Source of the DNA: Escherichia phage vB-Eco-KMB14
Strand: one strand, 5' to 3'
Length of the DNA stretch: 44,563 nt
Sequence record: OR424384.1
In this document: positions 1 through 44,563 of the stretch, in pieces
Layout: each line of letters begins with the position of its first letter
How positions within the stretch are numbered: the stretch's first letter is position 1
The notes under the pieces: generated by a model
Told to the model about the DNA's origin: nothing
The model's input: only the letters and a program-made list of their open reading frames with translations
Database searches by the model: none
Made by a program: the position numbers and the translations under genes

Positions 1-94
1 GAGCGTTTGACAGGGTGGGCGTGGGTGGGCTATCTGTTCGTTTCGCCTAGCGGCTACACTCACTGGCTAACTTGCGCTACGTTCACTCGCTCAC

Positions 95-230
95 GTGTAC
101 CTTAGGTTGTTCCTTGATGGATAGCTTAGGTTAACCTTAGTGGACTACCTTAGTTAAAGCCTTAGTGCTTATCTTAGTAATAGCTTAGTAGTATACCTTA
201 GTAAGTCTTAGTGTCTTCTCTTAGTGATTG
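95..230. repeat. Array of about 10 short CTTAGT-type repeats (ccttagt/gcttagt/tcttagt) spaced 10-13 bp near the left genome end
   Basis: Direct reading: the motif recurs at about 100,124,137,149,160,172,183,196,205,217. Analogous to the CCTAAAG-type repeat arrays next to the terminal repeat in T7. Confidence 0.5.
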
Positions 231-421
231 CACATGCAAGCATGTAAGATGCCATTAGGTCGCGGTCGGTAGACCGCTAAAGAAAGAGAATAGTAATAAG
301 ATGCAGTAGGAGGAACACCGGAAACCTAGCCAACCTAGCCTATCCTAGCTCTGTATCTATTGCTTTTCCTTAGTCTCACATGTTAGACAACCTATCTTAT
401 TCTTAGTGATGATAACTTAGT

Positions 422-450
422 GTTGACAAGATAATCTTAGTGTAATACTA
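422..450 (+). promoter_or_regulatory. Candidate host sigma70 early promoter (TTGACA, 17 nt spacer, TACTAT)
   Basis: TTGACA at 422-427 and a -10-like hexamer at 445-450, upstream of the first early ORF; T7-like phages use host RNAP for early transcription. Confidence 0.3.
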
Positions 451-552
451 TGCATCACGTAGGCGGTGCTGAGGCACCTAGTAGCCAGCTAGTAAGGCAT
501 ACGAAGAGACTAGCGCTTACATTGCTCTTTAACAATTTGCTTAGTGTAACCT

Positions 553-774
553 ATGTATGCCGTGGTTAATTACTTATTGAATGAGGGATTAACTATGACA
601 TTAAACAACCGTGAACTATCCGTTCTCTTTACCCTGTTGTGCTACATGATTCGTAACAACGAATTGCTTACAGATGACGAGTTGGCACTGTATCGTCGCT
701 TTCTTAACGAAGGTTGGACAGATACAGTTAATCAATACCGTAACATGATAGATGAGTTGAGGGAGGGTAAATAA
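553..774 (+). CDS. Hypothetical early protein (73 aa; alternative start at 595 with GAGGG Shine-Dalgarno gives 59 aa)
   Basis: ORF in the early region; the internal ATG at 595 is preceded by tgagggatt. Confidence 0.5.
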   Translation: MYAVVNYLLNEGLTMTLNNRELSVLFTLLCYMIRNNELLTDDELALYRRFLNEGWTDTVNQYRNMIDELREGK

Positions 775-998
775 TGTATCAACATGAGGTGTTCTTTGAA
801 TCAGCTAGCGAAGCTATTCGCTTCCGTGATGATATGATGCAAGCTGGTGTAGGCGTTGATGTGTATCACTATTTGATAGATTACGACACTGAATATCACC
901 GAGTTACCTTAGTATCTGAGTATGACAACCAAGTCATTACTGAGTATCTAGGTAGTGAAGATTATGATTACGATGAAGTAATCACGACAAATCTCTAA
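774..998 (+). CDS. Hypothetical early protein (74 aa)
   Basis: ORF with strong RBS ggaggg 8 nt upstream; start overlaps the previous stop (taATG). Confidence 0.55.
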   Translation: MYQHEVFFESASEAIRFRDDMMQAGVGVDVYHYLIDYDTEYHRVTLVSEYDNQVITEYLGSEDYDYDEVITTNL

Positions 999-1006
999 AT
1001 TAACTG

Positions 1007-1035
1007 TTGACAGCCACGGCATACAAGGTTACATT
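1007..1035 (+). promoter_or_regulatory. Candidate host sigma70 promoter (TTGACA, 17 nt spacer, TACATT)
   Basis: TTGACA at 1007-1012 and TACATT at 1030-1035, in an intergenic region. Confidence 0.3.
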
Positions 1036-1127
1036 AAGCATCAAGACGGCGACGTCTTTAAACATCCCGCTCTTTAACAATACGGTTTGTGTCTTGATAG
1101 GCTAACTAACTAACTAAGGTAATTATC

Positions 1128-1238
1128 ATGAAAGGTTTAATTTGTGTAGAACGTATGGTCAATGGTAAACTTGAAATATTACCACTGGAAAACCAATCTA
1201 GCTTCAAAGAGTGGTATGGCTGTTTCTCACTGATTTAA
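1128..1238 (+). CDS. Small hypothetical early protein (36 aa), not in the ORF track
   Basis: ATG at 1128 preceded by the ctaactaactaactaagg leader; translates MKGLICVERMVNGKLEILPLENQSSFKEWYGCFSLI. Confidence 0.35.
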   Translation: MKGLICVERMVNGKLEILPLENQSSFKEWYGCFSLI

Positions 1239-1388
1239 GGTAAAGGCTGGCACTAGTCAGCCTATCAAGGCGCAAACCAAGCTCTTTAACAATTTGGATA
1301 AAGCTTCTTAGTCTGGATAGGTTAAACCTAGGAGATTCTCTTGAGTCTCCTATAATGTAACCTAACTAACTAAATGAGGATTAATAAC

Positions 1389-1745
1389 ATGGCTATGTCT
1401 AATATGACTTACTCTCAGGTTTACAACACCGCTCATGCTGCATTAGTTGAACGTATCTGGAATGATGACATTGATTGTATCGATAACGCACATGATGCAA
1501 TCCATGAGGTAGCGGACAGTGCTGTACCAATCTATTATGCTGACATCTTCTCAGTGATGGCGAGTGAAGGTATTGATCACTTCTTCGAAGACTCCGGCCT
1601 GATGCCAGATACTAAGGATGTAACTGTCGTACTACAAGCCCGTATTTATGAACAACTAACCATTGATTTATGGGAACGTGTTCAAGATATGATTGTTGCG
1701 TACACCAATTACGCTGAGGATTCAGAAGAAGAAGAGGAAGAATAA
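1389..1745 (+). CDS. ocr: Ocr-like anti-restriction DNA-mimic protein (T7 gp0.3 homolog), 118 aa, poly-Glu C-terminus
   Basis: Translation MAMSNMTY...DAIH...[32 protein letters not shown]...[15 protein letters not shown] matches T7 Ocr nearly block for block. ATG at 1389 follows RBS gagg; the ORF-track start at 1374 is an N-terminal extension. Confidence 0.9.
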
Positions 1746-1746
1746 G

Positions 1747-1860
1747 ATGGAAAAGCTATACAACTTCATCTTTTCAGACGGTGTAACCCTGAAGTGTTCC
1801 CTGCGTTTCGCACAAATTCGTGAGGAAGTACTAGGCACTACATACAAACTATTTAGCTGA
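1747..1860 (+). CDS. Small hypothetical protein (37 aa)
   Basis: ATG 2 nt after the ocr stop, with AGGAAG upstream; in the position of T7 gene 0.4 but with no recognisable similarity. Confidence 0.3.
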   Translation: MEKLYNFIFSDGVTLKCSLRFAQIREEVLGTTYKLFS

Positions 1861-1871
1861 CACTATAAGAG
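1851..1871 (+). promoter_or_regulatory. Phage-RNAP promoter-like variant (ATTTAGCTGACACTATAAGAG)
   Basis: Matches the genome promoter consensus except around +1 (TATAAG instead of TATAGAAG). Confidence 0.3.
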
Positions 1872-1936
1872 AAGGCTTAACAAGGCGTTGCTACGGTAGC
1901 GCCTGATTAAACTTTCACTTACTAGGAGTTGAGATT

Positions 1937-2122
1937 ATGAAAACCTTGATTGGATGCTTCTTGTTGGCTTCTCTTGCTCTGGCATTTACCGCTAAAGCTG
2001 GTTATGACGCTTATAAAGTAGAACAAGCCCAGCAAGACTGGGCCAAAAAGTTCAACTTGTGCAGCAAGAGCAACACCTACGAGTACTGCAACAAAACACT
2101 AAGACACTTATGGAAAGAGTAA
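1937..2122 (+). CDS. Small secreted early protein with N-terminal signal peptide (61 aa)
   Basis: RBS aggag; N-terminus MKTLIGCFLLASLALAFTAKA is a typical Sec signal with an AKA cleavage motif; the mature part has two Cys. Confidence 0.6.
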   Translation: MKTLIGCFLLASLALAFTAKAGYDAYKVEQAQQDWAKKFNLCSKSNTYEYCNKTLRHLWKE

Positions 2123-2185
2123 CTAGCCTATAGCCTACCTGAGTGGGCTATGTGATATTTACTTACACTATATAAGGTGACTATT

Positions 2186-3109
2186 ATGACTACTGAAAAC
2201 ATCCTCCTGTCTGTCCGTGAAGCTGCAACCGCTGAGATTAAGCAGCACTTAGACAATATCGGCACTTCTTACATCAAAGTTGGCGCTTGTCTGAATGAAT
2301 TACGCGGTGATTTCGAAGGTCAAAAAGACTTTTTAGCTTATGTAGAATCAGAGTTCGGCATCAAGAAGGCACAATGCTACAAGCTGATGAGTGTAGCCCG
2401 TGTCTTTGAAGGAGACGAACGCTTTAAAGGTGTGGCTATGCGTGTAATGCTGGCGCTTGTTCCTTTCGCTGATGAAAATATAATCATGGAGAAGGCCGCA
2501 GAACTCGCCGCAGCTGGCAAGCTGGACACTAATGCCGTAAATGCCCTGATTGATCCTAAGAAAGAGACAAAGGCCGAGACGGTACAATCTAAGGCTGAGA
2601 CAGTAAAACCGCAGGAGAACGCGACTGAGGCCGCAGAAACTATGCAAGGACATGCAACCTTTGAGGATTTCATCTTAGAGAAGGCGAAGGAGGAGTTACA
2701 AAGTGTGCCGCCAGTAAGTGAGTCGGGTAACGACGAATCCGCACCGTGGGAAGATGAAAGCAAGCCGGAAGGCACAAAGGCAGCACCGCTGGATAACACG
2801 GCTAATACCGAAAACGCCGCTATTGCTGGTCTGCTGGCACAAATTAAAGCACTGACCGAGCAATTACAGGCAGCTAATGACCGCATTGCCTCCTTAAGCA
2901 GCGCACGCGAAAGCAAGAAAGCAGCCGCGCCTATGCTGCCGCAATTCAAATCTTCCTGCTTCTATGCTCGCTTAGGTTTAAGCGCTGAGGAGGCAACGAA
3001 GAAAACAGCAGTTAACAAGGCACGCCGCGAACTGGTTAAGCTAGGCTACGGCGAAGGCCATGAAGCATGGCCCTTAATCTCTGAGGCAGTAGAAGAATTA
3101 ACTAAGTAA
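2186..3109 (+). CDS. Hypothetical early protein (307 aa), unknown function, acidic/Ala-rich central region
   Basis: Long ORF immediately upstream of the RNAP gene. ATG at 2186 follows aagg; the ORF-track start at 2177 is GTG. Confidence 0.7.
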   Translation: MTTENILLSVREAATAEIKQHLDNIGTSYIKVGACLNELRGDFEGQKDFLAYVESEFGIKKAQCYKLMSVARVFEGDERFKGVAMRVMLALVPFADENIIMEKAAELAAAGKLDTNAVNALIDPKKETKAETVQSKAETVKPQENATEAAETMQGHATFEDFILEKAKEELQSVPPVSESGNDESAPWEDESKPEGTKAAPLDNTANTENAAIAGLLAQIKALTEQLQAANDRIASLSSARESKKAAAPMLPQFKSSCFYARLGLSAEEATKKTAVNKARRELVKLGYGEGHEAWPLISEAVEELTK

Positions 3110-3172
3110 CCTTATCGGTGGCATCTTCTTAGGTGTCACCTATTAAGGTTTCTTTCACTAGGAGTAAACAAG

Positions 3173-5800
3173 ATGCAAGACCTACACGCTATTCAACTTC
3201 AACTTGAAGAAGAAATGTTTAACGGAGGTATCCGTCGCTTTGAAGCGGACCAACAACGCCAGATTGCATCCGGTAATGAATCCGACACGGCATGGAATCG
3301 CCGCTTATTGTCTGAGTTAATCGCGCCAATGGCTGAAGGCATTCAGGCATACAAGGAAGAGTATGAAGGTAAAAGAGGCCGTGCACCGCGTGCATTAGCT
3401 TTCATTAACTGCGTAGAAAACGAAGTGGCAGCATATATCACGATGAAAATCGTTATGGATATGCTGAACACGGATGTAACCTTGCAGGCTATAGCCATGA
3501 ATGTAGCTGACCGCATTGAGGACCAAGTACGTTTTAGCAAGCTGGAAGGTCACGCCGCCAAATACTTTGAGAAAGTTAAGAAGTCACTTAAGGCAAGTAA
3601 GACTAAATCATATCGCCATGCGCACAACGTAGCGGTCGTGGCTGAGAAGTCAGTAGCTGACCGTGACGCTGATTTCTCTCGCTGGGAGGCGTGGCCTAAA
3701 GATACCTTGCTACAAATCGGTATGACCTTGCTAGAAATACTGGAAAATAGTGTATTCTTCAATGGTCAGCCTGTCTTTCTTCGCACCTTGCGCACTAATG
3801 GTGGCAAGCATGGCGTTTACTACTTACAGACTAGCGAACACGTGGGTGAATGGATAACTGCATTTAAAGAGCACGTAGCTCAGCTGAGTCCAGCCTATGC
3901 GCCTTGCGTTATTCCTCCTCGTCCGTGGGTTTCTCCGTTTAATGGTGGCTTCCATACCGAGAAAGTGGCGAGTCGTATTCGTCTGGTTAAAGGAAACCGC
4001 GAGCACGTCCGCAAGCTGACCAAAAAGCAAATGCCAGCGGTTTACAAGGCTGTTAACGCTTTGCAGGCGACTAAGTGGCAGGTTAATAAAGAGGTTTTGC
4101 AGGTAGTAGAGGACGTTATCCGTCTCGACCTTGGTTATGGTGTGCCTTCCTTTAAACCGCTCATCGACCGTGAGAACAAGCCAGCTAATCCAGTGCCGTT
4201 AGAGTTCCAGCACCTGCGAGGCCGTGAACTTAAAGAGATGCTAACGCCGGAACAATGGCAAGCCTTCATCAACTGGAAAGGCGAATGTACCAAGCTGTAT
4301 ACCGCTGAAACTAAGCGCGGCAGCAAGTCGGCGGCAACCGTTCGTATGGTCGGGCAGGCCCGTAAATACAGCCAGTTTGACGCAATATACTTCGTGTATG
4401 CACTGGATAGCCGCTCACGCGTTTATGCGCAATCTAGCACACTCTCACCGCAATCAAATGACTTAGGCAAGGCTTTACTACGCTTTACCGAAGGGCAGAC
4501 CATAAACAGCACTGAGGCGCTTAAGTGGTTTTTGGTGAACGGGGCAAATAACTGGGGCTGGGATAAGAAAACTTTTGACGTGCGTACCGCTAACGTGCTG
4601 GATGGCGAATTTCAAGACATGTGCCGCGACATTGCAGCCGACCCGCTGACCTTCACTCAATGGGTAAATGCTGATTCCCCTTATGGCTTCCTTGCATGGT
4701 GCTTTGAATATGCGCGTTATCTGGATGCACTGGACGAAGGAACGCAAGACCAATTCATGACGCACCTACCCGTCCATCAAGATGGTAGTTGCTCTGGTAT
4801 CCAGCACTATAGCGCGATGTTACGCGATGAGGTAGGTGCGAAAGCAGTAAACCTTAAGCCTTCTGACTCCCCTCAAGATATTTATGGCGCGGTTGCGCAG
4901 GTTGTTATCCAGAAGAATTACGCCTACATGAATGCAGACGATGCAGTGACTTTCACATCCGGAAGCGTCACACTTACAGGTGCAGAACTGCGTAGCATGG
5001 CTAGTGCGTGGGATATGATAGGAATCACTCGCGGCCTGACCAAAAAGCCCGTAATGACACTACCTTATGGCAGCACACGTCTAACCTGCCGTGAGTCAGT
5101 GATTGATTATATCGTTGATTTAGAAGAAAAAGAGGCCCAACGAGCTATTGCGGAAGGGCGTACCGCCAATCCTGTACATCCTTTTGATAATGACCGTAAG
5201 GACAGCCTGACACCTGGCGCAGCTTATAACTATATGACAGCTTTAATCTGGCCTTCTATTTCGGAAGTGGTTAAAGCTCCTATAGTGGCAATGAAAATGA
5301 TTCGTCAGCTTGCCCGTTTCGCAGCTAAAAGGAATGAAGGCTTAGAGTATACCTTGCCTACTGGCTTCATCTTGCAACAAAAGATTATGGCTACTGATAT
5401 GCTCCGCGTATCCACTTGCCTGATGGGAGAAATCAAGATGAGTCTACAGATTGAAACGGACGTAGTGGATGAAACGGCTATGATGGGCGCTGCTGCTCCT
5501 AACTTTGTGCATGGTCATGATGCCAGTCACCTTATCTTAACAGTCTGCGACCTTGTTGATAAAGGGATTACATCTATCGCAGTCATTCATGATTCTTTCG
5601 GTACTCACGCAGGCCGTACAGCCGATCTTCGTGATAGCTTAAGGGCAGAAATGGTGAAGATGTATCAAGGCCGTAATGCCCTGCAAAGCCTGTTAGATGA
5701 GCATGAAGAACGCTGGTTAGTAGACACCGGAATCCAAGTGCCAGAGCAAGGAGAGTTTGACCTTAACGAAATCTTAGTATCTGACTATTGCTTCGCATAA
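3173..5800 (+). CDS. T7-like single-subunit DNA-dependent RNA polymerase (875 aa)
   Basis: Size and motifs typical of T7 RNAP (HDSFGT motif C, PYGS region, C-terminal ...FA); RBS ctaggag. Confidence 0.95.
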
Positions 5801-5808
5801 TATTAATA

Positions 5809-5839
5809 GGCCATTCCTTCGGGAGTGGCCTTTTCTTTT
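5809..5839 (+). terminator. Rho-independent terminator after the RNAP gene (9-bp stem, UUCG tetraloop, T-run)
   Basis: ggccattcc-ttcg-ggagtggcc followed by ttttctttt. Confidence 0.55.
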
Positions 5840-5891
5840 ACCTACTACCGGTAACATTTCATTAACATAAAGTGTCTCACATGTGAGACTT

Positions 5892-5911
5892 ATTTACCGG
5901 ACACTATAGGA
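5892..5911 (+). promoter_or_regulatory. Phage-RNAP promoter (ATTTACCGGACACTATAGGA)
   Basis: Consensus match; first of a twin pair downstream of the RNAP gene. Confidence 0.5.
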
Positions 5912-6072
5912 TAGCCGTCGGAGACGGGAAAGAAAGGGAAGATAAAGGATATAAAGGAAGTAATAGGTATTAAAGGTTATATAGGTTATCTAGGAATACC
6001 TATTACCTTCTTCTTTCCTCTTATTACCACTTAGAGGAAGGGCAGAGCTAGGTTGTCTCACATGTGAGACTT

Positions 6073-6093
6073 ATTTACCGGACAGTATAGATA
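6073..6093 (+). promoter_or_regulatory. Phage-RNAP promoter variant (ATTTACCGGACAGTATAGATA)
   Basis: One substitution in the conserved core (CAGTATAG); second of the twin pair. Confidence 0.35.
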
Positions 6094-6120
6094 AGACTAA
6101 CTTACTTTGGAGATTTAACC

Positions 6121-6249
6121 ATGCGTAACTTTGAGAAGATGACCCGTAAAGCTAACCGTTTTGACATGGAAGAAGGGCAGAAGAAAGGCAAGAAGCTGAA
6201 TAAACCTGTCCGTGACCGTGCATCTAAACGCGCTGCGTGGGAGTTCTAA
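6121..6249 (+). CDS. gp1.1-like small basic protein (42 aa), not in the ORF track
   Basis: Translation MRNFEKMTRKANRFDMEEGQKKGKKLNKPVRDRASKRAAWEF resembles T7 gene 1.1 in sequence, length and position; RBS ggag. Confidence 0.7.
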   Translation: MRNFEKMTRKANRFDMEEGQKKGKKLNKPVRDRASKRAAWEF

Positions 6250-6252
6250 GTT

Positions 6253-8241
6253 ATGGCTATTATTCAGAATGTACCGTGTCCTGCTTGCCAAAAGAACGGA
6301 CATGATATTACTGGCAATCATTTAATGATCTTTGACGACGGGGCAGGGTACTGTAACCGTGGTCACTTCCATGATAACGGTAAACCTTATTACCACAAGC
6401 CGGAAGGTGGCATCGAGATAACCGAGTTACCTATTACTGGCAATATCAAATATACACCTTCTCAATTCAAAGAAATGGAGAAGGAAGGGAAGATAAGCGA
6501 CCCTAAGCTACGCGCCATCGCACTTGGTGGTATGCGTATGAAAGACCGTTGGGAGGTTATGAATGAGCAAGAAAGGGCAGACCAAGAAGCAGAGTGGAAA
6601 CTTGATGTTGAATGGTTTCTCACGCTTAAGCGTAAGAACCTTGTATCCCGTCACATTCGAGGTGACATCGCAGCAATGTACGATGTGCGCGTTGGACACG
6701 ATGAAGAGGGAAGAGTCAACCGTCACTATTATCCACGATATGAAAAGGGTGTGTTTGTTGGAGCAAAATGCCGGACGTTGCCGAAGGATTTTAAGTTCGG
6801 ACACCTAGGTAAACTCTTTGGTATGCAAGACCTTTTCGGTATGAACACTTTGTCTCACGTGTTAGACAAGGGGAGACGAAAGGATTGCTTGCTTATTGTA
6901 GGCGGTGAACTTGATGCACTAGCAGCGCAGCAGATGCTCCTTGATTCTGCCAAAGGTACTAAGTGGGAAGGTCAGCCATACCATGTATGGTCTGTCAATA
7001 AAGGTGAGTCTTGCCTTGAAGAGATAGTGCAAAACCGTGAGCACATAGCCCAATTCAAGAAGATTATATGGGGCTTTGATGGCGACGAGGTGGGGCAGAA
7101 GCAGAACCAACAAGCTGCTCGCCTGTTTCCTGGCAAATCCTACATCCTCGAATATCCATCTGGTTGCAAAGATGCTAACAAGGCATTGATGGCTGGCAAG
7201 GCTAAAGAGTTTGTAGATGCATGGTTTAATGCCAAGTCATCTGATGAAGTCTTTGGTAGCCAGATTAAATCTATCGCATCTCAAAGGGATAAGCTCAAGG
7301 CTGCACGTCCAGAGCAAGGACTATCATGGCCTTGGCCTAAGCTGAACAAGGTAACGCTAGGTATTCGTAAGAACCAACTTATCATTGTAGGCGCAGGCTC
7401 TGGTGTAGGTAAGACTGAGTTCCTTCGTGAAGTAGTTAAGCACCTCATTGAAGAACACGGTGAATCTGTAGGCATCATTTCTACAGAAGACCCGATGGTC
7501 AAGGTGTCCCGTGCTTTTATCGGCAAGTGGATTGATAAGCGTATTGAGTTACCGCCAACCAACGACCCGAAAGAAGATGGATACCGTGAGGTGTTCGACT
7601 ACACCGAGGAAGAGGCTAACGCCGCCATTGATTATGTAGCTGATACAGGTAAGCTGTTTGTAGCTGACCTAGAGGGTGACTATTCGATGGAAAAGGTAGA
7701 GCAAACTTGCCTAGAGTTTGAGGCTATGGGCATTTCTAATATCATCATTGATAACTTAACGGGGATTAAATTAGATGAGCGTGCTTTTGGTGGGAAGGTT
7801 GGTGCACTTGATGAATGCGTCAAGCGGATTGGTACTATCAAAGACCGACACCCGGTTACTATATTCCTTGTATCACACCTTACACGTCCTCCGGCAAACC
7901 GTACCCAACACGAAGAAGGTGGCGAGGTTATCCTTTCTGACTTCCGAGGTTCAGGCGCTATCGGATTCTGGGCATCTTACGCCTTGGGGATTGAGCGTAA
8001 TACAAGAGCTGAAACGCTTGATGAACGGACTACCACGTACATCTCATGTGTCAAAGACCGCGACCAAGGTATCTACACTGGAACCAAGGTCATGCTTAAG
8101 GGTGACATTCAAACCGGACGTTTAATGGAACCACAAGCCCGTACTAAGTCATTTGATACAGGTGAAGCAAGGCAACAAGAAGTGCCGGATTTACCGGACA
8201 CTATAGAAGAGACAACTTTTGACGATGAACAGGAGTTTTAA
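6253..8241 (+). CDS. DNA primase/helicase (T7 gp4-like, 662 aa) with acidic C-terminal tail ending in Phe
   Basis: N-terminal Cys4 zinc ribbon (CPACQ...CNRGH), Walker A GAGSGVGKT, C-terminus ...TTFDDEQEF. Confidence 0.95.
   Translation: MAIIQNVPCPACQKNGHDITGNHLMIFDDGAGYCNRGHFHDNGKPYYHKPEGGIEITELPITGNIKYTPSQFKEMEKEGKISDPKLRAIALGGMRMKDRWEVMNEQERADQEAEWKLDVEWFLTLKRKNLVSRHIRGDIAAMYDVRVGHDEEGRVNRHYYPRYEKGVFVGAKCRTLPKDFKFGHLGKLFGMQDLFGMNTLSHVLDKGRRKDCLLIVGGELDALAAQQMLLDSAKGTKWEGQPYHVWSVNKGESCLEEIVQNREHIAQFKKIIWGFDGDEVGQKQNQQAARLFPGKSYILEYPSGCKDANKALMAGKAKEFVDAWFNAKSSDEVFGSQIKSIASQRDKLKAARPEQGLSWPWPKLNKVTLGIRKNQLIIVGAGSGVGKTEFLREVVKHLIEEHGESVGIISTEDPMVKVSRAFIGKWIDKRIELPPTNDPKEDGYREVFDYTEEEANAAIDYVADTGKLFVADLEGDYSMEKVEQTCLEFEAMGISNIIIDNLTGIKLDERAFGGKVGALDECVKRIGTIKDRHPVTIFLVSHLTRPPANRTQHEEGGEVILSDFRGSGAIGFWASYALGIERNTRAETLDERTTTYISCVKDRDQGIYTGTKVMLKGDIQTGRLMEPQARTKSFDTGEARQQEVPDLPDTIEETTFDDEQEF
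8189..8209 (+). promoter_or_regulatory. Phage-RNAP promoter embedded in the 3' end of the primase/helicase gene
   Basis: ATTTACCGGACACTATAGAAG consensus match. Confidence 0.5.
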
Positions 8242-8402
8242 TGGAAATTATTAAACCAGTATTGAATATCGGTATTGAGATCCTATTCATGCTTGTGATC
8301 GCAGATTATGCTGCACGATATGGCTTCAAGAAAGCAGTGAAACTTATCGTTGCATCTGGTTTTATGATGTCAATGTTCTTTATTGTAACACGCCTTATCT
8401 AG
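8241..8402 (+). CDS. Small hydrophobic membrane protein (53 aa), not in the ORF track
   Basis: ATG overlaps the primase stop; RBS aggag; translation MEIIKPVLNIGIEILFMLVIADYAARYGFKKAVKLIVASGFMMSMFFIVTRLI. Confidence 0.45.
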   Translation: MEIIKPVLNIGIEILFMLVIADYAARYGFKKAVKLIVASGFMMSMFFIVTRLI

Positions 8403-8415
8403 TGTATTTATCAGG

Positions 8416-8446
8416 GCTTGTCTCACATGTGAGACAGGCTCTTATT
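8416..8446 (+). terminator. Conserved palindrome hairpin (GTCTCACATGTGAGAC core) followed by a T-rich tract
   Basis: gcttgtctcacatgtgagacaggc then tcttatt; one of seven copies of the same palindrome. Confidence 0.45.
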
Positions 8447-8474
8447 AAGTACATTAAATAACTGGAGATTGATT

Positions 8475-9158
8475 ATGTATAAATTAGTATTGAATGTAGG
8501 TGATTATGTTCGTAACATCAATGAAGCCTCACGTCGTTATCGTTGCCGTGGTGTAGTGGCTCGTGTAAGTGAGAACATGTATCATGTAGAATATGATGAT
8601 GGTATTAAGGCTTCTTATCACAAGAAAACCGCACATAAATATCTTGAAAAGGTTGTAGAGGTAAACAATCAATGTAAGTGCATACATGATGAGGTTTGCG
8701 ATAAATGTGCTCGCCAGATGCTTAAGAATTTCCTAGCCCCTCTTTATTATGGTGCTGGTCCTCAAACACTAGCAGAGTACATGGCAGAAAAGAAAACCAC
8801 ACTCAAGAAAGAGCGTCGCAATGTAATCACTGGTAAGACTCAAAGTGAGATGATTAAGCAATGTGGCACTGCATTAGGTGTTACACAGTTCAATACTCGT
8901 GCATTGGGTAAATCCACAGGGCAAGCTATGGTGAAAATTGGTGAAGCTATGATGCACCCAAATGTGCCTGTGCGAATCTTGGATGTTGACCATGCAATCA
9001 CAGAGCATGGCACACCACGGCGTGTAGCTAATAATCATTTCGCCGACACTATAGAAGGTATTATTCGTAAGCAAGGGTTGAAGGGTCTTCACATCTTAAA
9101 TGGTGAAGAATTACTGTACCTACCTATCGTTACTGAAGAAACATACGTGAATATCTAA
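8475..9158 (+). CDS. Hypothetical protein (227 aa)
   Basis: ATG at 8475 follows RBS ggag; the ORF-track start at 8469 is TTG. Confidence 0.7.
   Translation: MYKLVLNVGDYVRNINEASRRYRCRGVVARVSENMYHVEYDDGIKASYHKKTAHKYLEKVVEVNNQCKCIHDEVCDKCARQMLKNFLAPLYYGAGPQTLAEYMAEKKTTLKKERRNVITGKTQSEMIKQCGTALGVTQFNTRALGKSTGQAMVKIGEAMMHPNVPVRILDVDHAITEHGTPRRVANNHFADTIEGIIRKQGLKGLHILNGEELLYLPIVTEETYVNI
9037..9057 (+). promoter_or_regulatory. Phage-RNAP promoter-like sequence inside a CDS (ATTTCGCCGACACTATAGAAG)
   Basis: Core GACACTATAGAAG conserved; upstream part diverges. Confidence 0.3.
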
Positions 9159-9168
9159 GGAGTTAATC

Positions 9169-9387
9169 ATGACTAAGGTATTAATTTATATGCGTGGACC
9201 TCATAAATGCTATGCAGTTGTAGCACCAAATGGCGTTAAGCCTTATCGTACTTCAAAAAGATTGGCATTAATAGGTGCTAGTAGTAGTGCAAGTTTCCAA
9301 ATGGAACTTTTTGGTCATTGGACTGAAAGGCAATTCCGTGAGGATTTTAAAGTCATTGGCAGTTTCATGGTGAAATATGCAGAATAA
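9169..9387 (+). CDS. Hypothetical protein (72 aa)
   Basis: RBS aaggag 7 nt upstream of the ATG. Confidence 0.6.
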   Translation: MTKVLIYMRGPHKCYAVVAPNGVKPYRTSKRLALIGASSSASFQMELFGHWTERQFREDFKVIGSFMVKYAE

Positions 9388-9553
9388 ACATAGTCTTAGA
9401 ATGTTCGATGGTCATGAAGACCTGCAAGCCAAGATTACTAACCAAGCCTTCCTGTTCGCACAGTTAACTATGGCTGAGGCCAAGAAGAATAGTCTCACTC
9501 GTGAACAGGTTATCAAGGAAAGTGAAGTGAAACGTAAGATTCGCAGTCGATAA
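9377..9553 (+). CDS. Small hypothetical protein (58 aa), not in the ORF track
   Basis: ATG overlaps the end of the preceding ORF; the ORF ends just before a terminator-like hairpin. Confidence 0.35.
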   Translation: MQNKHSLRMFDGHEDLQAKITNQAFLFAQLTMAEAKKNSLTREQVIKESEVKRKIRSR

Positions 9554-9560
9554 GTCAAGG

Positions 9561-9590
9561 GTTGTCTCACGTGTGAGACAGCCTTTTATC
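9561..9590 (+). terminator. Conserved palindrome hairpin (GTCTCACGTGTGAGAC) plus T-run; rho-independent terminator-like
   Basis: gttgtctcacgtgtgagacagcc followed by ttttatc. Confidence 0.5.
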
Positions 9591-9610
9591 ATGTTGATTG
9601 GAGGTGCATT

Positions 9611-9718
9611 ATGCCACGTGATTATGATTCTGATTGGGACTACTATGACTCAATGAATCCAAAACCAGAACGTTCAGATGATTACTACGAAACAGAGGCA
9701 ATGTATGAAAACTATTAA
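9611..9718 (+). CDS. Small acidic hypothetical protein (35 aa), not in the ORF track
   Basis: Strong RBS ggagg 6 nt upstream; translation MPRDYDSDWDYYDSMNPKPERSDDYYETEAMYENY. Confidence 0.4.
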   Translation: MPRDYDSDWDYYDSMNPKPERSDDYYETEAMYENY

Positions 9719-9923
9719 AGTCAGTAAGGTTTGCTCTTGCGGTAAAGGTTATCGCAGTCGTATTGATGGTAAGTGTGGACATTGTAGGTCTAAGAAAGAG
9801 GCTGCTTTGTTTGACAAGTACCACAATGAATTAGCCTATAACTACCCACATCTAACACCTAATTCTTTATTAGGGCTTGGTTATAGGGCTAAATACTTTG
9901 GAGCAATCTATGAAATCAATTGA
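9705..9923 (+). CDS. Small zinc-ribbon protein (72 aa; CxC...CxxC)
   Basis: ATG at 9705 overlaps the upstream ORF; translation contains CSCGKG...CGHC. The ORF-track start at 9678 is probably an extension. Confidence 0.5.
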   Translation: MKTIKVSKVCSCGKGYRSRIDGKCGHCRSKKEAALFDKYHNELAYNYPHLTPNSLLGLGYRAKYFGAIYEIN

Positions 9924-12456
9924 TTGGAAGAAGGAGGCAGAAGGTCGTATCCTCGTGATGGATGCGGAAGCTAAAGGACTCCTTGACGCTATCCGATATG
10001 GACACCGTGAAGATGTGCATATCATTTGCTGCATGGATTTGCTTACTACCGAGGAGTTTCTCTTCTTTGACCCGTATGAGATGCGTGACCCTGAAGCAAG
10101 AGAACGCCTGAAGGAATGGGAAGGTCATCAAGATGGAACCTTGGTTGACGGTGTTAACTTCCTGAAGCACTGTGAGGCTATTGTGTCGCAGAACTTCCTA
10201 GGGTATGACGGTCTTCTCTTTGAGAAAGCATTCCCTGATATTTGGAAAGGCTTTAACTATACCGAGAAGCGCGGTAAGGGCAGACTCCGTGCTGACCTGT
10301 GTCCGGTGCGAGTCATGGATACGCTGGTGATGAGTCGCCTGTTAAACCCCGATAGACGCCTTCCTCCGCAAGCATATGCCAAAGGTATGGGTAACGTCGC
10401 CCCTCACTCAATTGAGGCGCACGGCATCCGTATAGGTCGCTATAAACCGGAGAACGAGGACTGGTCTAAACTAACTGACCACATGGTTCACCGTGTACGT
10501 GAGGACGTGGCGATTGGTCGTGACTTGTTCCTCTGGCTCTTTAACGGGGAATGGATGGAGCACAAACGCCGTGGCGTGAATAAACGCACGGGCCTAGGCA
10601 TTGAGACAGCCTTCCACATGGAGTCCATTGTGGCGCTGGAGATGAGCCGTCAGGCCGAGCGCGGGTTCCGTCTGGACATCGACAAGGCTTTGGCCCGATG
10701 CGAAGAATTGGACGCTAAGATTGATGAGACAGTCGCAGCGTTCCGCCCTCACATGCCTATGCGTATCAAGTCTAAACCTTTTAAACCGGAAGAAAAGAAT
10801 GAAGTATGCCAACGCGCAAATGAGTATGGAGCTAGCAACAATATACCTACTGTCCTTGACCCCTCACACTTTCTTCATGCCGAGAGACGAGGAGATCGCA
10901 AGACAGTATGGAGTGTCACTACTAAGTCTGGTGATTGGTCGGCTAGTGTCAAGAAAGACTTTCCTCACCTTAGAGGAAACCGTAATGACACGCCAAGTAT
11001 CAAGTGGATTGGTGCTTACTCGCCTGTTACTTTCGAAGAGATTCCCTTGGGTAACAGGGATACAGTTAAGCAAGTGCTCTATGATTATGGATGGAAAGGT
11101 GTTGAATTTAACGATACCGAGCAAGCGCATCTCGATGAGTATGGCGTATTACCAAAACCTTGGAGTGGAAAGATAAATGAAAAGTCTCTTACTTTATGGC
11201 AAGAGAGAGCCGCACGTGAAGGTAAAACAGTACCCGATTGGTGCTTGGGTATCGCTGCATGGTACATACTCGTATCCCGTCGTGGTCAGATACTCAACCG
11301 TGGTGACGTTGAAGCCTTCAACGAGAAGGGAACGTGGCCCTCGCAGGCTGGTGTACGAAAGTGTCGCGGCCTTGTACCTGTAGCATTCAACAAGGAGCTA
11401 GGAATCAATGCGCAGCAATACTACGAAAGGTACGGATGCTGGCCTACGTCAGACAAGGATGACGGGGAGTGGCGTGTTCCAGCTGTTGCTATTAGCATTG
11501 GCACTTCTACGTTCCGTATGCGTCATCGTAACGTGGTTAATATTCCTGCCCGTGGCTTGTATCCTTTACGTGATTTATTCATAGCAGGTAAAGGCAAGCT
11601 AATCCTTGGTTGTGACGGTGCAGGTCTTGAACTGCGCGTCCTGTCTCACTTCATGAATGACCCTGAGTACCAAGAGATTGTATTGCATGGTGACATCCAT
11701 ACACATAACCAGATGAAGGCTGGTCTTCCTAAGCGTGACATGGCGAAGACGTTTATATACGCTTTCCTCTATGGCTCTGGTATAGCTAACCTTGCAGCAG
11801 TCTGCGGTGTTACTGAGGAAGAAATGAAGGAAGTTGTGGCAAGATTCGAGATTGAACTACCGTCTCTTGCACGTCTTCGTGAGAATGTTATCGCACAAGG
11901 TAACAAGTTTGGCTACCTGCAAGCACCTGATGGGCATTGGGGTCGCATCCGCATGTCTGGTGGTGAACTTAAAGAGCACACGATGCTTAACGTATTACTC
12001 CAGATGACTGGCTCTTTGTGTATGAAATATGCATTAGTCAAGGCATTTGCAGTAATGCGCAAGGAAGGTGTAGCTTTGGATGCTATGGGAAATCCTTGTG
12101 GTGTGGCTAACGTGCATGATGAAATCCAGATGGAAGTTCCTGAAGAGGAGGTCTTGTATCTTAACTACGACCTACCTTTCACCTTAGATGGGTTCGAAAC
12201 AGAGAAGGCTGCTGTGAAAGCAGTTTTCGATGCAGAGGAGAAACGTGTTCATGTGGATTCTGAAGGACGTATGTGGTCTGCTGCAAACCTCGTTAGCGTT
12301 GATGCTGATGCTGGTGTATTGCATTGCCAGCGCCGTTATCACCGTGCAGGTCATATCATTGCCGACGCCATGACTTGGGCAGGGCAGTATCTGAAGATGC
12401 GTTGCCCGATGGCAGGCGAATATAAGATTGGCGCAAGTTGGAAGGAAACACACTGA
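9910..12456 (+). CDS. Family A DNA polymerase (848 aa)
   Basis: Motif A DGAGLELRVL, motif B KRDMAKTFIYAFLYGSG, motif C VHDE. ATG at 9910 follows RBS ggag; the ORF-track start at 9877 is TTG. Confidence 0.95.
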   Translation: MKSIDWKKEAEGRILVMDAEAKGLLDAIRYGHREDVHIICCMDLLTTEEFLFFDPYEMRDPEARERLKEWEGHQDGTLVDGVNFLKHCEAIVSQNFLGYDGLLFEKAFPDIWKGFNYTEKRGKGRLRADLCPVRVMDTLVMSRLLNPDRRLPPQAYAKGMGNVAPHSIEAHGIRIGRYKPENEDWSKLTDHMVHRVREDVAIGRDLFLWLFNGEWMEHKRRGVNKRTGLGIETAFHMESIVALEMSRQAERGFRLDIDKALARCEELDAKIDETVAAFRPHMPMRIKSKPFKPEEKNEVCQRANEYGASNNIPTVLDPSHFLHAERRGDRKTVWSVTTKSGDWSASVKKDFPHLRGNRNDTPSIKWIGAYSPVTFEEIPLGNRDTVKQVLYDYGWKGVEFNDTEQAHLDEYGVLPKPWSGKINEKSLTLWQERAAREGKTVPDWCLGIAAWYILVSRRGQILNRGDVEAFNEKGTWPSQAGVRKCRGLVPVAFNKELGINAQQYYERYGCWPTSDKDDGEWRVPAVAISIGTSTFRMRHRNVVNIPARGLYPLRDLFIAGKGKLILGCDGAGLELRVLSHFMNDPEYQEIVLHGDIHTHNQMKAGLPKRDMAKTFIYAFLYGSGIANLAAVCGVTEEEMKEVVARFEIELPSLARLRENVIAQGNKFGYLQAPDGHWGRIRMSGGELKEHTMLNVLLQMTGSLCMKYALVKAFAVMRKEGVALDAMGNPCGVANVHDEIQMEVPEEEVLYLNYDLPFTLDGFETEKAAVKAVFDAEEKRVHVDSEGRMWSAANLVSVDADAGVLHCQRRYHRAGHIIADAMTWAGQYLKMRCPMAGEYKIGASWKETH

Positions 12457-12572
12457 TGGATAGGCTTGACATTGTTTACCTATTCTTCACTTTCTTTCTT
12501 GTATTTCTTATGATTGCTTGTTACGGAAGTATGCAGGTAAATATACCTGATGAAGAGGAAGGATACGACTGA
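12456..12572 (+). CDS. Small membrane protein (38 aa), not in the ORF track
   Basis: ATG overlaps the DNAP stop (tgATGg); hydrophobic core IVYLFFTFFLVFLMIACYG. Confidence 0.35.
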   Translation: MDRLDIVYLFFTFFLVFLMIACYGSMQVNIPDEEEGYD

Positions 12573-12630
12573 GTTATACTCAAGGTCACTTACGAGTGGC
12601 CTTTATGGATAACTTAACTAAGGAAATATT

Positions 12631-12891
12631 ATGATTAAATACACTGCTTATCAGTTAACTAAAGACCATAAGATAGGTATTGAGGTTAAGGCTTGGGAGC
12701 GAGGTCATATCTCTGGAGTAATAGAGGTGCGTTCCAAGGAAGGTATGATGATTAGAAGACACTTTAGTTTCGCTAAATCTACTTGTAAGCATTTAACAGA
12801 GGAACAATTCTTACATCATATTATTAACAATATTAAAGCTATCCAGCCTTATGCCAAGCAAGTTGTAGGTAATGTCACAGTAGTACATTGA
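12631..12891 (+). CDS. Hypothetical protein (86 aa)
   Basis: RBS aaggaa; its last 21 nt are part of the duplicated 105-bp unit. Confidence 0.6.
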   Translation: MIKYTAYQLTKDHKIGIEVKAWERGHISGVIEVRSKEGMMIRRHFSFAKSTCKHLTEEQFLHHIINNIKAIQPYAKQVVGNVTVVH

Positions 12892-12911
12892 TTTACTGGA
12901 CACTATAGAAG
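12891..12911 (+). promoter_or_regulatory. Phage-RNAP promoter (ATTTACTGGACACTATAGAAG), copy 1 of the duplicated unit
   Basis: Exact consensus. Confidence 0.7.
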
Positions 12912-13082
12912 GAAAGCCTAGATAATCTAGGTTTATAAGGTAGTATAGGTAATTAAGTAAATATAGGAGATATAAGCTATAGGTTCTGCCGTTATGGCTG
13001 GTATGTCTTCTATTGGTAGTATGTTTACAGGCAGCGGCTGCTGCACCGCTGCCTGTAAACATAATGTCACAGTAGTACATTG

Positions 13083-13103
13083 ATTTACTGGACACTATAG
13101 AAG
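13083..13103 (+). promoter_or_regulatory. Phage-RNAP promoter, copy 2 of the duplicated unit, driving the 13170 gene
   Basis: Exact consensus; followed by the leader and RBS ataggaga. Confidence 0.7.
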
Positions 13104-13169
13104 GAAAGCCTAGATAATCTAGGTTTATAAGGTAGTATAGGTAATTAAGTAAATATAGGAGATATAAAC

Positions 13170-13547
13170 ATGTCTATGGTAACTACTCTGGTATTTGTAG
13201 CTCAATACTTTCGTGGTCTGGCTAATAAGTTCAAGTCCAAGGCTATCAAAGCTATTGAGTCTCGCATCGAGGCAGTCCAGGCAGAGCAAGTTAAAGTTGA
13301 AGAACATCGTAGTTCTCAAATGATTGACTGCCACAATCGCTACTATGCATCTCGTGATGAACTGAATGCTCGTCAAGTCAAAGAGGTTGAAGAGATGCTG
13401 GCACGTCACCAGCAAGAGCGCGACAGCCTGAAAGCTGAATTTGAAGAGAACAAGGCATCCATCGCCCTTGTACATCAAGCCGCATCTGACAGCCTGAAGA
13501 AAGAGATTGTTATGCTGGAGATTGAGTTAGACAATCTTACCAAATAA
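13170..13547 (+). CDS. Hypothetical coiled-coil protein (125 aa)
   Basis: RBS aggaga; charged heptad-like sequence. Confidence 0.65.
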   Translation: MSMVTTLVFVAQYFRGLANKFKSKAIKAIESRIEAVQAEQVKVEEHRSSQMIDCHNRYYASRDELNARQVKEVEEMLARHQQERDSLKAEFEENKASIALVHQAASDSLKKEIVMLEIELDNLTK

Positions 13548-13566
13548 TTACTGGACACTATAGAAC
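13546..13566 (+). promoter_or_regulatory. Phage-RNAP promoter variant (AATTACTGGACACTATAGAAC)
   Basis: Consensus match with A at -16 and C at +6; overlaps the 3' end of the upstream ORF. Confidence 0.5.
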
Positions 13567-13709
13567 AATAGGTCGGCTTAGTTCGGCCTATGATTGTAAA
13601 GTGTTGAACCTTATTGTGCATCTTGCACAACCCGATGCTATATCGGGCTTTCTAGTGAGTACATGCTTGTGCTCAGTACAAAGCTAACTGACAATAGGAG
13701 ACTAAATAA

Positions 13710-14516
13710 ATGGCACGTGGTGATTTTGATTTTGGTGCTCAGGTTACTAAGGCTGAAGGTAAAGTATTTAAGAACCCTGAAGTTGGTGATCATGAAGCAG
13801 TAATCTCTGGCATCATTCATGTTGGTTCCTTCCAAGATATTTTTAAGAAAGGTAATACCACTGAGGTTAAGAAGCCAGCAAACTTTGTTCTTGTTAAGAT
13901 TATCCTGATGGGTGACGACGACAAGAATGAAGATGATTCTCGCATGGAACAGTGGATGGCTGTGCCTCTGAAGTCTGGTGACAAGGCAACCTTGACTAAG
14001 TTCCTGAATGCAGTTGACCCTAAAGAGCTGCTTGGTGGTTTCGATGACTTCATCGGTGAATGCCTGACTGCAACTATGGTTGGCTCTGGCGACAAGAATG
14101 ATGATGGTACTTTCAAGTATGTTAACTGGAAAGGCTTTGGCGGTATGCCTGATAAGTTGAAGAAGCTTGTACTGGCTCAGGTAGAAGAGGAAGGTCTGTC
14201 TATGACAGGTCATATCACCTTCGACAAGCTGACCAAAGAAATCCTTGATGACATCCCAGCTAACTTGGTGCGTCAATACTTCCTTAATGAAACACCTCGT
14301 GGTAAGAACCTGTCTGTTGCTGGTTCTCACGTAGAAGCAATCATTAAAGCTGCTCGTGAAGAAGACCCAGAGTGGAAGAAAGCCAAGAAGAAAGATGACG
14401 AGGATGCTACTCCAGCTAATCGTAAATCTCTGGATACTGGTGAGTCTGTTCCACAGGAAGTACCTGAAGCAGAAGATACTCCTGCACCGGAGATGGATGA
14501 GGACGCGGAATATTAA
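13710..14516 (+). CDS. Putative ssDNA-binding protein (gp2.5-like; 268 aa) with acidic C-terminal tail ending in Tyr
   Basis: Sits in the replication module with RBS aggag; C-terminus ...EDTPAPEMDEDAEY resembles the acidic, aromatic-terminated tail of T7 gp2.5. Overall similarity was not verified. Confidence 0.5.
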   Translation: MARGDFDFGAQVTKAEGKVFKNPEVGDHEAVISGIIHVGSFQDIFKKGNTTEVKKPANFVLVKIILMGDDDKNEDDSRMEQWMAVPLKSGDKATLTKFLNAVDPKELLGGFDDFIGECLTATMVGSGDKNDDGTFKYVNWKGFGGMPDKLKKLVLAQVEEEGLSMTGHITFDKLTKEILDDIPANLVRQYFLNETPRGKNLSVAGSHVEAIIKAAREEDPEWKKAKKKDDEDATPANRKSLDTGESVPQEVPEAEDTPAPEMDEDAEY

Positions 14517-14525
14517 GGAGAAAGG

Positions 14526-14744
14526 ATGAAAGTACAAATCGTAACCCTGTACTGCAAGAAAGGTATCACAACGCTCGGAGGTAGCACTTTCCACTCTTTC
14601 TCCGAAGGGGAGATTTATGCTGACCTGCACTACATCTGGCGCGACGGACAGCACGTGGTGAACTACAGCGACCCAGCTACGGGGAAACGCCACGGCGTAT
14701 CGCTTCCGGCGCATGACATTGCTCAGGTGAACACAGTTTTATAA
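14526..14744 (+). CDS. Hypothetical protein (72 aa)
   Basis: RBS aaggag 6 nt upstream; followed by the palindrome hairpin at 14746-14761. Confidence 0.55.
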   Translation: MKVQIVTLYCKKGITTLGGSTFHSFSEGEIYADLHYIWRDGQHVVNYSDPATGKRHGVSLPAHDIAQVNTVL

Positions 14745-14776
14745 AGTCTCACGTGTGAGACAAATCGGTGTCCGGT

Positions 14777-14797
14777 ATTTACTGGACACTATAGAAG
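14777..14797 (+). promoter_or_regulatory. Phage-RNAP promoter (ATTTACTGGACACTATAGAAG)
   Basis: Exact consensus, immediately downstream of the palindrome hairpin. Confidence 0.7.
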
Positions 14798-14849
14798 AGA
14801 AGAATTTTAATCGGCGATAATGCCATAATCAACAAAAGGAGAATTTAAT

Positions 14850-15221
14850 ATGTTCAAGATTGAAACTATCGTAAACCGTGTTGTTAAAGGTGCTGCTCTG
14901 GTATCCGTTGAGTCTTTCATTATCGTCGATGAAGCTGATCAACTGGTAGCTGGTACTAAGGCTTACGATACCCGTGAAGAAGCTCAGGCTAAGATTGACA
15001 GCATGGGTAACTTCGCTGCTGGTCTGGAGTTCGCTCGTGCTTGCTTCCCTGAGCAGGCTGACAAAGCTCAGATTGGTAAGGCTAATATCGTAGCTGAATA
15101 TCTGGATTGGGTTGCTGCTGGTAAACCAGTGAAAGAAGTTAAGGCTGCTGAAGAAGCTGAAGCTCCAGCAGAAGAAGTAGCTGCACCGGAAACTCCGGTA
15201 AGCGAAGAGGAAGAATTTTGA
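14850..15221 (+). CDS. Hypothetical protein (123 aa) with acidic C-terminal tail ending in Phe
   Basis: Strong RBS aaaggaga; C-terminus ...APETPVSEEEEF. Confidence 0.65.
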   Translation: MFKIETIVNRVVKGAALVSVESFIIVDEADQLVAGTKAYDTREEAQAKIDSMGNFAAGLEFARACFPEQADKAQIGKANIVAEYLDWVAAGKPVKEVKAAEEAEAPAEEVAAPETPVSEEEEF

Positions 15222-15280
15222 TAATAGCAGGTGTTGCCTCTGTTAGTCCTGGTTGACTATCACGCTCACCTCATCTAATG

Positions 15281-15313
15281 CCCTGTCTGCCTTAGTGTAG
15301 GCAGGGTCTTTTG
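15281..15313 (+). terminator. Possible stem-loop plus T-run after the 14850 gene
   Basis: ctgtctgcc-ttagtgta-ggcagggtc followed by ttttg; imperfect stem. Confidence 0.3.
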
Positions 15314-15338
15314 CGTAATAGTTATTGGAGAATGAATT

Positions 15339-15635
15339 ATGCCGACTATTGAATCTCGTTTACGCGCTGACTATAATAGATACTTTAGCCGCTTACATAG
15401 GGATTATATGACACACGTTACAGTATGGTTAGATGGTGAGATATTCTTAGTGTATGAGTATTTACATGATACGGATGACCGCTATGACCCTAGTTCCCTC
15501 CAAGTAGCAAAGTCTATTGTAGAGCACATCTTGAAGGAGTGGCCTACATGCGACCAAACTTCGACTTCGGAGCTACAGTATCGGAAGACAATAACCTGTT
15601 GCTGTGGCCAACTGAAGGTAATAGAATCGCTTTAA
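15339..15635 (+). CDS. Hypothetical protein (98 aa); 3' end overlaps the exonuclease gene
   Basis: RBS ggaga upstream of the ATG. Confidence 0.5.
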   Translation: MPTIESRLRADYNRYFSRLHRDYMTHVTVWLDGEIFLVYEYLHDTDDRYDPSSLQVAKSIVEHILKEWPTCDQTSTSELQYRKTITCCCGQLKVIESL

Positions 15636-16576
15636 TAGATGCTGACATGTTACCCTACATCGTAGGTTATACAATCAGTGACATGACTTATGTACGAGCC
15701 ACAACTCGTGTTAAGTCAGGACAAGTCCCATCAATCAAAGATACACCTGAGTGTAAGCAAGCGTGTGACCGTGTGAACTCCTTGCTCAACTCTTGGGTGT
15801 ATGCAGCAGAGTGTGATGCAGCTAAGTTATTCATGACGAAATCAGAAGCTAACTTCCGTGTTCGCCTAGCCTTCACCAAGCCTTATAAGGGTCAACGTAA
15901 GACCGAGAAGCCTCCGTTCTTCTATGAATTGCGAGAGCATCTCTTAGAGGTTCATGGTGCAATCTTGGCAGATGGAGAAGAGGCTGATGACCTCATGAGC
16001 ATTGCACAATGGGATAGCCACCGCCGCTTCCAGCAAGATACAGGTAACGAGTTCCCTATCGGTAGTCCAGAGCATAAAGCATTCTCTGACACTTGCATCG
16101 TTTCCTTGGATAAGGATTTGATGATTGTTCCCGGTTGGCATCTTCAGCCGGGTCAAGAGAAGAAATGGGTAGAGCCTATGGGTTGGCTTGAGCTACGCCG
16201 TAAGGCTAATGGTCAGGTTAAAGACCTTAAAGGTGCTGGCCTCATGTTTCATTATGCACAGATGATTATCGGTGATGATATTGATAACTATGCTGGCATA
16301 CCTGGACGTGGTGCTAAATACGCCTATGATCTTCTCAAAGATTGTAAGACAGAGAAAGAGTTGTACATGGCAGTGCTTGGTGCTTACAAGGCTAAGTTCG
16401 GACATGGACAAGTTAAGATTAAGAATTACCGAAGTGGTTATCGTATCGGCAAGGCTTTTGACCTGATGCTCGAATGTGGTCGCCTAGCTCACATGGCAAG
16501 ATTCAAAGGTGATATATGGCGAGCCGATAAGAACCCAATCTTGTGGGGAGATGATGCGGAATGGTTAGCAAATTAA
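15548..16576 (+). CDS. 5'-3' exonuclease (T7 gp6-like, FEN family), 342 aa
   Basis: LDKD motif and a layout like T7 gene 6. ATG at 15548 follows RBS aaggag; the ORF-track start at 15539 is GTG. Confidence 0.85.
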   Translation: MRPNFDFGATVSEDNNLLLWPTEGNRIALIDADMLPYIVGYTISDMTYVRATTRVKSGQVPSIKDTPECKQACDRVNSLLNSWVYAAECDAAKLFMTKSEANFRVRLAFTKPYKGQRKTEKPPFFYELREHLLEVHGAILADGEEADDLMSIAQWDSHRRFQQDTGNEFPIGSPEHKAFSDTCIVSLDKDLMIVPGWHLQPGQEKKWVEPMGWLELRRKANGQVKDLKGAGLMFHYAQMIIGDDIDNYAGIPGRGAKYAYDLLKDCKTEKELYMAVLGAYKAKFGHGQVKIKNYRSGYRIGKAFDLMLECGRLAHMARFKGDIWRADKNPILWGDDAEWLAN

Positions 16577-16971
16577 AATCATCAGAGGTAGCAGCTTATA
16601 AGAGGGAATTGCTAGAGAAGCAAGGGTGGAAGTGCCCACTATGTGGCGGCAGTCTCAAGGCTGTTACTCCTATAAACCGTGTACTTGACCATGACCATGA
16701 GACAGGATTCTGCCGTGCTGTTGTATGCCGAGGCTGCAATGGTGCAGAAGGAAAGATTAAGGGTGTTATCTCTGGTTACGGTAAGGCTGGTAACAACCGT
16801 TACTTCCAGCTTCAATGGTTAGAGCGACTATATGAATACTGGAAGTTACATAGTACGCCTCAGACAGATAAGTTATATCACAAACATCAAACGGAGGCAG
16901 AGAAGCGCGAGGCTAAGAACCGTAAGGCACGCCTTGCTTATGCAAGAAAGAAGGAGGTTAAAGTTGGGTAA
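16561..16971 (+). CDS. Endonuclease VII-type Holliday junction resolvase (136 aa)
   Basis: CPLCGG...LDHDHETG...CRGCNGAEG matches the T4 endonuclease VII zinc/HNH-like signature; RBS ggggag. Confidence 0.85.
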   Translation: MVSKLKSSEVAAYKRELLEKQGWKCPLCGGSLKAVTPINRVLDHDHETGFCRAVVCRGCNGAEGKIKGVISGYGKAGNNRYFQLQWLERLYEYWKLHSTPQTDKLYHKHQTEAEKREAKNRKARLAYARKKEVKVG

Positions 16972-17971
16972 GCTTCGCAGCTTGTACAAAGACTCCGAGG
17001 TACTTGATGCAATCGAGCAAGCTACCGACGAGAAAGGTAATGTTAATTATAATGAGATGGCACGTGTATTATCGTGTCACCCTGTGGGTAAGAAGATTAC
17101 CCGCCAGTTGGCTCGATACTGGCATGGTCAATTCAAGAAGACCAAGAAGAATGGTGATTATTACCAGACCCTTCTGCAAGAAGATAAGCGTATCAAAGAA
17201 GAGCGTAAGCTCAGGACTCCTGACCGCTACGAGGATTTGGCTATTGTACCATTGCCTGACTCGCCTCATCGAAGTGTACTGGTAATCCCTGATACTCATG
17301 CACCTTATGAGCATCCAGATACCTTAGAGTTCCTTGCAGCAGTCGCGGCACGTTACCGTCCAGATACAGTGGTTCACTTAGGAGATGAGGCAGATAAACA
17401 CGCCCTCTCCTTCCATGACTCTGACCCTAATCTGGATAGTGCTGGCATGGAGCTAGAGAAGGCTCGTGTCTTCATGCACAAGTTGCACAAGATGTTCCCT
17501 GTGATGCGCCTGTGTCATTCTAATCACGGCTCTATGCACTTCCGTAAGGCAAGCGCCAAGGGTATTCCAGTGCAATATCTTCGCACCTACCGTGAAGTCT
17601 TTTTCCCAAATGGAGGTGGCGACCAGTGGGATTGGCAGCATACACATGTTCTTGAGTTGCCGAATGGTGAACAAGTGGCATTCAAGCATCAACCTGCTGG
17701 CTCTGTCCTAGCAGATGCAGCGCATGAGCGTATGAACCTTGTGTGTGGTCACTTGCACGGTAAGATGTCTGTGGAGTACGCACGTAATACACATGAACAG
17801 TATTGGGCTGTGCAAGGTGGCTGCTTAATTGATGAGTCATCCCGTGCATTTGCCTATGGGCGTGAGTCTAAATACAAGCCAGCATTAGGTTGTGTGGTTA
17901 TTCTGGAGGGTGTGCCTCATATTGTCCCGATGCAAACCAATAGCGACAACCGTTGGATTGGCAAGATTTAG
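16964..17971 (+). CDS. Calcineurin-like metallophosphoesterase (about 335 aa from a TTG start; the ATG at 17057 is an alternative)
   Basis: Motifs VIPDTHAP, HLGDEAD and GHLH. A perfect AGGAGG sits 6 nt before TTG 16964; the ORF-track start at 16832 lies deep inside the endonuclease VII gene. Confidence 0.65.
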   Translation: MGKLRSLYKDSEVLDAIEQATDEKGNVNYNEMARVLSCHPVGKKITRQLARYWHGQFKKTKKNGDYYQTLLQEDKRIKEERKLRTPDRYEDLAIVPLPDSPHRSVLVIPDTHAPYEHPDTLEFLAAVAARYRPDTVVHLGDEADKHALSFHDSDPNLDSAGMELEKARVFMHKLHKMFPVMRLCHSNHGSMHFRKASAKGIPVQYLRTYREVFFPNGGGDQWDWQHTHVLELPNGEQVAFKHQPAGSVLADAAHERMNLVCGHLHGKMSVEYARNTHEQYWAVQGGCLIDESSRAFAYGRESKYKPALGCVVILEGVPHIVPMQTNSDNRWIGKI

Positions 17972-17986
17972 TTGACACTATAGAAC
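17966..17986 (+). promoter_or_regulatory. Phage-RNAP promoter variant (ATTTAGTTGACACTATAGAAC)
   Basis: The closest copy to the canonical SP6 promoter ATTTAGGTGACACTATAGAAG. Confidence 0.5.
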
Positions 17987-18071
17987 AAAGGGCTAGGTAA
18001 GACTTTATCGGCTGGCGTATCCAAATGATATTGCACTAGCCCTTGATTGTATAGTGAATGGAGGATTCAAT

Positions 18072-18575
18072 ATGTCACACTATGAATGTAAGAAGTGTCA
18101 TAAGCGTTATGATTACTGTACTTGTGGTCAAGAGAAAACATCTTTTAAAGTTGGAGACAAGGTATTTCGTAATGAAAAAGATTCGATTCCTTGGAATCAA
18201 TACTGCAAAGAAGCTGGTATTGACCCTGATAGCCCTGTAACCATAGATGATATTGATGGCATTAACTTGTGCTTTCGTGAGGTGAGGGGTACAGGTTGGG
18301 ATTCCAAAAAATTCAAACTTGCATCTGATAAGTTAGACAACAATATGGTAACTCAGCCTAAGCACTACGAGTTCTTTGATGGCGTAGAAGCAATTACTAT
18401 CATCGCCCGTAGTATGACCGAGAAGCAATTCGCGGGGTATTGCATGGGTAATGCTTTGAAGTATCGTCTGCGTGCAGGTAAGAAGTTCAATACTGAAGAA
18501 GACCTGAAGAAAGCAGACTACTACAAAGAGTTATTCCAGAAGCATCGTCACGAATGTATTGATGAGGATATTTAA
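18072..18575 (+). CDS. Hypothetical protein with N-terminal zinc ribbon (CKKC...CTC), 167 aa
   Basis: ATG at 18072 follows RBS ggagg; the C-terminal region GYCMGNALKYRLRAGKK is a conserved phage-domain-like segment. Confidence 0.6.
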   Translation: MSHYECKKCHKRYDYCTCGQEKTSFKVGDKVFRNEKDSIPWNQYCKEAGIDPDSPVTIDDIDGINLCFREVRGTGWDSKKFKLASDKLDNNMVTQPKHYEFFDGVEAITIIARSMTEKQFAGYCMGNALKYRLRAGKKFNTEEDLKKADYYKELFQKHRHECIDEDI

Positions 18576-18576
18576 T

Positions 18577-18750
18577 ATGGAAGGTAAACTGTATAGAGGG
18601 TACTTCGGTAACTTATATAAAGTAAGCTCTCGCGGTTTTGTATTGACCTCTGATGATGAAGGTGCAATGTGGCACCTAAGTGCATATGGTTCTAACTTAG
18701 CACACTTTAAAGAGGCAATAGTCAAAGGTGTGATGAAGGAGGTGAAATGA
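18577..18750 (+). CDS. Small hypothetical protein (57 aa)
   Basis: ATG at 18577 follows gaggat. Confidence 0.45.
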   Translation: MEGKLYRGYFGNLYKVSSRGFVLTSDDEGAMWHLSAYGSNLAHFKEAIVKGVMKEVK

Positions 18751-19694
18751 ACATCTTCCAATTCCTAGGTCTTCCAGAAGACCACCGCAATCATCCATTC
18801 ATGCTGGTGAAGCATCGCGGTGAAGTTCCTGAGAAGAAACTTACTTTTCCATGTTATGCACAGGTGAAACGAGATGGAATATTCAGTGCTGTTGTGGTGC
18901 GCAATGATGGTGCTGTTGCCGTCTTTGGTCGTACTGGTAAGAAGCTCGCAAATGTTGAAGCCTTGGAAAAGACATTTAGTGTATTTCCTGTCGGGTTGTA
19001 TCTTGGTGAGTTGCAATCTATGGCTGTTGATGTTTATCTTGAAGCTCTGTCAGGAGTGGTAAACCCTAATCGTACAGAGCCACTTGACTTCATAGGCCAG
19101 CAGATTAAAGACAACCTGTATATCGACTTCTTCGATATGTTAACTATTAAGGCATTCCATGATGGATTCACTGATGTTTCTTATCTCAAACGTTACGATG
19201 CTTTACATCGTCGTATCGGCACTCATCTTAGCGGGTGCAACGCTATCCTTCCTATCACTCCTTGCCATAATGAGCGAGAAGTTGAAGCGTTTGCGCAAGA
19301 GCAAATAGATGCAGGACGTGAGGGTGCTGTATTCAAACTGGACTGCGATTATGAAGCAGGACACAAAGGTTATCGTCAGACTAAAGAAGTCCGTAAGGTA
19401 ACTTATGACCTTACTTGTATTGGCTTTGAAGAAGGTAAAGGTAAATACAAAGGTAAGGTAGCTAACCTCATTTTCAAGTGGAAAGGGGGCAAGACAATCA
19501 AAGCTATGCTCGGTAAAGGGTGGACTCATGCAGATGCAGAACAGATGTTCCACGATATTAAACATGGCGGACGGTTGAATGTCATTGGTAAAATCTTTGA
19601 AGTCAAAGGTCTTCAGGATTCAAGCAAGGGCAACATTCGTCTGCCCAAAGCGGGAGAATTAAGACATGACAAAGATGAACCAGATTTCTTTTGA
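18747..19694 (+). CDS. ATP-dependent DNA ligase (315 aa)
   Basis: KxDG adenylation motif (AQVKRDGIF); strong RBS aaggaggtg; start overlaps the upstream stop. Confidence 0.85.
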   Translation: MNIFQFLGLPEDHRNHPFMLVKHRGEVPEKKLTFPCYAQVKRDGIFSAVVVRNDGAVAVFGRTGKKLANVEALEKTFSVFPVGLYLGELQSMAVDVYLEALSGVVNPNRTEPLDFIGQQIKDNLYIDFFDMLTIKAFHDGFTDVSYLKRYDALHRRIGTHLSGCNAILPITPCHNEREVEAFAQEQIDAGREGAVFKLDCDYEAGHKGYRQTKEVRKVTYDLTCIGFEEGKGKYKGKVANLIFKWKGGKTIKAMLGKGWTHADAEQMFHDIKHGGRLNVIGKIFEVKGLQDSSKGNIRLPKAGELRHDKDEPDFF

Positions 19695-19881
19695 TAGCAT
19701 GAAGGCAACTCGTGCAGTTGAGGTAGCAGAAGCTATCTTTGAAACTTTATCATGTGGCATGGAAGTGCCATATACTTTACTTGCTGATGCAGAAGAACTT
19801 GGTCTTTCTGTAGAAGCTATCCAAGAGAAGGTTGACGAATTATATGGTACAGACGAAGAAGAAACCGACGATTTCATTTGA
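19666..19881 (+). CDS. Small acidic hypothetical protein (71 aa)
   Basis: RBS gggaga upstream of the ATG. Confidence 0.5.
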   Translation: MTKMNQISFDSMKATRAVEVAEAIFETLSCGMEVPYTLLADAEELGLSVEAIQEKVDELYGTDEEETDDFI

Positions 19882-19885
19882 AGGA

Positions 19886-20014
19886 ATGGAGATGCTTGAG
19901 ATGATTCTCAAGCCTTCTTCTCCGAAGGTGACTAAGACTCATGAAGAGTTAATCGTTGATGAAGTGAAGCGTTACATCATGGATTGTGTCAGAGCACAAC
20001 TGGTGGTCCAATGA
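19886..20014 (+). CDS. Small hypothetical protein (about 42 aa); start uncertain
   Basis: In-frame ATGs at 19886 and 19892 follow agga; its stop overlaps the next start (ATGA), suggesting translational coupling. Confidence 0.3.
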   Translation: MEMLEMILKPSSPKVTKTHEELIVDEVKRYIMDCVRAQLVVQ

Positions 20015-20472
20015 TACGTCCAGCTTCCTTCCTAGATATTCCTGAGATTATAAACCTTGGGAATAAATATGTGGAAGAGGAAGTCAAGGTAGTGGCCCAT
20101 CACTCAGCATCATGGAATGCAGAACAAAGCGCACATAACCTTTGCGCATCTCTTAGTAGAGAAGATTTATTCCTATGGGTTGCTGTAGATGAAGGGCGGA
20201 TTGTAGGGTTCCTGTGGGCTGGCTATCACGAGTTGGCCCCTTGGACACCTGTAAGGGTTGCCTCTGACATTCTCTTTTATATTATACCAGAGAAGCGAGG
20301 AACCCTACTTGGTATGCGTCTCATCAAAGCCCTAAAGCAATGGGCTAGTGATAATGAATGCTCTGAGGTTCGCCTGTCTATCGCCTCTGGTATTAATGAA
20401 GAACGTGTCGGACGTATGTATAAGCGACTTGGCTTTGAACCGTTTGGCACTGTGTACAACCTGAAGTTCTAA
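20011..20472 (+). CDS. GNAT-family N-acetyltransferase-like protein (153 aa)
   Basis: Layout and motifs (RIVGFLWAGY...PEKRGTLLGMRLIKAL) resemble the acetyl-CoA binding core of GNAT enzymes. Confidence 0.6.
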   Translation: MIRPASFLDIPEIINLGNKYVEEEVKVVAHHSASWNAEQSAHNLCASLSREDLFLWVAVDEGRIVGFLWAGYHELAPWTPVRVASDILFYIIPEKRGTLLGMRLIKALKQWASDNECSEVRLSIASGINEERVGRMYKRLGFEPFGTVYNLKF

Positions 20473-20481
20473 GGAGATAAC

Positions 20482-20691
20482 ATGGGTGTTGTAAAGAAAG
20501 CATTTAAGGCTATCGGTCTTGCTCAAGATGCACCACGTATTGAAGCCAAAGTCCCAGCACAGCAGCTTGAGCGTAAGCCTGAGACTGAAGCTGAAGATAT
20601 TCAAATTGGTGCAGGTGGTGATGATTCGACTGCATCTGCAAAAGGTAAGCGAGGCCTTGTCCGTCCGGTAGCTTCTAGCTTGAAGGTGTAA
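20482..20691 (+). CDS. Small hypothetical (possibly virion) protein, 69 aa
   Basis: RBS aaggag; lies directly upstream of the portal gene. Confidence 0.55.
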   Translation: MGVVKKAFKAIGLAQDAPRIEAKVPAQQLERKPETEAEDIQIGAGGDDSTASAKGKRGLVRPVASSLKV

Positions 20692-20692
20692 T

Positions 20693-22243
20693 ATGAAACA
20701 GAGCACAGATTTGGAGTATGGAGGTAAGCGGTCTAAGATACCTAAGCTATGGGAGAAGTTCTCCACTAAACGTAGCTCTTTCCTTGATAGGGCGAAGCAT
20801 TACTCCAAATTAACCTTGCCCTATCTGATGAATGACAAAGGTGATAACGAGACTTCGCAGAATGGATGGCAAGGTGTAGGTGCTCAGGCAACTAATCATC
20901 TAGCCAACAAGCTAGCGCAAGTACTATTCCCTGCACAGCGTTCCTTCTTCCGTGTAGACTTAACTGCACAAGGTGAGAAGGTTCTTAATCAGCGTGGCCT
21001 GAAGAAGACAGAGCTAGCTACCATCTTCGCTCAAGTGGAAACACGGGCAATGAAAGAGTTAGAGCAACGTCAATTCCGGCCTGCTGTAGTAGAAGCATTT
21101 AAGCATCTTATTGTTGCTGGCAGCTGTATGCTATACAAGCCGAGCAAAGGTGCAATCAGTGCTATCCCAATGCATCACTACGTAGTTAACCGTGATACCA
21201 ATGGCGACCTGTTAGACATTATCTTGCTACAAGAGAAAGCCTTACGTACCTTTGACCCAGCTACACGTGCTGTAGTAGAGGTTGGCCTGAAAGGTAAGAA
21301 GTGCAAGGAAGATGACAGCGTTAAGCTGTACACACATGCTAAGTATCTTGGTGATGGATTTTGGGAACTCAAGCAATCTGCTGATGATATCCCTGTGGGT
21401 AAGGTGAGTAAAATCAAATCAGAAAAGCTACCTTTCATCCCATTAACTTGGAAGCGAAGCTATGGTGAGGATTGGGGTCGCCCTCTTGCAGAGGATTACT
21501 CCGGTGATTTATTCGTTATCCAATTCTTATCTGAAGCGGTTGCCCGTGGTGCTGCGCTGATGGCAGATATCAAGTACCTGATTCGTCCGGGTGCTCAAAC
21601 TGATGTTGACCACTTTGTTAACTCTGGCACTGGTGAGGTTGTCACTGGTGTAGAAGAAGACATCCATATTGTACAGTTAGGTAAGTATGCAGACCTCACA
21701 CCTATTAGCGCGGTTCTAGAGGTATACACTCGCCGTATCGGTGTTGTCTTCATGATGGAGACAATGACACGCCGTGACGCCGAACGTGTTACTGCTGTAG
21801 AAATCCAGCGAGATGCGTTAGAGATTGAGCAGAACATGGGTGGTGTATACTCCCTCTTTGCTACTACTATGCAATCGCCAGTAGCGATGTGGGGTCTGCT
21901 GGAGGCAGGGGAGTCCTTCACTAGTGACCTAGTGGACCCTGTGATTATCACAGGTATTGAAGCTTTAGGACGCATGGCTGAGTTGGATAAACTGGCTAAC
22001 TTTGCTCAGTATATGTCACTGCCATTACAATGGCCTGAGCCTGTCCTAGCTGCTGTGAAATGGCCTGACTATATGGATTGGGTGCGTGGTCAAATCTCTG
22101 CGGAACTGCCGTTCCTTAAATCAGCTGAAGAGATGGCACAAGAACAGGAAGCACAGATGCAAGCACAGCAAGCACAGATGCTTGAAGAAGGTGTGGCTAA
22201 GGCCGTGCCGGGTGTAATTCAACAAGAACTTAAGGAGGCGTAA
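20693..22243 (+). CDS. Portal (head-tail connector) protein, 516 aa
   Basis: Size and position as for T7 gp8; first gene of the structural block. Confidence 0.85.
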   Translation: MKQSTDLEYGGKRSKIPKLWEKFSTKRSSFLDRAKHYSKLTLPYLMNDKGDNETSQNGWQGVGAQATNHLANKLAQVLFPAQRSFFRVDLTAQGEKVLNQRGLKKTELATIFAQVETRAMKELEQRQFRPAVVEAFKHLIVAGSCMLYKPSKGAISAIPMHHYVVNRDTNGDLLDIILLQEKALRTFDPATRAVVEVGLKGKKCKEDDSVKLYTHAKYLGDGFWELKQSADDIPVGKVSKIKSEKLPFIPLTWKRSYGEDWGRPLAEDYSGDLFVIQFLSEAVARGAALMADIKYLIRPGAQTDVDHFVNSGTGEVVTGVEEDIHIVQLGKYADLTPISAVLEVYTRRIGVVFMMETMTRRDAERVTAVEIQRDALEIEQNMGGVYSLFATTMQSPVAMWGLLEAGESFTSDLVDPVIITGIEALGRMAELDKLANFAQYMSLPLQWPEPVLAAVKWPDYMDWVRGQISAELPFLKSAEEMAQEQEAQMQAQQAQMLEEGVAKAVPGVIQQELKEA

Positions 22244-23163
22244 TGTCTTTCTCATTTACTGAACCGTCAACCACTCACCCTACTGCTGAAGAGGGTCCGG
22301 TAGAAACCAAGGAGGTAACAACTGATGCTGCTACTACTGATGCTACTGCTGACGCTGGCACTGCTGTACAAGATGACAATGCTGGTGCACAACCTACTGA
22401 AGACACCGGAGGAGAAGCTTCTGGACAGCCTTCAGAAAAAGGAGACAATGGCGGAGAGAATGGTGAATCTAAGCCAGATGATACCGCGACCGACACTGAG
22501 GAAGTGCAATACTTCTTCGGAGAACATGAAGTAACAATAGACATCCCACAGGATGTAACTGACAGCCTTAAAGAGAAAGGCATTGATGCCAAGCAGGTTG
22601 CCAAGGAACTCTATTCCAAAGGTGGCAAGTTTGAACTGTCAGATGCAACCAAGCAGAAATTGTATGATGCTTTTGGCAAGTTTGCGGTAGATGCTTACCT
22701 GTCAGGTCTTAAGGCTCAAAATGAAGCCTTCTTCCTGAAAGAAGCCAACGCAGCTAAAGAGCGGGAAGCAGCTAACACTCAGCGCTTCTCTGATATCTCT
22801 AAGGAAGTTGGTGGTGAAGAAGGGTGGTCACGTCTTGAGGCGTGGGCGCTTGAAACGCTATCCGATGACGAACTCACGGCATTCAATGCGGTGATGGAGT
22901 CTGGCAACCAGTACCTCCAGCAGTACGCTGTGCGTGAACTGGAGAGCCGCCGTAAGGCTGCACAGGGTGATGACAAACCAAACCTGATTGAACCCTCTGC
23001 ACCTGCTGCTGCATCTGAAGATAATGGCCCACTCTCTCGTGAGCAGTACCTGCGTGAGATGATGACTCTTAGCTCTCGCTTCGGTACAGACAAGAAAGCT
23101 GCTGCTGAGTATCAGGCTAAACTGGATGCTCGCCGTCGTGCTGGTATGGCTCGCGGTCTGTAA
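22243..23163 (+). CDS. Capsid assembly scaffolding protein (306 aa)
   Basis: Acidic, Ala/Glu-rich protein between portal and major capsid genes; RBS aaggagg. Confidence 0.8.
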   Translation: MSFSFTEPSTTHPTAEEGPVETKEVTTDAATTDATADAGTAVQDDNAGAQPTEDTGGEASGQPSEKGDNGGENGESKPDDTATDTEEVQYFFGEHEVTIDIPQDVTDSLKEKGIDAKQVAKELYSKGGKFELSDATKQKLYDAFGKFAVDAYLSGLKAQNEAFFLKEANAAKEREAANTQRFSDISKEVGGEEGWSRLEAWALETLSDDELTAFNAVMESGNQYLQQYAVRELESRRKAAQGDDKPNLIEPSAPAAASEDNGPLSREQYLREMMTLSSRFGTDKKAAAEYQAKLDARRRAGMARGL

Positions 23164-23168
23164 TCAGT

Positions 23169-23189
23169 ATTTACTGGACACTATAGAAG
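23169..23189 (+). promoter_or_regulatory. Phage-RNAP promoter upstream of the major capsid gene
   Basis: Exact consensus, followed by a 5' leader hairpin (gggaga-aatg-tctccc) and RBS aaggagg. Confidence 0.75.
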
Positions 23190-23239
23190 GGAGAAATGTC
23201 TCCCTAAATTATCAATTTGATTTATAAGGAGGTTTATTA

Positions 23240-24445
23240 ATGAGCACCCCGAATAACCTGACCAACGTTGCAGTCTCTGCTTCCGGCGAGGTAGACAGCC
23301 TTCTCATTGAGAAATTCAATGGCAAGGTAAATGAGCAGTACCTGAAAGGTGAGAACATCATGTCCTACTTTGATGTTCAGACTGTTACTGGTACTAACAC
23401 TGTAAGCAACAAATATTTGGGTGAAACAGAGTTGCAGGTTCTGGCACCGGGCCAGTCTCCGGCTGCAACCTCTACTCAGGCAGATAAAAACCAGCTGGTA
23501 ATTGATGCCACTGTTATTGCTCGTAACACTGTTGCTCACCTGCACGACGTACAGGGTGACATTGATAGCCTGAAGCCGAAGCTGGCTACTAACCAAGCGA
23601 AGCAGTTGAAGAAGATGGAAGATGAAATGCTGATTCAGCAGATGCTGCTGGGCGGTATTGCCAACACTCAGGCTAAGCGCACAAACCCTCGTGTGAAAGG
23701 CCATGGCTTCTCTGTCAACGTAGAGGTCAATGAAGGGGAAGCGATGGTCAACCCGCAGTATGTAATGGCGGCTGTAGAGTTTGCTCTGGAGCAGCAGCTT
23801 GAGCAGGAAGTTGATATCTCTGATGTAGCTATTCTGATGCCATGGCGTTACTTCAACGTACTGCGTGACGCAGACCGTATCGTTGACAAGAGCTACACCA
23901 TTAGCCAGTCTGGTGCAACCATTCAGGGTTTTGTTCTGTCTTCTTACAACTGCCCTGTTATCCCGTCTAACCGCTTCCCTAAATTCTCTGCTGGTCAGAA
24001 ACATCACCTGCTGTCAAATGAAGACAACGGTTATCGTTATGACCCAACTGCAGAAATGAATGGCGCTATCGCTGTACTGTTCACTGCTGATGCGCTGCTG
24101 GTTGGTCGTTCTATTGATGTTACTGGCGATATCTTCTATGAGAAGAAAGAGAAGACCTACTACATTGATACTTTCATGTCTGAAGGTGCAATCCCTGATC
24201 GTTGGGAAGCAGTGTCTGTTGTGACAACTAAGCGTAACTCATCTACTGGTGATGCTGAGGTTACTGGTGGAGCACAGCACACTCAAGTTCTTAACCGTGC
24301 ACAGCGCAAAGCTGTATACGTCAAGAATGCTGCTCCGGCAGGTGCTGCCGCTGCTGCTAGTCTGTCTGCTGAAGACTTAGTTGCTGCTGTCCGTGCTGTC
24401 ATGGCAAATGACATTAAGCCGACTGCAATGAAACCTGCTGAGTAA
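23240..24445 (+). CDS. Major capsid protein (401 aa)
   Basis: Position after the scaffold gene; own strong promoter and RBS; downstream terminator. Confidence 0.9.
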   Translation: MSTPNNLTNVAVSASGEVDSLLIEKFNGKVNEQYLKGENIMSYFDVQTVTGTNTVSNKYLGETELQVLAPGQSPAATSTQADKNQLVIDATVIARNTVAHLHDVQGDIDSLKPKLATNQAKQLKKMEDEMLIQQMLLGGIANTQAKRTNPRVKGHGFSVNVEVNEGEAMVNPQYVMAAVEFALEQQLEQEVDISDVAILMPWRYFNVLRDADRIVDKSYTISQSGATIQGFVLSSYNCPVIPSNRFPKFSAGQKHHLLSNEDNGYRYDPTAEMNGAIAVLFTADALLVGRSIDVTGDIFYEKKEKTYYIDTFMSEGAIPDRWEAVSVVTTKRNSSTGDAEVTGGAQHTQVLNRAQRKAVYVKNAAPAGAAAAASLSAEDLVAAVRAVMANDIKPTAMKPAE

Positions 24446-24453
24446 TACCTATG

Positions 24454-24486
24454 CCCTATCTACCTTGCGTAGGTAGGGTTCTTTTT
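24454..24486 (+). terminator. Rho-independent terminator after the major capsid gene (T7 Tphi-like position)
   Basis: ccctatctac-cttgc-gtaggtaggg, then ttcttttt. Confidence 0.6.
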
Positions 24487-24499
24487 GTTAGGAGGATTC

Positions 24500-25237
24500 A
24501 TGCCTGTAATTAAACAAACCAGTAAAGTAGGACACATGATGGAAGATGTGGCCTTCCAGATTATTGATAGCAAGCTTGAAGCGGTCAACTTGTGTATGCG
24601 AGCTATTGGTCGTGAGGGTGTGGATTCTCTCGACTCAGGCGATCTTGATGCAGAAGATGCAAGTAAGATGATTGATATTGTATCCCAGCGCTTCCAGTAT
24701 AACAAAGGCGGTGGCTGGTGGTTCAATCGTGAACCTAACTGGCAGCTTGCACCAAACACGAACGGTGAGATTAACTTGCCTAATAACTGCCTAGCTGTAT
24801 TGCAGTGCTACGCATTGGGTGAGAAGAAAGTGCCTATGACTATGCGTGCAGGTAAGCTCTACTCTACTTGGAGTCACACCTTTGATATGCGTAAGCATGT
24901 TAATGCTAATGGTATGATTCGTCTTACCTTACTCACCTTACTACCCTACGAGCATTTACCTACAAGTGTAATGCAGGCTATTGCCTATCAAGCTGCTGTA
25001 GAGTTTATTGTGTCTAAGGATGCAGATCAGACTAAGCTAGCCACTGCGCAGCAGATAGCCACTCAGCTTCTTATGGATGTACAATCTGAGCAAATGTCAC
25101 AGAAGCGATTAAACATGCTGGTACATAACCCCACTCAGCGTCAGTTTGGTATCATGGCTGGTGGCTCTCAGAATGTGCCTGCTTACTCTCATTCACCTTA
25201 TGAGAGTTGGGCGCTCCGTCCGTGGGAGGATCGTTAA
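24500..25237 (+). CDS. Tail tubular protein A (gp11-like), 245 aa
   Basis: ATG at 24500 follows RBS aggagg; GGGWWFN resembles the T7 gp11 GWTFN region. The ORF-track start at 24485 is not ATG. Confidence 0.75.
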   Translation: MPVIKQTSKVGHMMEDVAFQIIDSKLEAVNLCMRAIGREGVDSLDSGDLDAEDASKMIDIVSQRFQYNKGGGWWFNREPNWQLAPNTNGEINLPNNCLAVLQCYALGEKKVPMTMRAGKLYSTWSHTFDMRKHVNANGMIRLTLLTLLPYEHLPTSVMQAIAYQAAVEFIVSKDADQTKLATAQQIATQLLMDVQSEQMSQKRLNMLVHNPTQRQFGIMAGGSQNVPAYSHSPYESWALRPWEDR

Positions 25238-27639
25238 TGGAAGTACAAGGTTCATTAGGTAGACAAATCCAAGGGATTAGCCAGCAGCCGCCAGCGGTAC
25301 GCTTGGATGGTCAGTGCACAGCTATGGTTAATATGATACCTGATGTAGTGAATGGTACTCAATCACGCATGGGTACAACTCATATTGCAAAGATACTTGA
25401 TGCGGGGACTGATGACATGGCTATTCATCATTATCGCAGAGGTGATGGTGATGAAGAGTATTTCTTCACGTTGAAGAAAGGACAAGTTCCTGAGATATTT
25501 GATAAGTATGGGCGCAAATGTAATGTGACTTCACAAGATGCACCTATGACCTACCTCTCTGAGGTTGTTAATCCAAGGGAAGATGTACAATTCATGACGA
25601 TAGCTGATGTTACTTTCATGCTTAATCGTAGGAAAGTAGTTAAAGCTAGTAACAGGAAGTCACCTAAAGTTGGAAACAAAGCCATTGTGTTTTGTGCGTA
25701 TGGTCAATATGGTACATCTTATTCCATTGTAATTAATGGGACCAACGCTGCTAGTTTTAAAACACCGGATGGTGGAAGTGCAGACCATGTTGAACAAATT
25801 CGAACTGAACGTATCACTTCTGAATTGTACTCTAAGTTGCAGCAATGGAGCGGTGTGAGTGACTATGAAATACAAAGAGACGGTACTAGTATATTTATCG
25901 AGAGACGGGATGGTGCTAGCTTTACAATAACAACCACCGATGGTGCAAAAGGTAAGGACTTAGTGGCTATCAAGAATAAAGTTAGCTCTACTGACCTACT
26001 CCCTTCTCGTGCGCCTGCTGGTTATAAAGTACAAGTGTGGCCTACTGGCAGCAAACCTGAGTCTCGTTACTGGCTGCAAGCTGAGCCTAAAGAGGGAAAC
26101 CTTGTGTCTTGGAAAGAAACAATAGCTGCTGATGTATTACTTGGGTTTGATAAAGGCACAATGCCTTACATTATTGAACGTACAGATATCATCAACGGCA
26201 TAGCTCAATTCAAGATAAGACAAGGTGATTGGGAAGATCGTAAAGTAGGGGATGACTTGACTAACCCTATGCCCTCTTTTATTGATGAGGAGGTACCCCA
26301 GACAATAGGTGGAATGTTCATGGTGCAGAACCGCCTATGCTTTACAGCAGGTGAAGCGGTTATTGCTTCTCGTACATCATACTTCTTCGATTTCTTTCGT
26401 TATACGGTTATCTCTGCATTGGCAACTGACCCATTTGATATTTTCTCAGATGCTAGTGAAGTCTACCAGCTAAAACATGCAGTGACCTTAGATGGCGCTA
26501 CCGTGTTGTTCTCTGATAAGTCACAATTCATACTGCCAGGCGATAAGCCTTTAGAGAAGTCAAATGCACTGCTTAAGCCTGTTACAACATTTGAAGTGAA
26601 CAATAAAGTGAAGCCAGTAGTAACTGGTGAATCGGTAATGTTTGCCACTAATGATGGTTCTTACTCTGGTGTACGAGAGTTCTATACAGACTCTTATAGT
26701 GACACTAAGAAGGCACAAGCAATCACAAGTCATGTGAATAAACTCATCGAAGGTAACATTACCAACATGGCAGCAAGCACCAATGTCAACAGGTTACTTG
26801 TCACTACCGATAAGTATCGTAACATAATCTACTGCTACGATTGGTTATGGCAAGGAACAGACCGTGTACAATCAGCATGGCATGTATGGAAGTGGCCTAT
26901 AGGTACAAAGGTGCGAGGTATGTTTTATTCTGGTGAATTACTTTACCTGCTCCTTGAGAGAGGCAATGGTGTCTATCTGGAGAAGATGGATATGGGTGAT
27001 GCATTAACCTATGGTTTAAATGATCGCATCCGAATGGATAGACAGGCAGAGTTAATCTTCCAGCATTTCAAAGCAGAAGATGAATGGGTATCTGAACCGC
27101 TCCCTTGGGTTCCTACTAATCCAGAACTTTTAGATTGCATCTTAATCGAGGGTTGGGATTCATATATTGGTGGTTCTTTCCTATTCAAATACAACCCCGG
27201 TGATAACACCTTGTCTACAACCTTTGATATGCATGATGATAGCCACGTAAAAGCGAAGGTTATTGTTGGTCAGATTTACCCTCAAGAGTTTGAACCAACA
27301 CCTGTAGTTATCAGAGATAGGCAAGACCGTGTATCCTATATTGATGTACCTGTTGTGGGATTAGTTCACCTTAATCTTGATATGTATCCTGATTTCTCCG
27401 TGGAGGTTAAGAATGTGAAGAGTGGTAAAGTACGCAGGGTGCTAGCGTCAAACCGTATAGGTGGTGCTCTCAACAATACAGTAGGTTATGTTGAACCAAG
27501 AGAGGGTGTCTTCAGATTCCCACTGAGAGCTAAGAGTACGGATGCTGTTTATCGTATTATTGTAGAATCACCTCACACATTCCAGCTCCGCGATATTGAG
27601 TGGGAAGGGAGCTACAATCCAACCAAAAGGAGGGTCTAA
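25237..27639 (+). CDS. Tail tubular protein B (gp12-like), 800 aa
   Basis: Size and position; ATG at 25237 follows RBS ggagga and overlaps the upstream stop. Confidence 0.8.
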   Translation: MEVQGSLGRQIQGISQQPPAVRLDGQCTAMVNMIPDVVNGTQSRMGTTHIAKILDAGTDDMAIHHYRRGDGDEEYFFTLKKGQVPEIFDKYGRKCNVTSQDAPMTYLSEVVNPREDVQFMTIADVTFMLNRRKVVKASNRKSPKVGNKAIVFCAYGQYGTSYSIVINGTNAASFKTPDGGSADHVEQIRTERITSELYSKLQQWSGVSDYEIQRDGTSIFIERRDGASFTITTTDGAKGKDLVAIKNKVSSTDLLPSRAPAGYKVQVWPTGSKPESRYWLQAEPKEGNLVSWKETIAADVLLGFDKGTMPYIIERTDIINGIAQFKIRQGDWEDRKVGDDLTNPMPSFIDEEVPQTIGGMFMVQNRLCFTAGEAVIASRTSYFFDFFRYTVISALATDPFDIFSDASEVYQLKHAVTLDGATVLFSDKSQFILPGDKPLEKSNALLKPVTTFEVNNKVKPVVTGESVMFATNDGSYSGVREFYTDSYSDTKKAQAITSHVNKLIEGNITNMAASTNVNRLLVTTDKYRNIIYCYDWLWQGTDRVQSAWHVWKWPIGTKVRGMFYSGELLYLLLERGNGVYLEKMDMGDALTYGLNDRIRMDRQAELIFQHFKAEDEWVSEPLPWVPTNPELLDCILIEGWDSYIGGSFLFKYNPGDNTLSTTFDMHDDSHVKAKVIVGQIYPQEFEPTPVVIRDRQDRVSYIDVPVVGLVHLNLDMYPDFSVEVKNVKSGKVRRVLASNRIGGALNNTVGYVEPREGVFRFPLRAKSTDAVYRIIVESPHTFQLRDIEWEGSYNPTKRRV

Positions 27640-28361
27640 TGGCTATAGGTTCTGCCGTTATGGCTGGTATGTCTTCTATTGGTAGTATGTTTACAGGCAG
27701 CGGTGCAGCAGCCGCTGCTGGAGGTGCTGCCGCAGGTGGCGGAGGCTTGCTAGGTTCTCTAGGTGGCTTCCTAAGCGGCTCTACTGCTGGCTTCTCTAAT
27801 GCTGGGCTTCTTGGTGCTGGCCTTCAAGGTTTAGGCTTGATTGGTGATCTCTTTGGTGGAAGTGATGAAGCCAAGGCAATGAAGAAAGCACAAGAAGAAC
27901 AGTGGCGGCAGCAACTTATTGCTACACAAGAAGCATACAAAACAGTAGCAGATGCAGAGCGTTCTGCTGCTAAACAATATCATGCAGATGCAATAAGCAA
28001 TCAGGCTTCACTACTACAGCAGCGAGCACAGGTTGCATTACTAGCAGGTGCTACTGGTACTGGTGGTAACTCTGTATCTTCTATGCTGAATGACTTAGCA
28101 GCAGAGGGCGGGAGGAACCAGAGTACAATTATTGATAACTATGAGAATCAGAAGATTAACTTCACCAATCAGCTTAAGTCTATCCAGCGAGGTGGACAGA
28201 TGCAGATGCGTGAGTTTAAGAAGCCTTCTGCCGTGAGCACCTTGGTGCAAGGTATACCGAGTCTGGCATCTGCCTATGTAACAGGTAGTAAGTCCGGCAT
28301 GGCTTTAGGTAAAGCTTTAACTGATTCTCGTACATATTCATCTGGAACAAGAGGTATTTAA
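27639..28361 (+). CDS. Internal virion protein A (Gly/Ala-rich N-terminus), 240 aa
   Basis: ATG at 27639 follows RBS ggaggg. Its 5' end (27642-27711) is the source of the ectopic insert at 12976-13062. Confidence 0.7.
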   Translation: MAIGSAVMAGMSSIGSMFTGSGAAAAAGGAAAGGGGLLGSLGGFLSGSTAGFSNAGLLGAGLQGLGLIGDLFGGSDEAKAMKKAQEEQWRQQLIATQEAYKTVADAERSAAKQYHADAISNQASLLQQRAQVALLAGATGTGGNSVSSMLNDLAAEGGRNQSTIIDNYENQKINFTNQLKSIQRGGQMQMREFKKPSAVSTLVQGIPSLASAYVTGSKSGMALGKALTDSRTYSSGTRGI

Positions 28362-31309
28362 TGGCAATTGAGCGACAAGCAGTACAAGGTCTGCCACAAG
28401 TGCAGGCCACTTCTCCTAATGTCATGACCTTTGCACCTCAGCAAGTTGGAGGTGTGGAGGCTGGCGTAGCTTCTACCTCCGGTAGTCGATTTATCGAAGA
28501 CCTTATTCGAGCAGCCAGTAGTGTAGCTGATGTTACCACGGGTATCCTTAATCAGAAGATTGAGGAGGATAAGGTTGTTCAAATGGAACGGGCATATAAT
28601 GGATTAATGCCCTCTGAGGATGCAACTCGTGGTGGCGCTCGTGCTAACATGCTTGTCAAAGCTCAACTGCTAGCTAATGATGAAGCAGCACGAATGAAAG
28701 ACATGGCTACTCGTTTCCAAGGAACGGATGACGAGTGGACACAACTTATGGTTGACTCTCGTAATGAGATGCAGAATAAGCTGTTCCAGCAATACCCTGA
28801 GTTGCAAGGTGACAAAGATACTATGCGTATGGTCACTAATGTCTTCCAAGAACAGCAGCCTCAGATTTGGGCTACACGAACCCAGCATAAACTTGACCGT
28901 GAACAAGCAGACCGTGAGGATACCTTTGACGGGCGAGTGGCTTCTACTTGGGATTCTAATATTGACCCTGAAGCCTCTGGCTATGCTTTACAGGAACGAA
29001 TCCGCGAAGGTCTTACTCAAGGATTACTACCTGAACAGATGCACAAGAAGTTAGTCCAGCGAGCAATTTCACTTGCACAAGGCGGTGATGTTAGCATGGC
29101 TGAAGCCCTGAAGTATGTGAAGGACGATAAGGGTGTTTCTGTTTATGCTAAGAATCCACAGCTTATCACAGCCATCACTAGTGGTAATGCAGTTTGGGCT
29201 AGGAATAATGTAGCTGATGTAACTCGTATGTCTTTCGAAGTTAAAGAATCATACCTTGCAGGTGATTTAACTGATGAAGAATTGTTGGAACGAGCACAGC
29301 ACATTAATAATCTGACAGGTAACTCTGTCTTCTCTAACCCAGAACTAGAGGCACTGATGCGCCAACGAGCTAAGCAGAATGCAGAGCTAGGTGCAATGCA
29401 GGATATGCGCCGTGAGCTTTACTCCGACCGCCTGACTGGCTTCCAAGGTAAGACTGATAAAGAGAAGAAGGCTTACATTGATGTTATCAAACAAGATAGC
29501 CAACTTTATGCAGACCAGCAAATCAAACAACGTGGCTTGGACCCTTACAGTCAAGAGGCTGAAGCTATTCGTGGTGCAGTGGAAGTGCAGCGCCTACAAT
29601 TCATGAACTCCAAAGGCTTAGTGGATGATACCTTTGAGTCTCGTATCAAAGCCATGGAATCTATGCTATCTCCTGAGCACTTTGCCAAGGGCGAACCACA
29701 AGAGTTGATGACTATTCGCCAGTTGTGGGAACAGTTGCCAGAAGAGAGCCGAGGTGTCTTTGGTGACACGGTGAATGGCTACATGGATAACTACAACACT
29801 GCACTACAAATGGGAGAGACACCTTTGCAGGCTGCAAGGTTTGCGCGTGAAGCACAGCAGAAATTCTCTCGTACTGAGAAGGAAACCAAGAAGTTCAACT
29901 CAGCTATTGGAGATGCACTGGATGAGGTATCTGGTGCTGGCTGGTTCGATGGTAAAACCGAAGTGTCAGACTTAGGTAAAGCTATTGCAGAAGAGGAGTT
30001 ACGAGCTAAGGCTAATATGCTGTGGTCTAGTGGTATGCGTAACATGGATTCCATCAAGAAGGCTTTAATTACTTGGGGCAATAAACGCTACACTCAAACA
30101 GAGGATGCAAAGACTTCCGGTGGCTATTTCATTAAAGGTGATTACACTTCTGCATCTGATATGCTTATGTCAGTTGGGAAAGGCGTAAATCCTACCGATG
30201 TACCTCTGGCGCTTGGTAGGTATGTAGAAACACAGATGCCAGAATTGAAGAAGGAGCTTCAAGAGTGGGAAACTAAAGATGATATATACATTGATTACAA
30301 TGAACAGAAAGGTACTTTCGTGATTCGTGCTGGTGCAGCAGGTCGCCCTCTTTCTGGAGTAATCCCTGTAACCTCTTTAGATACCACTTCACTACTAGAT
30401 TCTGCCTATCAGAAGAAAGTAGAGGAACGAGATAAAGGCGAGTATGTTCACCCTTATCGTACAGATATTGGTGCACAAGAGCCTATGCCAGCTAAACCAA
30501 CTGCCAAAGATATTGGTAAATTTGGACTAGCTAACTTCCTCATGTCTTCTGCTTTTGCTTCTGGTGAGAATCTGCCTTCTAACTTCGAGATTAACTATCG
30601 AGGTAATATGCAACAATTCTATGACAAGCTAGCTATGGATGAGAATAAAGATAAAGTTGGCTTTAATAAGGCAACTGGAACCTTTACTCCATATAAAGAT
30701 GCTCACGGTGAGTCTATCGGTTACGGTCATTTCTTAACGGAAGAAGAGAAGCGAAACGGGTATATTAAGATTGGTGATGAACTAGTTCCCTATCGAGGGT
30801 CTATGTCTCAGCTTACAGAGAGCAAGGCTCGCGCTCTTATGGAGCAAGATGCCAAGAAGCATGTGCCTCCTACTCGTGACTGGAAGATTCCGTTTGACCA
30901 GATGCATCCTGCACAGCAACGTGGCTTGCTGGATTTAACCTACAATTTAGGTAAAGGTGGAATCCAGAACTCACCGCGTGCTCTTGCTGCATTCAAAGCT
31001 GGTAAGCTTACGGAAGGCTTTATCGAAATGCTGGGCACTGCATCAAGTGAAGGTAAGCGTATCCCTGGTCTACTGAAGCGACGCGCTGAGGCATACAATA
31101 TGGCATCTGCTGGTGGTGTGCCTAAGATTACCGAAGTGGAGACTCGTGAAGATGGCTCCATGTGGGTTAGGTTTGGTGGACCTATGCCAGCAGGTTCTGT
31201 CTCGGCATGGATTCATAAACGTATTGGCGCGGATGGTTGGTATCAGGTTTATGAGGCTGCACCTACCAAGTTAGCTAAAGGTTCTAAGGTAGGTAAATTT
31301 AAGTTGTAG
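28361..31309 (+). CDS. Internal virion protein B with C-terminal lysozyme-like (T4-lysozyme/GH24-type) domain, 982 aa
   Basis: C-terminal segment YKDAHGESIGYGH...LLDLTYNLGKGG resembles the catalytic region of T4-type lysozymes. Confidence 0.75.
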   Translation: MAIERQAVQGLPQVQATSPNVMTFAPQQVGGVEAGVASTSGSRFIEDLIRAASSVADVTTGILNQKIEEDKVVQMERAYNGLMPSEDATRGGARANMLVKAQLLANDEAARMKDMATRFQGTDDEWTQLMVDSRNEMQNKLFQQYPELQGDKDTMRMVTNVFQEQQPQIWATRTQHKLDREQADREDTFDGRVASTWDSNIDPEASGYALQERIREGLTQGLLPEQMHKKLVQRAISLAQGGDVSMAEALKYVKDDKGVSVYAKNPQLITAITSGNAVWARNNVADVTRMSFEVKESYLAGDLTDEELLERAQHINNLTGNSVFSNPELEALMRQRAKQNAELGAMQDMRRELYSDRLTGFQGKTDKEKKAYIDVIKQDSQLYADQQIKQRGLDPYSQEAEAIRGAVEVQRLQFMNSKGLVDDTFESRIKAMESMLSPEHFAKGEPQELMTIRQLWEQLPEESRGVFGDTVNGYMDNYNTALQMGETPLQAARFAREAQQKFSRTEKETKKFNSAIGDALDEVSGAGWFDGKTEVSDLGKAIAEEELRAKANMLWSSGMRNMDSIKKALITWGNKRYTQTEDAKTSGGYFIKGDYTSASDMLMSVGKGVNPTDVPLALGRYVETQMPELKKELQEWETKDDIYIDYNEQKGTFVIRAGAAGRPLSGVIPVTSLDTTSLLDSAYQKKVEERDKGEYVHPYRTDIGAQEPMPAKPTAKDIGKFGLANFLMSSAFASGENLPSNFEINYRGNMQQFYDKLAMDENKDKVGFNKATGTFTPYKDAHGESIGYGHFLTEEEKRNGYIKIGDELVPYRGSMSQLTESKARALMEQDAKKHVPPTRDWKIPFDQMHPAQQRGLLDLTYNLGKGGIQNSPRALAAFKAGKLTEGFIEMLGTASSEGKRIPGLLKRRAEAYNMASAGGVPKITEVETREDGSMWVRFGGPMPAGSVSAWIHKRIGADGWYQVYEAAPTKLAKGSKVGKFKL

Positions 31310-31321
31310 TATCTAACTCAA

Positions 31322-31350
31322 GGCTTGTCTCACATGTGAGACAGGTCTTT
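31322..31350 (+). terminator. Conserved palindrome hairpin (GTCTCACATGTGAGAC) plus T-rich tract
   Basis: gcttgtctcacatgtgagacaggtc followed by tttat. Confidence 0.45.
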
Positions 31351-31373
31351 ATGATAGGCACTATGGAGGAATT

Positions 31374-34300
31374 ATGGAACAAGACATTAAGACTAATTGG
31401 GCTGGATATGTCCAGTCTACTCCTGAGCCGTTTTCTATTGAGGCGGCTCCGGTATCGGCTCCTACGATACGCCAGCGTAATGAGTTACAAGAGCAAGTTC
31501 TTGAAGCTAAAGCTGATGCTGATATCTTAGGTGCTGTAGGTGCTGCCTTCCAGAATGAGTGGTTGGCATTCGGAGGCAAGCGGTGGTATGACCGTGCCAC
31601 TGCTGATTTCACACCTCAACCAGACTTCGAGATACAACCTGAGCAACGTGAAGCACTACGTTTCAAATATGGTACAGATATGATGCAGACAATCACTGAG
31701 GGTGTTCATTCTGAGGATGAATTGAACTTCCGTATTCAGAATGCTGATGAAGACCTTGAGCGCAATAAGCGCATTGCTCAGGCTGGCTGGGTTGGCTCTG
31801 TGGCGACGATTGGCGCTGCTGTGCTTGACCCTGTGGGATGGGTTGCCTCTATTCCAACCGGTGGTGCCGCTAAAGTTGGACTCGTAGGCCGTGCTGTGCG
31901 TGGCGCTATCGCCGCTGGCGTAAGTAATGCCGCTATTGAATCCGTATTGGTCCAAGGTGACATGACTCGTGATTTAGATGACATTATGGTAGCACTAGGC
32001 TCCGGTATGGCTATGGGTGGCGTTATTGGAGCTGTAGCGCGTGGTAGGGCCACTAAGCTCAGTGAGCAAGGAGATGACAGGGCTGCGAGCATTGTGCGCA
32101 GTGCAGACGCAGGGGACCGCTATGTGCGTGCTGTTGCTGATGATAGTATCGGTGCGATGCGTGTTAAGGGTGAAGAGGTACTCACTGAGGGTGCATTTGA
32201 TGTCTCTAGCAAAGGTGAAGATTTGCTGAAAACCCTACAGCGGGAAGGTAATGCAATTGATATGACCCCTCGCCGCTGGGCCGGAACTCTGTCTGCCCTT
32301 GGTACTGTCGTACATTCCTCTCAGGATGCAAGTGTACGCGGCCTTGGTGCTCGCCTGTTTGAGTCCCCCCAAGGCTTAGGTATGCAGAAGGCATCTGCTA
32401 GTCTCATGCAGAATACTAACTTGAACCGTCTGAAATCTGCTGATATGAATCGTTTCAACGATGGGTTCGATTTATGGCTCAAAGAGAATAATATCAATCC
32501 GGTTGCAGGTCATACTAACTCTCACTATGTGCAGCAATATAATGAGAAGGTATGGGAAGCTGTACGCATCGGTATGGATGAGTCTACGCCTAAGTCTATC
32601 CGTATGGCAGCAGAGGGGCAGCAAGCTATGTATCGTGAAGCATTAGCATTACGTCAACGCTCTGGTGAATCTGGGTTTGAAAAGGTTAAAGCAGATGATA
32701 AGTACATGCCTGATATTTTTGACAGTATGAAGGCTCGTCGTCAATTCAGTATGCACGATAAAGAGGACATCATTGAGTTATTCTCTCGTGCATACCAGAA
32801 TGGTTCTCGTAAGGTTCCAAAGGAAGTGGCTGATGATATTGCACGAGCACAAGTAAACCGCGTTGCTGATGCCACCTTGACCGGACAGCTTAGCTTTGAA
32901 AAGGCTATGTCTGGTCAAACCAAAGCAGAATATGAAGCACTAATGCGCAAAGCAGGCTTTAGTGATGAAGAGATTGAAAAGATGGTAGAAGCTCTGGATA
33001 ATAAAGAAACCAGAGATAATATCTCTAACCGAGCTAAGATGAGTTTAGGCTTAGATGTTACTCAAGAGTACAATGGCATTCGTATGCGTGACTTTATGAA
33101 CACTAACGTGGAAGAGTTAACAGATAACTACATGAAGGAAGCGGCAGGTGGTGCTGCCTTGGCTCGTCAAGGTTTCTCTACCTATCAGGCTGCACTTAAT
33201 GCAATTGATCTTGTAGAGCGAAATGCACGAAATGCAGCTAAAGATACAAAAGCACACGCACAATTTGAAGCGGAGTCGGCTAAGATCCGTCAATCAGAGC
33301 CTGATTACAAGAAGGCACAAGAGAAGATTGAAGAGTTAAAGAAGCGACTTAAATTGAAAGAGAAAGATGAAGCAGCTGGTCTGGCTATTGATGAAGAAAT
33401 CCGTCAGATGCGAGAAGGGCTTCGCTTGATTATGGGTAAATCTATCGATTCAAACCCACAAGATTTGTCTACTAAAATGCTGCGTCGTGGGCGTGACATT
33501 ACAGGTGTACTTCGCTTAGGTCAGATGGGCTTCGCACAGCTAGGTGAACTTGCTAACTTCATGGGTGAGTTTGGTATTGCTGCCACCACTATGGCTTTAG
33601 GTAAGCAATTCCGCTTCACCTCTAAGGCGTTGCGTAATGGCGATGGCTTCTTTCGAGATAAGAATTTAGCTGAGGTTGAGCGAATGGTAGGTTACATTGG
33701 TGAAGACAACTGGCTGACAACTAAGGGTGCGCGTCCCGATGAGTTTGGTGATGTAACCACAGTGCGAGGTATGATGGCCCATTTTGACCAGTCCATGAAC
33801 TCTATACGACGTGCTCAGACAAACCTATCCCTCTTCCGCATGGCACAGGGTTCTCTGGAGCGAATGACCAATAGGCAAATAGCTTTGTCTTTCATTGACC
33901 ACCTTGAAGGCAAGAAGATTATTCCTCAGAAGAAACTGGAGGAACTTGGTCTTACTCAGGAGTTCATGACTAACCTACAGAAGCACTATGATGCTAACTC
34001 TAAAGGTTCTGGCTTGCTTGGCTTTGATACAATGCCTTATGCCATGGGTGAAACTTTAGCTAATGCTATTCGTCGTAAGTCAGGTCTAATTATCCAACGT
34101 AACTTCATTGGTGATGAAGGTATCTGGATGAACAAAGCACTAGGTAAGACATTTGCACAGCTTAAGTCATTCTCTCTTGTATCTGGTGAGAAGCAATTTG
34201 GTCGAGGGATTCGCCACGATAAAATTGGTCTTGCTAAGAAGACAGCTTATGGTTTTGCTTTGGGTTCAATAGTGTATGCGGCAAAAGCCTATGTGAACTC

Positions 34301-34682
34301 TATTGGTCGAGAAGACCAAGATGAATATTTGGAAGAGAAGTTATCGCCTAAAGGGTTGGCCTTTGGTGCAATGGGTATGATGAGTACAACTGCTGTATTT
34401 AGTCTAGGTGGAGATTTCTTAGGTGGCCTAGGTGTTCTACCTTCTGAGTTAGTACAATCCCGTTATGAGGCTGGCTTTCAGACTAAGGGTTTGATAGACC
34501 AAATACCACTAGTAGGTGTTGGTCAAGATGCATATCGTTTAGCAGATTCTATAACTAAATACGCAGAGGGTGATACAGAAGGTGTAGATGTGGCACGTAG
34601 GGCTTTACGCTTAGTGCCTCTAGCTAATGTAATAGGAATCCAGAACGCATTGCGTTATGGCTTAGATGAACTGGAGGATTAA
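31374..34682 (+). CDS. Internal virion protein C (gp16-like ejection protein), 1102 aa
   Basis: Very large ORF following the other internal virion proteins; RBS ggagga. Confidence 0.75.
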   Translation: MEQDIKTNWAGYVQSTPEPFSIEAAPVSAPTIRQRNELQEQVLEAKADADILGAVGAAFQNEWLAFGGKRWYDRATADFTPQPDFEIQPEQREALRFKYGTDMMQTITEGVHSEDELNFRIQNADEDLERNKRIAQAGWVGSVATIGAAVLDPVGWVASIPTGGAAKVGLVGRAVRGAIAAGVSNAAIESVLVQGDMTRDLDDIMVALGSGMAMGGVIGAVARGRATKLSEQGDDRAASIVRSADAGDRYVRAVADDSIGAMRVKGEEVLTEGAFDVSSKGEDLLKTLQREGNAIDMTPRRWAGTLSALGTVVHSSQDASVRGLGARLFESPQGLGMQKASASLMQNTNLNRLKSADMNRFNDGFDLWLKENNINPVAGHTNSHYVQQYNEKVWEAVRIGMDESTPKSIRMAAEGQQAMYREALALRQRSGESGFEKVKADDKYMPDIFDSMKARRQFSMHDKEDIIELFSRAYQNGSRKVPKEVADDIARAQVNRVADATLTGQLSFEKAMSGQTKAEYEALMRKAGFSDEEIEKMVEALDNKETRDNISNRAKMSLGLDVTQEYNGIRMRDFMNTNVEELTDNYMKEAAGGAALARQGFSTYQAALNAIDLVERNARNAAKDTKAHAQFEAESAKIRQSEPDYKKAQEKIEELKKRLKLKEKDEAAGLAIDEEIRQMREGLRLIMGKSIDSNPQDLSTKMLRRGRDITGVLRLGQMGFAQLGELANFMGEFGIAATTMALGKQFRFTSKALRNGDGFFRDKNLAEVERMVGYIGEDNWLTTKGARPDEFGDVTTVRGMMAHFDQSMNSIRRAQTNLSLFRMAQGSLERMTNRQIALSFIDHLEGKKIIPQKKLEELGLTQEFMTNLQKHYDANSKGSGLLGFDTMPYAMGETLANAIRRKSGLIIQRNFIGDEGIWMNKALGKTFAQLKSFSLVSGEKQFGRGIRHDKIGLAKKTAYGFALGSIVYAAKAYVNSIGREDQDEYLEEKLSPKGLAFGAMGMMSTTAVFSLGGDFLGGLGVLPSELVQSRYEAGFQTKGLIDQIPLVGVGQDAYRLADSITKYAEGDTEGVDVARRALRLVPLANVIGIQNALRYGLDELED

Positions 34683-35644
34683 TGAGTTATACTTTCACAG
34701 AACATATAGCCAACGGTACGCAAGTAACCTATCCCTTTAGCTTTGCTGGTAGGGATAAAGGTTATCTTCGTGCCTCAGATGTGATAGTGGAGTCTCTTCA
34801 AGGTAACACTTGGATTGAGGTTACATCTGGCTGGCAACTAACTGGCACGCACCAGATTACTTTTGATGTAGCACCAGTTGCAGGTTTGAAGTTCCGTATT
34901 AGAAGGGAAGTACAAAAGGAGTATCCATACGCTGAGTTTGACCGTGGTGTTACCTTGGATATGAAGTCTTTAAATGGTTCTTTCATTCATATACTGGAGA
35001 TTACACAGGAGTTACTTGACGGGTTTTATCCAGAAGGATACTTCATTAAACAGAATGTAAGCTGGGGCGGCAATAAGATTACTGATTTGGCTGATGGCAC
35101 AAATCCGGGAGATGCAGTAAATAAAGGGCAGCTTGATGCCATCGACAAGAAGCATACAGATTGGAACGCCAAACAGGACATTGAGATTGCTGGCCTTAAG
35201 GCTGGTATGACTTCTGGTATTGCGCACAGAACTGTTCCTTGGTACACGATAGCCCAAGGTGGTGAGATTTCCGTAAAACCACCTTATGAATTTCAAGATG
35301 CACTAGTTTTCCTTAATGGGGTGTTGCAGCACCAAATTGTAGGCGCATACTCTATAAGCAACAACACTATCACTTTCGCAGAGCCGCTTGTGGCTGGTAC
35401 AGAGGTGTATGTGCTGATTGGTAGTCGTGTGGCTACATCTGAACCTAATATTCAGTTAGAGTTGAACTTTGACTTAGTAGAAGGCCAACAAGTAGTACAG
35501 ATTGGCTCTGCATTTAAGTACATTGAGGTCTACCTTGATGGATTATTACAACCTAAACTTGCTTATCAGGTAGACGGTGACATTGTTACTTTCTCAGAGG
35601 GAGTGCCAGAATGCCGGATGACTGCTAAGATTATCACAGCATAA
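34682..35644 (+). CDS. Tail fibre/tailspike adaptor protein (T7 gp17 N-terminal-domain-like), 320 aa
   Basis: N-terminus MSYTFTEHIANGTQVTYPFSF resembles the tail-attachment domain of T7-type tail fibres; no receptor-binding domain present. Confidence 0.7.
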   Translation: MSYTFTEHIANGTQVTYPFSFAGRDKGYLRASDVIVESLQGNTWIEVTSGWQLTGTHQITFDVAPVAGLKFRIRREVQKEYPYAEFDRGVTLDMKSLNGSFIHILEITQELLDGFYPEGYFIKQNVSWGGNKITDLADGTNPGDAVNKGQLDAIDKKHTDWNAKQDIEIAGLKAGMTSGIAHRTVPWYTIAQGGEISVKPPYEFQDALVFLNGVLQHQIVGAYSISNNTITFAEPLVAGTEVYVLIGSRVATSEPNIQLELNFDLVEGQQVVQIGSAFKYIEVYLDGLLQPKLAYQVDGDIVTFSEGVPECRMTAKIITA

Positions 35645-35653
35645 GGAGGTAGG

Positions 35654-35848
35654 ATGATTAACTCCGAACTGGTAGATAGTGGTGTGAAGCTTGCGCCACC
35701 TGCACTCGTATCAGGTGGGTACTTCCTCGGTATCAGTTGGGATAATTGGGTGTTAATAGCAACATTCATTTATACCGTGTTGCAAATTGGGGACTGGTTT
35801 TATAATAAGTTCAAGATTTGGAGGGAGAAGCGTGAGCGTACACAATAA
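35654..35848 (+). CDS. Putative holin (64 aa, single TM, charged C-terminus)
   Basis: Strong RBS aaggagg; hydrophobic core WVLIATFIYTVLQI and C-terminus KIWREKRERTQ; same position as T7 gp17.5. Confidence 0.55.
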   Translation: MINSELVDSGVKLAPPALVSGGYFLGISWDNWVLIATFIYTVLQIGDWFYNKFKIWREKRERTQ

Positions 35849-36131
35849 ACATGCAGCTACAGAGGATGAGGTTGGCATTCTGCATGGTGCTATTACCAAA
35901 ATCTTCAATAAAAAAGCACAGGCAATACTGGACACTATAGAAGAAGACCCTGATGCAGCATTACATTTAGTGTCTGGTAAGGATATTGGTGCGATGTGTA
36001 AGTGGGTTCTTGATAACGGCATTACCGCCACACCTGCTGCACAGCAGGAAGAGTCCAAGTTATCTAAGCGCCTCAAGGCTATCCGAGAGGCATCCAGTGG
36101 TAAGATAATTCAATTCACTAAGGAGGATTGA
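35832..36131 (+). CDS. Putative terminase small subunit (about 99 aa, GTG start)
   Basis: GTG at 35832 follows RBS ggaggga; lies directly upstream of and overlapping the large terminase. Confidence 0.5.
   Translation: MSVHNKHAATEDEVGILHGAITKIFNKKAQAILDTIEEDPDAALHLVSGKDIGAMCKWVLDNGITATPAAQQEESKLSKRLKAIREASSGKIIQFTKED
35923..35943 (+). promoter_or_regulatory. Phage-RNAP promoter-like sequence embedded in the small terminase gene (CAATACTGGACACTATAGAAG)
   Basis: Core conserved; the -17 to -13 region diverges. Confidence 0.35.
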
Positions 36132-38029
36132 TGGCTAAGGCAAGAGAATCACAAGCGGAGGCTCTTGCCAGATGGGAGATGCTACAGGAGTTACAGCAGG
36201 CCTTTCCTTACACAGCGGAAGGTTTGCTTCTCTTTGCAGATACAGTTATTCATAACTTAATTGCAGGCAACCCTCATCTGATTCGTATGCAGGCGGATAT
36301 CTTGAAGTTCCTATTTTACGGACACAAGTACCGCCTCATCGAAGCGCCTCGTGGTATCGCTAAGACAACACTATCAGCAATCTATACGGTATTCCGTATT
36401 ATTCATGAACCGCATAAGCGTATCATGGTTGTGTCCCAAAACGCCAAGCGAGCAGAGGAAATCGCAGGTTGGGTAGTTAAAATCTTCCGTGGCTTAGACT
36501 TTCTTGAGTTTATGCTGCCGGATATCTACGCTGGGGACCGTGCATCCGTTAAGGCGTTTGAGATTCATTACACCCTACGTGGTAGTGATAAGTCTCCTTC
36601 TGTATCCTGTTACTCAATCGAAGCAGGTATGCAGGGTGCTCGTGCTGATATTATTCTAGCGGATGACGTAGAGTCGATGCAGAATGCTCGTACGGCAGCG
36701 GGCCGTGCCTTGCTTGAGGAACTGACTAAGGAGTTTGAATCTATCAACCAGTTTGGGGATATCATTTACCTTGGTACACCTCAGAACGTAAACTCTATCT
36801 ACAACAACCTACCTGCTCGTGGTTACTCTGTTCGTATCTGGACTGCGCGTTACCCTTCAGTAGAGCAAGAGCAATGTTATGGCGACTTCCTTGCACCTAT
36901 GATTGTTCAAGATATGAAGGACAACCCAGCACTTCGCTCAGGGTACGGGTTGGATGGTAATAGTGGTGCACCTTGTGCCCCTGAAATGTATGATGATGAA
37001 GTCCTGATTGAGAAGGAAATCTCTCAGGGTGCTGCTAAGTTCCAGCTTCAGTTCATGCTTAACACTCGCATGATGGATGCTGACAGATACCCATTACGCC
37101 TGAACAATCTAATCTTCACCTCGTTTGGTACAGAGGAAGTCCCTGTGATGCCTACGTGGAGTAATGATTCCATAAACATCATTGGTGATGCACCTAAGTA
37201 TGGTAACAAGCCTACGGATTTCATGTACAGACCTGTAGCTCGCCCATACGAATGGGGTGCTGTCTCCCGCAAGATTATGTATATTGACCCTGCGGGTGGT
37301 GGTAAGAACGGAGATGAGACGGGTGTAGCCATCGTATTCCTGCACGGCACATTCATTTATGTGTATCAGTGCTTTGGTGTACCTGGCGGATACCGAGAGT
37401 CGTCCCTGAATCGCATTGTGCAGGCCGCAAAGCAGGCGGGTGTTAAAGAGGTATTCATTGAGAAGAACTTTGGTCATGGCGCGTTTGAGGCGGTAATTAA
37501 GCCGTACTTTGAACGAGAGTGGCCTGTAACTCTGGAAGAGGATTACGCCACCGGACAGAAAGAATTGCGTATCATTGAGACGCTGGAGCCGCTCATGGCA
37601 GCCCATAGGCTTATCTTCAATGCAGAGATGGTGAAGTCAGACTTTGAGTCGGTACAGCACTATCCGCTTGAACTACGCATGTCCTACAGTCTTTTCAATC
37701 AAATGTCGAACATAACGATTGAGAAGAACAGCCTCCGGCACGATGACCGCCTAGACGCCCTGTATGGCGCTATACGGCAATTAACTTCTCAGATAGACTA
37801 TGACGAGGTTACACGGATTAATCGCCTCAGAGCGCAGGAGATGCGAGATTACATCCATGCTATGAACACACCTCATCTACGCAGGGCAATGCTATATGGG
37901 GATTACGGTACTGAGCGAAGAGTGACCAACACTTCCGTAGCGATGCAGCAGCGAGTTTACGGGCAGAACTACCGAAATAAATCGGCAAGCAGAAATACAC
38001 TTTCTGCAAGGATTTCAAGGACTTATTAA
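36128..38029 (+). CDS. Terminase large subunit (633 aa)
   Basis: Walker A-like PRGIAKTT; size and position as T7 gp19; RBS aaggagg. Confidence 0.9.
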   Translation: MMAKARESQAEALARWEMLQELQQAFPYTAEGLLLFADTVIHNLIAGNPHLIRMQADILKFLFYGHKYRLIEAPRGIAKTTLSAIYTVFRIIHEPHKRIMVVSQNAKRAEEIAGWVVKIFRGLDFLEFMLPDIYAGDRASVKAFEIHYTLRGSDKSPSVSCYSIEAGMQGARADIILADDVESMQNARTAAGRALLEELTKEFESINQFGDIIYLGTPQNVNSIYNNLPARGYSVRIWTARYPSVEQEQCYGDFLAPMIVQDMKDNPALRSGYGLDGNSGAPCAPEMYDDEVLIEKEISQGAAKFQLQFMLNTRMMDADRYPLRLNNLIFTSFGTEEVPVMPTWSNDSINIIGDAPKYGNKPTDFMYRPVARPYEWGAVSRKIMYIDPAGGGKNGDETGVAIVFLHGTFIYVYQCFGVPGGYRESSLNRIVQAAKQAGVKEVFIEKNFGHGAFEAVIKPYFEREWPVTLEEDYATGQKELRIIETLEPLMAAHRLIFNAEMVKSDFESVQHYPLELRMSYSLFNQMSNITIEKNSLRHDDRLDALYGAIRQLTSQIDYDEVTRINRLRAQEMRDYIHAMNTPHLRRAMLYGDYGTERRVTNTSVAMQQRVYGQNYRNKSASRNTLSARISRTY

Positions 38030-38048
38030 TTACTGGACACTATAGAAG
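38028..38048 (+). promoter_or_regulatory. Phage-RNAP promoter after the terminase gene
   Basis: AATTACTGGACACTATAGAAG; its first 24 transcribed nt resemble the leader of the 12891 promoter. Confidence 0.7.
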
Positions 38049-38186
38049 GAAGGCCCAGATAATAAGAGAAAATAATAGGTAATATATAGGTTAACCTAGG
38101 TTATATAGATATGCCTTAGTATGGGTGTACTCCTGTACACCCTATTCATTACTACCTTACTATATTTACATAATAGGAGAGAGACA

Positions 38187-38465
38187 ATGGCTAATGATTA
38201 TAGTAGTCAACCATTAACAGGTAAGTCTAAGAGAAAGCAGGTACAACCTGTAAGTGAAGAACTAATGCTTCCGGTAATCAAAAAAGAGGAAGCTAGTAAG
38301 AAAAGCAATGTCATTAATGATGCCACCAAATCAGGTAAACAGAAAGGGGCCATGGTGTGCCTTGAAGTGGAAGGTGGTGTATTGAAGATTGCTATCGCGG
38401 TTGATGGCAAAGAAGATTCAGAGTGGAAGTTAGTAACAGTGGAACCAGCTGTTAACCCAGTTTAA
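38187..38465 (+). CDS. Small hypothetical protein, paralog 1 (92 aa)
   Basis: ATG at 38187 follows RBS aggaga; shares the SGKQKGAMVxLE block with the next ORF. Confidence 0.6.
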   Translation: MANDYSSQPLTGKSKRKQVQPVSEELMLPVIKKEEASKKSNVINDATKSGKQKGAMVCLEVEGGVLKIAIAVDGKEDSEWKLVTVEPAVNPV

Positions 38466-38483
38466 GATAAGGAGGAAGATTAC

Positions 38484-38777
38484 ATGGCTAAATATGGTAC
38501 TACAGGTTCTGTTACTGGTCAGGCTTTTCGAGTAAAAGCAGTACAAACTATTGCAACGGCAATCCCTATGCCTGTTGTTAAAGAAGCAGACCTTAAGAGT
38601 AAAGATCACCCTATCAACATCAAACACCTGTCAGGTAAGCAGAAAGGTGCAATGGTTGCTCTTGAGAAAGATGACACAACCATGCATATTGCTGTTGCAC
38701 GTGGCAGTGAACCAACAGACCCATGGGATGTAACTGGTATGGAAGGGGCAGCTGTCACTCCAGCAGGTGGAGAATAA
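38484..38777 (+). CDS. Small hypothetical protein, paralog 2 (97 aa)
   Basis: RBS aaggagg; shared block HLSGKQKGAMVALEKDD...IAVA. Confidence 0.65.
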   Translation: MAKYGTTGSVTGQAFRVKAVQTIATAIPMPVVKEADLKSKDHPINIKHLSGKQKGAMVALEKDDTTMHIAVARGSEPTDPWDVTGMEGAAVTPAGGE

Positions 38778-39121
38778 TGCTTAACAAATACTTCAAGCGC
38801 CGTGAGTTCGCTTGCCGTTGTGGGTGCGGTACATCCACTGTTGATGCTGAATTACTACAGGTAGTCACAGATGTGCGTGAGCACTTTGGCTCTCCTGTAG
38901 TTATCACTTCGGGGCATCGCTGTGCTAAGCACAATGCTAATGTAGGAGGAGCTAAGAACTCCATGCATCTTACTGGTAAGGCTGCTGACATTAAGGTGTC
39001 TGGTGTTGGCCCAATGGAGGTACGTGCATACCTCTGCAATAAATACCATGATAAGTACGGTATTGGTGCTTATCCTACTTTTACCCATATCGACGTTAGA
39101 GATAACAAAGCCAGATGGTAA
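38777..39121 (+). CDS. Endolysin, zinc peptidase M15 (L-Ala-D-Glu peptidase / D-Ala-D-Ala carboxypeptidase-like), 114 aa
   Basis: SGHRC...HN...S.H.TGKAAD signature of M15 peptidases; ATG at 38777 overlaps the upstream stop. Confidence 0.75.
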   Translation: MLNKYFKRREFACRCGCGTSTVDAELLQVVTDVREHFGSPVVITSGHRCAKHNANVGGAKNSMHLTGKAADIKVSGVGPMEVRAYLCNKYHDKYGIGAYPTFTHIDVRDNKARW

Positions 39122-39229
39122 GATGCATTGAATGGTGTGAACGCATGGTTGCTAAGGCTTCAGAGGAAGGTAACTATGAAGATTGGCAGAACTACTCAAC
39201 TTTATTAGCACAATGGAAAGGGAGGTGCA

Positions 39230-39379
39230 ATGAAAAAGCTGTTCAAATCTAAGAAGGTTGTAGGTGCACTAGTTGCATTGGCAATTGCTCTTGTTTCTGT
39301 AGGTCTTGGTGTAGACCTTGGCTCTGGCACGGAATCCTCTGTGACAGATGTGGTCTGCCAAGTGATCACCTGTGAATAA
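39230..39379 (+). CDS. Small membrane protein (49 aa), not in the ORF track; lysis-associated candidate
   Basis: Strong RBS gggagg; N-terminus MKKLFKSKKVVGALVALAIALVSVGLGV. Confidence 0.45.
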   Translation: MKKLFKSKKVVGALVALAIALVSVGLGVDLGSGTESSVTDVVCQVITCE

Positions 39380-39593
39380 GTTTCTAGAAGTTCTGGCAGG
39401 TCTTATTGGCCTGCTTGTCTCTGCTAAGAAGAAACAAGAAGAGAAGGAGGCACAAAGTGAAGCGAATCATGTTAGTGACAACCCTTCTGATTGGTTCGCT
39501 GACCACTTCCGGGTGTCAGCAGGCGTTACCAGAGAAAGCAATGGTGAAACCTCTGAGGCCGACGCTGACGGAAGTTTACGAGGTAGACGATAA
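39372..39593 (+). CDS. Possible i-spanin-like protein (73 aa, GTG start, N-terminal TM)
   Basis: N-terminal hydrophobic segment FLEVLAGLIGLLVSA; contains the lipoprotein ORF in another frame. Shorter than typical Rz proteins. Confidence 0.3.
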   Translation: MNKFLEVLAGLIGLLVSAKKKQEEKEAQSEANHVSDNPSDWFADHFRVSAGVTRESNGETSEADADGSLRGRR

Positions 39594-39666
39594 GGTCTGC
39601 TTTAGTAAGCCTGACGCTACAAAATTAGGTTTGTATATTCTTTCGCTGGAACGCGGATATAATTAA
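39457..39666 (+). CDS. Putative o-spanin lipoprotein (Rz1-like), 69 aa from GTG
   Basis: Perfect AGGAGG 6 nt before GTG 39457; signal MKRIMLVTTLLIGSLTTSGC with a lipobox-like TSGC; Pro-rich mature region. Confidence 0.5.
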   Translation: MKRIMLVTTLLIGSLTTSGCQQALPEKAMVKPLRPTLTEVYEVDDKVCFSKPDATKLGLYILSLERGYN

Positions 39667-39695
39667 TACATAGCTTTATGTATCAGTGTCTTACG

Positions 39696-39716
39696 ATTTA
39701 CTGGACACTATAGAAG
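39696..39716 (+). promoter_or_regulatory. Phage-RNAP promoter upstream of the tailspike genes
   Basis: Exact consensus ATTTACTGGACACTATAGAAG. Confidence 0.7.
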
Positions 39717-39797
39717 AGATAAGATAGCGCCGTTCTTTTGAGCGGCCTATTACTAGCCAATCTTCATAGGGAGGGTTGGAAAGTAATAGGAGATAGC

Positions 39798-41696
39798 ATG
39801 GCTAAATTAACCAAACCTAATACTGAAGGAATCTTGCATAAAGGACAATCGTTGTATGAGTACCTTGATGCGAGAGTTTTAACATCAAAGCCGTTTGGTG
39901 CTGCAGGTGACGCCACTACTGATGATACGGAGGTTATAGCTGCTTCATTAAACTCTCAGAAAGCTGTCACAGTCTCAGATGGTGTATTCTCTAGTTCTGG
40001 TATTAATAGTAATTACTGTAACTTAGACGGTAGGGGTAGTGGCGTGCTAAGTCACCGTTCCAGTACAGGTAACTACTTAGTATTTAACAATCTACGTGCA
40101 GGTCGCTTAAGTAATATTACGGTAGAAAGTAATAAGGCGACTGATACAACTCAGGGACAGCAGGTATCTCTTGCTGGTGGAAGTGATGTTACTGTAAGTG
40201 ACGTTAACTTCTCAAACGTTAAAGGTACTGGTTTCAGTTTAATCGCATACCCTAATGATGCGCCACCTGATGGACTTATGATTAAAGGCATTCGAGGTAG
40301 CTATTCCGGCTATGCTACTAATAAGGCAGCCGGGTGTGTACTTGCTGACTCCTCAGTTAACTCCCTCATAGATAACGTCATTGCTAAGAACTACCCTCAG
40401 TTCGGAGCAGTAGAGTTGAAAGGTACAGCCAGTTATAACATAGTCAGTAATGTTATAGGGGCAGATTGCCAGCATGTAACTTACAACGGCACTGAAGGGC
40501 CAATAGCTCCTTCTAATAACCTTATCAAGGGGGTGATAGCTAATAACCCTAAGTATGCAGCGGTTGTTGCAGGCAAAGGAAGTACGAACTTAATCTCAGA
40601 CGTGCTCGTAGATTACTCAACTTCTGATGCTAGGCAGGCTCATGGTGTTACCGTAGAGGGGTCTGATAACGTCATAAATAATGTGCTTATGTCAGGATGT
40701 GATGGTACTAACTCTTTAGGACAAGGGCAGACTGCTACAATTGCACGCTTTATAGGTACAGCTAATAACAACTATGCGTCTGTATTTCCTAGCTACAGTG
40801 CTACAGGTGTTATTACTTTCGAATCCGGCTCTACCCGTAACTTCGTAGAGGTAAAGCACCCTGGTAGGAGAAACGACATTCTCAGTTCTGCTAGTACTAT
40901 TGACGGTGCAGCTACTATTGACGGCACTAATAATAGTAACGTAGTGCACGCACCTGCCTTAGGGCAGTACATAGGTAGTATGTCAGGTAGGTTCGAATGG
41001 CGGATTAAGTCCATGTCACTCCCTTCAGGCGTTCTTACTTCTGCTGATAAGTACAGAATGCTTGGGGATGGTGCTGTGTCATTAGCTTTAGGTGGGGGAA
41101 CTTCTTCTCAAGTTCGCCTATTTACTTCTGATGGTACTTCTCGGACAGTGTCCCTCACCAACGGTAACGTGCGTCTTTCTACCAGTAGCACAGGCTTTTT
41201 GCAGTTAGGTGCTGATGCAATGACCCCAGATAGTACTGGTACATATGCATTAGGTTCCGCCAGACGGGTATGGTCTGGCGGTTTTACTCAAGCAGCATTC
41301 ACTGTTACCTCAGATGCTCGGTGTAAAACAGAACCTCTTACTATCTCAGATGCCTTACTGGATGCTTGGTCTGAAGTTGACTTTGTGCAGTTTCAGTATT
41401 TGGATCGTGTTGAGGAGAAGGGTGCAGACTCAGCTAGATGGCACTTCGGTATCATCGCTCAGCGAGCTAAGGAGGCTTTCGAACGTCACGGTATAGATGC
41501 ACATCGCTATGGCTTCTTGTGCTTCGACAGTTGGGATGATGTATACGAGGAAGATGCCACTGGCTCTCGTAAACTGATTACACCAGCAGGTTCCCGCTAC
41601 GGTATTCGTTACGAGGAAGTACTGATATTAGAGGCTGCGTTGATGCGGAGGACTATCAAGCGTATGCAGGAAGCACTAGCTTCCCTGCCTAAGTGA
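39798..41696 (+). CDS. Tailspike 1: beta-helix depolymerase-like protein with C-terminal intramolecular chaperone (peptidase S74-like) domain, 632 aa
   Basis: ATG at 39798 follows RBS aggaga. Gly/Ser/Thr/Asn-rich repetitive body; C-terminal SDARCKTE...HFGIIAQ...YEEVLILEAAL resembles the auto-cleaving chaperone domain of endosialidase/K5-lyase-type tailspikes. Confidence 0.8.
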   Translation: MAKLTKPNTEGILHKGQSLYEYLDARVLTSKPFGAAGDATTDDTEVIAASLNSQKAVTVSDGVFSSSGINSNYCNLDGRGSGVLSHRSSTGNYLVFNNLRAGRLSNITVESNKATDTTQGQQVSLAGGSDVTVSDVNFSNVKGTGFSLIAYPNDAPPDGLMIKGIRGSYSGYATNKAAGCVLADSSVNSLIDNVIAKNYPQFGAVELKGTASYNIVSNVIGADCQHVTYNGTEGPIAPSNNLIKGVIANNPKYAAVVAGKGSTNLISDVLVDYSTSDARQAHGVTVEGSDNVINNVLMSGCDGTNSLGQGQTATIARFIGTANNNYASVFPSYSATGVITFESGSTRNFVEVKHPGRRNDILSSASTIDGAATIDGTNNSNVVHAPALGQYIGSMSGRFEWRIKSMSLPSGVLTSADKYRMLGDGAVSLALGGGTSSQVRLFTSDGTSRTVSLTNGNVRLSTSSTGFLQLGADAMTPDSTGTYALGSARRVWSGGFTQAAFTVTSDARCKTEPLTISDALLDAWSEVDFVQFQYLDRVEEKGADSARWHFGIIAQRAKEAFERHGIDAHRYGFLCFDSWDDVYEEDATGSRKLITPAGSRYGIRYEEVLILEAALMRRTIKRMQEALASLPK

Positions 41697-41703
41697 GCGA
41701 CAG

Positions 41704-41726
41704 GCAGTGCGTAAGCACTGCTTTTC
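41704..41726 (+). terminator. Possible weak terminator hairpin between the two tailspike genes
   Basis: gcagtgc-gtaa-gcactgc followed by ttttc. Confidence 0.3.
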
Positions 41727-41781
41727 ACGCAACTTTTCTTAAAGGTTATCATGGTGGTAGCCTTTCAGAAAAGGAGGTTAC

Positions 41782-43965
41782 ATGCTTCAAAGATTAGGGG
41801 CAATGTTTGTTCGGTACAAAAATAAAGTAGGTAATGCTATCGAGCGTACACTACAAAGTAAATTACAGGATGTAGTCAGTGTAAAGGATTATGGTGCTAT
41901 TGGTGATGGAGTATATCGTTCACTTGGTGCTAAATTTACCACGTTAAGTATGGCACAAGTAGTATACCCGCATGCGGAAAGTTTAACTCAATCGCAAGAT
42001 TGGGCGGCTATTCAGGCTGCACTTAATTCTCACTCAAAAGTGTACATTCCAGCAGGTAAGTACATGCTATCTGATACCATTGAGATGCGCGGCGGTCAAA
42101 CTCTGCAAGGTGACGGTATTGATTCTTGGGTTGCAGGTTATGCTGGGTTTGTAAAAGATAATCAAGGCACTCACCTCATAATGGTGGGAGATGGAAATAA
42201 GAAGTATACATTAGATCATGTATCTAACTTCGATGTAGAAGGTGGTGTCATAGACAACCCAGCTAAGAGTGACGCTTATACTGCCACGGCACCTTCCCCT
42301 AATTACTCATTTACTAACTTCACTAATGCTAACGCCTCTGGTGCACAACGTGCTACATTGAAATCTTTCAGCGTAGCATTACGTTGCACAGGTCACGGTG
42401 GTGTTTACCTTCGTGACTTCCGTATTGTGCCTAATCACAGAGGGCAAGAAGGTTATAAGGATGAGTTGTCAACTGCATTAGGGGACGCATGGGATGTAGG
42501 TATTTGGCTGGAGAATACATCTGACTCAGTGTTATCTTCTGTGCAAGCAGTAGGTTACTGGCGCATTGCAGGTGTTATGAAGACTTGTATACCACAAGAG
42601 GGTTCCTTTGTTGGTGGAGAGCGTGATAGGATATACAATTGCACATTACAAGGTTATCGTGGCTTCTTAGCACGTTCGCATGATACTTACCAAGTAGAAG
42701 AAGTATCAGGTAACACTGTATCGATTAAGTGGTCTGCATCTCACACTTTCGAACCTTCTGGTAAAGTTCGTATCCAAGGGAAAGACCGTAGTTATACTAG
42801 CCTGTCTGTATCTGGTGACAAATTAGTTTTCAATGGTATTGACGATGTATCAGGTATTAATACCAATAGCTATGTGAGAGTTTCAGGGTCTTCATTCGGA
42901 ATGTCTGCTACTCAACTAAATAACACATACATCGCTGCATTAAACCATCATGCTCGCTTGCCAGCAACCTCTAATCTTTTAGATAATAGGTTTTCTACTT
43001 CGGCAGCTTGCTATGAAGTTGCAGGTGAACCAATTCGTGCCATAAAATTATCTAACTGCACTGTCATTACTTGGGATGACATCTTAGGTATGACTGGTGG
43101 TATTAGGGACTTCCAGACGACAGATACTTACTTCGAGTCTCAGCCTTTCCGTACTTCTGTGCAAGGCTTGGCAAGCACCACACAACCTGCTGGTTCTCGC
43201 ATGATTGCACTTCGTGGACGTCAAGGTTCTAAAACTACAGGCTATCAAGCTATCGGTTGTACTTATGGGCCGGGTGTAGACCTAAGCCCTCGTTATGAAA
43301 GCGATGTATCTCGTTACACAACTTCCGGTGGTATGTTCAATCCAAGAGAAGATTTGAACACAACTAAGCAGTTACCAATGAGGCAAGACGCTACTGAGCT
43401 ATCTTCTACTTCTGCCTTATTCCTTACACATGCTGTAGGTGGGAAGGCCTATGTTGGCGCTACCTCTGGTGATGCAACGCTTCAATCTAGAACTGGATCA
43501 TTGAATATCCAATCAGGACTTCGTGTACGCATTGGTGGCACTGATGGTAGTGGTTGGTACATTGCTGACAGTGCTAAGTTGACACCTACTGCTGACAATG
43601 CAAGGGCTTGTGGACAGCCTAATGGACGATGGACTGTTGTCTATGCTGTTAATGGTACAATCCAGACTTCTGATGGTAGATTCAAGGAAATCCTTGAGAT
43701 TGAACAGGCAGAACTTGATGCTGGTCTTGAATTATCAGCAAACCTAATTAAGTATCGGTGGAATGGGGAAGATAAAATTCACTTTGGTTGCATAGCACAA
43801 GAAGTGATGTTAATACTGGAGAAACATGGCCTAGACCCATTACAATATGATATGGTTCAGTATGATGAGGAGGCAGACATCTTTGGGGTAAACTATGCTG
43901 AACTCAACAGCTTCTGTATTGCAGCATTATCGAGGAAGCTAAATGCCATTAATCAGATCAGTTAA
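41782..43965 (+). CDS. Tailspike 2: pectate-lyase-fold depolymerase-like protein with C-terminal intramolecular chaperone domain, 727 aa
   Basis: Strong RBS aaggagg; N-terminal DYGAIGDG motif typical of pectate-lyase-type phage depolymerases; C-terminal SDGRFKE...HFGCIAQ...YAELNSFCIAAL is paralogous to the C-terminus of tailspike 1. Confidence 0.8.
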   Translation: MLQRLGAMFVRYKNKVGNAIERTLQSKLQDVVSVKDYGAIGDGVYRSLGAKFTTLSMAQVVYPHAESLTQSQDWAAIQAALNSHSKVYIPAGKYMLSDTIEMRGGQTLQGDGIDSWVAGYAGFVKDNQGTHLIMVGDGNKKYTLDHVSNFDVEGGVIDNPAKSDAYTATAPSPNYSFTNFTNANASGAQRATLKSFSVALRCTGHGGVYLRDFRIVPNHRGQEGYKDELSTALGDAWDVGIWLENTSDSVLSSVQAVGYWRIAGVMKTCIPQEGSFVGGERDRIYNCTLQGYRGFLARSHDTYQVEEVSGNTVSIKWSASHTFEPSGKVRIQGKDRSYTSLSVSGDKLVFNGIDDVSGINTNSYVRVSGSSFGMSATQLNNTYIAALNHHARLPATSNLLDNRFSTSAACYEVAGEPIRAIKLSNCTVITWDDILGMTGGIRDFQTTDTYFESQPFRTSVQGLASTTQPAGSRMIALRGRQGSKTTGYQAIGCTYGPGVDLSPRYESDVSRYTTSGGMFNPREDLNTTKQLPMRQDATELSSTSALFLTHAVGGKAYVGATSGDATLQSRTGSLNIQSGLRVRIGGTDGSGWYIADSAKLTPTADNARACGQPNGRWTVVYAVNGTIQTSDGRFKEILEIEQAELDAGLELSANLIKYRWNGEDKIHFGCIAQEVMLILEKHGLDPLQYDMVQYDEEADIFGVNYAELNSFCIAALSRKLNAINQIS

Positions 43966-44092
43966 GCAAAGTGCTGTACGCCAGAACACAGAAGAACTTA
44001 TTCAATCAGGACGTGACCCTAAGCAGGCTTATGCCATTGCCAAGGATGTTCAACGTCGTGCCATGAAGAAACCTTCTGCATCTTCTGCGTAA
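43943..44092 (+). CDS. Small basic hypothetical protein (49 aa), not in the ORF track
   Basis: ATG follows aggaag; overlaps the tailspike 2 stop. Confidence 0.3.
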   Translation: MPLIRSVKQSAVRQNTEELIQSGRDPKQAYAIAKDVQRRAMKKPSASSA

Positions 44093-44162
44093 GCAGGTTA
44101 ATATCTTAGTATAAACAAGGGCAGACTTAGGTTTGTCCTTAGTGTATTCCAAAGGAGGTAAC

Positions 44163-44291
44163 ATGCTGAAAGATGGTTGGGTTTCATATGACCCTACAGA
44201 CCCTAAGAATTGGCTACAGGTTATCGCTATAGCTTGTGCAGGTAGCCTATTGGCTGCCCTGATGTATTCATTATGGATGTACACAAAGTAA
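44163..44291 (+). CDS. Small membrane protein (42 aa), not in the ORF track
   Basis: Strong RBS aaggagg 6 nt upstream; hydrophobic segment LQVIAIACAGSLLAALMYSLW. Confidence 0.45.
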   Translation: MLKDGWVSYDPTDPKNWLQVIAIACAGSLLAALMYSLWMYTK

Positions 44292-44299
44292 CCAAAGTC

Positions 44300-44563
44300 A
44301 AAATTTTGATGTAGGCGTGTGTCAGCTCTCTCGCCCTCGCCCTCGCCGGGTTGTCCCCATATGGGGTTGCTCGGCGGTTGGCCTAGGAATTGGGCGGGGC
44401 TGGGCCGATTTCATCGGGTGGGCCGAGGTCTGCCGAGGCTTGCTCTTAGTGGGAGCACAAGGAGAACGCCTAGGAAGCGCTAGGGCACGCCTTAGTATTG
44501 GACAAGGTGATTGCCTTAGTGCAACCGCTTAGGGCTTACACGGGCCGTTTTAGGGCCATTCCT
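44300..44563. repeat. GC-rich right-end region with GCCCTC repeats, palindrome CCCCATATGGGG and CTTAG-type repeats
   Basis: Composition shifts sharply from the rest of the genome: ctcgccctcgccctcgccgg, ccccatatgggg at 44355-44366, then gccttagt/gcttaggg motifs resembling the left-end array. Confidence 0.45.

Follow-up and report, generated by a model that had tools for sequence, protein, structure and literature searches.

The portal gene of Escherichia phage vB-Eco-KMB14 is preceded, a short distance upstream, by a gene whose 153-residue product is probably a catalytically competent, acetyl-CoA-dependent N-acetyltransferase of the GNAT family, judging from its sequence. The window analysed here is the whole 44,563-nucleotide stretch of record OR424384.1 and belongs to Vectrevirus (K1-5/K1E-like). 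In these phages the gene is part of the conserved core and, as a tentative best explanation of its conservation and surroundings, I propose that it encodes a non-virion, late-expressed protein acetyltransferase that acts in particle morphogenesis. The gene itself is ordinary and already known, since it is gp27 of K1-5, gp27 of K1E and gp28 of SP6, which carry the public annotation 'acetyltransferase'; what is new relative to the original prediction is the family context.

The GNAT-like core that had been proposed for this protein was recovered by profile and structure searches alike. It matches Pfam Acetyltransf_1 (PF00583) at E=1.2e-9, with 38.9 bits against a cut-off of 20.7, Acetyltransf_7 with 36.3 bits (cut-off 27) and Acetyltransf_10 with 25.6 (cut-off 23.6), and the PHROG family phrog_1249, itself labelled 'acetyltransferase', at E=1e-53. 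The AlphaFold (AF2) model (pLDDT 88.3, pTM 0.84) has GNAT topology: its elements (E2-4, H7-25, H37-47, E53-60, E63-76, E79-91, H99-114, E119-123, H130-139, E143-145 and E148-152) follow the order b1-a1-a2-b2-b3-b4-a3-b5-a4-b6/7 of mixed beta-sheet and helices by which I defined the fold. A Foldseek search with this model gave 641 PDB matches at E<=0.001, and the best 50 listed were all GNATs, with TM up to 0.78; against the acetyl-CoA-bound PAT, BAR and ArsN structures TM was 0.73-0.78.

The acetyl-CoA-binding motifs are largely kept. In the alignment, the counterpart of the motif A loop is the R-G-x-G-x-G loop of SSAT2 and 4j3g. Its residues R96 and G97 do not vary among 32 SP6-like homologues, nor does R96 among 48 broader family members. 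The canonical Q/R-x-x-G-x-G/A loop keeps its Arg and last Gly here, and its central Gly is replaced by Leu and is variable across the family. Around motif B, the homologue alignment has I128, L140 and G146 invariant and N129, G141 and F142 at least 90% conserved. Y137 aligns with the Tyr that serves as catalytic acid in SSAT, and several homologues carry Phe there.

Table 1. Positions in the window of the acetyltransferase gene, its motifs, its neighbours and the flanking promoter-like sites.
Feature	Position	Strand	Basis or remark
Nearest upstream phage-RNAP promoter-like site, TAGTTGACACTATAG	17969..17983	+	SP6-type promoter core match
DNA ligase	18747-19694		Upstream of GNAT
Small ORF, 71 aa, K1-5 gene 25 homologue, phrog_5860	19666..19881	+	Syntenic in all SP6-like loci
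Small ORF, 42 aa from ATG 19886, phrog_6507	19886..20014	+	TGA overlaps GNAT start codon
GNAT-family N-acetyltransferase (probable), 153 aa	20011..20472	+	Pfam, phrog_1249, AF2 model, Foldseek, dN/dS
Motif A / pyrophosphate-binding loop, P93-E-K-R96-G97-T-L-L-G101	20287..20313	+	Alignments
Motif B, N129-E-E-R-V-G-R-M-Y137-K-R-L-G141-F142	20395..20436	+	Alignment conservation
69-aa ORF, K1-5 gene 28, phrog_9033 / phrog_1320	20482..20691	+	Strong AAGGAG ribosome-binding site
Portal (head-tail connector), 516 aa	20693..22243	+	Pfam PF12236, E=7.7e-88
Scaffolding protein, 306 aa	22243..23163	+	Counterpart of K1-5 'head scaffolding protein'
Next phage promoter-like site, TACTGGACACTATAG	23172..23186	+	SP6-type promoter core; ahead of major capsid gene
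Tubular tail B	25207-27639		Upstream of gp14-like protein
gp14-like internal virion protein	27600..28361	+	phrog_805, phrog_457; directly after tubular tail B

The ORF comprises 154 codons with its stop. Its start codon, ATG at 20011-20013, runs into the stop codon of the small ORF upstream, TGA at 20012-20014, in an ATGA overlap, and relatives down to 61% protein identity keep this start/stop overlap as ATGA or TAATG, so that coordinates and conservation both agree with the translational coupling claimed earlier. The upstream ORF has an alternative start, ATG 19844, which gives 56 aa as in the annotation of K1-5 gene 26. The gene had also been placed just before the portal gene; it does lie downstream of the ligase gene and upstream of the portal gene, but it does not adjoin the latter because the 69-aa ORF sits between them. 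This ORF is of the T7 gp6.7/7.3-like small virion protein type (phrog_1320 bears the label 'host range and adsorption protein'), relatives keep its junction with the GNAT stop codon, and its PHROG also follows the GNAT gene in ECBP5 and phi-A318.

The window contains 21 matches to the SP6-type promoter core, where chance would give 4.6, and the scan found no site between 17983 and 23172. The genes for the GNAT, nucleotide kinase, ligase, portal and scaffold would thus form a single transcription unit. Scans around the gene for sigma-70 promoters returned promoter-like sites at chance level only, and those for intrinsic terminators a single weak hairpin-like element (19894-19913) within the upstream ORF. 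I regard this hairpin as non-functional.

Comparison with 15 relatives gave dN/dS values of 0.05-0.20, with synonymous sites near saturation, and 14 of the 15 retain the 153-codon length. Low dN/dS and kept length mean that the ORF is not a chance one: it is real and under strong purifying selection. Public phage records include proteins 100% identical to it, and 29 related loci, 61-100% identical, keep the order ligase - orf25 - orf26 - GNAT - orf28 - portal - scaffold in strict synteny. Colwellvirinae (phi-A318) and Gajwadongvirus (ECBP5) have this block as well, and the phages that carry the gene infect Escherichia, Salmonella, Klebsiella, Proteus, Erwinia, Vibrio, Pseudomonas and marine bacteria. 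A motif scan of 185,579 bacterial and archaeal genomes found no relatives, and a search of the literature on the gene in K1-5, K1E or SP6 found no functional or virion-proteomic data. Primary data on T7 gp13 were likewise sought in the literature, where only secondary mentions came up. The original prediction placed the gene between modules, in effect as an accessory; instead, this is a conserved core gene that is translationally coupled and, it appears, co-transcribed with head-assembly genes.

A viral contig search with a 32-sequence alignment of SP6-like homologues yielded distant members (21-39% identity, from viral metagenomes) in at least five podovirus architectures, in which none of the other window genes was detected. 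In each sampled phage type whose flanking genes could be annotated, the phrog_1249-type GNAT gene sits inside the virion-structural module, in the arrangements tubular tail B - GNAT - internal virion proteins, portal - x - GNAT, portal - GNAT, ejection protein - GNAT, and head-closure Hc3 - x - GNAT - ejection protein, the last being the P22 gene-14 slot. The IMG/VR loci with the order tail B - GNAT - internal virion protein (IVP) match the window protein at 27-34% identity. Gp26.2 of Roseobacter phage SIO1, which fills the "internal virion protein A" (IVP-A) slot where T7 has gp13, matches it at 27% identity over 97% coverage (E=3e-8; tblastn, 2.3 Gb) and phrog_1249 at E=2e-36, and so belongs to the same PHROG. 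The IVP-A slot has been identified as the site of a non-structural gene of the acetyltransferase family that is the equivalent of T7 IVP-A, a protein stated there to be needed for morphogenesis and not kept in virions (Hardies et al., 2016, PMC4819975). The embedding of the family in podovirus structural and ejection-protein modules suggests, first of all, a role in virion morphogenesis, and since relatives are always among virion-assembly genes, particle building or host-protein modification is likelier than counter-defence. Gene-neighbourhood association as such is suggestive and no proof, a point that weighs against the morphogenesis reading.

No gene separates tubular tail B from the gp14-like protein, so the IVP-A slot is empty in the window. 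It is likewise empty in LUZ19, ECBP5, phi-A318 and fHe-Kpn01, all of the pre-portal GNAT type, and this complementary distribution of pre-portal GNAT and IVP-A slot concerns a handful of genomes. T7 gp13, modelled through a 97%-identical homologue (pLDDT 93.6), is predicted to have a GNAT fold, the 50 listed PDB structural matches all being GNATs. Direct homology to T7 gp13 was tried by profile-profile comparison, including a 25-sequence gp13 alignment, and direct homology to P22 gp14 by profile comparison, with nothing significant in either case; hhalign of the window family profile against the gp13 profile gave 17% probability over 18 N-terminal columns only, and PF11090 was not among the four GNAT-type families listed by a Pfam scan of the window protein (E<=1). 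Because sequence homology is not demonstrable, what links the window protein to gp13 is the fold, the slot and the existence of intermediates such as SIO1 gp26.2. The T7 protein of the same pre-portal slot is gp7, in which 45 residues show a suggestive local similarity (29% identity) to the region of motifs A and B; as a hidden GNAT it was set aside, hhalign giving E values of 0.06-0.16 even with an 11-sequence profile.

The main rival to morphogenesis is a takeover function such as that of LUZ19 Rac, in which host proteins would be acetylated late in the middle phase and host functions shut down or redirected after takeover by the phage RNA polymerase; I regard this as somewhat unlikely. LUZ19 and fHe-Kpn01 share the order small ORF - GNAT-like gene - small virion protein - portal - scaffold. 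Rac expressed alone is toxic to bacteria, raises lysine acetylation and leads to cleavage of the alpha-CTD of host RNA polymerase, an effect abolished by mutation of the acetyl-CoA pocket (PMC7552054), and fHe-Kpn01 gp38, GNAT-like by its authors' HHpred, is toxic in E. coli (PMC7291057). Rac and gp38 supply the sole functional data on pre-portal GNAT-like proteins, and these indicate host effects, not assembly, which counts against morphogenesis. Rac also matches the Pfam GNAT model, and its only secondary PHROG match is phrog_1249 (E=4.9e-4). The window family profile aligns with Rac at E=2.8e-4 over 105 columns, but specific homology is weak: hhalign probabilities of 0.8% and 41% and a BLASTP E of 18 are too little to make Rac an orthologue, and the proteins fall into different PHROGs. 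The Rac relatives found in IMG/VR are all at least 90% identical and so gave no help in profile building. Moreover, alpha cleavage is reported to be genus-specific, and LKA1, with a GNAT gene in the same place, does not cleave alpha (PMC7552054); toxicity on over-expression is a non-specific property; and a takeover function leaves unexplained why phrog_1249-type GNATs lie beside ejection proteins in phages without an RNA polymerase of their own. LC-MS/MS of virions detected the products of the neighbouring genes but not gp38 (PMC7291057). The host-modifying enzyme suggested earlier has a real precedent in Rac and gp38, but the genomic context points first to morphogenesis.

It is quite improbable that the protein is a non-catalytic assembly chaperone, its GNAT fold a virion-protein-binding scaffold that transfers no acetyl group. 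The absence of an R-G-x-x-x-G loop from the GNAT-fold T7 gp13 family, the replaced central Gly of motif A and the Phe at the Tyr137 position of several members would suit such a role, but the invariant R96 and G97, the highly conserved G141 and N129/F142 and the above-cut-off Pfam scores form a pattern of the active-enzyme type and argue against it. Acetylation of a small molecule (polyamine, amino-acid analogue or antibiotic) that alters host metabolism is very improbable, even though the best PDB matches include phosphinothricin, arsinothricin and methionine-sulfoximine acetyltransferases, SSAT, DpA polyamine acetyltransferases and AAC(6'). Identities are 15-24%, a generic GNAT level, the N-terminal protein acetyltransferases Naa60 and Ard1 match equally well, and the context is one of virion assembly, not metabolism. 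NCBIfam scores all lie far under the cut-offs: ArsN1a 27.5 vs 170, AAC(6') group E 24.2 vs 140, RimI 22.6 vs 86.4 and MshD 20.3 vs 163. Anti-defence genes are usually variable accessory genes of early regions; the present gene is part of the core, keeps its synteny, evolves slowly and occurs in phages of many different hosts. Counter-defence, which the original prediction had called plausible and which would entail acetylation of a host immune protein in the manner of AcrVA5 or of an immune signalling molecule, is accordingly the least probable reading of all: PADLOC assigned the protein to 0 families, no anti-CRISPR or toxin-type GNAT was found among 22 PDB sequence matches (E<=1) or the 50 listed Foldseek matches, and the precedent is a general one only, the prophage GNAT AcrVA5 that inactivates Cas12a (cited in PMC7552054).

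On the morphogenesis reading, the phage RNA polymerase would transcribe the gene on one message with those for portal and scaffold, and translation is coupled to the upstream small ORF. The product, as the putative counterpart of the GNAT-fold 'internal virion protein A' (T7 gp13, P22 gp14, SIO1 gp26.2), would act during assembly of the portal, core and ejection-protein complex, where it might acetylate, or at least bind, a small virion or ejection protein and so give rise to infectious particles. From the evidence at hand I infer that the protein is catalytically active on a protein substrate, has a morphogenetic role and stays out of the virion. Core-gene behaviour, translational coupling, module embedding, the SIO1 match, the predicted fold of gp13, the empty slot, the motifs and the non-detection of gp38 in virions all speak for this reading, which I hold to be possible and somewhat short of probable. 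A broader proposal, that the pre-portal GNATs of SP6-, phiKMV- and KP34-like phages are a displaced catalytic orthologue of T7 gp13 and P22 gp14, with acetylation of a small virion or ejection protein an ancestral, required step in making an infectious podovirus core and the host effects of Rac and gp38 secondary or side activities, is doubtful and decidedly unlikely.

These points have some practical weight, as K1-capsulated E. coli, Salmonella and Klebsiella are targets for which K1-5/K1E/SP6-like phages are employed and engineered. In such work it is useful that the protein falls outside every antibiotic-resistance acetyltransferase family tested, its NCBIfam scores being far below cut-offs, and, as a conserved core gene, its gene is not a dispensable accessory that could safely be swapped for a payload. 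The role of GNAT-fold "IVP-A" proteins in podovirus assembly is, moreover, an old loose end, T7 gp13 and P22 gp14 being genetically required. Since its acetyl-CoA motifs are largely kept, the phrog_1249 family offers a tractable test of acetylation in core/ejectosome assembly, and it could show whether a Rac-type host effect and an assembly role connect.

Among known systems, the closest are K1-5 gp27 (YP_654128), K1E gp27 and SP6 gp28 (Molineuxvirinae), which are the same gene in the same position with the same neighbours. K1E gp27 is 96% and SP6 gp28 76% identical to the window protein, and in the K1-5 reference copy a near-tandem duplication of 66 bp lengthens the alpha1-alpha2 loop by 22 aa. 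LUZ19 Rac (gp28) and fHe-Kpn01 gp38 come from other Autographiviridae subfamilies and occupy an identical slot, but they are phrog_3986 and phrog_5167, respectively, against phrog_1249 for the window protein, and pairwise similarity is insignificant. The IVP-A-slot family of SIO1 gp26.2, VpV262 and phiRIO-1-like phages resembles it in size (about 150 aa) and in lying within a structural gene block, and the GNATs of VpV262 and CRP-4 are among its best viral structural matches (TM 0.75-0.86); however, the window gene lies upstream of the portal gene and its tail-B/IVP-B junction is empty. Finally, T7 gp13 (PF11090) and P22 gp14 (PF11039) are of similar size and are virion-module genes, and an N-terminal 'M-I-R-P-x-x-x-x-D' motif is common to gp13 and the window protein. 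The genomic slot of the window gene differs from theirs, and gp13 lacks the R-G-x-x-x-G acetyl-CoA loop that the window protein has, so that the role of gp13 may be non-catalytic whereas the window protein is enzyme-like.

The GNAT gene is real. Its product scores 38.9 bits against Pfam Acetyltransf_1 (cut-off 20.7 bits), exceeds the thresholds of two more GNAT Pfam models, and matches phrog_1249 ('acetyltransferase') at E=1e-53. The AlphaFold2 model (input of 32 homologues; pLDDT 88.3, pTM 0.84) has the canonical GNAT strand and helix order. With this model, Foldseek found 641 PDB chains at E<=0.001; the matches listed (the best 50) are all GNATs, with TM up to 0.78 to acetyl-CoA-bound BAR/PAT/ArsN structures among them. 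Profile search and fold thus bear out the original prediction of a 153-aa GNAT-like protein, an assignment that was already public: the gene is annotated as K1-5 gp27 (YP_654128, 'acetyltransferase'), K1E gp27 and SP6 gp28, and public phage records include proteins 100% identical to the window protein. Literature searches turned up neither functional nor proteomic studies of the K1-5, K1E or SP6 gene.

Compared with 15 relatives, the gene has a dN/dS of 0.05-0.20, with synonymous sites near saturation, and 14 of them keep its length of 153 codons. Homologue alignments show no variation at R96 and G97 of the pyrophosphate loop (P-E-x-R-G-x-x-x-G) and high conservation of motif B (N129...Y137...G141-F142), with Phe at position Y137 in some members; the textbook central Gly of motif A is not retained. 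The protein is probably an active acetyltransferase. It belongs to no named enzyme family; its NCBIfam scores lie four- to eight-fold under the cut-offs for ArsN1, AAC(6'), RimI and MshD. The K1-5 reference gp27 is 175 aa long, owing to a 66-bp near-tandem duplication in the alpha1-alpha2 loop; the 22 extra residues, HHSASWNAEQSA-ITFVHLLIET, are absent from the window and most relatives. Either the loop tolerates this insertion, or the old reference may contain a sequencing mistake.

Coordinates of the features discussed (window positions unless a locus is named) and gene orders at distant loci (L-numbers, IMG/VR)
Feature	Location	Strand	Remark
Nucleotide kinase homologue	18054-18575	+	
ATP-dependent DNA ligase	18747-19694		upstream of GNAT gene
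Terminator-like hairpin	19894-19913	+	
GNAT ORF	20011-20472	+	153 aa
69-aa ORF	20482-20691		between GNAT and portal genes
Portal gene	20693-22243		Pfam Head-tail_con, E=7.7e-88
SP6-type promoter core	17969-17983		closest upstream of GNAT gene
SP6-type promoter core	23172-23186		the following core
gp14-like internal virion protein	27600-28361	+	mechanical ORF from GTG
97-aa ORF	38484-38777	+	
K1-5 duplication	L001 (NC_008152) 4485-4550		window ~20084; copies differ by 1 nt
T7 gene 7	L079 (NC_001604) 1131-1532		133 aa, 'host range'
T7 gene 13	L079 9308-9724		
Tubular tail B - GNAT - internal virion proteins	L032, L050, L055, L056, L059		
T7-type portal - 264-aa protein - GNAT - ... - tail tube A/B	L033-L035, L052, L054, L061, L063		
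'DNA ejection protein' - GNAT	L040-L049, L051, L053		
Head-closure Hc3 - 142 aa - GNAT - ejection protein	L067, L072-L078		place of P22 gene 14
Portal - GNAT	L037, L038		

The window is a K1-5/K1E-like Vectrevirus (Autographiviridae, Molineuxvirinae); at the DNA level its bases 19600-20800 match 91 phage records, among them Escherichia phage ULINTec6 at 99.9% identity. Besides the ligase, two small ORFs lie on the upstream side of the GNAT gene, and the proposed coupling to the nearer one holds: the GNAT ATG overlaps its TGA (ATGA, 20011-20014). Between the GNAT stop codon and the ATG of the 69-aa ORF lies AAGGAGATAAC. The 15 relatives retain both the start-stop overlap, as ATGA or TAATG, and the downstream ORF's ribosome-binding site. 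The gene was also placed just before the portal; it is upstream of it, but the 69-aa ORF intervenes. The window contains 21 SP6-type promoter cores (4.6 expected by chance), and, judging from the core upstream of the gene and the one that follows, it should share a transcript with the genes for nucleotide kinase, ligase, portal and scaffold.

Within the small ORF directly upstream, a hairpin (GCTTGAGA-TGAT-TCTCAAGC, then a T-rich run) could cause transcription attenuation or ribosome pausing ahead of the coupled start codon, or could be a chance match. The kinase homologue carries a C-x-x-C...C-x-C cluster in its N-terminal ~25 residues (YECKKCHKRYDYCTC), apparently N-terminal to the part that matches shorter nucleotide-kinase PHROG profiles, which may be a small zinc-binding extension. 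The 97-aa ORF may, by position, be the counterpart of a 95-aa protein of the SP6-like phage UAB_Phi78, named 'putative acetyl-CoA acetyltransferase' after K1E gp42 in the UAB_Phi78 paper; this label looks like an annotation error because a thiolase is much larger than 95 aa.

Close homologues (at least 52% identity) come mostly from contigs the size of a phage genome, about 44 kb; no relatives turned up when 185,579 bacterial and archaeal genomes were scanned for the motif. When 1.84 billion representative proteins were searched in full with an HMM, 1,246 matched at E<=1e-10, mostly about 150 aa among the best 150; sampled members share M-I-R-x-A...D, VGF-W-[AG], P-W-[ST], A-x-D...Y-V-x-P-E-x-R-G and S-G-I...R-T...Y-E-R-L-G. 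The order ligase - orf25 - orf26 - GNAT - orf28 - portal - scaffold (small ORFs numbered as in K1-5) is invariant in 29 SP6-like IMG/VR loci (61-100% identity), and the ligase-to-scaffold block recurs in Vibrio phage phi-A318 (Colwellvirinae) and coliphage ECBP5 (Gajwadongvirus). At 47 distant loci (21-39% identity) no homologue of any other window gene tested was detected; there, the GNAT gene lies within the virion module in all cases with annotatable neighbours, a statement that leaves aside several loci whose neighbours lack annotation. The window protein demonstrably belongs to phrog_1249, a family linked to virion and ejection-protein genes in podoviruses whether or not they encode an RNA polymerase.

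I tentatively rank a morphogenetic role first, because of this tie and because T7 gp13 and P22 gp14 (RefSeq 'head morphogenesis'), the genetically characterised proteins of the equivalent slot, are assembly factors; a non-catalytic variant of that role is rather improbable. The strongest rival, itself unlikely but serious, is host modification of the type described for Rac (LUZ19 gp28, of phiKMV-like phages), the only activity that experiments have demonstrated for a pre-portal GNAT. Rac occupies exactly the slot of the window GNAT (small ORF - GNAT - 91-aa virion protein - portal - scaffold), and when produced by itself it harms P. aeruginosa as a toxin, increases lysine acetylation and causes cleavage of the host RNA polymerase alpha subunit; LKA1, a related phage, does not cause this cleavage although a GNAT lies at the same place (PMC7552054). 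Also pre-portal is gp38 of the KP34-like Klebsiella phage fHe-Kpn01 (146 aa, GNAT-like by HHpred), which is toxic in E. coli and, unlike its neighbours, not marked as detected in virion LC-MS/MS (PMC7291057). Sequence and profile comparisons found the window protein too divergent from Rac and gp38 for specific homology to be shown; phrog_1249 is Rac's only secondary PHROG match (E=4.9e-4). For the proposed host-modifying enzyme, Rac and gp38 are a precedent. Acetylation of a small molecule, with no specific support, is improbable. Least probable is the counter-defence role originally suggested, which likewise found no specific support: PADLOC gives no match, and the context and conservation pattern ill suit an accessory anti-defence gene.

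SIO1 gp26.2, encoded between gp27 (tail B) and gp26.1/gp26, matches the window protein directly (27% identity, 97% coverage, E=3e-8) and shares its PHROG (E=2e-36). Hardies et al. (PMC4819975) reported that T7 gp13 ('internal virion protein A', IVP-A; Pfam 'probable scaffold protein') also matches acetyltransferases by HHpred, and that it is needed for morphogenesis yet not retained in virions. A GNAT fold is confidently predicted for gp13: the model of a 97%-identical homologue (pLDDT 93.6) has GNATs as all 50 PDB matches listed, RimI being the best (E=2.5e-5). Profile-profile comparison found no significant similarity of the window family to the gp13 family or to P22 gp14. T7 gp7 sits in the pre-portal slot (6.7 - 7 - 7.3 - 7.7 - portal) and locally resembles the motif A-B region (45 residues, 29% identity); its homology is unproven, since hhalign E is only 0.06-0.16. 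The gp14-like ORF of the window overlaps tubular tail B by 40 nt and matches its PHROG only from residue 67; its true start is probably further downstream, because a review gives K1E gp34 as 240 aa. The gain, part of it already published for other phages, is modest and lies in placing the gene in the podoviral IVP-A-type GNAT family and in the complementary use of the two slots: in the window, LUZ19, ECBP5, phi-A318 and fHe-Kpn01, tubular tail B is followed directly by a gp14-like protein, leaving the IVP-A slot empty, and all five have a pre-portal GNAT-like gene. T7 gp13 lacks the R-G-x-x-x-G acetyl-CoA loop and may therefore be a pseudo-enzyme, whereas the window family has that loop.

Follow-up and report, generated by a model that had tools for sequence, protein, structure and literature searches.

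Two adjacent paralogous late proteins of a K1-5-like phage as probable capsid-surface proteins

The cement proteins gpD of phage lambda and SHP of phage 21 are trimers that occupy the threefold and quasi-threefold sites of T=7 capsids, and the flexible N-terminal arm of gpD is ordered only once the protein sits on the capsid. Within the Autographiviridae, phage PhiM1 combines an anchor-only 'alpha-claw' with an extended 'alpha-paw', both of which sit on twofold and quasi-twofold axes and whose placement is set by the position in the lattice (PMC11440229). The T=7 capsid of the phiKMV-like phage Ar-KM is decorated by gp55 and gp54, two proteins with a common anchor motif, one of which is extended. 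T4 Hoc, T5 pb10 and the phi29 gp8.5 head fibres are display proteins anchored on the capsid.

Closest to the genes considered here are gp45, gp46 and gp47 of Klebsiella phage Kp7 (ON148527), which have no published structure, binding site or function. In the Kp7 record, gp45 and gp46 are entered as 'minor capsid protein', and gp47 carries this name with the addition 'with Ig-domain'. Mass spectrometry identified all three in SDS-PAGE bands from purified virions, and Kp9 and Kp11, two unrelated podophages, are without them; the preprint gives neither a structure nor an argument for head versus tail, and leaves the name 'capsid' unexplained (10.1101/2024.05.19.594906). This one preprint, on a homolog roughly 40-50% identical, is the sole experimental support for assigning the family to the capsid.

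Here, we analyse two genes, termed A and B, in a 44,563-nt stretch of DNA from Escherichia phage vB-Eco-KMB14 (OR424384.1; 'the window'). The Kp7 proteins are true homologs of their products and are encoded at the same place, after the large terminase gene (TerL) and before an M15 endolysin, in a phage of the same subfamily, Molineuxvirinae. Kp7 differs in carrying a third paralog with a C-terminal Ig domain, whereas the window has none. In size (about 10-11 kDa) and presumed abundance, A and B resemble gpD and SHP; as in gpD, the N-terminal arm is conserved, here modelled at low confidence, and assembly would probably be in threes. The likeness to PhiM1 and Ar-KM lies in the family (Autographiviridae), the T=7 capsid and the use of separate genes for an anchor-only and a fibre- or spike-extended partner sharing a (here putative) capsid-anchoring motif. 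However, the PhiM1 and Ar-KM proteins show no homology to the A/B module, and their helix-turn-helix, four-helix-bundle dimers contrast with a predicted beta-rich module packing in threes. Hoc, pb10 and gp8.5 find their counterparts in the extended relatives of A and B in other phages, in which a putative N-terminal capsid anchor precedes a C-terminal Ig domain (Kp7 gp47) or head-fibre-like segment (Era103 gp48), although the Hoc, pb10 and gp8.5 anchors are unrelated and A and B themselves lack a display domain.

Gene order and expression signals downstream of the terminase

Positions 37900-39200 share 96-97% identity with Escherichia phages 6948, 6949 and VEc3 and ~92% with K1-5, and the window can be assigned on sequence to the genus Vectrevirus (K1-5-like; Autographiviridae, Molineuxvirinae). 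Upstream of the gene pair lie a tailspike adaptor with a T7-tail-fibre N-terminal domain (PF03906; 34682-35644), a T7-type holin (PF10746; 35654-35848), the counterpart of K1-5 gene 39 (35787-36131), which is labelled small terminase subunit in SP6, Kp7 and Era103, and a T7-type TerL (36128-38029). After the TerL gene comes a late promoter for an SP6/K1-5-type phage RNA polymerase (38027..38050, plus strand) with the exact core GGACACTATAGAAG at 38035-38048. Allowing up to two mismatches, this core has 12 matches in the window, all on the plus strand, as against 0.35 expected by chance, and the copy at 38027..38050 is predicted to drive A, B and the lysis genes.

The 5′ leader that separates this promoter from gene A contains a G+C-rich 8-bp hairpin, GGGTGTAC-TCCT-GTACACCC (38123..38142, plus strand), found by a terminator-like scan and by RNA folding, while the overall stability of the leader fold is not unusual (z=0.63). 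The hairpin is a candidate terminator, processing site or stabiliser. Its counterpart in phage R4596 is annotated as a putative terminator.

Gene A (38187..38465, plus strand; ATG at 38187, stop at 38463-38465) encodes 92 aa, corresponds to K1-5 gene 41 and is preceded by the Shine-Dalgarno sequence AGGAGAG (38175..38181), read from the sequence 5 nt before the ATG. Since all orthologs begin with MAN(D/G)YS or MSNSYS, we take 38187 and not the upstream ATG at 38121 as the start. Gene B (38484..38777, plus strand; ATG at 38484, stop at 38775-38777) encodes 97 aa, corresponds to K1-5 gene 42 and likewise has a strong Shine-Dalgarno sequence, AAGGAGG (38469..38475), 8 nt before its ATG. The downstream neighbour, outside the pair, is a Peptidase_M15_3 endolysin (38777..39121, plus strand; PF08291, E=4.9e-33). 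Its ATG overlaps the stop codon of B in the sequence TAATG (38775-38779), from which B is predicted to be translationally coupled to the endolysin. Further on follow small ORFs at the site of the spanin-type lysis genes of relatives, a second phage promoter (39703-39716) and, after it, two tailspike genes. A preliminary description of this DNA had placed two adjacent genes of 92 and 97 aa, each with a strong ribosome-binding site, behind the post-terminase promoter and before the endolysin, and this arrangement is borne out in full. At the level of consensus signals, i.e. an exact promoter and strong Shine-Dalgarno sequences, the pair appears set for late, high-level expression together with the structural genes; the late promoter, the two strong ribosome-binding sites and the coupling to the endolysin would fit an abundant late protein.

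Two diverged copies of one module from a widespread family

A and B are 35% identical over 93 aa (BLASTP, E=8e-15), and their Smith-Waterman score of 127 compares with 26.5 +/- 5.0 in 2000 shuffles (z=20). The most obvious similarity is a common block, TKSGKQKGAMVCLE in A and HLSGKQKGAMVALE in B, which fits the pattern (T/H)(K/L)SGKQKGAMV(C/A)LE; the preliminary description had recognised this block, although its pattern was shifted by one residue on the left, and would have counted a statistically non-significant block as refutation. The block is real, and similarity extends beyond it: the N-terminal 48 residues that precede it reach z=8.9 on their own, a score attained by none of 2000 shuffles, and the part that follows it reaches z=3.7 (8 of 2000 shuffles). 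A and B are thus true paralogs over their whole length, diverged tandem duplicates as had been proposed.

The hydrophobic segment after the block, described earlier as beta-like, is indeed predicted to form a beta-hairpin. It is charged and contains the top 19-residue Kyte-Doolittle windows (1.64 in A, 1.12 in B), the proteins as a whole having GRAVY values of -0.41 (A) and -0.26 (B). Neither protein showed a transmembrane segment, a signal peptide or a lipobox of any credibility. We reject a holin-, antiholin- or spanin-type lysis protein on account of this stretch, the only hydrophobic one, being charged and predicted to form a hairpin; neither a transmembrane helix nor a signal-anchor or lipobox of a lysis-cassette protein was seen, and the holin is encoded elsewhere (35654-35848). 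An AlphaFold2 model of B alone, of moderate confidence (pLDDT 68.8), predicts a flexible N-terminal arm, with the first 17 residues disordered, followed by a small beta domain (residues 30-90).

Both proteins match the profile of PHROG 2725 (phrog_2725; A, E=2.7e-37; B, E=4.2e-45), by which they are assigned to the family of K1-5 gp41-gp42 and SP6 gp42-gp43. In a family profile built from 41 A- and B-type sequences, both window proteins included, the columns T11, G12, R16, P30, S50, G51, K52, Q53, A56, A72 and W81 are invariant. A and B accordingly carry the whole family signature, an N-terminal T-G...R, a proline, an S-G-K-Q-x-x-A loop and an invariant Trp near the C terminus. Compared with their counterparts in K1-5, fTuEco01 and R4596, both genes are under purifying selection, with dN/dS of 0.19-0.53 overall (0.25-0.53 for A, 0.19-0.50 for B). 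Ortholog identities range from 49 to 98% for A and from 53 to 97% for B. A clusters with SP6 gp42 and Kp7 gp45, and B with SP6 gp43 and Kp7 gp46.

By tblastn, relatives of gene B occur in 192 phage records, with hosts including Escherichia, Klebsiella, Salmonella, Proteus, Erwinia, Pectobacterium, Vibrio, Pseudomonas and Marinomonas. The ~90-aa module has three copies in SP6 (gp42, gp43, gp44) and three in Kp7 (gp45, gp46 and the N-terminal part of gp47, a protein of 178 aa; E=2e-24, 5e-22 and 3e-15, respectively, with the A1 profile). Erwinia phage Era103 has two (gp47 and the N-terminal part of gp48, of 232 aa), and one was found in Vibrio phage BD5. In all of these, and in the window, K1-5, CPG1g and Nerthus, the family lies directly downstream of a T7-type TerL; Marinomonas CPG1g and Pseudomonas Nerthus, both Colwellvirinae, show the order TerL, short gene, longer extended gene. 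The family is thus conserved across two subfamilies, in architectures that range from one, two or three separate genes to three domains in one chain and to a domain with a display extension.

Neither A nor B matches Pfam at E<=1, NCBIfam returned sub-threshold noise only, and a triple fusion of the module (see below) is likewise without a family in both collections. No usable solved relative emerged from phmmer searches with A and B or from a PDB search with the 41-sequence profile, which gave 0 hits. The only hit, of A to a plexin (E=0.05), is judged to be chance, and it is probably this similarity that gave rise to the label 'Sema domain-containing protein' in VEc3, which we reject. With Foldseek, a handful of large phage proteins of fibre- or enzyme-like character matched weakly at the N-terminus, and A and B showed no similarity to the known decoration folds (gpD/SHP, Soc, the Dec OB-fold, Hoc/pb10 Ig, beta-tulip, alpha-claw).

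Extended and fused members of the family

In the close Vectrevirus relatives fTuEco01 and R4596, a third family gene of 225 and 229 aa, respectively, lies between B and the endolysin, with the module making up the first ~80 residues of its product. Such a third copy is absent from all six frames of the window, K1-5 is also without it, and A and B both stop right after the module, with no C-terminal Ig, fibre or knob domain. In alignments, SP6 gp44 and gp45 correspond to the N- and C-terminal ends of the third protein, and since they match its two ends they look like remnants of an internally deleted third paralog.

The extensions carried by the longer paralogs are of several kinds. The C-terminus of Kp7 gp47 contains Ig_3/Ig_2 (Pfam), and its best PHROG matches, at 4e-23 and 8e-20, carry the name 'Hoc-like head decoration', with a 'major tail protein' PHROG close behind (4.4e-22) and minor tail-protein PHROGs matched too. 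In Era103 gp48, the C-terminal extension is similar to a 'head fiber protein' PHROG (4.5e-11), and P0277, a metagenomic member, ends in an Sf6-type needle-knob domain (PF16532, 1.7e-30), a domain that is an obligate trimer. Because Ig, head-fibre-like and knob domains are all added onto the same N-terminal module, the shared module presumably acts as an anchor. Judged by their profile matches, the extensions would point toward the head surface. Ig domains and knobs occur on tail proteins too.

When 1.84 billion representative proteins were scanned with the profile, 228 matched at E<=0.001; of the best 150 matches, 145 were newly found proteins, and the architectures of these were counted. In this set, 85 clusters consist of a single module of about 90 aa and 18 of a module with an extension. 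About 41 are chains of 256-407 aa (most of them 256-302) with two or three detected modules, 24 having three, whereas exactly two modules (205 aa) occur in one cluster and at least four in none. In a rough neighbour-joining tree, the repeats group largely, with exceptions, by their position in the chain, which suggests that three non-equivalent slots have been conserved over time. Matching of the A, B and extended types to repeats 1, 2 and 3 of the fusions gave weak preferences only, A leaning slightly to repeat 1 and the extended type to repeat 3.

AlphaFold2 modelled the 268-aa triple fusion P0211 with a mean pLDDT of 85.4 and a pTM of 0.82, the latter suggesting one compact body and not beads on a string; such a body would have pseudo-threefold symmetry. 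Metagenomic contigs retrieved by exact-sequence look-up (0.9-4.2 kb) are long enough for TerL and endolysin neighbours to be visible: the gene for the triple fusion P0212 (L008) follows, at a distance of ~320 bp, a T7-type TerL with 43% identity to that of the window, another triple fusion is followed by a separate gene for a module with extension, and other contigs carry, in order, an A-fragment, B, an extended paralog and the M15 endolysin. Scans of IMG/VR did not find relatives of the triple fusions.

Probable location and assembly of A and B

Taken together, presence of the homologs in Kp7 virions, display domains on paralogs, triple fusions, synteny with TerL and the endolysin, signals for strong late expression and the precedent of PhiM1 and Ar-KM, functionally close though of unrelated helical fold, argue that A and B are probably abundant late virion proteins on the outer surface of the T=7 capsid, of the decoration or 'minor capsid' type. 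As no solved capsid structure contains a member of the family, it is from these indirect data that we infer the capsid location and the site, as well as a capsid rather than a tail position, trimeric stoichiometry and a stabilising role.

On this capsid-surface reading, each protein would be essentially one ~90-aa module, with an N-terminal arm that is conserved and flexible (T11-G12...R16...P30) and, as its second part, a small beta domain in which the loop SGKQ-G-A and a single Trp are invariant. Such modules would pack together, most likely in threes, and form hetero-oligomers or position-specific homo-oligomers at symmetry or quasi-symmetry sites of the major-capsid-protein lattice, which they would probably stabilise, the flexible arm becoming ordered on the capsid as in lambda gpD. 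The optional third paralog of relatives would be a head fibre or a Hoc-like display protein, anchored through this module and exposing an Ig domain, a head-fibre-like segment or a knob; the window keeps just the two anchor-only paralogs. How A and B might be arranged can be pictured in several ways, as mixed trimers, as homo-oligomers at different quasi-equivalent sites or as an alternating hexon ring. Two paralogs do not split evenly into a trimer; for a hexon ring, 1, 2 and 3 all divide six.

The main rival is a location on the tail or neck, where the module would serve to dock trimeric appendages of small size, be it at the adaptor, the nozzle or the tailspike complex, with A and B as fibre-less 'plugs' or spacers. 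Virion association by itself cannot tell head from tail, and the matches of the Kp7 gp47 Ig domain to major and minor tail-protein PHROGs, the origin of the P0277 knob as a tail-needle domain and the label 'tail fiber protein' on a Marinomonas homolog all speak for such a position. Yet the authors of the Kp7 virion analysis chose the name capsid proteins, and the best PHROGs of the extensions are head decoration and head fibre. Moreover, tailspikes and fibres dock via the adaptor of T7-tail-fibre type (PF03906, 34682-35644), which leaves an extra docking module without an obvious role, and a dedicated late promoter with very strong ribosome-binding sites suits hundreds of copies per particle, not a few. 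We therefore regard a tail or neck position as unlikely.

That A and B are non-structural late proteins, such as a head or tailspike assembly chaperone, a regulator of the lysis cassette or an inhibitor of host defence, seems quite improbable to us. Among small paralogous phage proteins that evolve fast, counter-defence factors are common, the pair lies immediately upstream of the endolysin with B coupled to its translation, and direct virion evidence comes from the Kp7 homologs alone. Against this stand the presence of those homologs in purified virions and the fusion of the module to surface-display domains, which would be senseless for a cytoplasmic regulator. The proteins also lack a credible transmembrane segment, signal peptide or lipobox, and the genes are late, not early, and conserved across two subfamilies with dN/dS of 0.2-0.5. 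Adjacency of B and the endolysin is itself not conserved, because the third family gene intervenes in relatives; the position follows from gene order and an optional gene in between, and so lends no support to lysis regulation. Of the functions that the preliminary description had suggested, decoration is consequently strengthened by the Kp7 virions, the paralogs with display domains and the triple fusions, while lysis regulation gains no support, no credible transmembrane segment or lipobox having been found, and an anti-defence role is rejected as the genes are late and the homologs virion-borne. Its alternative of a 'dosage-sensitive or two-partner' function comes closer in the second half, the evidence pointing to co-assembling paralogs and giving no indication of dosage; its statement that no properly characterised function is known still holds.

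Practically nil is the chance that the pair encodes acetyl-CoA acetyltransferases (thiolases), the label given in RefSeq, PHROG 2725 and many GenBank records. Thiolases are proteins of ~390 aa with a two-domain fold and catalytic Cys/His/Cys residues. Propagated annotation alone speaks for the label, which we reject for chains of 92 and 97 aa that match nothing in Pfam at E<=1, the thiolase families PF00108 and PF02803 included, and give noise in NCBIfam; B cannot supply a catalytic Cys, since its sequence has no cysteine.

Returning to the capsid surface, a more specific version can be put forward tentatively, at somewhat less than even chances: the module may be a structurally undescribed decoration fold that forms a three-part unit on T=7 Autographiviridae capsids, made from one gene as a homo-oligomer, from two or three diverged tandem genes as a hetero-oligomer or by position-specific occupancy, or from a chain of three fused repeats as a pseudo-trimer, and that serves also as a plug by which phages swap Ig, head-fibre or knob domains, A and B taking non-equivalent positions and both being needed for the full cage. 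In more general terms, the family probably represents a structurally new class of capsid accessory proteins, and its history of fission and fusion is unusual.

The analysis would correct an 'acetyl-CoA acetyltransferase' or 'Sema domain' error that has spread through the records of SP6/K1-5-like and related phages, many of them candidates for therapy directed at E. coli K1, Klebsiella, Salmonella and Proteus. Capsid decoration being already well known, no new biological principle is involved; what results is a useful annotation fix and a good target for cryo-EM. If the capsid-surface reading is true, a family of decoration proteins without structural precedent would be added, and its series of one gene, two, three and three-in-one would amount to a natural experiment on how quasi-equivalent capsid sites are filled. 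A ~90-aa anchor that tolerates Ig, fibre and knob cargos would, in addition, offer a handle for phage display and capsid engineering in phages of the T7 supergroup.

Leader and phage promoters around genes A and B

The core of the phage promoter, GGACACTATAGAAG, occurs 12 times in the window when up to two mismatches are allowed, all sites lying on the + strand and ranging from 5899 to 39716. Among them are one just upstream of TerL (35930, + strand) and one directly ahead of the first tailspike gene (39703, + strand). In the leader of gene A, the sequence scan picked up a perfect 8-bp G+C hairpin (GGGTGTAC TCCT GTACACCC; 38123-38142), which follows the phage promoter by ~75 nt and precedes gene A by 45 nt. 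The counterpart of this hairpin in phage R4596 is annotated as a putative terminator. Given its position after the promoter, the window hairpin could instead serve as a processing or stabilising element. Between promoter and hairpin lies an AT-rich near-mirror repeat (TATATAGGTTAACC/TAGGTTATATAG; 38084-38112), inside which we noted HpaI-like (GTTAAC) and AvrII (CCTAGG) palindromes.

Variants of the extended paralog and its neighbours

At the distal end of the gene pair, the start of the M15 endolysin gene overlaps the stop codon of gene B (TAATG, 38775-38779), an arrangement suggesting that endolysin translation is coupled to that of gene B as a highly translated structural gene. In relatives carrying a third family gene, such as fTuEco01 and R4596, the endolysin is coupled to this third gene and not to gene B. 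Alignment to this extended third paralog, which consists of the family module and a C-terminal extension, identified two short SP6 proteins (record L003, AY288927.2): gp44 (81 aa; 3298-3543) matches the N-terminal module of the fTuEco01/R4596 protein (E=3e-10), and gp45 (55 aa; 3566-3733) matches the C-terminal ~48 residues of the one from R4596 (E=7e-7). By these matches, gp44 and gp45 look like the two ends of one 'head-fibre' gene after an internal deletion. In the metagenomic contig L013, a gene at 1774-2418 separates that of the 438-aa extended paralog (P0282) from the M15 endolysin gene. Its 214-aa product had no match in Pfam or PHROG, and could be an additional accessory protein of the virion or help the extension to fold as its chaperone.

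Surroundings of the triple fusions and tailspikes of the window

Small ORFs lie directly downstream of the metagenomic triple-fusion genes, in which three modules form one chain (L007, 1429-1581; L008, 1672-2054; L009, 1001-1156; L014, 1983-2370). Their N-termini are lipobox-like (LLSGCSS, LSACSS and LTGCSV, for example), and the ORFs resemble lysis genes of the spanin or lipoprotein type. This agrees with an order of family genes followed by a lysis cassette that these contigs share with the window. Directly upstream of the L007 triple-fusion gene (P0210), an HNH_3 homing-endonuclease gene (143-583) fills the slot where TerL would be expected.

The window itself encodes two tailspikes (39738-41696 and 41782-43965). 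The second has 727 aa, fewer than the endosialidase of K1-5. The first carries an intramolecular chaperone domain of the Peptidase_S74 type at its C-terminus. At the N-terminus it is similar to a tailspike-like protein of L013 that is otherwise different, a likeness that fits exchangeable spikes docking via a conserved N-terminal sequence.

Follow-up and report, generated by a model that had tools for sequence, protein, structure and literature searches.

The window analyzed here, the whole 44,563-nt stretch of sequence record OR424384.1 from Escherichia phage vB-Eco-KMB14, belongs to a Vectrevirus, a K1-5-like phage of the Autographiviridae, and over 25 kb is 93 to 96% identical in nucleotide sequence to Vectreviruses and K1E. 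Its positions 39798-43965 are a receptor-recognition operon, the two-tailspike module of a K1-5-like coliphage. Both spike ORFs lie where the original prediction had placed them (39798-41696 and 41782-43965), on the plus strand like every feature described below. The operon is headed by an SP6/K1-5-type phage RNA polymerase promoter for both spike genes (39696-39718), a perfect match to ATTTACTGGACACTATAGAAGAG; such sites number nine in the window versus zero expected by chance, none of them in the inter-spike spacer, and the phage K5 record Y10025.2 annotates a promoter at the homologous position. The next element, a conserved 5' UTR (39719-39797), is almost the same in phage K5 and is clearly retained in SP6, even though the spike bodies downstream are unrelated. 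The two genes are separated by an 85-nt spacer (41697-41781), and the last 22 nt of the second are overlapped by a gp48-like ORF of 49 aa (43943-44092; PHROG 2423, E=4e-23).

A further component is encoded at 34682-35644, namely the 320-aa adaptor, an orthologue of K1-5 gp37 (318/320 residues identical, 99.4%) in which a T7 gp17-like N-terminal tail-binding domain is followed by a spike-docking part. Residues 3-153 match PF03906, the T7 gp17 N-terminal domain, at 27.2 bits (cut-off 25.2), and the protein matches PHROG 2710, tail fiber (E=1.8e-148). The Pfam match and the near-identity to gp37 bear out the proposal of a separate gp17-N-like adaptor at 34682. A two-site role for this adaptor is taken from PMC6872550, which summarizes Leiman 2007.

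The first spike gene (39798-41696; ATG preceded by AGGAG) codes for the 632-aa K5 capsule lyase KflA/gp46, with 624 of 632 residues (98.7%) identical to K1-5 gp46 and 98% nucleotide identity to K1-5, K5, and AAPEc6. PHROG 14895 matches it over its full length, and the PDB entries 2x3h ("K5 lyase") and 9vvr each match it with E=0. The original prediction had missed both that spike 1 is KflA itself (PDB 2X3H) and that the system is the characterized K1-5 module. Its description of a Gly/Ser/Thr/Asn-rich body holds, these residues making up 40.5% of the body versus 23.8% in the ORFs of the genome. The protein opens with the heptapeptide MAKLTKP (39798-39818), an exact match to the K1-5/SP6-type docking peptide, and ends in a C-terminal intramolecular chaperone of the Peptidase_S74 family (residues 505-632; 41310-41696), detected by PF13884 over residues 505-565 (54.5 bits, E=1.5e-14). 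The SDARCK motif is present, along with upstream D478, R490, and T504; Ser505 is the predicted scissile and nucleophilic residue and Lys510 the predicted base. Compared with endoNF and T5, these upstream Asp and Arg residues of the K5 lyase are shifted by one or two positions. The chain of 2x3h stops at the residue aligned with position 505, and cleavage at this predicted site would leave a mature enzyme of residues 1-504 (39798-41309), reducing the calculated mass from 66.8 to 52.1 kDa. Since K1-5 ORF46 is listed as "67/mature form 52" (PMC5380687), the calculation agrees with the published mature size and supports the predicted processing.

The second spike gene (41782-43965; ATG preceded by GGAGG) encodes a 727-aa right-handed beta-helix tailspike. 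It begins with the putative docking peptide MLQRLGAMFVR (41782-41814), of K1-5/SP6 type, which is identical to MIQRLGSSLVK at 6 of 11 positions, with three other differences conservative. A cap and first coils follow at residues 32-152 (about 41875-42237), where PF12708, a pectate-lyase-like family, scores 36 bits (cut-off 27); together with the DYGAIGDG motif this upholds the pectate-lyase-type fold that had been suggested for this spike. Farther along, residues ~300-352 (about 42679-42837) may form a beta-barrel insertion domain. The nearest solved relatives are the tailspikes of Pseudomonas phages phi297 and LKA1, and sequence similarity to LKA1 gp49 is limited to the first ~100 residues and a short stretch of the insertion domain. 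AlphaFold monomer models were moderate (mean pLDDT 54.5 and 61.2), and no active site was located in them because residues ~454-563 were left unmodelled. The C terminus (residues 630-727; 43669-43965) is again a Peptidase_S74 chaperone (PF13884 at residues 630-684, 32.4 bits, E=1.1e-7), with Ser630/Lys635 as the predicted autoproteolytic dyad. In alignments Ser630 falls on the S911A position of endoNF (3gw6) and on S1264A of T5 pb1 (4uw8), and Lys635 on K916 and K1269, respectively; D605 and R616 are spaced from the Ser as are D1239 and R1250 in T5. Cleavage here is predicted to convert the 78.9-kDa chain into a 67.8-kDa product and an 11.2-kDa fragment.

Both spikes thus exceed the PF13884 gathering cut-off of 22 bits, and with their intact Ser-Lys dyads (S505/K510 and S630/K635) they agree with the proposed match to auto-cleaving intramolecular chaperones. 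BLASTP of spike 1 versus spike 2 returned one significant alignment, between residues 462-583 and 587-701 (30% identity, E=9e-10), which extends ~40 residues upstream of the cleavage site; no other pair of segments showed significant similarity, all having E>2. The motif pairs SDARCK/SDGRFK, HFGIIAQ/HFGCIAQ, and GIDAHRY/GLDPLQY lie within the two proteins, so that the roughly 100-aa aligning C-terminal segments of the original prediction were recovered with the motifs it had quoted. Its further point that the bodies differ also holds, spike 1 having the Gly/Ser/Thr/Asn-rich body and spike 2 the DYGAIGDG motif and the PF12708 match.

The description of these domains as paralogous is nonetheless misleading. 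True in-genome paralogy, in which a spike gene, whole or only at its 3' end, was duplicated within the phage lineage, could draw on the membership of both domains in one Pfam family, the adjacency of the genes, and the S74 region being the sole significant similarity between the spikes. Yet the domains are only ~30% identical, and the predicted cleavage would free segments of unequal length (128 aa from spike 1, 98 aa from spike 2). Moreover, the spike 2 domain scores higher with the T5 pb1 chaperone (E=2.8e-11) than with the K5-lyase-type domain (E=6e-6) and is 71% identical to a segment of the unrelated phage NTNC80A, while the spike 1 domain shares 45% identity with its counterpart in P0002, which has a body similar to spike 2. 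Finally, LF31P3 carries the same spike 2 (98.6% protein identity) beside an unrelated, S74-free spike 1. The NTNC80A, P0002, T5 pb1, and LF31P3 evidence indicates that S74 domains travel with, or are shuffled among, cassettes, and the low identity, T5 pb1 preference, and LF31P3 pairing point to arrival by separate cassettes, which makes a duplication extremely improbable. Judged from their sequences, the two S74 domains did not arise by duplication in this genome; each came with its own cassette. The borders of these cassettes can be placed: homology of LF31P3 to the window stops at 39811, ~14 nt inside the spike 1 ORF, and K1-5 ceases to align at the nucleotide level at 41798 and aligns again from 43943, which matches the point where its gene 48 is annotated to begin. 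Since LF31P3 combines the same spike 2 with another spike 1, and K1-5, K5, and the VEc3 group pair this spike 1 with different second spikes, the cassettes are independent. The 5' UTR serves the position-1 cassette as its left homology linker, and the gp48-like ORF marks the right one of the position-2 cassette. Instead of the weak hairpin proposed between the genes, the spacer holds two stable ones, with an MFE of -42.7 kcal/mol versus -22.6 +/- 3.0 in shuffles (z=-6.65; 0 of 200 shuffles as stable). Hairpin 1 (41702-41723) has 9 bp and a GUAA loop and is followed by UUUUC; hairpin 2 (41733-41773) has 7+11 bp with a 1x1 internal loop, and its 3' arm abuts the Shine-Dalgarno GGAGG (41773-41777). 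The element was found in 16 of 16 distinct relatives collected, including Salmonella phage SP6, with 97% of cells paired versus 36 to 58% in slid controls. No Rfam family matched the spacer, and a simple terminator scan flagged neither hairpin, the U-run that follows hairpin 1 being just 4 nt long. These hairpins might have no regulatory role in the spike ratio and be kept as a recombination linker or a generic mRNA processing/stability element: the sequence of hairpin 2 is nearly invariant from E. coli to Salmonella phages despite unrelated flanking genes, as fits a homology arm, the cassette breakpoints lie at its edges, and, from the adaptor literature noted above, one adaptor site per spike type leaves no obvious need for an unequal ratio. 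However, pairing in hairpin 1 is maintained through three pairs with compensatory changes on both sides, and the changes in hairpin 2 are one-sided and GU-compatible only, which argues for selection on RNA structure beyond DNA sequence alone; this, the U-run, and the position of hairpin 2 next to the ribosome-binding site render a purely linker-like role rather doubtful.

The target of spike 2 would most likely be an ExPEC capsular (K) polysaccharide. An alternative is that it reads the O-antigen of LPS, cutting the O-chain after spike 1 has stripped the K5 capsule, or acting on unencapsulated smooth strains. One of its two nearest solved relatives, LKA1 gp49, is a characterized O-antigen lyase of which the phi297 tailspike is a homologue; the spike 2 body has 42%-identical homologues among tailspikes of E. 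coli prophages whose N-termini are of the P22 head-binding type (PF09008), proteins of a class that usually reads O-antigen; and LF31, on which LF31P3 was isolated, is O6:H1 and received none of the K types covered by the typing. On the other hand, the characterized position-2 spikes of the genus are capsule enzymes (K1 endosialidase), and spike 2 is 43% identical to the RBP of phage YZ1, which occurs at at least 95% identity in prophages of strains from O102, O6, O1, and O153 and is placed by its authors among the RBPs most likely targeting something other than O-antigen (PMC10408124). Identities of 42 to 43% cannot transfer specificity to spike 2 either way, and we consider an O-antigen target possible but clearly the less favored option. 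A more radical proposal is that spike 2 is a noncatalytic binder or is decaying, leaving the particle functionally monospecific; the truncated first spike of K1E sets a precedent in the genus for a vestigial spike, and no active-site residues could be assigned, with the model poor over residues 454-563. Against this, the ORF is full length and conserved in LF31P3, the same spike pair is retained in an IMG/VR contig at 94.9% nucleotide identity (~5% diverged), many acidic and basic residues are invariant in 17 homologues as distant as 35% identity, and the chaperone dyad and docking peptide are intact. Loss of catalysis is hence quite improbable, and an enzymatically active, probably capsule-directed spike 2 is the preferred reading.

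Taken together, we hold with considerable confidence that the locus is a K1-5-like operon with a K5 lyase, an exchangeable beta-helix spike, and two self-cleaving chaperones, specifying a dual-specificity particle. The single promoter would transcribe both spike genes across the two-hairpin spacer, spike 1 acting as the K5 (heparosan) capsule lyase and spike 2, an exchangeable cassette, as an LKA1-gp49/phi297-like depolymerase. Each chain would fold and trimerize with the help of its own S74 domain, which would then remove itself by Ser-Lys autoproteolysis to give mature trimers of about 52 kDa (spike 1) and about 68 kDa (spike 2) per chain. The N-terminal peptides may then dock on two gp37 adaptor sites, yielding particles with two enzymatic specificities. 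The 5' UTR, spacer, and gene 48 start would act as homology linkers through which recombination could swap either cassette independently. The dual-spike particle originally proposed is supported by the identities of the gp37-type adaptor and gp46-type spike 1 and by the docking peptides in both spikes. The sequence comparisons show the homologies, the domain make-up, the catalytic residues, the cassette borders, and the conservation of the hairpins with covariation; from the K1-5, endoNF, and T5 literature we infer that the spikes are cleaved, that they dock, and that virions contain both of them; for spike 2, the predicted processing, enzymatic activity, and virion presence rest on homology.

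The closest counterpart is K1-5 (gp37 adaptor, gp46 K5 lyase, and gp47 K1 endosialidase), whose dual-spike system is said to go back to Scholl in 2001 and Leiman in 2007. It belongs to the same genus and has the same gene order, promoter, and docking peptides, a spacer differing at 4 of 85 positions, and S74 C-terminal domains on both spikes. What differs is the position-2 cassette, which has been replaced here: spike 2 shares with gp47 only the N-terminal 43 aa (56% identity) and the C-terminal 134 aa (29% identity), its body being a beta-helix in contrast to the beta-propeller sialidase of gp47. Salmonella phage SP6 (Zindervirus) also mounts dual tailspikes on a gp37-type adaptor, 71% identical to that of the window, and shares the heptapeptide-like MSLTKP, the undecapeptide MIQRLGSSLVK, the conserved 5' UTR, and the two-hairpin spacer, with a compensatory U-A to C-G change in hairpin 1. 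However, neither of its spikes has S74, and their bodies (a P22-like endorhamnosidase and another) are unrelated. The C-terminal intramolecular chaperone was reportedly described by Schwarzer in 2007 and Schulz in 2010; endoNF (3GW6), T5 pb1 (4UW8), and the GA-1/phi29 appendages have in common with both spikes the Peptidase_S74 domain, its Ser-x4-Lys dyad, the upstream Asp/Arg/Thr, and a location following a trimeric stalk, although the predicted released segment of spike 2 is short (98 aa) by comparison. The O-specific polysaccharide lyase tailspikes LKA1 gp49 and phi297 gp61 (PDB 4RU4, 4RU5) differ in host and substrate from spike 2, which for its part carries a docking peptide plus an S74 chaperone; the catalytic residues of gp49 are Asp497/His499/Arg329. 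The type I tail fiber gp51 of Klebsiella phage Kp7 (PDB 7Y5S) is a beta-helix depolymerase whose ~40-aa N-terminal docking segment is related and which has an S74 C-terminal domain, but genus, host, and body differ and sequence similarity is found at the termini only. The dual-spike arrangement is an already-known system, textbook K1-5/SP6 biology since 2001-2010, of which this locus is an ordinary further member.

Escherichia phage vB-Eco-KMB14 is a K1-5-like phage of the Molineuxvirinae (Autographiviridae). The first 25 kb of the window are 93 to 96% identical at the nucleotide level to Vectrevirus genomes (LI10P3, T205P5, K1E, and others) over more than 90% of their length, and the 3' region keeps the K1-5 gene order, with an internal virion protein, the adaptor, the holin and terminase subunits, two small paralogous ORFs, the endolysin and spanins, two large spike ORFs, and two further small ORFs. 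In related contigs, the end of the window is joined to its start; thus, the window approximates the whole genome, at about 44.5 kb. A comparison of the two ends of the window found no direct terminal repeat of at least 40 nt. The terminal region itself (44300-44563) is G+C-rich and non-coding-looking, with repeated GCCCTCGCC and GGGC motifs.

Several other features of this genome deserve mention in their own right. A 106-nt sequence occurs twice as a perfect direct repeat (12870-12975 and 13062-13167), with a phage promoter inside each copy (12891 and 13083); between the copies lie 24 nt and 62 nt that reproduce exactly, at an ectopic site, the 5' end of the internal virion protein gene (27642-27703). 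The 192-nt insert of this arrangement (12870-13167) is absent from the relatives T147P1, LF31P3, and SP6, and the whole reflects either chimeric assembly or a genuine promoter duplication with a gene patch. A family of 46-nt repeats with three members (8400-8445, 9544-9589, and 31307-31352), whose core is the perfect palindrome TTGTCTCACATGTGAGACAGG, probably represents intergenic hairpins functioning as terminators or RNase III-type sites. The tandem paralogous small ORFs at 38184-38465 and 38484-38777, equivalents of K1-5 gp41 and gp42, have a common core of the form GKQKGAMV...IA(I/V)A. Both match PHROG 2725, and the "acetyl-CoA acetyltransferase" label of this family seems to be a mistaken annotation that has been carried into the SP6 RefSeq record.

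The original prediction of a dual-spike particle is in essence supported, in that the adaptor, the docking peptides, and the layout of promoter and spacer are all of the K1-5/SP6 type. The separate gp17-N-like adaptor that it placed at 34682 is indeed an ORF of 320 aa (34682-35644), with the T7 gp17 N-terminal domain (PF03906) at residues 3-153, in keeping with the separate ~300-aa adaptors of this type, which have no receptor-binding domain; all but 2 of its residues are those of K1-5 gp37 (99.4% identity). In K1-5, the K5 lyase docks via the peptide MAKLTKP and the second spike via MIQRLGSSLVK (Leiman 2007, as summarised in PMC6872550), and both spikes have been placed in the virion by cryo-EM and genetics (PMC6872550). 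Spike 1 (39798-41696) begins with the exact heptapeptide MAKLTKP, whereas spike 2 (41782-43965) begins with MLQRLGAMFVR, which shares 6 of its 11 residues with the K1-5 undecapeptide and shows three conservative differences besides (I/L, L/F, and K/R). The M[IL]QRL start was found in 12 related loci; among the 15 adaptor-containing loci surveyed, it stands on every ORF at position 2, the second spike cassette site, independently of the body that follows. Residues 1-29 of spike 2 are of low confidence in monomer models, consistent with a peptide that would become ordered on docking. By analogy with K1-5, we infer that both spikes are mounted on the vB-Eco-KMB14 particle. In the SP6 locus (L008, NC_004831.2), the RefSeq start of the second spike (locus 8775, VKMPNG...) is apparently 27 nt too late, as an in-frame ATG at 8748 (8748-8774) yields MIQRLGSSLVKMPNG..., the conserved docking undecapeptide.

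The first spike is, as judged from its sequence, a known enzyme, the heparosan lyase tailspike KflA. It is identical to K1-5 gp46 at 624 of 632 residues (98.7%), with all 8 substitutions lying outside the Ser/Lys dyad of the chaperone domain, and residues 1-505 match the K5 lyase crystal structure (PDB 2x3h, E=0), whose chain terminates at the residue aligned with position 505. Its calculated precursor mass of 66.8 kDa would fall to 52.1 kDa on cleavage at S505, in agreement with the "67/mature form 52" tabulated for K1-5 ORF46 in a review (PMC5380687). The body is rich in Gly, Ser, Thr, and Asn, as had been noticed from the sequence (40.5% in sum, against a genome background of 23.8%).

The two spikes are encoded by uninterrupted ORFs (632 and 727 aa), each behind a good ribosome-binding site, and both end in a Peptidase_S74 intramolecular chaperone domain (PF13884, "chaperone of endosialidase"), scoring 54.5 bits in spike 1 and 32.4 bits in spike 2 against a gathering cut-off of 22 bits. 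BLASTP between the two proteins gives one significant alignment (30% identity, 122 columns, E=9e-10), which spans the chaperone domain and about 40 residues preceding the predicted cleavage site; outside this C-terminal segment, it detected no other. The proposed chaperone-type likeness of the two C-termini is confirmed and far above chance, and the motifs on which it was based are present in both spikes. Ser-Lys dyads five residues apart, S505/K510 (SDARCK) in spike 1 and S630/K635 (SDGRFK) in spike 2, align in HMMER with S911A/K916 of endoNF (3gw6) and S1264A/K1269 of T5 pb1 (4uw8). In T5 pb1, upstream Asp, Arg, and Thr residues position the scissile Ser (PMC4690869). Their counterparts in spike 2 (D605, R616, and T629) have a spacing identical to that of T5 (D1239, R1250, and T1263), while those of spike 1 (D478, R490, and T504) are offset by one to two residues. 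By analogy, the spike 2 chaperone would be released autoproteolytically at S630.

However, "paralogous" was the wrong word for these domains, because their mutual distance is about the same as their distance to the S74 domains of unrelated phages. By score, the spike 2 domain is nearer to T5 pb1 (E=2.8e-11) than to the K5-lyase type (E=6e-6), and it has 71% identity with a segment from phage NTNC80A. Furthermore, in P0002, the closest non-identical homologue of the spike 2 body (53% identity), the chaperone is 45% identical to the K5-lyase domain and nearer to that type than to the domain of spike 2 itself. A duplication within the genome as the source of both domains was rejected on the T5 pb1 scores, the locus survey, and the P0002 comparison. 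That the two domains are as far apart as from those of unrelated phages points instead to the chaperone being a shuffled submodule that comes with each cassette, and the P0002 sequence indicates that S74 domains are exchanged independently of the enzymatic bodies. K1-5 resembles the window in having the domain in both of its own spikes; SP6, in contrast, has it in neither.

At position 2, the cassette differs from that of K1-5. Similarity between spike 2 and the K1-5 gp47 endosialidase is limited to 43 residues at the N-terminus (56% identity) and 134 at the C-terminus (29%), and DNA homology to K1-5 ends at 41798 and returns at 43943, the start of small gene 48. The gp48-like ORF (43943-44092; 49 aa; PHROG 2423, of unknown function) overlaps the spike 2 gene, beginning 22 nt ahead of its stop codon; hence, the last seven codons of any position-2 cassette are constrained. 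Spike 2 is also encoded, at 98.6% protein identity, in LF31P3, an unannotated Vectrevirus record, where the first spike is wholly different (MARLTRP..., 630 aa, without an S74 domain). The IMG/VR contig L012 (44.7 kb) has the same pair of K5 lyase and spike 2 at 94.9% nucleotide identity, while contig L010 has spike 2 behind yet another upstream region. More distant homologues of the body (35 to 53% identity) are mostly tailspikes of E. coli prophages (883 to 991 aa), some of which begin with a P22-type head-binding N-terminus, together with phage YZ1. A profile search built on 17 homologues stayed within about 50 close clusters, mostly from E. coli prophages, and a look-up of the exact sequence in an assembly index gave no match.

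The pectate-lyase-type body that had been predicted for spike 2 is borne out by a PF12708 match in its N-terminal region and by a beta-helix over residues ~30-450 in moderate AlphaFold monomer models. A phmmer search with spike 2 matched two Pseudomonas phage tailspikes, phi297 gp27/gp61 (E=4e-19) and LKA1 gp49 (E=3e-18), over residues 23-124. The first model, from 17 sequences, was poor (pLDDT 54.5), and the second, from 46 sequences with the chaperone removed, reached a pLDDT of 61.2 with residues 454-563 unmodelled; for these reasons, no active site was assigned. Foldseek aligned the model with V1-ATPase chains over ~80 columns. LKA1 gp49 has a six-stranded barrel inserted in its beta-helix, similar to residues 1-75 of a V-type ATPase (PMC5701251), and spike 2, to judge from these models, probably has the same architecture of beta-helix plus insertion. 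These data fit a lyase as well as a hydrolase. With regard to its target, we favor a capsular or other non-O polysaccharide, since a survey found the YZ1 receptor-binding protein at 95% identity or more in prophages whose host strains belong to several O-serogroups, and placed it among those probably not reading O-antigen (PMC10408124). The O-antigen is a real alternative, as one of the two nearest relatives with a solved structure, LKA1 gp49, acts on O-antigen as a lyase. The isolation host of LF31P3, strain LF31, is B2, ST73, and O6:H1, with no K type assigned.

The two spike genes are separated by a spacer of 85 nt (41697-41781), in which the original prediction saw one weak hairpin that might tune their ratio. 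The spacer instead folds into two hairpins with a free energy of -42.7 kcal/mol (z=-6.65). In hairpin 1 (41702-41723), a 9-bp stem is capped by a GUAA loop and followed by a short U-run, and hairpin 2 (41733-41773) has 7+11 bp, with its 3' arm adjoining the Shine-Dalgarno sequence. The element was found in all 16 distinct relatives collected, including Salmonella phage SP6, which keeps it although its flanking spike genes are unrelated to those of the window; the K1-5 spacer differs at 4 positions. In the alignment, 97% of cells pair, against 36 to 58% when the partners are slid. Hairpin 1 shows changes on both sides at three pairs (e.g., U-A to C-G or G-C) and hairpin 2 is almost invariant, with one-sided, GU-compatible changes only; as covariation among 16 related sequences, this is supportive rather than conclusive. 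A common intergenic stretch of 85 bases that contains two symmetrical regions was reportedly described by Scholl et al. in 2001.

A perfect phage promoter lies at 39696-39718 and a scan of the spacer found none, so the two spikes are co-transcribed; sigma-70-like matches were no more frequent than expected by chance. An Rfam scan of 39500-44563 (E<=1) gave no match, and a consensus terminator scan left the spacer hairpins unflagged. We read hairpin 1 as a leaky terminator or 3'-end stabilizer and hairpin 2 as a processing or translation-modulating structure. In addition, the spacer, the conserved 5' UTR, and the gene-48 start could jointly serve as homology arms for cassette exchange. Spike 2 may be a depolymerase with LKA1-gp49-like lyase chemistry, built as a beta-helix with a barrel insertion and directed at a surface glycan, such as an E. 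coli K antigen, for which there is no characterized phage enzyme. The deeply conserved spacer may, at the same time, be a functional RNA element (a partial terminator, an RNase III site, or both), setting relative spike expression and doubling as a recombination linker. We hold this composite reading tentatively, and it is rather doubtful that all of it is correct.

If the target of spike 2 were identified, the protein could find use in phage therapy or enzybiotic design against ExPEC. Existing concepts are unchanged by these findings: adaptor-mounted dual tailspikes with their docking peptides, the K5 lyase together with its structure, and the mechanism of the S74 chaperone that endosialidases and the K5 lyase have in common are all established, and the spike module re-describes the K1-5 paradigm. 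To this paradigm it adds a natural cassette combination, of the K5 lyase with a second, uncharacterized putative depolymerase, and a clean illustration of how both spike positions, and even the chaperone submodule, are swapped independently at three conserved linkers.
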